A stretch of DNA of 18,655 bases from an uncultured archaeon (GCA_964592405.1 CAZQBY010000001.1:142837-161491), one strand, 5' to 3'; positions 1 through 18,655 are shown, numbered from the stretch's first letter. Program-made: numbers and translations. Notes: generated from the sequence alone by a model not told the origin.

Positions 1-28
1 GCATAAATATAGCAATAACGGGAATAAT

Positions 29-178
29 ATGGCGAGATTTGAAGAGGCAGAGAAGCGAAACCTGGAGGTTAAGGTTTGCAGGAAATGCAATGCCCGCAAC
101 CCATTGGATGCGGAGCGTTGCAGGAAGTGCGGAAGCAGACAACTGAGAAGGAAGCATAAGGAGAGCAAGGGGAAATAA
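29..178 (+). CDS. rpl40e: 50S ribosomal protein L40e (eL40)
   Basis: Not in the ORF track; translated by hand: [49 protein letters not shown] (49 aa). It has the CxxCxARNPxxAxxCRKCG zinc-ribbon signature of archaeal L40e and no ubiquitin fusion. Confidence 0.96.
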
Positions 179-300
179 TGCGAAGGAGGGCACCGGTGTG
201 CCACAACAGGCACAGCCCCTAATAAGATGGTGGCGAAGAGAAGCACGATTGTCCAGGACACTCGTGCAAGAGGCGCATCAAGTGAGCATGCGATCCCAAG

Positions 301-3300
301 ATGACCCTAACAGATACCTTGTCTGATATGTGGCACACTCTGGAGGACCAAGCCTGGAGCCTAGCCGATTTTCTGGAAGACAAGGGGATACCCCTGGCCA
401 GCTTCTGTGAGGACAAGAGCATCAGCCCGTTGCTGTTGTTCCTCGGCATAATAGTCGCTCTCATAATAATACTGATGCTCGTGAGCGGGGGCGGGGCTGC
501 AGCCGGCAATGCCGTTTTGACAGTTACTATAGAGGATGAGAACGGCAACCCCATTCAGACAGACTTTACAGTGAGTTATGAGGGCGCTATGCGCAGAGAG
601 AGGACAGATCTGAACGGTGTTGCAAAGGTGGACGAGCTGCCATATACGACAGTTACTATAACCATAGACTCCAGTAGATACAAGGGAACAAAGCCCATAA
701 CTATAAATAGCGACAAGGCCGACATAAAAATCACGGCCCAGACGATAAAGGCCACTCTCCGGGTTGTTGTCTTGGACAGTGCCGGCGGCTATATATCTGC
801 TGGTTCCGTGGATGTAAAGGATTTCATAAGCGGCACTGTGGTTGCATCAGAAACCCTTGATGGTTCATCCGGCTATGATTTCGAGTTACCCCTTGGCATA
901 TACAGGATTGTTGTAAAATCTGCATCCGGCGGCGAACTAGAGAGCAGGATAGAAGAGCTGAAGGAGGAAAAGGTTTATGAGGCCCAGTTCACGCTGAGTG
1001 CAGATGCTGCGGACTCTGCAGCCGTGAAGATTGTGGTGAGGGACGAAAATGGGAATGCAGTCCCGGACGCCACAGTCGTGCTTTACAACGGCCGCTCTGA
1101 GGCGATGATAGGTACGCAGCAGGTTACAGATGCCCTTGGTGAGACAACATTTTATAACATAGCCATTGGAACCTCTGTATATCCGGTTGTATTCGTCCCA
1201 AACGACAAAAGATATGGTCAGCTGGATGCCTACACCTCCAAGAATGTCTACAAGAAAACGGTTCACAGCACACAGGAGGTCATAGAAGTAAGCCTGCCTC
1301 TTAACGGCAGGGTGGAGGTTATTGTCTGGGACAAGGAGAGCCGGGCATACATAAGCGGTGCTTCAGTCTATATCAGGGCCAAGTCCGGCGATATCCTGAG
1401 TGAGACAAAGCAGACGGATAGCGAGGGCAGGGTCAGTTTCACAGGCTTTGAGGAGAATATTGAGGTTTATCCAGTAGTTACAAAAACCGGATTCAAGGAC
1501 TATGAAAATAAAGAGGATGCCCAGCCGGTTATATACGGATCGGCCGCACGAACCTTTACAGTTGCCCTGGAGCGCGATGGTTCCTTCATACGCTCCATGA
1601 TAACCATAGACGTCAGGGATGCGTTCGGTGATAAAATCGATGGTGTTACTGCCATCCTCTCAGATGTTGAAACAGGCTTTGTCTCTTCACTGTCCAATAC
1701 GGACAACCTCAGCTTTGATGTAGATGCAAACAGGAGATACAATGTAGCTCTGTTCAGATCCGGCTATCTCAGGAAGCTTCTTGAAGATATCGGTCCGGGC
1801 ACACATGAGGCAGTGCTGGAGGTCTCCAACCCGGCCAATTCCGCCAATGTCAGGGTCTGCACCTATACAAACATAAACAATGAACTCTCTCCTGCCACAT
1901 CCACGGTCGAGCTGCTCTATGGTGTATCGGGTGCCCTGATAGACTTGGGTGATACTATTGGGGGACAGGATGAGGATAATTGTATAACATTCACAGACCT
2001 TCCGAGGGAATGGTCGGTGTATGTGCGTGCAACCAGCGATAGCCACTCACCAGTAGAGACGGAGGCTCATCAGCTTATACCCCTCCAGCAGGGCATAACC
2101 CAAATAAATATAACATTCAACTCCCTCCCGCCAAATGCTCCACCCTCCGGCGATGTCAAGGTCTGTGTCAAGGACACGAGAAACAATGCCCTGCCGGGTG
2201 CTGAGGTCATACTCTATGACTTTGATTTGGATTCTCCCTCCTGGACTGGCCAGTATCGCCTCACAACGGCTTCAGACGGCTGTGCCCTGTTCCGCGAGCT
2301 TCCCACAGAGAAAACAGACTATCAGGGGGTTTTATCACCAGTCAGAGTTTATCCCATAGTCTCTGCCTCTGGTTACTCCACCTACAACGGCAAGATTGAA
2401 GGCAATGTTGTTGCAGTGCAGCCACAGGAAACAATTCCCATGGAGGTCAGGCTTTCCAAGGGCGAGGGTATCTGTATAGTGGTGGAAAATGACGGAAGAC
2501 CCCTTGAGGGGGCAGATGTATCTCTTTGTGCCAATGCCCAGTGCAATCAGATACTAGAGGTCAAGAAGACCGGGGCAGATGGTCATGTTATCTTCAACTC
2601 TGATATCCAGTCAATAACTGTCAAAGCGGTGGCCAATCTGGACCGCATTGTCAAGGAGAAGATAGAAAACTTCGCGCTGAGTCAGGTTACCAAGGGCTCC
2701 TGTGGCAGGATAGACCTGAAGACCATAAAACAATATGCTACGGTTACCCTTGATGGCATAGTCGGTATGCAGATAGAGGCAATGCCAAGCGAAAGCAGGG
2801 AGATAGAATTCATACTGAGGGTTAACAGTAAACCCGCTACTGGAGGCACTATCTCTGCCGGAGGGCAAAACAAGATACTGGCAGATGACGGGACGGAGGT
2901 TCTCATAGGGCTTACGGGGGATGTCAATGTGGGAGTTGTCAGAACAGTCAGCGCATCAGAGGGCAGGTATGCCATGCCCTTCATAGCGCCAAGTGCGGAG
3001 GGGCGGTATGACATAACCCTTACAGCGAGTATTCCCGAGTGCAACAGTTGTCAGGGCGACCAGAGGCTGTTGGTCCTGATAGTCGGAGATGGTGATGAAG
3101 ATGATGATGGTGTTTTGGATGAGGACGACAAATGTCCCAGAACGCCACCAGATGCTGTTGTTGATGCCAGCGGATGTCCAATAGCCAGTAGTCAGGATTC
3201 CGATGGCGACAGTGTGCCGGATGACAGGGACAAGTGTCCAAATACTCCTCCCGGAGTGCAGGTGAGCGCAGACGGCTGTCCAATACCGCAGGTTCCAGAT

Positions 3301-4836
3301 GCAGACGGCGACGGCGTGCCAGACCGGCTCGATGCCTTTCCGAACGATGCTACCCAATGGTATCCAGATATGGACATCAACCGTGATGCAATCCCGGATT
3401 ACATACCACAGCAGTTCCCGCAATACTATCAAAACTCTATAAGAATCTGTGTCCAGAGCGATTTGGGCCTTCCGATATATGATGCGGGCATATCGCTCTA
3501 CCATACGGGCGGTGTGCGTCCACAGCCACAAGCATATAATCCGCAAGCCCCCTACTCCGGATATCCCCGTATGCAATATCCATCATACTCTTACGGTCCC
3601 AGCTATGGCCAGCAATGGGAGGTTGCATACCGCAGCGACAACTGCCGCACCTTTATTGGATATACCTCCGTCCGGGGTCTGGGCCTAGGAACATTCTTCA
3701 CGAACTTCCATCTTAGGGTCTCCAAAAGCGGATACGAGACCTATGACAGCGCATCAGGAGACCGGACCAGAATAAGTATAACATCCGGTACAGCAGGAAC
3801 TGCCCTGACAATCACGGTCCGGCTCAAGAGGCTGGGCGCTTCCCGTATGGGAGGGGGAGATATCAACAACCCTGCCAGAAAGGTGGAGCTGGAAAGCCCC
3901 TCCTGGAATCCTTCAGACTCCGATCGCAGGAACAGTGCCAATGTCTATCCCCTTATCAATGATATTGACCGTGACATAAATCTGCGTGTAACCTACTCCC
4001 TCAATCAGGGTGCGGAGGAGAATCTGGACTATTCCATAAGATACACCCTGACAGGCAACAACTGTTATGAGATAGGCGGTGAATCCACCCTGCCCGGAGC
4101 CGGCAGGATGCTCTCAATAAGAAAGGGACAGAGCACGGTTACGGATACCATCACAATATACTCAAAACGTCAATGTTGGGACAGCAACGATCCTACACTT
4201 GAAAATGAGTTTACCCTCACACTGGACGGGAATCTGCTGCAGATAGGCGACATAGAGATATCCAAAAGAAAGACCACTACACGCACCTCCGTGCAGAGGT
4301 TCGAGCCTGTCAGGATAAAAGTGAATCCCCTAGTCGGTGCCACCAAAAAGATACGCGGCGTCAGCGATCTGCCTGAGCTGAAGGACCATCTGACATTCTC
4401 GGGTGGTGTTGTTACAATAGGTACTCTGCCCTATTGTATAGACTCAAGGGCAAATACAGACAAGAGCAGGGTTGTTTCCCGGGGAATCCGGGACAAGACT
4501 GCTGCAGAACACAAGATAGTGATAGAGTTCAAGGGGACAAAGCCTGCCATGCCATCTACACTGGAAAATCTTGTATCCCGTATTGGAGAATACATACGGA
4601 CCCGCCTCAGAAAATCACCTCTTGACTGTAAGGTTTATGTCAATACCTATGATAGGTATATGGGTCATATAGAGGTCGGACAGAAGGGAATGGCCTGTCA
4701 TGAAGCCCGCGCACAGATAGGAGCCAAACAGGTGCAACCGTGGGAGAAGCTCTTCTGCGAAGCCATAGAGAGCGGCCAGACGGAGGGCAATATGCAGCTT
4801 GGCGGCAGCTACTCAATGCACATAGAGTCAAGATGA
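301..4836 (+). CDS. Giant N-terminally anchored surface protein with repeated carboxypeptidase-regulatory-like/prealbumin-like beta-sandwich domains and TSP type-3-like Ca-binding repeats
   Basis: 1511-aa ORF with a hydrophobic helix at ~aa 43-62. Recurrent VxVxDxxGxPxxGAxV...TDxxGxxxF motifs; DxDxDGVxDxxDxCP repeats at ~3085-3402; Tyr/Pro/Gln-rich insert at ~3517-3612. An in-frame TGA at 283-285 limits the start to 301 or later. Confidence 0.88.
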   Translation: MTLTDTLSDMWHTLEDQAWSLADFLEDKGIPLASFCEDKSISPLLLFLGIIVALIIILMLVSGGGAAAGNAVLTVTIEDENGNPIQTDFTVSYEGAMRRERTDLNGVAKVDELPYTTVTITIDSSRYKGTKPITINSDKADIKITAQTIKATLRVVVLDSAGGYISAGSVDVKDFISGTVVASETLDGSSGYDFELPLGIYRIVVKSASGGELESRIEELKEEKVYEAQFTLSADAADSAAVKIVVRDENGNAVPDATVVLYNGRSEAMIGTQQVTDALGETTFYNIAIGTSVYPVVFVPNDKRYGQLDAYTSKNVYKKTVHSTQEVIEVSLPLNGRVEVIVWDKESRAYISGASVYIRAKSGDILSETKQTDSEGRVSFTGFEENIEVYPVVTKTGFKDYENKEDAQPVIYGSAARTFTVALERDGSFIRSMITIDVRDAFGDKIDGVTAILSDVETGFVSSLSNTDNLSFDVDANRRYNVALFRSGYLRKLLEDIGPGTHEAVLEVSNPANSANVRVCTYTNINNELSPATSTVELLYGVSGALIDLGDTIGGQDEDNCITFTDLPREWSVYVRATSDSHSPVETEAHQLIPLQQGITQINITFNSLPPNAPPSGDVKVCVKDTRNNALPGAEVILYDFDLDSPSWTGQYRLTTASDGCALFRELPTEKTDYQGVLSPVRVYPIVSASGYSTYNGKIEGNVVAVQPQETIPMEVRLSKGEGICIVVENDGRPLEGADVSLCANAQCNQILEVKKTGADGHVIFNSDIQSITVKAVANLDRIVKEKIENFALSQVTKGSCGRIDLKTIKQYATVTLDGIVGMQIEAMPSESREIEFILRVNSKPATGGTISAGGQNKILADDGTEVLIGLTGDVNVGVVRTVSASEGRYAMPFIAPSAEGRYDITLTASIPECNSCQGDQRLLVLIVGDGDEDDDGVLDEDDKCPRTPPDAVVDASGCPIASSQDSDGDSVPDDRDKCPNTPPGVQVSADGCPIPQVPDADGDGVPDRLDAFPNDATQWYPDMDINRDAIPDYIPQQFPQYYQNSIRICVQSDLGLPIYDAGISLYHTGGVRPQPQAYNPQAPYSGYPRMQYPSYSYGPSYGQQWEVAYRSDNCRTFIGYTSVRGLGLGTFFTNFHLRVSKSGYETYDSASGDRTRISITSGTAGTALTITVRLKRLGASRMGGGDINNPARKVELESPSWNPSDSDRRNSANVYPLINDIDRDINLRVTYSLNQGAEENLDYSIRYTLTGNNCYEIGGESTLPGAGRMLSIRKGQSTVTDTITIYSKRQCWDSNDPTLENEFTLTLDGNLLQIGDIEISKRKTTTRTSVQRFEPVRIKVNPLVGATKKIRGVSDLPELKDHLTFSGGVVTIGTLPYCIDSRANTDKSRVVSRGIRDKTAAEHKIVIEFKGTKPAMPSTLENLVSRIGEYIRTRLRKSPLDCKVYVNTYDRYMGHIEVGQKGMACHEARAQIGAKQVQPWEKLFCEAIESGQTEGNMQLGGSYSMHIESR
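3085..3402 (+). repeat. Thrombospondin type-3-like Asp-rich calcium-binding repeats (3 clear, 1 degenerate)
   Basis: DEDDDGVLDEDDKCPRTP, DSDGDSVPDDRDKCPNTP, DADGDGVPDRLDAFPND, DINRDAIPD. Confidence 0.85.
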
Positions 4837-7466
4837 AGTCAAATATCGGGAAGATGAAAGCTGGGACAGGGGAGATGATAACGACTGTATGGATTTTGGC
4901 AATGTTCCTGATCTCAATGCTGGCAACACCCCTTGCACTGGCTGATGGGGCGGACAGGGCCGATAGCTCTCTTGCCGGTGTAGTTTACCGCGGCTGGAGC
5001 CTCAGTGAGTGTAAATCGGTCTTCGGCAACTACCCGTATATAACCAACAATCTAAATGCTGTTGTTCCTCCTATAGAGGAAATCTTTAAGCAGTATAAGG
5101 GCCCGTTAATGAAGAGGGTTGGCACTCCGGCTCCAGAGACAACCGGTTGCTATTGTGGTGCGGCGAACGGTCAGCACTATGTAATGAATGAGGATAAAAC
5201 CAAGTGCGTGCTCTGCAAGGGTAGGACGCTTGACCCGAATGCTGTCTATTACACCGACGAAAATGCCGAGGCTGAGGCAGTCTTGCGCGTGGGCGGGGTG
5301 GACATAGGCTGCCGCTGCGCCAAGAAGAGCGGGGATCAGGACTTCCTCAGGATAGAAAACGGCAGATGTATCTACGGCAAGACCAGCCAGCAGGATACTA
5401 TCTGTCAGCAGCGCTTTGGAAAGGAGGGCGTCAAGGTATGCAGCCCGAACGCGCAGGCCGAGACGCCTCTCGGCTCGATAGCGTCTGGTGGTGTGAATAT
5501 AGACTGCTGCTGCGCCGCCGATTACAAGAAGGTGCAGACGGCCGAAACGCTCGGCGGCTACAAGTGCGTCAAGGAGGCAGGGGCTCAGGATAGTGCCTGT
5601 GCGCAGTGGGGGAAGCAGGAAGGCCGCGGGGAGCTTATGGAGTGCCCGGAGGAGTTCAGGGGAACGGACGTCAGCAAGCTCACCGACGCGCAGAAAGAGG
5701 AGCGGGCTCGCAGGAGGGTGGGCCCGATACCCGGAGCAACCAAGCCGGACGGCAGCCCAATAGTCTGCTGCTGCAAGAGCGACTCCGCCCTGATAAACGG
5801 TGTCTGTGTGAAGGATGAGTGCGGGAGCATAGTACCTAACAGTGTTCTGAGTGCTAGGAGCGATGCTGACCCTAACTATCCGGTGAGAGCAGGTGTTGGA
5901 GCGGTAAGTTCGATGCCCGACAAGGAGTGGAATCCGTCTCTCATCCGCCAGTTGCAGCAGAAGAACCTGCAGTGCAGCTGCAGGAAGGGCTCTGTGCCGA
6001 AGGCCCAGGAGGGAGGAAACCCCAATATACTTGTGAAGTGCGATATGCTACCAACTATGACCGGATGCCCCGGCATAATTCCCGGCAGCGTGCCGCTGAC
6101 TGCCCAGAATGCAGACAATGACCAGAGGATTTCGAGAGACAGTATAGACTGGGAGGCGTATATACGGGATGCACTAAGGGATGCGAATCTGGATTGTGCG
6201 TGCGCCAGGGGCACTACAGGCAAGGACATCAACAGCAACGGTCTAAAGGATGTATGTGCTGTAGAAAACCCCGCTTGTATAAACAGTGAGGAGCTGGCAG
6301 CTCTTATGAAGGTGGGCATGTGCACCTCCAAGGATCAGAAGGAGGAGCTCTCACTGAAGCTGGATGAGATAAGCATGGCCGATAAGGGGCCGGTCATCTT
6401 TGTGGGTAGCCGGCAGGTTTCTGTGAAGGATAAACCAATAGATGAATGGCACGTCATTGGAGCATTGGGTTATGGAATTTCCAGAGCCTTAGGTGCCAGA
6501 GCTTTATACTATCTTACTATAGGCGCCAGGGGTTGCAGCTCCAAAGAGCCGGGCGACGATTACAAGTTCCATGAGTTCATTGATTATACCAAATGCATCG
6601 CCGGATATCCCTGCAACGAGATGCCAGTCAGCGGGCTGGCCCATGTCCTGCGGATAAGCTCAGTGGCCGGTGCAGTGGCGGGGGTGAAAAGCACTTCCAT
6701 CGCCAAAATAACGAAAGACCTTGAATCAAAACTGCGGCTACTGTCTGCCAGCAATACTGGAACTGCTAGATCATTAGGCAAGCAGGCAGCCACTCGGGCC
6801 TACAGGATTGCCGGTCTGGATGGAGTTAAAAGGGTTCAAAATGTCCTTTGGAAATTGGGCGAGACACGAACCATAGCTGATGACATAATGAAGGCCGCAG
6901 GTGAAGCTGCCAAGAGTGTCGGGACTAAGTTTGTTAAGGTGAGTAGGCTCTCCACAAGAATGGGCAAATTGGCAGGCTTCCTTGGCAGAACAGGTCGCTG
7001 GTTGGGCAGGGGAATGAATTGGGTAGGCAGGAAGATTCTGGTACCTTATATGGTAATTGATGCAATCAGTTCAGCGGCGTTCTCGGCGTTCTCCAAGGAC
7101 TTGGAGATAAACCCGGGCTCATACACTGTCGCAAAGGCCTCTGTCAAGACTCCTTTCAGTATAAACCCGGGCGTCAGCAGTGGCGAGAGGGTGCCTGCCA
7201 TAAAAACAATAACGTTTAATGTTGGCGGCAACTGGGCGAGCGGGGCGCCCTCATTGCTCCTCGGCGGGGGGATATTTGACGTACAGGGGACAGACGATGT
7301 CACCAAGCCGCCGGATGGGATAGAGGGAAAAGTATATAAATGTGTTGGTTCTTGCACATGTAAAGAAAATGTCCTGAACAATTGTTACTGCTTTGAGGTT
7401 CCCGGCTCAATAAATGAGTTTATTGATACCTCTTCGGCGCCTGCATCCTCATTTATATTTCCCTAA
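4833..7466 (+). CDS. Secreted cysteine-rich hypothetical protein (877 aa) with CxC...C repeats and a basic amphipathic C-terminal region
   Basis: Start moved from 4740 to the ATG at 4833, which forms an ATGA overlap with the upstream stop (downstream Met codons are also possible). Signal-peptide-like MITTVWILAMFLISMLATPLALA; about 38 Cys by hand count; no C-terminal TM plus basic tail. Confidence 0.85.
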   Translation: MKSNIGKMKAGTGEMITTVWILAMFLISMLATPLALADGADRADSSLAGVVYRGWSLSECKSVFGNYPYITNNLNAVVPPIEEIFKQYKGPLMKRVGTPAPETTGCYCGAANGQHYVMNEDKTKCVLCKGRTLDPNAVYYTDENAEAEAVLRVGGVDIGCRCAKKSGDQDFLRIENGRCIYGKTSQQDTICQQRFGKEGVKVCSPNAQAETPLGSIASGGVNIDCCCAADYKKVQTAETLGGYKCVKEAGAQDSACAQWGKQEGRGELMECPEEFRGTDVSKLTDAQKEERARRRVGPIPGATKPDGSPIVCCCKSDSALINGVCVKDECGSIVPNSVLSARSDADPNYPVRAGVGAVSSMPDKEWNPSLIRQLQQKNLQCSCRKGSVPKAQEGGNPNILVKCDMLPTMTGCPGIIPGSVPLTAQNADNDQRISRDSIDWEAYIRDALRDANLDCACARGTTGKDINSNGLKDVCAVENPACINSEELAALMKVGMCTSKDQKEELSLKLDEISMADKGPVIFVGSRQVSVKDKPIDEWHVIGALGYGISRALGARALYYLTIGARGCSSKEPGDDYKFHEFIDYTKCIAGYPCNEMPVSGLAHVLRISSVAGAVAGVKSTSIAKITKDLESKLRLLSASNTGTARSLGKQAATRAYRIAGLDGVKRVQNVLWKLGETRTIADDIMKAAGEAAKSVGTKFVKVSRLSTRMGKLAGFLGRTGRWLGRGMNWVGRKILVPYMVIDAISSAAFSAFSKDLEINPGSYTVAKASVKTPFSINPGVSSGERVPAIKTITFNVGGNWASGAPSLLLGGGIFDVQGTDDVTKPPDGIEGKVYKCVGSCTCKENVLNNCYCFEVPGSINEFIDTSSAPASSFIFP

Positions 7467-7510
7467 TACACAATCCAGCCTTGCACCTCCTCTTGACACT
7501 ACCTAGATAT

Positions 7511-7527
7511 AATAAAGAAAAAGAAAA
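7511..7527 (-). terminator. Oligo-T tract downstream of the 7535 gene
   Basis: TTTTCTTTTTCTTTATT on the - strand a few nt after the TAG, in a convergent intergenic gap; typical archaeal U-rich terminator. Confidence 0.5.
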
Positions 7528-7534
7528 GCCCCGC

Positions 7535-9328
7535 CTAAACGGAGCTCAGGGTGGGTTTTCTCCTGCGGTAGCGCTTGGCTCTGTAGCCCCTTTTGCCTCC
7601 CAGACCAAATCCTCTCTTGTTCACCAGACGGATGATGAACAGAATGACCACAACCACGACTATTATCACCACTACGCACAACAGCCACCCGCCACCTGTG
7701 CTGCGGACTTCAATTGTGGTTGTGAGCGGCAGGTATCTCTCAGCAGTAACCTCTATTCTGTATACTCCTGCATCAGAGAATTTGTATTCAACCTGCCCGC
7801 CGGCCGGTGTAAGGGTCGCTACACTGCCGTTTGGTGCAGTTATCTTGACCTCAAGAGCCTCCACCGGTCCGCCGGTGTTCGGGTCCAATGTTATGATTGT
7901 GGTACTGTTGCCGGCTACAAGTGCTGAGCTGTTTATTGTCGTTATGGAGACCCTTATACCACAGTCAACAGGGCAATACTGCTCTGCCCCCGGGTCTCCC
8001 TCGCCTGCTCCGCAGATGTCATCCTTACACACTGGGCAGTCCACAGGGCACGCATTGTCTGTTCCTTCGGCATTCTTCTCCGAGAGACTGCAGACTCCAT
8101 CTCCGCAGTTCTGGGGGCTGTCCACAACCACCGTGACTGTATCGGTTGCAGTTTCCCTGCCATCGCTTACCGTAAGGGTTATGACATGCTCTCTGGCTGA
8201 ATCAAAAACCACCTGCGGGTTGACACCATCCGGTATTTCCTGACCGAACGAGTCCTCCCATGTATAGGTCAGCTCATCCCCATCCGGGTCGCTTGAACCG
8301 GAGGCATCAAGAGTGACCACATCACCCACCATAACATACTGGTCTTCGCCAGCATCTGCCACTGGCGGATTGTTCTGTGCTGTCAGAAAGAACGGTGCTG
8401 TGATAGTATCATTGTTTTGCAGACACACAGGGGGCGAGGAGTCTGTGCTGTAACCGTCTTTCGTTACTGCTATATCATAGCAGGCCGGCGTGTCCACCTC
8501 AAAACTAACGGCACCGTTAGTATCCGTAATACCAGTTTCTTCAGAGGCATTATCCCTGGACATAATCTGGACTGTAGCCCCCTCTATGAACTCATTTGTT
8601 TCCAGATCCCTGACCACCGCCGTGAGGGTGGCGGTCCCGGGCTCTATCATCTCAATTCGTGTATCCTCATCCCTGGCGCGGTCCCAGCTGTCAAATATTG
8701 TTGTTGTGTCCTGAAAGCCTCTCTTCTCCACGGTTATCTCATAATCGACGCCCCACTCAAGGTCCTTGAACGTGACCAGGCCGTCTTCGTCCGTTTCGTC
8801 CGTCTCATCATCCTCGTCTATCTCAAATGGTTCATATTTGGATTTCTCATCCGGAAAGATGATTATGTCGTAATCTTCATCCGGGTCAACATCGTTGTCA
8901 TCAAGTTCCTCATCGAGGCTCCTTACTGTGACATCTGCATTCTCGACGGGGTCTCTGTACTGATCCACAACTTCAATCTCAAGGTCAAACTCCTTCGGGC
9001 GCATGACTACGAGAATGTCTGCATCATCATCAAGATCCTCCAGGGCTTCATCGTCGTCAATCTCCTTGTAGTCAGCATGGGTAACCCTGATCCTGTATGA
9101 ATCATCCGCATCCTCCAAGTCATTGCACTGCGCCTCCCCATCATCGTCTGTGTCCTCATCACACATCTGGTCATCACTGCTGTTTGTAATGACAATATTG
9201 GCGTCTTCTATCTCCTCTCCATCTTTGTCCACAACCTTTATATCAACATCAACCGCTGCCGATACCACCGGCATAAGCATAATGGCCACCAGTGCAGCCA
9301 CTAATAAACTTTTCTTAGAGAATGCCAT
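7535..9328 (-). CDS. Acidic surface protein: carboxypeptidase-regulatory-like domains, PKD-like domain, two Cys-rich CGDGxC-type repeats, C-terminal TM anchor
   Basis: ATG at 9328 preceded by GGGTGG (the track's GTG at 9337 lies within this RBS). Signal peptide MAFSKKSLLVAALVAIMLMPVVSA; NNPPVADAGEDQ...VTLDASGSSDPDGDELTYTW is PKD-like; CGDGVC...CPVDC twice (second degenerate); STGGG-TM-Arg/Lys-rich tail. Confidence 0.88.
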   Translation of the reverse strand: MAFSKKSLLVAALVAIMLMPVVSAAVDVDIKVVDKDGEEIEDANIVITNSSDDQMCDEDTDDDGEAQCNDLEDADDSYRIRVTHADYKEIDDDEALEDLDDDADILVVMRPKEFDLEIEVVDQYRDPVENADVTVRSLDEELDDNDVDPDEDYDIIIFPDEKSKYEPFEIDEDDETDETDEDGLVTFKDLEWGVDYEITVEKRGFQDTTTIFDSWDRARDEDTRIEMIEPGTATLTAVVRDLETNEFIEGATVQIMSRDNASEETGITDTNGAVSFEVDTPACYDIAVTKDGYSTDSSPPVCLQNNDTITAPFFLTAQNNPPVADAGEDQYVMVGDVVTLDASGSSDPDGDELTYTWEDSFGQEIPDGVNPQVVFDSAREHVITLTVSDGRETATDTVTVVVDSPQNCGDGVCSLSEKNAEGTDNACPVDCPVCKDDICGAGEGDPGAEQYCPVDCGIRVSITTINSSALVAGNSTTIITLDPNTGGPVEALEVKITAPNGSVATLTPAGGQVEYKFSDAGVYRIEVTAERYLPLTTTIEVRSTGGGWLLCVVVIIVVVVVILFIIRLVNKRGFGLGGKRGYRAKRYRRRKPTLSSV

Positions 9329-9375
9329 TTTTCCCACCCAAAATTATCAAAAATCCAACTATTAAGGGGGATAAG

Positions 9376-9383
9376 TATAAAAA
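9376..9383 (-). promoter_or_regulatory. TATA box for the 9328 gene
   Basis: TTTTTATA on the - strand ~50 nt upstream of the ATG; the same element precedes other - strand genes. Confidence 0.55.
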
Positions 9384-9423
9384 TATTATGGATATTCTGA
9401 TTAATTTATGTCTGTGATGACAT

Positions 9424-9445
9424 AAAAAACAGGAGTGGCCACCCC
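9424..9445 (-). terminator. Short hairpin plus T tract, probable terminator of the 10513 gene
   Basis: - strand GGGGTGGCCACTCC followed by TGTTTTTT. Confidence 0.4.
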
Positions 9446-9592
9446 CTTTAAATAGCACTATCTTGAGGATTGGAAAGCCTAGTCTTTGGGCCGTTCTATT
9501 TCTCCCGTATCTCTTATTTCTCTATATTCCCTAGCTATTTCTCCTGTATTTCTAATTGTTCTATGTTTTTCTGCTCTTGTCTAAGCTCCCTT

Positions 9593-10513
9593 CTATATTT
9601 CCTCCTTGATTTTCAGCAGGAATGGTTTGACCTCCTTTTTCTCAATCTTGGCCGGCTTTGTATCTCCTGTATCCTCCTCTTTCACCCCCTTCTTTTCCTC
9701 TGCTTCGGCTTCCTTGGACCCTGCCTCTTTCTTTTCCTCTTTCTTTCTGGACGCTTTTTTTGCTCCTTCCTTCTCTTCCTCTCCAGCCGTTTTCTTGGTC
9801 TTGGGCGTCTTGGACTTCTTAAGGAAGGCGCCTTCTTCCCATCCCTTTTCTCCTTTCTTTTTCTCCTTCTTGATCTCTTTCTTGGCCTTCTTCGTATATG
9901 CCTCTAGGTCTTCCTCCTCCCGTGCCAGAAGTATGATAAGCATAATCACTATCACAACTACCAGGAAGGCTATTATGGCTATCTGCATGCTGTTGTCTGC
10001 ACCTGCCACGGCGGCTCCGGCAGCCCCGGCTTCTGGGAGCGCCTCACCCTCCCTGCCAGCCTCTGCCTTTGCTTCCTCTGCCTCTCCGGCTTCAGCTTCG
10101 CCGCCTCCCTCCTCAGTAATGACTACAGAGGGTTTTCCGGCTTCTTCTTCAGATGGTTCTACAAGGACAGAGGGTTTTTCCTCTGGCTTCTCCTCAACGG
10201 GCACGACCACTATCTCCTCTTCTCCACCGGTCTCGGCAACTGCCTCTTCTGCCTCGGGCACCTCTTCGGCTTCTAGCGGAAGCTCTTCTGCCTCAGGCGG
10301 TTTCGCTGTTGGCATAATGCCAAACTTTTCATGAAAGGCGTCCGAATCCACATACATCATGACATCATGTTTCAGCTTCGGAACCGGCTTAACCTTGCCA
10401 AAGGTCTTCTTGAAATATTCATCTGTATAGTAGTAGGTTGCGGATGCGCAATCTATCACAAGCATAAGTAAAACTAAGACTGCCAGGAACATTAGAACAT
10501 TTTTTGTCTTCAT
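9593..10513 (-). CDS. Membrane-anchored low-complexity protein (Glu/Pro/Ala-rich ectodomain, TM helix, Lys/Glu-rich tail)
   Basis: ATG at 10513 follows GAGGTGA (the track's GTG at 10522 is part of this RBS). Signal peptide, acidic linker, IAIIAFLVVVIVIMLIILLA helix and a ~110-aa charged tail. Confidence 0.82.
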   Translation of the reverse strand: MKTKNVLMFLAVLVLLMLVIDCASATYYYTDEYFKKTFGKVKPVPKLKHDVMMYVDSDAFHEKFGIMPTAKPPEAEELPLEAEEVPEAEEAVAETGGEEEIVVVPVEEKPEEKPSVLVEPSEEEAGKPSVVITEEGGGEAEAGEAEEAKAEAGREGEALPEAGAAGAAVAGADNSMQIAIIAFLVVVIVIMLIILLAREEEDLEAYTKKAKKEIKKEKKKGEKGWEEGAFLKKSKTPKTKKTAGEEEKEGAKKASRKKEEKKEAGSKEAEAEEKKGVKEEDTGDTKPAKIEKKEVKPFLLKIKEEI

Positions 10514-10564
10514 CTTATTCACCTCTGTAGATAATAAGGTTTGGGGGAAATAGCGTTCTTAAAA

Positions 10565-10573
10565 TATAAAAAA
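10565..10573 (-). promoter_or_regulatory. TATA box for the 10513 gene
   Basis: TTTTTTATA on the - strand ~52 nt upstream of the ATG. Confidence 0.55.
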
Positions 10574-10583
10574 CTCAGCAAGT

Positions 10584-10641
10584 TTTTCTTACTTTCTTAC
10601 CCAAAACCACTCCAAGTAACCGGTTTTCTTACTTTCTTACC
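10584..10641. repeat. Two exact 18-bp direct repeats (TTTTCTTACTTTCTTACC), 40-bp period
   Basis: Copies at 10584-10601 and 10624-10641; each contains two tandem TTTCTTAC octamers. Confidence 0.9.
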
Positions 10642-10748
10642 ACATCCAACCACAGCCAGTTACAACTAACCGATGCCTGAAAATATCGCATAGAAATGGT
10701 TGTGTCCAGAATCAAAAATCCGGCTAGGATTCCACTATAAAAACCGGT

Positions 10749-12677
10749 TCAGACTTCAAGGTCTGTATGCTCGCCCTTGGTTTGACTGCCCCTTATCGCA
10801 CTCTTTATCTCAGGAAAACTGAATCCCCTCTTTCCTTTTGTCCTAGATTTCACCCCTATCAGCAACAGGATAAAGAGGAAGAGCATAAGCACAAGCAGTG
10901 CCATCAGCAGCAACAGCAGGCTGCTGCTTTCAGCACCTGCAACAGCTGCAGCAGCACCGGCAGGTGTTTCTCCAGTGCTCTGGTTTTCAGGCCCGCTTTC
11001 TGAAGCGATGGTAGATATGGTCGGCAGCACCGGCCCAGCCGGCTCGCTTATCTCCAGCTCCGGAGGTCTTGAAACCATGCACACGGGCCCCTCAAGGTCA
11101 ATGTTCAGCTCCATGAAGGCCTGCTTGTTCTCTCCGGTAGCCACTACTGTTATCTTGGAATGCTCCGGAACGTCTAAAGGCAGAATATAAAGTGCGACAG
11201 GTCTTGTCTCCTTGGGTCTCAGGAGTATACTGTCCGGCTGGATGAGATAATTTCCACCTTCCAGAGACAGAGAAACCTGCTGTTTTACATATCCGGTGTT
11301 CTTTACGTAGAAGGTATATGCATCCCCGCGGCAGTCTATCTGTGTCGGATCCAGTTCCGGAACCAGCTCGATGTCTGCACATGAACCTTCGCCAAATGGC
11401 AGAAGCCTGAGATAGCCGTTCTCAGTGTCTGTGGCATGGCCTGTGGCACTGACCGTGAATGGTATTTCTGCATCTGTTACACACCACGTTCCCATAACAT
11501 CAAAACTGGTCTCTCCGCTTTCTCCGCTGGCCAGTGAGAAGAAATCTCTCTCAAGCGGGACATCCATACCACTTATACTAAGGGTATAATCATCGGCATA
11601 GTAGCCTGTGTTTCTGACTTTCAGGTCATAGGTTACCGGCTCTCCATGGCATGCAGTTATTTCAGGAGGTATAATCTCCAGATCCACATCATAACACTCC
11701 ATAAGCTTGACATTGGTAGTATCGGAATGGGAGTCATAGGCACTGACAGCAGCCAGTGTAAGATTGCATTCACCCATGTCCGGTTCCAGGGTAACGGCTA
11801 TATCCTTCTCTTCTCCGGCTTCCAGATATATAGAATCCTGAGTCAGATGGGCCCTACACGTGCCGCTGAGCTCCAATGAATATGTGTTTGGAACACAGCC
11901 TTTGTTCCTGATATTGACTGTGTAAGTCAGGCCGGCCTCCGGACAGCTGACAAACTCATCGGGTGCCGAAACCGTCGCATAATAACAGTTGACAAGATTA
12001 ACTCTGAGCTTTTTTGAGACAGATTTCATTGGAGATTTTACTATCAGTTCCACATCATAGCTTCCATAGTCATTGCTCAGGCCCCTGAGTGTGATAGAAC
12101 CTGTTCTGGATTCTCCCGGCGCTAGAGACATCCTGCCACCAGCAAAAGAGACACCTATGATGCCTGTAACCCCCCTCACGAAGATGGTATAATCATCCTT
12201 CCTCTGGCCGGTGTTCCTGACTATGAAGTCCACTCTGCCAACCGAACCCTCACAGAGATCTATGGATTGCTGCAGGATCTGCAGGTCCGCTGAATAGCAG
12301 TCGTTTACGCTAAAGATGGCATCATCAGAATCCGAAACCCCATATCCACTGGCAGTTATCGATATTCTGTGCTGACCCAGTATGTCCTGTGCCGGAGTAA
12401 ATGTAGTCCTGATTCTCTCCGTCTGATATGGACCAACAGTTATCTGAGATGGCATATCTGAGGTCATGGGTATGTCTCCTGCAGCAGAGAGCGATATGGC
12501 TCTTGCATTGTCATTGACATTCGTTATCTGGATGTCATAGACAACCGGTTCTCCCTGACACAGGTTGTTTGATACCGGAATGATCTGCAATATGCAGTCA
12601 TTACACACTGCCTGCGCTCCATTTAGTATAATAATGCCCAGAAGAAGGGCCATTACTGATGTTTTCATTCCTGTCAT
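10749..12677 (-). CDS. Surface protein with five COG1470/NEW3-like Ig-fold domains and a C-terminal TM anchor
   Basis: 642 aa with a signal peptide. Repeats YDIQITN, VRNTGQRKDDYTI, IRNKGCVPNTYSL, VRNTGYYADDYTL, VKNTGYVKQQVSL, several followed by LxPGE-like motifs; CY junctions between domains; ATGA overlap with the upstream gene. Confidence 0.86.
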   Translation of the reverse strand: MTGMKTSVMALLLGIIILNGAQAVCNDCILQIIPVSNNLCQGEPVVYDIQITNVNDNARAISLSAAGDIPMTSDMPSQITVGPYQTERIRTTFTPAQDILGQHRISITASGYGVSDSDDAIFSVNDCYSADLQILQQSIDLCEGSVGRVDFIVRNTGQRKDDYTIFVRGVTGIIGVSFAGGRMSLAPGESRTGSITLRGLSNDYGSYDVELIVKSPMKSVSKKLRVNLVNCYYATVSAPDEFVSCPEAGLTYTVNIRNKGCVPNTYSLELSGTCRAHLTQDSIYLEAGEEKDIAVTLEPDMGECNLTLAAVSAYDSHSDTTNVKLMECYDVDLEIIPPEITACHGEPVTYDLKVRNTGYYADDYTLSISGMDVPLERDFFSLASGESGETSFDVMGTWCVTDAEIPFTVSATGHATDTENGYLRLLPFGEGSCADIELVPELDPTQIDCRGDAYTFYVKNTGYVKQQVSLSLEGGNYLIQPDSILLRPKETRPVALYILPLDVPEHSKITVVATGENKQAFMELNIDLEGPVCMVSRPPELEISEPAGPVLPTISTIASESGPENQSTGETPAGAAAAVAGAESSSLLLLLMALLVLMLFLFILLLIGVKSRTKGKRGFSFPEIKSAIRGSQTKGEHTDLEV

Positions 12678-13330
12678 TTTTGACCTCTCAGTATTGTTGC
12701 TATAAGAATAGATAGCACTCCAAGTAGCACGAGCAGCAGCCCGGTCGCAAAGGCTCGGTTGTCTTTACCACCCCTCACCACGGTTACAGCAGCGCCTGCA
12801 GGGGCATGGGCTGCTATTCCATCTACATCCCTATCCTCATCTGTCTTTTCTTTTCCAACTTCCTGCCCGGCTGCCCCCTCCGTGGCCTGTTCAGCCTTTT
12901 CTGGCTGCTTTCTTGCACAGCCCCCCGGTATTCGCAGCAGCACCTCTCTTTCCAAAGACTCCTCAAACTTGCTGACAATCAGGCGTATCCGGTAATCTCC
13001 ATGCGGGAGGTCACAGCCAGCCCTTACAAACATCACCAGATCCTCTTCCTGACCCGAAGGAACCAGTACGGTCTTTGGTTCAAGGCTGATCCATATATCC
13101 TTACTGTCCGGTGACTCTGTCCGGAAATCGTATGCTCTTTGGAAGCGGTGGTTATTGGTTATGTGGATATTGTAGGTTACTGTGCCACAACACATGCTCT
13201 GAATGTGCGGCGATATTTCCACCTCTTCGGCTTCGGCCCCTTCACTCCTAGCACCGCTGATGCCAACTGACATCACAATGGCTGCAATTCCGAGAACTAC
13301 ATAGAGCTTATTGACGTCCAATCTCACCAT
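12674..13330 (-). CDS. Small surface protein with one COG1470/NEW3-like domain and a C-terminal TM anchor
   Basis: 218 aa; N-terminal hydrophobic signal; TVTYNIHITNN...VLVPSGQE...LPHGDYRIRL; C-terminal Leu/Ile helix; overlaps both neighbours (7 and 4 nt). Confidence 0.82.
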   Translation of the reverse strand: MVRLDVNKLYVVLGIAAIVMSVGISGARSEGAEAEEVEISPHIQSMCCGTVTYNIHITNNHRFQRAYDFRTESPDSKDIWISLEPKTVLVPSGQEEDLVMFVRAGCDLPHGDYRIRLIVSKFEESLEREVLLRIPGGCARKQPEKAEQATEGAAGQEVGKEKTDEDRDVDGIAAHAPAGAAVTVVRGGKDNRAFATGLLLVLLGVLSILIATILRGQK

Positions 13331-15156
13331 TTTCTGATTTCAGATCCCGAACCGCCATCCGGCGTAAGTATAGGTTCCTTGACTTTATGCGAGATGACTC
13401 CAAGCCGCTTGTGGGCGGCACTCTCTCCAGTGCTTCTACTACTAAGCAAAAATATAAAAAGCAAGGTAATCAGGGCCAATATGCCAAGTATGAGTATCCA
13501 GTCCGGAATAAGCACATCTCCAATGACGATAGCCCCGGTCGGAGCAGCTATGGTCCTGTTCCCTCCTGCCTCCTCTGTGCGGTTTTCCGCTTCCCCCACC
13601 ATTTCAAGAGGTGTTTCGGGGGCAGGCAATCTAACATCCACATGCAGTATTGTCGAATCTTGGACATTGCCATTCCGAGCAGTTACAGGGATATCATACA
13701 GGCCGGGAGCCATGCTCTCAGGCACTCTTATCTCCAGTTTCCAGGTCTCTACAGCATTTGGAGCAATAGTAACACTCCCCGGCTGGTGGATCCATGGAGC
13801 CATATCACCACCGACCTCCAGTGTTAGCGTTTCCGGCACGTTTCCCTTGTTACTTGCTATTAACGTAAAGGAGCCATTCCCTCCCTGCACTATCTCATGG
13901 CACTCATCCAGGACTCCCAGTTCTATGAAATGCCTTGCCGGCTCGCCACAATCTTCCGGACAGGTCTGCTGGTTTTCGGTCTGGAGATTACAAACCCCGT
14001 CGCCACACCTTGCACAACTGCCACAGTCGCCTGGGCAACTCTGGCATGTTTCGTCGCCATTACAAACCCCATCACCACAGTAGCTCTGGAGTTGGCATGA
14101 AGGCTGTCGGCATGGTACGGGCGGTGCAGGCAGTATGGCTGCACAGTCGACTGGACAGTTATAGGGATTCTCAGCGTCAAGGCATCTGCCATCCCCACAG
14201 TAGGTTCTCAGCTCGCAGCGGTTGCCACTGCACTTATATCCTGATGGGCAGTCTCCATCACCACAACACTGTACGCTCTGCTCAAACTGCCAGTTGCCGT
14301 CGCGGCATACGAGCTTCTGGCGATCCCTGCATGTCTCCTCCCCCTCTTCACCGGACGGGTTTGTGCATTTTGGTTCTCCGCAGTCCAGAGAACAGGTATA
14401 GGGTGATTCATCAGGGTCGCACTTACCGTCTCCGCAGTATGGAGGGAGGCCGCAGTCTTTGGCACAGTTGTATCTGCTTTCGTCTCTGTCGCAGTTACCA
14501 TCCCCGCAGTAGGGGGCAAGGCCACAGTCCTCCGGGCAGGTCTGCTTTGTCTCTGCGCCGTTGCAGACCCCATCGCCGCAGTAGGGCGGCTGACCGCAGT
14601 CTGTCTGGCAGCTGTATTTGGTTTCACCGCCGTTGCATATGCCGTCCCCGCAGTAGGGAGCAGGCTGCTTCGGCGCGCAGTCGTAGTAGCATGAGCTTTC
14701 AGTTTCCCCGTTGTTGCAGACCCCATCCCCGCAGTAGGAAAGGGGCCTGCAGTCAGCGGGGCAGCTGTATTGCGTCTCGCTGCCGGAGCACCAACCATCT
14801 CCACAGCGAGTACTGGTGGGACTTTGGGTGGAACTCTTGGAATATGTTGGTTCTGTCTGTTTTTCTTGTTTGACCACAACAATATTGGTGCAAGACTGAG
14901 CGGTGCATCCGGTATTGTAACCATACCCGATATCATAAGCATATCCACTGCGATATCTATAATAGGGGTAGTACGTGGAATATGTTGGATAATACAGGGT
15001 CGGTGTCACCCAGTTATAGCCGTTCCAGTAGTTTTTCCAATAGGCCCCCTGGCATGAGATACCCACATCCCAGACCGAGCCCATTACAGGTGTCGTGGTT
15101 AGAGTCAAAAATAGCAGCATGCATGCGGTTCCAACCAATAGTCTCCTAGATTCCAT
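13324..15156 (-). CDS. Cys-rich CGDGxC-repeat surface protein with Tyr-rich N-terminus, NEW3-like domain and C-terminal TM anchor
   Basis: 610 aa; GGAGGG RBS; signal peptide; nine CGDGxC...E...C..DC repeats plus one variant; SNKGNVPETLTL...PGLYDIPVTA domain; WILILGILALITLLFIFLL anchor. Confidence 0.88.
   Translation of the reverse strand: MESRRLLVGTACMLLFLTLTTTPVMGSVWDVGISCQGAYWKNYWNGYNWVTPTLYYPTYSTYYPYYRYRSGYAYDIGYGYNTGCTAQSCTNIVVVKQEKQTEPTYSKSSTQSPTSTRCGDGWCSGSETQYSCPADCRPLSYCGDGVCNNGETESSCYYDCAPKQPAPYCGDGICNGGETKYSCQTDCGQPPYCGDGVCNGAETKQTCPEDCGLAPYCGDGNCDRDESRYNCAKDCGLPPYCGDGKCDPDESPYTCSLDCGEPKCTNPSGEEGEETCRDRQKLVCRDGNWQFEQSVQCCGDGDCPSGYKCSGNRCELRTYCGDGRCLDAENPYNCPVDCAAILPAPPVPCRQPSCQLQSYCGDGVCNGDETCQSCPGDCGSCARCGDGVCNLQTENQQTCPEDCGEPARHFIELGVLDECHEIVQGGNGSFTLIASNKGNVPETLTLEVGGDMAPWIHQPGSVTIAPNAVETWKLEIRVPESMAPGLYDIPVTARNGNVQDSTILHVDVRLPAPETPLEMVGEAENRTEEAGGNRTIAAPTGAIVIGDVLIPDWILILGILALITLLFIFLLSSRSTGESAAHKRLGVISHKVKEPILTPDGGSGSEIRKW
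13945..14806 (-). repeat. Coding tandem repeats CGDGxCxxxExxxxCxxDC
   Basis: Visible in protein (~24-aa period for the first six copies) and in DNA (recurrent CCGCAGTAGGG on the + strand). Boundaries approximate. Confidence 0.85.
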
Positions 15157-15198
15157 TTAAACCCTCCAACAGTTGTTACTACTATTTAGTGGTTACAC

Positions 15199-15215
15199 TA
15201 TAAAAAGCTTTTCGG
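15199..15215 (-). promoter_or_regulatory. BRE + TATA promoter of the 15156-13330-12677 operon
   Basis: - strand CCGAAAAGC TTTTTATA, a canonical archaeal BRE-TATA arrangement, 43 nt upstream of the ATG. Confidence 0.7.
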
Positions 15216-15276
15216 TGTTGGATACAATTAGCTATTACTACATGTTTTTATAAAAAAGAGAACCTCCACAGACCGG

Positions 15277-15564
15277 CTAGCAGTAGCAGTATCCTCCAAC
15301 CCAGCTACAGCCGGCACTACAGTATATGCCCCCATAATCGTAGCCATAAGCATAACCATAATGGAAGTAGCTATGGTAATAGGGGTAGTAATAATATGGG
15401 TAATAGGCATAATAGTAGGGATAATAGGGATATGCGTAATATCCGACCCCTATCTGGGAGCCATATGGATAGTATCCACTGCTATAATAGATTACGGTGC
15501 CCTGAGCACTGCCTCCAAGCGAGACTGCAAGCAGGATCAGCAGGGCAAGGTTAATGATCTTCAT
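15277..15564 (-). CDS. Small secreted tyrosine-rich protein (95 aa) with a four-Cys C-terminus
   Basis: ATG at 15564 follows GGGGGTGA; signal peptide MKIINLALLILLAVSLGGSAQG; 30 Tyr in the 73-aa predicted mature part; ends CSAGCSWVGGYCYC. Confidence 0.8.
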   Translation of the reverse strand: MKIINLALLILLAVSLGGSAQGTVIYYSSGYYPYGSQIGVGYYAYPYYPYYYAYYPYYYYPYYHSYFHYGYAYGYDYGGIYCSAGCSWVGGYCYC

Positions 15565-15640
15565 TGCTGTCACCCCCATATGTAGGTGTGCATTGCCTCT
15601 CCATTTGCAGGTATGCACATTGTAGGTATGAACCTAAAAG

Positions 15641-15648
15641 TATAAAAA
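15641..15648 (-). promoter_or_regulatory. TATA box for the Tyr-rich protein gene
   Basis: TTTTTATA on the - strand, 77 nt upstream of the ATG at 15564. Confidence 0.5.
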
Positions 15649-15681
15649 CAACAAAAACAACAAAAACAACACAAAAACAAC
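15644..15681. repeat. Tandem 9-mer AAAAACAAC x4
   Basis: Units at 15644, 15653, 15662 and, after a 2-nt AC insert, 15673. Confidence 0.9.
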
Positions 15682-15749
15682 AAATCTGTGGGAGTTTATT
15701 TAGTTGTCTCTGAAATGTAGTATCCTTTTTATGCTTGTATGTGTAAAAC

Positions 15750-15773
15750 TAATTCAGAAGATAATTCAGAAGA
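15750..15773 (+). repeat. Tandem 12-mer TAATTCAGAAGA x2 ending at the TrmB start codon
   Basis: Exact copies at 15750-15761 and 15762-15773. Confidence 0.85.
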
Positions 15774-16603
15774 TGGAAAAGCTTGTGTCCATACTCAGAA
15801 AACTTGGCCTCAACAGATATGAGTCAAAGGCCTATCTTGCGCTGGTCTCATCCGGCATCAGCACAGCCGGAAAACTCGCGGAGAGGTCAGGGATTCCAAG
15901 AGCCAAGGTTTATGAGGTTCTCAGAAGCCTTGAGCGGCAGGGATTTGCAGTCTCAACATCAACACGCCCATCTAAATTCAAATCTGTCCCACTGGATGAT
16001 GTAATCAGAAAACTCACAGATGCAGCCAAGAAGGAATACGAGCACAGGATCGAGCAGATATCTGAGATTCACAAGGAGCTCCGGAAAAGTCTCATGGATC
16101 TGGAGAAGGACACCGGTGGTGAGGAAGAGGTTGTCTGGATAATCCGTGGCAGGGACAATCTTTACAACACAATCGACAAGCTTGTAAAAGAGTCCAGAAG
16201 CAAGGTTCTGGCTGCTACAACTGAAAAGGGCATAATCAGAAAGCTCTTCCGGCACAAGAACAGTCTTGTAGATGCAGTAAGGAGGGGAGTGGACGTCCGG
16301 CTTCTGGCACCAATAACCAAGGCAAATGCCGAGATTGTCAGGGACGCAGTTGAGGAATTCCTGCTTCACCACGGCAATTCAGTATCGGCCCGATTCGTCT
16401 TGAGCGATGATCAAAGGGGTCTTATAATACTCCATTCCGATGAGGATGGTGTAACCCACCATACGGAAACAGGCCTCCTGATAAATAGCCCCTATTTTAT
16501 AAAGGCACTGGGCCACCTGTTTGAACACAAGTGGGAAAAGACCATTCCGCTGGATCACAGACTCAGGGAGCTGAACACGGCTACGGCTCCTCCGGAAAAC
16601 TAG
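15773..16603 (+). CDS. TrmB-family transcriptional regulator
   Basis: LRKLGLNRYESKAYLAL...TAGKLAERSGIPRAKVYEVLRSLERQGF...RPSKFKSVP is the TrmB winged HTH; VWIIRGRDN and RGVDVRLL motifs match the C-terminal effector domain. Start placed at ATG 15773 rather than TTG 15704. Confidence 0.92.
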   Translation: MEKLVSILRKLGLNRYESKAYLALVSSGISTAGKLAERSGIPRAKVYEVLRSLERQGFAVSTSTRPSKFKSVPLDDVIRKLTDAAKKEYEHRIEQISEIHKELRKSLMDLEKDTGGEEEVVWIIRGRDNLYNTIDKLVKESRSKVLAATTEKGIIRKLFRHKNSLVDAVRRGVDVRLLAPITKANAEIVRDAVEEFLLHHGNSVSARFVLSDDQRGLIILHSDEDGVTHHTETGLLINSPYFIKALGHLFEHKWEKTIPLDHRLRELNTATAPPEN

Positions 16604-16671
16604 ATTATCTGGATGTCACATACAAGACCCCTCTCTCAAGGTAAAGTAAGATTGTCTTACCTTATTTTGTC

Positions 16672-17067
16672 TTACTTTATGGAGACCTTCCAGCCCTTCT
16701 TTGCCGCCTTGAGCTTCTTGGCCCTTATCTCAAGCACACCATTTGTGTAGGTTGCGCTCACACCCTTTGGGTCTATCTCACAGGGCATGGTGTATGTCGA
16801 CTTGAATTCAAAATATCTGGAACCGGCCTTGTAGAGATTCTTCCTCTTGATTTCCTTCTTCTTTTTTGATTCCACAGAGACCCTTATGGAGTCCTCTGAG
16901 GCCTCAATATTAATATCCTTCTTTTCGACTCCTGGAAGCTCTATGGTGAGTATGATCTCCTTGTCTGTTTCCGCGATGTCCGAATAGGTTCTCACACCCT
17001 CGCGCTCAAAATATGGACGGGCCATAGATTCTTCTATCATCCGTTGTATCTCATCAAAAAGGGCCAT
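16672..17067 (-). CDS. Small heat-shock protein, Hsp20/alpha-crystallin family
   Basis: DIAETDKEIILTIELPGVEKKDI...ATYTNGVLEI; strong RBS GGTGATCC at 17071-17078. Confidence 0.94.
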   Translation of the reverse strand: MALFDEIQRMIEESMARPYFEREGVRTYSDIAETDKEIILTIELPGVEKKDINIEASEDSIRVSVESKKKKEIKRKNLYKAGSRYFEFKSTYTMPCEIDPKGVSATYTNGVLEIRAKKLKAAKKGWKVSIK

Positions 17068-17092
17068 CCTGGATCACCAGTATTATAGAAAT

Positions 17093-17117
17093 GCGAAAAA
17101 TAAAAATTTTTTATCGC
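17093..17117 (-). promoter_or_regulatory. Probable Hsp20 promoter (BRE/TATA-like) within an imperfect palindrome
   Basis: - strand GCGATAAAAAATTTTTATTTTTCGC, 26-50 nt upstream of the ATG. Confidence 0.45.
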
Positions 17118-17142
17118 AGCTATCCGCCAAAGCGCGGGCAGG

Positions 17143-17808
17143 TCATTTGATTCTGGATACTGCATCTTCCACTTCATAAATCGAGCTGATGGAGGCATCC
17201 ACGCTGACATCCTCCGGCAGCTCCTGCCCCCCTGATATCCATATGGTTTTCATTCCAATCCTTTTGGCAGGGGCAATGTCCTTACCCAGACTATCGCCCA
17301 CATAAATGCATTCCTCGGCTTTGACACCTGCCAGTTCCAGTGCCTTCAGGAAGGGCTCCTCGTGGGGTTTGCTATTTTTTGTGTTATCTACAGATACAAC
17401 ATATCTGAAAACCGATTTGTTTATTCCCAGAGTATCAAGGACTTTATCTAGAAGCTCCTCAAGAACATTCGTGATTATGCCAAGTTCATACCGTCTGCCA
17501 AGTCTTTTCAGGATCTCCCCAAGCCTTTTGTCAGGCTGCAGAAACTCCTTTGGATTTAATCTTGCCATATATCTGTGCATCTCCAGCCTGGAGATTCCCA
17601 GTTCTCCCATCACAGCCACCTTTGTGACATAGGGCAGTCTGTTCTTTAGTTCTTCTCTTGTTTTTTTGAACAATGCCTTTGCCTCCTCATATGTTATCCC
17701 TCTGGCCTCACTCAGCTGTTTTATGGGCTGCTTTGACTGGGCATCTCTAAACTCTGGATTATGGTAGAGTGTATCCCCCACATCAAAAAAGATGGCCTTT
17801 ATTGTCAT
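17143..17808 (-). CDS. HAD-superfamily hydrolase, subfamily IA
   Basis: Start at MTIKAIFFDVGDTLY (motif I); GIITN (II), KPHEEPF (III), YVGDSLGKDIAPAKRIGM (IV). The track's 61-aa N-terminal extension is unlikely. Confidence 0.93.
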   Translation of the reverse strand: MTIKAIFFDVGDTLYHNPEFRDAQSKQPIKQLSEARGITYEEAKALFKKTREELKNRLPYVTKVAVMGELGISRLEMHRYMARLNPKEFLQPDKRLGEILKRLGRRYELGIITNVLEELLDKVLDTLGINKSVFRYVVSVDNTKNSKPHEEPFLKALELAGVKAEECIYVGDSLGKDIAPAKRIGMKTIWISGGQELPEDVSVDASISSIYEVEDAVSRIK

Positions 17809-17991
17809 ATCCCTTTCTATTAGCTGACAAAAATAAAAATCCGGCATTTCCGCCCGGACAGCCGCGGCCTGTTCTTGGACCTTCCCCGGGTTTGTTGGAC
17901 ACAGCGCCGGAAAAGAGAGTGCCGAGATAATAACCATCGGCAGGACCAAAGAGGAAACGCTGAAGAATGCCCAGAAGCTATTCAGTGTCAC

Positions 17992-18321
17992 CTACTCTTT
18001 TAATGAGCCTAGCCTTTTTACCAGCTCGCTGAAAACCTCCTCCTTCTTCTCTTCGGGCAGGTGGAACAGGATCTTTGATATCATCGCGGAAGAGACCGTG
18101 AAGATGTAGTTGGGTTTTACCACGCTATCCTTAATCGCACCATCCTCTTTAGTCAATGGAATCCCACTCATCCTGAGGTTGCTCGTTATCCCTGCGACAA
18201 CCACATTGTCCTTCTCTTCGAACAGAACCAGGGCGGGCCTGACTTTGACTTCGAACGTGTCTACGAATTGTATTCTCGTTAGGACTACATCACCGGCTCT
18301 AAGCGCTCTCCCATGCTTCAT
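17992..18321 (-). CDS. Type II toxin, PemK/MazF family endoribonuclease
   Basis: GDVVLTRIQFVDTFEVKVRPALVL...VAGITSN matches the PemK pattern; overlaps the upstream small gene by 23 nt. Confidence 0.88.
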   Translation of the reverse strand: MKHGRALRAGDVVLTRIQFVDTFEVKVRPALVLFEEKDNVVVAGITSNLRMSGIPLTKEDGAIKDSVVKPNYIFTVSSAMISKILFHLPEEKKEEVFSELVKRLGSLKE

Positions 18322-18520
18322 CCTCTTTGTTGTCCCACAGTTCCTGCATCTTCTGCTGTTGTATCTTGTGCAGGAATTCGTCGTACTGGTTCCGCTCCTT
18401 CACGGCCCTGTATGTCTCAATCATGCGGGATATCAGCTCGTTGTAGGTCTGCCGGGGGTACTCCTTGGATTCCTTCAAGGATTTCGCTACGGATTTTTCC
18501 ACCTGGATAGTCGTGTACAT
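18299..18520 (-). CDS. Cognate antitoxin, ribbon-helix-helix-like
   Basis: 73 aa; MYTTIQV strand then helices with TYNELISRMI; acidic WDNKEDEAW tail; directly upstream of and overlapping the toxin. Confidence 0.8.
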   Translation of the reverse strand: MYTTIQVEKSVAKSLKESKEYPRQTYNELISRMIETYRAVKERNQYDEFLHKIQQQKMQELWDNKEDEAWESA

Positions 18521-18559
18521 TATAGACCCCCTATAGTTTGTTATAACTAATATATAACT
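18521..18559 (-). promoter_or_regulatory. TA promoter/operator region
   Basis: TTATATA box on the - strand (18551-18557), palindrome GTTATAAC (18540-18547), TATAACT twice. Confidence 0.5.
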
Positions 18560-18655
18560 TATGAGAATAAAAACCGGCTCTCACAATGCCACCTCACAAA
18601 ACAGAAAACTGAGGACTGAAGACCTCAAGCCTGAGAGTGCCCGAGCCGGGATGGC

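Follow-up and report, generated by a model that had tools for sequence, protein, structure and literature searches.

A Pro-Thr-Gly module before the C-terminal helix of several surface proteins resembles an archaeosortase-type sorting signal in one family of Altiarchaeota-like archaea

The window, an 18,655-nucleotide stretch from the genome (G000) of an uncultured Altiarchaeota-like archaeon, holds a row of minus-strand genes whose order, D-C-B-A-E, is conserved; gene C overlaps both its neighbors, at its start with the stop of D and at its stop with the start of B (Table 1). Proteins A to D each have an N-terminal signal-like hydrophobic segment and share one layout, in which an acidic or N-x-T-rich linker leads to a short motif, a single C-terminal transmembrane helix, and a tail with a basic start. 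A candidate protein-sorting signal had been proposed just before the C-terminal anchor of these four proteins (the original prediction), and minus-strand translation reproduces all four motif copies at the positions given for them. Their ectodomains had been said to differ, which is right for A and D when set against B and C, whereas B and C have an Ig-like FixG_C domain in common. The carriers of the motif differ in build, from the acidic A to the Ig-like B and C and to D, F, and G with their Cys-rich repeats, which H shares. Gene E encodes a surface protein without the motif, and P-[T/S/A]-G is found in none of the five members of the E group; since E belongs to the same conserved row and is also anchored at its C terminus, it constitutes an internal negative control.

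Table 1. Genes, motif copies, and transmembrane (TM) helices of the gene row, in window coordinates
Feature	Position	Strand	Description	Basis
Gene D	13324..15156	-	610-aa secreted Cys-rich-repeat protein, PTG-type C-terminal module, 37-aa cytoplasmic tail	ORF
D motif	13525..13542	-	PTGAIV	translation
D TM helix	13438..13500	-	11 aa past motif Gly	
Gene C	12674..13330	-	218-aa secreted Ig-like (FixG_C) protein with module, 4-aa basic tail RGQK	PF11614, E 7e-4
C motif	12785..12802	-	PAGAAV	translation
C TM helix	12689..12754	-		
Gene B	10749..12677	-	642-aa secreted protein, several Ig-like domains, module, 33-aa tail	PF11614, 57 bits
B motif	10932..10964	-	PAGAAAAVAGA	translation
B TM helix	10851..10919	-		
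Gene A	9593..10522	-	309-aa secreted acidic protein, decayed module copy, 109-aa Lys/Glu-rich cytoplasmic tail	ORF
A degenerate motif	9998..10024	-	AAGAAVAGA (GAAVAGA at 9998-10018)	translation
A TM helix	9923..9982	-		
Gene E	7535..9337	-	600-aa PKD / CarboxypepD_reg surface protein, C-terminally anchored, without motif	

Although the motif had been assigned to all four proteins, it is clear in B, C, and D and decayed in A. Scored against HMM A1, a model of motif plus helix, protein D reaches 46.9 bits and protein A merely 19.6 bits, over model positions 10 to 42. Orthologues of D occur, with the gene order preserved, in G002, G003, and G005, with the motif reading PTGAF in G002 and PTGAV in G005 and being altered to ATGGS in G003. 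Those of B, found in five of the seven same-family genomes, feature PSG, PTG, and PSG along with two variants, P-V-A-G and T-T-G, and the B tail carries a conserved FSFPEIKSA-like stretch. In the A family, the proline has been lost in G000 and three other genomes, while P-[T/S]-G persists in G005 (APTGALL) and in two metagenome proteins (APTGAAV and SPSGAAV) at the corresponding position; the tail of A ends in KPFLLKIKEEI, and this end is conserved.

We compiled 34 distinct instances of the module, which give the consensus E-[S/A/T]-P-[T>A>S]-G-[A/G]-[A/V/F]-[V/I/L]-x-G, followed by about 8 residues, a membrane helix of 19 to 25 aa, and a basic cluster. Proline is present in 34/34 because the instances were anchored on it; next come threonine (23), alanine (7), or serine (4), then glycine (32/34), and then alanine (22) or glycine (6). 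The spacer from this glycine to the helix has a median length of 8 aa (range, 7 to 24) and contains Asp or Glu in 25/34 instances. In A, B, C, and D it measures 11 to 13 aa, so that the predicted succession of spacer and helix stands and the 4 to 10 aa first given for its length is revised. Lys or Arg opens the tail or falls within its first two residues in nearly all 34 instances. Tails of at most 10 aa, 11 to 40 aa, and more than 40 aa are found in 17, 10, and 7 instances, respectively; 17 of the carriers stop 2 to 8 residues past the helix in a bare basic cluster, and the cytoplasmic tails show conservation within the A, B, D, and H families. From position -8 to +15 of the motif, cysteine never ranks among the six commonest residues. 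The module therefore has the tripartite hallmark of exosortase/archaeosortase signals (motif, hydrophobic helix, and basic cluster), but its motif does not abut the helix as in the PEP-/PGF-CTERM class.

Within orthologous groups, P-[T/S/A]-G stays in place as the linkers around it vary in both sequence and length. With the G000 copy included in each group, it is kept in 5/5 members of C, 5/5 of F, 8/9 of G, 4/6 of B, and 3/5 of D. The expression originally proposed, [PA][AT]GA[AI], has 11 matches in 1184 crude ORFs of the genome, of which just the four in the window come before a C-terminal anchor, and it is too narrow for the orthologues, which read P-[T/S/A]-G-[A/G/F/M]-[A/V/I/F]. With predicted helix segments up to 12 aa apart merged, a strict form of the motif occurs in 6 of the 75 C-terminal-anchor windows of G000, where uniform density predicts 0.25 and within-window shuffles 0.27 (0/5000 reach 6); since B, C, D, and their orthologues had been seen when this expression was written, the test is independent only for three further, unlinked proteins on contigs C2, C9, and C12. 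This brings the carriers in G000 to six, or seven with the decayed A, and to at least three kinds of ectodomain. The positional enrichment and the conservation in orthologues expected of a signal are thus both observed.

The same module is confined to the window's family, f1. At E<=1e-4, HMM A1 finds 32 matches, 13 of them outside the training set, in all eight f1 genomes, with 1 to 6 matches per genome, and several unlike secreted proteins within a genome share the signal; the two matches in the 53 other genomes of the phylum cover the helix part only. Among 1.84 billion representative proteins, just 16 reach E<=1e-3, and 13 of these are such tails on the same protein families.

Next, we compared the module with described sorting systems. 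As the original prediction stated, no known CTERM model fits: no CTERM model of the NCBIfam library scores over its cut-off against seven full proteins (E<=1) or six tails (E<=10). In G000, PGF_CTERM gives one helix-only match of 10.6 bits elsewhere, and PACE-CTERM-PROT (NF033506) gives none. [quoted passage not shown] Here, in contrast, P-T-G-A takes the place of P-G-F, a spacer of about 8 aa intervenes, and half of the carriers have longer, conserved tails. According to passages of PMC6098224, the archaeosortase subfamilies each have a motif of their own, and ArtA cleaves a PGF module in mid-protein as well. The T-G motif, spacer, hydrophobic helix, basic tail, and N-terminal signal peptides also recall sortase A and LPXTG, but here P is followed directly by T-G, L and x being absent; the LPXTG_anchor model reaches 8.3 to 11.1 bits (cut-off, 15.9) and aligns to nothing but the helix part, and a search for PF04203 at E<=1 returned no sortase in G000 (87% complete). 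Archaea of this kind are not known to have a peptidoglycan acceptor. GlyGly-CTERM with rhombosortase was rejected on the lack of a model match, the spacer, and the phylum-wide distribution of the sole G000 rhomboid (57/61 genomes), and the Cys-containing signal of CPBP-type myxosortase on the lack of a common cysteine near the motif. As for the prepilin-peptidase cut pattern, to which the motif had been likened, prepilin peptidase cuts an N-terminal basic-Gly-hydrophobic site at the cytoplasmic face, whereas the present motif, on proteins with N-terminal signal peptides, comes behind the ectodomain and on the outer face of a C-terminal anchor. On this topology the likeness to a class III signal fails, while enrichment, conservation, and the lack of a CTERM match lend the proposed sorting signal partial support. 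G000 does encode a prepilin peptidase.

A candidate processing enzyme with nearly the distribution of the module is encoded elsewhere in the genome: a single, clade-specific, unclassified archaeosortase homologue of about 200 aa (G000:C5:83567-84232). It scores above the cut-offs of TIGR04178 (30.1 versus 23) and PF09721 (26.1 to 27.3 versus 25.7) but below those of every named subfamily (ArtA-F, XrtA-Z, pace-, heimdall-, and thaumarchaeosortase), its best subfamily scores being 32.3 versus 102.75 for XrtG and 25.4 versus 125 for ArtD. Cys129, Arg171, and His191, which we take to be the catalytic residues, are invariant in seven orthologues; a catalytic role of the archaeosortase Cys, Arg, and His is described in passages of PMC6098224. 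The homologue occurs in 7/8 f1 genomes and, at E<=1e-5, in 0/53 others, and the one f1 genome without it, G006, is 64% complete; in 5.8 billion proteins it has only 22 relatives (47 to 100% identity). Signal (8/8 versus 0/53) and enzyme therefore have matching profiles, but the match lies within one clade and so represents a single evolutionary event. The enzyme gene never adjoins a carrier gene; its neighbor is a secretion-ATPase-like gene in 6/7 loci, and a large protein with a class-III-type signal is encoded downstream in 4/7. Like ArtA, it would be a lone polytopic member of the exosortase/archaeosortase family that has Cys, Arg, and His and serves many substrates; unlike ArtA, it is small and has pilus-like genes for neighbors. 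Pacearchaeosortase (NF033505/NF033506), heimdallarchaeosortase, and thaumarchaeosortase follow the same logic, in which a small archaeosortase and its tail are both restricted to one clade, yet paceosortase gives no match (E<=0.1) and heimosortase 21.7 bits against a cut-off of 130.

On the reading that we prefer, which is quite possible though far from assured, the tripartite module would be a lineage-specific archaeosortase-type sorting signal of this clade. To judge from their sequences, the carriers would be exported via Sec by their N-terminal signal peptides and then be kept in the membrane by the C-terminal helix, with the basic cluster inside, an orientation that would place the P-T-G patch just outside the membrane. 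The archaeosortase homologue would be the most likely protein to recognize motif and helix; it may cut in or near P-T-G and pass the ectodomain to another anchor, as ArtA does on PGF-CTERM. Roughly half of the carriers, those with a short basic tail only, would be classical substrates. For the A, B, D, and H families, with their conserved tails, cleavage might leave a functional membrane stub, or the module might be a docking site only. Several observations count against an archaeosortase-type signal: the spacer of about 8 residues, often acidic; the long tails (more than 10 aa in 17/34 instances), which are conserved in A, B, and H and would be odd for a discarded segment; the distance of the enzyme gene from all carriers; the co-occurrence in a single clade; and a second protease nearly confined to f1, CPBP-2.

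It is conceivable, though we hold it to be somewhat doubtful, that the module is never cleaved and that P-T-G with its short beta-prone stretch forms a permanent juxtamembrane hinge or docking strand on helix-anchored proteins, which might keep the carriers within one shared surface lattice or let the proteins of the operon pair. The long cytoplasmic tails conserved across A, B, D, and H orthologues would fit such a function, as would the near-constant spacer, suggestive of a geometry that is fixed with respect to the membrane, and the absence of carriers next to the enzyme gene. So would a P-x-G-A-V-V stretch present in every FN3 repeat of the unrelated protein P0030, which suggests that such a sequence is strand-prone. 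Yet the bare basic cluster in which 17/34 carriers end is the form of a classical removable sorting signal, the module is limited to the clade with the special archaeosortase homologue, and protein E, from the same operon, does without it. At the other extreme, the resemblance could reflect composition or shared descent alone, the Ala/Gly/Pro-rich linkers of tandem paralogues simply looking alike. B and C do share a domain, D, F, G, and H share Cys-rich repeats, and the A copy has drifted in 4/5 genomes, but shuffles that keep composition fall far short of the six observed occurrences, the motif is held while linkers change, and it recurs in the A family, unrelated to the others, while being absent from E. 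We therefore disfavor this explanation as very improbable.

Alternatively, the module may be a genuine processing signal read by another enzyme, be it an f1-restricted CPBP protease, a rhomboid, or an unrecognized peripheral sortase-like protease, which we regard as unlikely. According to excerpts of the Haft 2023 preprint, PEP-, PGF-, and GlyGly-CTERM motifs abut the helix, whereas a spacer before the helix is typical of LPXTG and its peripheral enzyme. CPBP-2, a CPBP-family protease of 192 aa (G000:C1:68724-69302), is present in 5/8 f1 genomes and has one weak match (E 6e-6) in the 53 others, and the genome encodes a rhomboid and a second CPBP protease, CPBP-1, as well. However, CPBP-2 was not found in G003 and G005, which carry 5 and 6 signals; CPBP-1 also occurs in the signal-less families f3 (4/4) and f9; the rhomboid is unspecific; and PF04203 has no match in the largely complete genome. 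Moreover, an invariant cysteine marks the CPBP-type sorting signals known to date, again in excerpts of the Haft 2023 preprint, and no cysteine is common here.

Returning to the archaeosortase-type signal, it is tempting to speculate that P-T-G is the site at which a small archaeosortase, genetically tied to a secretion ATPase and a giant pilin-like protein, splits bitopic surface proteins, the ectodomain moving to a new anchor or surface structure and the conserved A, B, D, and H stubs acting inside the cell. We consider this a long shot. If true, a sortase-type reaction would double as a signaling or assembly step coupled to a type-IV-pilus-like machine.

C-terminal sorting signals set the repertoire of proteins on the cell surface and the manner of their attachment. 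The uncultured Altiarchaeota-like archaea combine small genomes with elaborate surface proteins, and our literature search found no paper on an archaeosortase or a sorting tail in this phylum. From sequence, the short Pro-Thr-Gly tag that recurs on unlike surface proteins in a small group of such archaea looks like a new flavor of the known signals, which direct a membrane enzyme to clip surface proteins and re-attach them. The model of motif and helix picks out the surface proteome of one family and offers a specific enzyme-substrate pairing that is testable in a tractable archaeon; the spacer and the retained, conserved tails could reveal whether archaeosortases are able to act away from the membrane, or on proteins whose cytoplasmic part stays functional. 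Should the pairing fail, the module would remain a conserved, unexplained juxtamembrane element. Sister families encode exo/archaeosortases of other kinds, among them an XrtA-like one in G037 and G012 whose gene adjoins genes for proteins with a PEP-CTERM-like tail. These enzymes belong to the same superfamily as the f1 homologue but are 8TM_EpsH members of about 270 aa, and the f1 enzyme finds no match in those genomes (E<=1e-5); the adjoining proteins end in V/L-P-E-A, a helix, and a basic cluster, with the motif abutting the helix.

Proteins A to D, encoded by four adjacent minus-strand genes, carry (A in decayed form) a conserved, clade-specific tripartite element that occurs on at least six protein families and that no defined sorting-signal model fits: a Pro-[Thr/Ser/Ala]-Gly motif outside the C-terminal helix, the helix itself, which follows after a spacer, and a basic cluster (together, the module; its bearers are called carriers). 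All four open with a signal-peptide-like hydrophobic segment and share one layout, in which an acidic or sequon-rich linker leads to a small-residue patch, a single C-terminal helix, and a tail opening with basic residues. Family searches placed FixG_C-type Ig-like domains in B and C and Cys-rich repeats throughout D; protein A had no match in NCBIfam or Pfam. Genes D and C, and likewise C and B, overlap by a few bases, which argues, at the sequence level, that the genes form one transcription unit, and synteny of the D-C-B-A-E row extends to three related genomes (G002, G003, and G005). Being C-terminally anchored in the same row but devoid of the motif, E provides an internal negative control. 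Two further large exported proteins are encoded opposite the operon, and in G003 a homologue of the larger one comes after the gene row. The window also holds a short secreted ORF, and a Tyr-rich stretch resembling it opens the N terminus of D.

The four motif strings of the original prediction were recovered position for position in these ORFs, each preceding a C-terminal anchor, whereas the regular expression drawn from them was too narrow (11 matches among 1184 crude ORFs, the other 7 being irrelevant) and was superseded by a consensus derived from orthologues. The core conserved among orthologues reads P-[T/S/A]-G-[A/G/F/M]-[A/V/I/F], and the upstream linkers vary in sequence and length. 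Searched in the window's genome (G000; 1.13 Mb, 22 contigs, 87% complete; window at C1:142837-161491), the orthologue-derived pattern yielded three extra carriers, F, G, and H, on other contigs. The anticipated enrichment before C-terminal helices was present: the strict pattern occurred in 6 of 75 C-terminal-anchor windows of this genome, with 0.25 to 0.27 expected and 0 of 5000 composition-preserving shuffles reaching six, the independent part of this test being F, G, and H, as the pattern was composed after B, C, and D had been seen. These anchors were called with neighboring helix segments merged; unmerged segments, which split anchors, gave 3 of 59. Pattern copies also turned up elsewhere in the genome. 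A 1544-aa protein outside the window has two internal ones (S-P-A-G-A-T-V and Y-P-T-G-A-V-S-G) near residues 900 to 930 with no helix after them, and a 182-aa hydrophobic membrane protein bears E-P-T-G-F-A-L-A-G immediately ahead of its first helix, near the N terminus and not the C terminus.

Coordinates of the genes, proteins, and loci discussed (window positions unless a genome and contig or a locus precedes them)
Feature	Position	Strand	Length	Remarks
Gene A	9593-10522	minus	309 aa	
Cytoplasmic tail of A	9596-9922	minus	109 aa	Lys/Glu-rich
Gene B	10749-12677	minus	642 aa	
Gene C	12674-13330	minus	218 aa	
Gene D	13324-15156	minus	610 aa	
Tyr-rich stretch of D	about 14900-15080			N terminus
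Gene E	7535-9337	minus	600 aa	PKD / CarboxypepD_reg protein
Secreted ORF	15277-15618	minus	113 aa	nearly all Tyr/Pro/Gly repeats
Exported protein	301-4836	plus	1511 aa	CarboxypepD_reg, Big_1, thrombospondin-type-3 repeats
Exported protein	4740-7466	plus	908 aa	Cys-rich; no family match (NCBIfam, Pfam)
Carrier F	G000:C2:53669-54754		361 aa	ends 3 residues past helix
Carrier G	G000:C9:10398-13133		911 aa	ends 5 residues past helix
Carrier H	G000:C12:13-1533			truncated by contig start; 115-aa tail
Protein with two internal copies	G000:C1:56221-60855	plus	1544 aa	
Hydrophobic membrane protein	G000:C12:7796-8344	plus	182 aa	
Archaeosortase homologue	G000:C5:83567-84232		221 aa as called	relatives about 198 aa
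Locus of archaeosortase homologue	G000:C5:81078-87027			L001, L008
E orthologues	L017:659-2521; L018:6008-7858; L019:13772-15646			
XrtA-like pair of sister family	L119:1477-2769 (G037); L120:1477-2927 (G012)			putative bacterial-type exosortase pair in archaeal phylum
Divergent archaeosortase-family gene, genus g4	L136:2855-4912 (G005:C6); L137:3007-5102 (G007:C1)		175-179 aa	

We compiled 34 distinct instances of the module, anchored on the proline (position 0, 34/34). Upstream of it, position -2 is mostly Glu and position -1 Ser, Ala, or Thr; downstream follow Thr (23), Ala (7), or Ser (4) at +1, Gly (32) or Ala (2) at +2, predominantly Ala (22) or Gly (6) at +3, hydrophobic residues at +4 and +5, and often Gly at +7. 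The spacer between the Gly and the helix has a median of 8 residues (range, 7 to 24) and contains Asp or Glu in 25 instances, and the helix, 19 to 25 aa long, starts with Trp in 16. Tails measure at most 10 aa in 17 instances, 11 to 40 aa in 10, and more than 40 aa in 7.

Orthologue groups were formed by BLASTP of anchored ORFs on ectodomains alone, trimmed of the 35 residues nearest the anchor, and the copy of the window's genome was counted. Conservation of P-[T/S/A]-G among orthologues, a check proposed with the original prediction, was clearest in groups C (5/5), F (5/5), and G (8/9) and weaker in B (4/6), D (3/5), H (4/8), and A (1/4), with 0/5 in E; groups G and H take in paralogues, linked via shared Cys-rich repeats. 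The proline is missing from A in four genomes (G000 to G003), but A-P-T-G-A or S-P-S-G-A is retained in A of G005 and in the metagenome A-family proteins P0034 and P0037, suggesting that the window's copy of A is a decayed member. As for the tails, that of A has a K-P-F-L-L-K-I end in every homologue seen, B orthologues retain F-P-E and I-K-x-A-I stretches, and the tail of H, roughly 100 aa, is retained; overall, tails are conserved in half of the carriers and are probably functional. The last residues of the A tail, K-P-F-L-L-K-I-K/R-E/D-E, and its stretch D-W-E-E-G-x-F are found in all A homologues seen, including P0034 and P0037. Protein E, without the P-T-G patch, has a conserved basic cytoplasmic tail across four genomes, which ends in K-G-Y-R-x-x-x-Y-R-R-x-K-P-(T/S)-L-S-(S/T)-(V/I).

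Following the suggestion to model motif and helix together, we built an HMM (A1) from 19 such segments picked by pattern, in which the invariance of Pro and Gly is by construction. Against the 61 genomes of the phylum (E ≤ 1e-4), it gave 32 matches (13 outside the training set) spread over all 8 genomes of f1, the window's family, and only 2 matches in the 53 non-f1 genomes, both restricted to model positions 19/20 to 46, that is, the helix part; results at E ≤ 1 were similar. Among 1.84 billion representative proteins, 16 matched at E ≤ 1e-3. Inspection of all 16 identified 13 as module tails on proteins of the A, B, C, D, F, and G types, one as a match to the helix part only, and two as unrelated proteins built of repeats (one an array of FN3 units, the other four copies of a short repeat). 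To the extent that HMMER detects so short a model, the module appears to be rare and clade-bound. The assertion that known sorting motifs do not fit also held against defined models: NCBIfam searches with seven whole proteins (E ≤ 1) and six tails (E ≤ 10) returned no CTERM model over its cutoff, Pfam searches with whole proteins no sorting-signal model over cutoff, and PGF_CTERM and PACE-CTERM-PROT nothing relevant and nothing over cutoff in the window's genome. LPXTG_anchor reached 8 to 11 bits on module tails, against a cutoff of 15.9, and on the helix only. Literature searches for Altiarchaeota with archaeosortase or sortase found general reviews mentioning Altiarchae and sortase and no dedicated report; those for PTG-/TG-CTERM or a PTG motif found only unrelated Pseudomonas amyloid work.

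The window's genome encodes one exosortase/archaeosortase-family protein, which scores above cutoff with PF09721 (26.1 to 27.3 bits; cutoff, 25.7) and TIGR04178 (30.1; cutoff, 23) and near the cutoff of none of the named archaeosortase/exosortase subfamily models. Cys129 (in L-C-S-G), Arg171 (in N-P-x-R-I), and His191 are kept in seven orthologues; PMC6098224 gives Cys, Arg, and His as the catalytic set of the family. Orthologues are present in 7 of 8 f1 genomes, absent only from G006 (64% complete), and none was found in the 53 non-f1 genomes at E ≤ 1e-5. Only 22 relatives (47 to 100% identity) emerged among 5.8 billion proteins, the named ones all labeled "exosortase/archaeosortase family protein." Its profile found no relative among solved structures, only chance membrane-protein matches (E ≥ 0.025), and a pattern-based profile scan of genome contigs with the enzyme alignment, which reaches close relatives only, returned 6 loci, all in f1. 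The enzyme gene and one for a secretion-ATPase-like protein (weak FlaI and TadA matches) stand back to back in 6 of 7 loci; in 4 of 7, the next gene after the enzyme encodes a large protein whose signal is of class-III type. In the window's genome, the enzyme gene is flanked by a divergently transcribed secretion-ATPase-like gene (817 aa) and by the gene of a 935-aa protein bearing a class-III (pilin-type) signal. Natural transformation of Methanococcus maripaludis, which depends on type-IV-like pili, requires the short archaeosortase ArtE (PMC10133366).

It is tempting to speculate, as the most likely if still tentative reading, that the module is a new flavor of archaeosortase-type sorting signal, read by f1's own unclassified archaeosortase homologue. 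The co-occurrence of the two is confined to one clade and thus represents a single event, and several observations argue against the pairing. No carrier adjoins the enzyme gene, either in the window's genome or in the 7 enzyme loci, and no A1 match on the enzyme's contig falls within a few kb of it. According to a preprint (Haft 2023), membrane-embedded enzymes cut at motifs that directly abut the helix, and LPXTG has a spacer; the f1 module, unlike these abutting signals, has a spacer before the helix, which counts against the pairing and is a feature shared with LPXTG. No sortase was found in the window's genome, at 87% completeness. A predicted complex of the enzyme (A2) and tail (A3) alignments, run with no controls, scored 0.00 and speaks neither for nor against.

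The conserved, probably functional tails of half of the carriers also count against the pairing. They would suit a module that stays uncleaved as a permanent juxtamembrane element, a reading we consider rather unlikely; long tails do not exclude cleavage, since ArtA cuts a mid-protein PGF module in a fusion protein, described as an exceptional case in PMC6098224. Processing by an enzyme other than the archaeosortase homologue seems more improbable still. Rhomboid is near-universal (57 of 61 genomes), and CPBP-1 is found in 7 of 8 f1 genomes (counting the window's), in f3 (4/4), and in f9. CPBP-2 (192 aa), present in 5 of 8 f1 genomes with one weak match outside f1, is a weaker rival as reading enzyme. 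The likeness to the prepilin-peptidase cut pattern pointed out in the original prediction fails on topology, although a prepilin peptidase is encoded in the window's genome.

Members of the exosortase/archaeosortase superfamily are present in 24 of the 61 genomes of the phylum, including other families. G037 and G012 encode an XrtA-like enzyme (8TM_EpsH, 148.6 bits; cutoff, 105.55) immediately next to proteins whose C termini consist of V/L-P-E-A followed by a helix and basic cluster; judged by sequence, enzyme and tails appear to form a PEP-CTERM-like pair. The phylum thus seems to use such systems, and under the archaeosortase reading f1 would possess an enzyme and a tail of its own. A second archaeosortase-family gene, very divergent, is present in genus g4 and lies tail to tail with the gene of a secreted protein. 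The neighbor proteins of G005 and G007 are homologous (E, 8e-13); that of G005 ends in A-P-S-G-E-L-S, a helix immediately after, and K-P-G-K-K-N, and the G007 copy is seemingly split over two frames.
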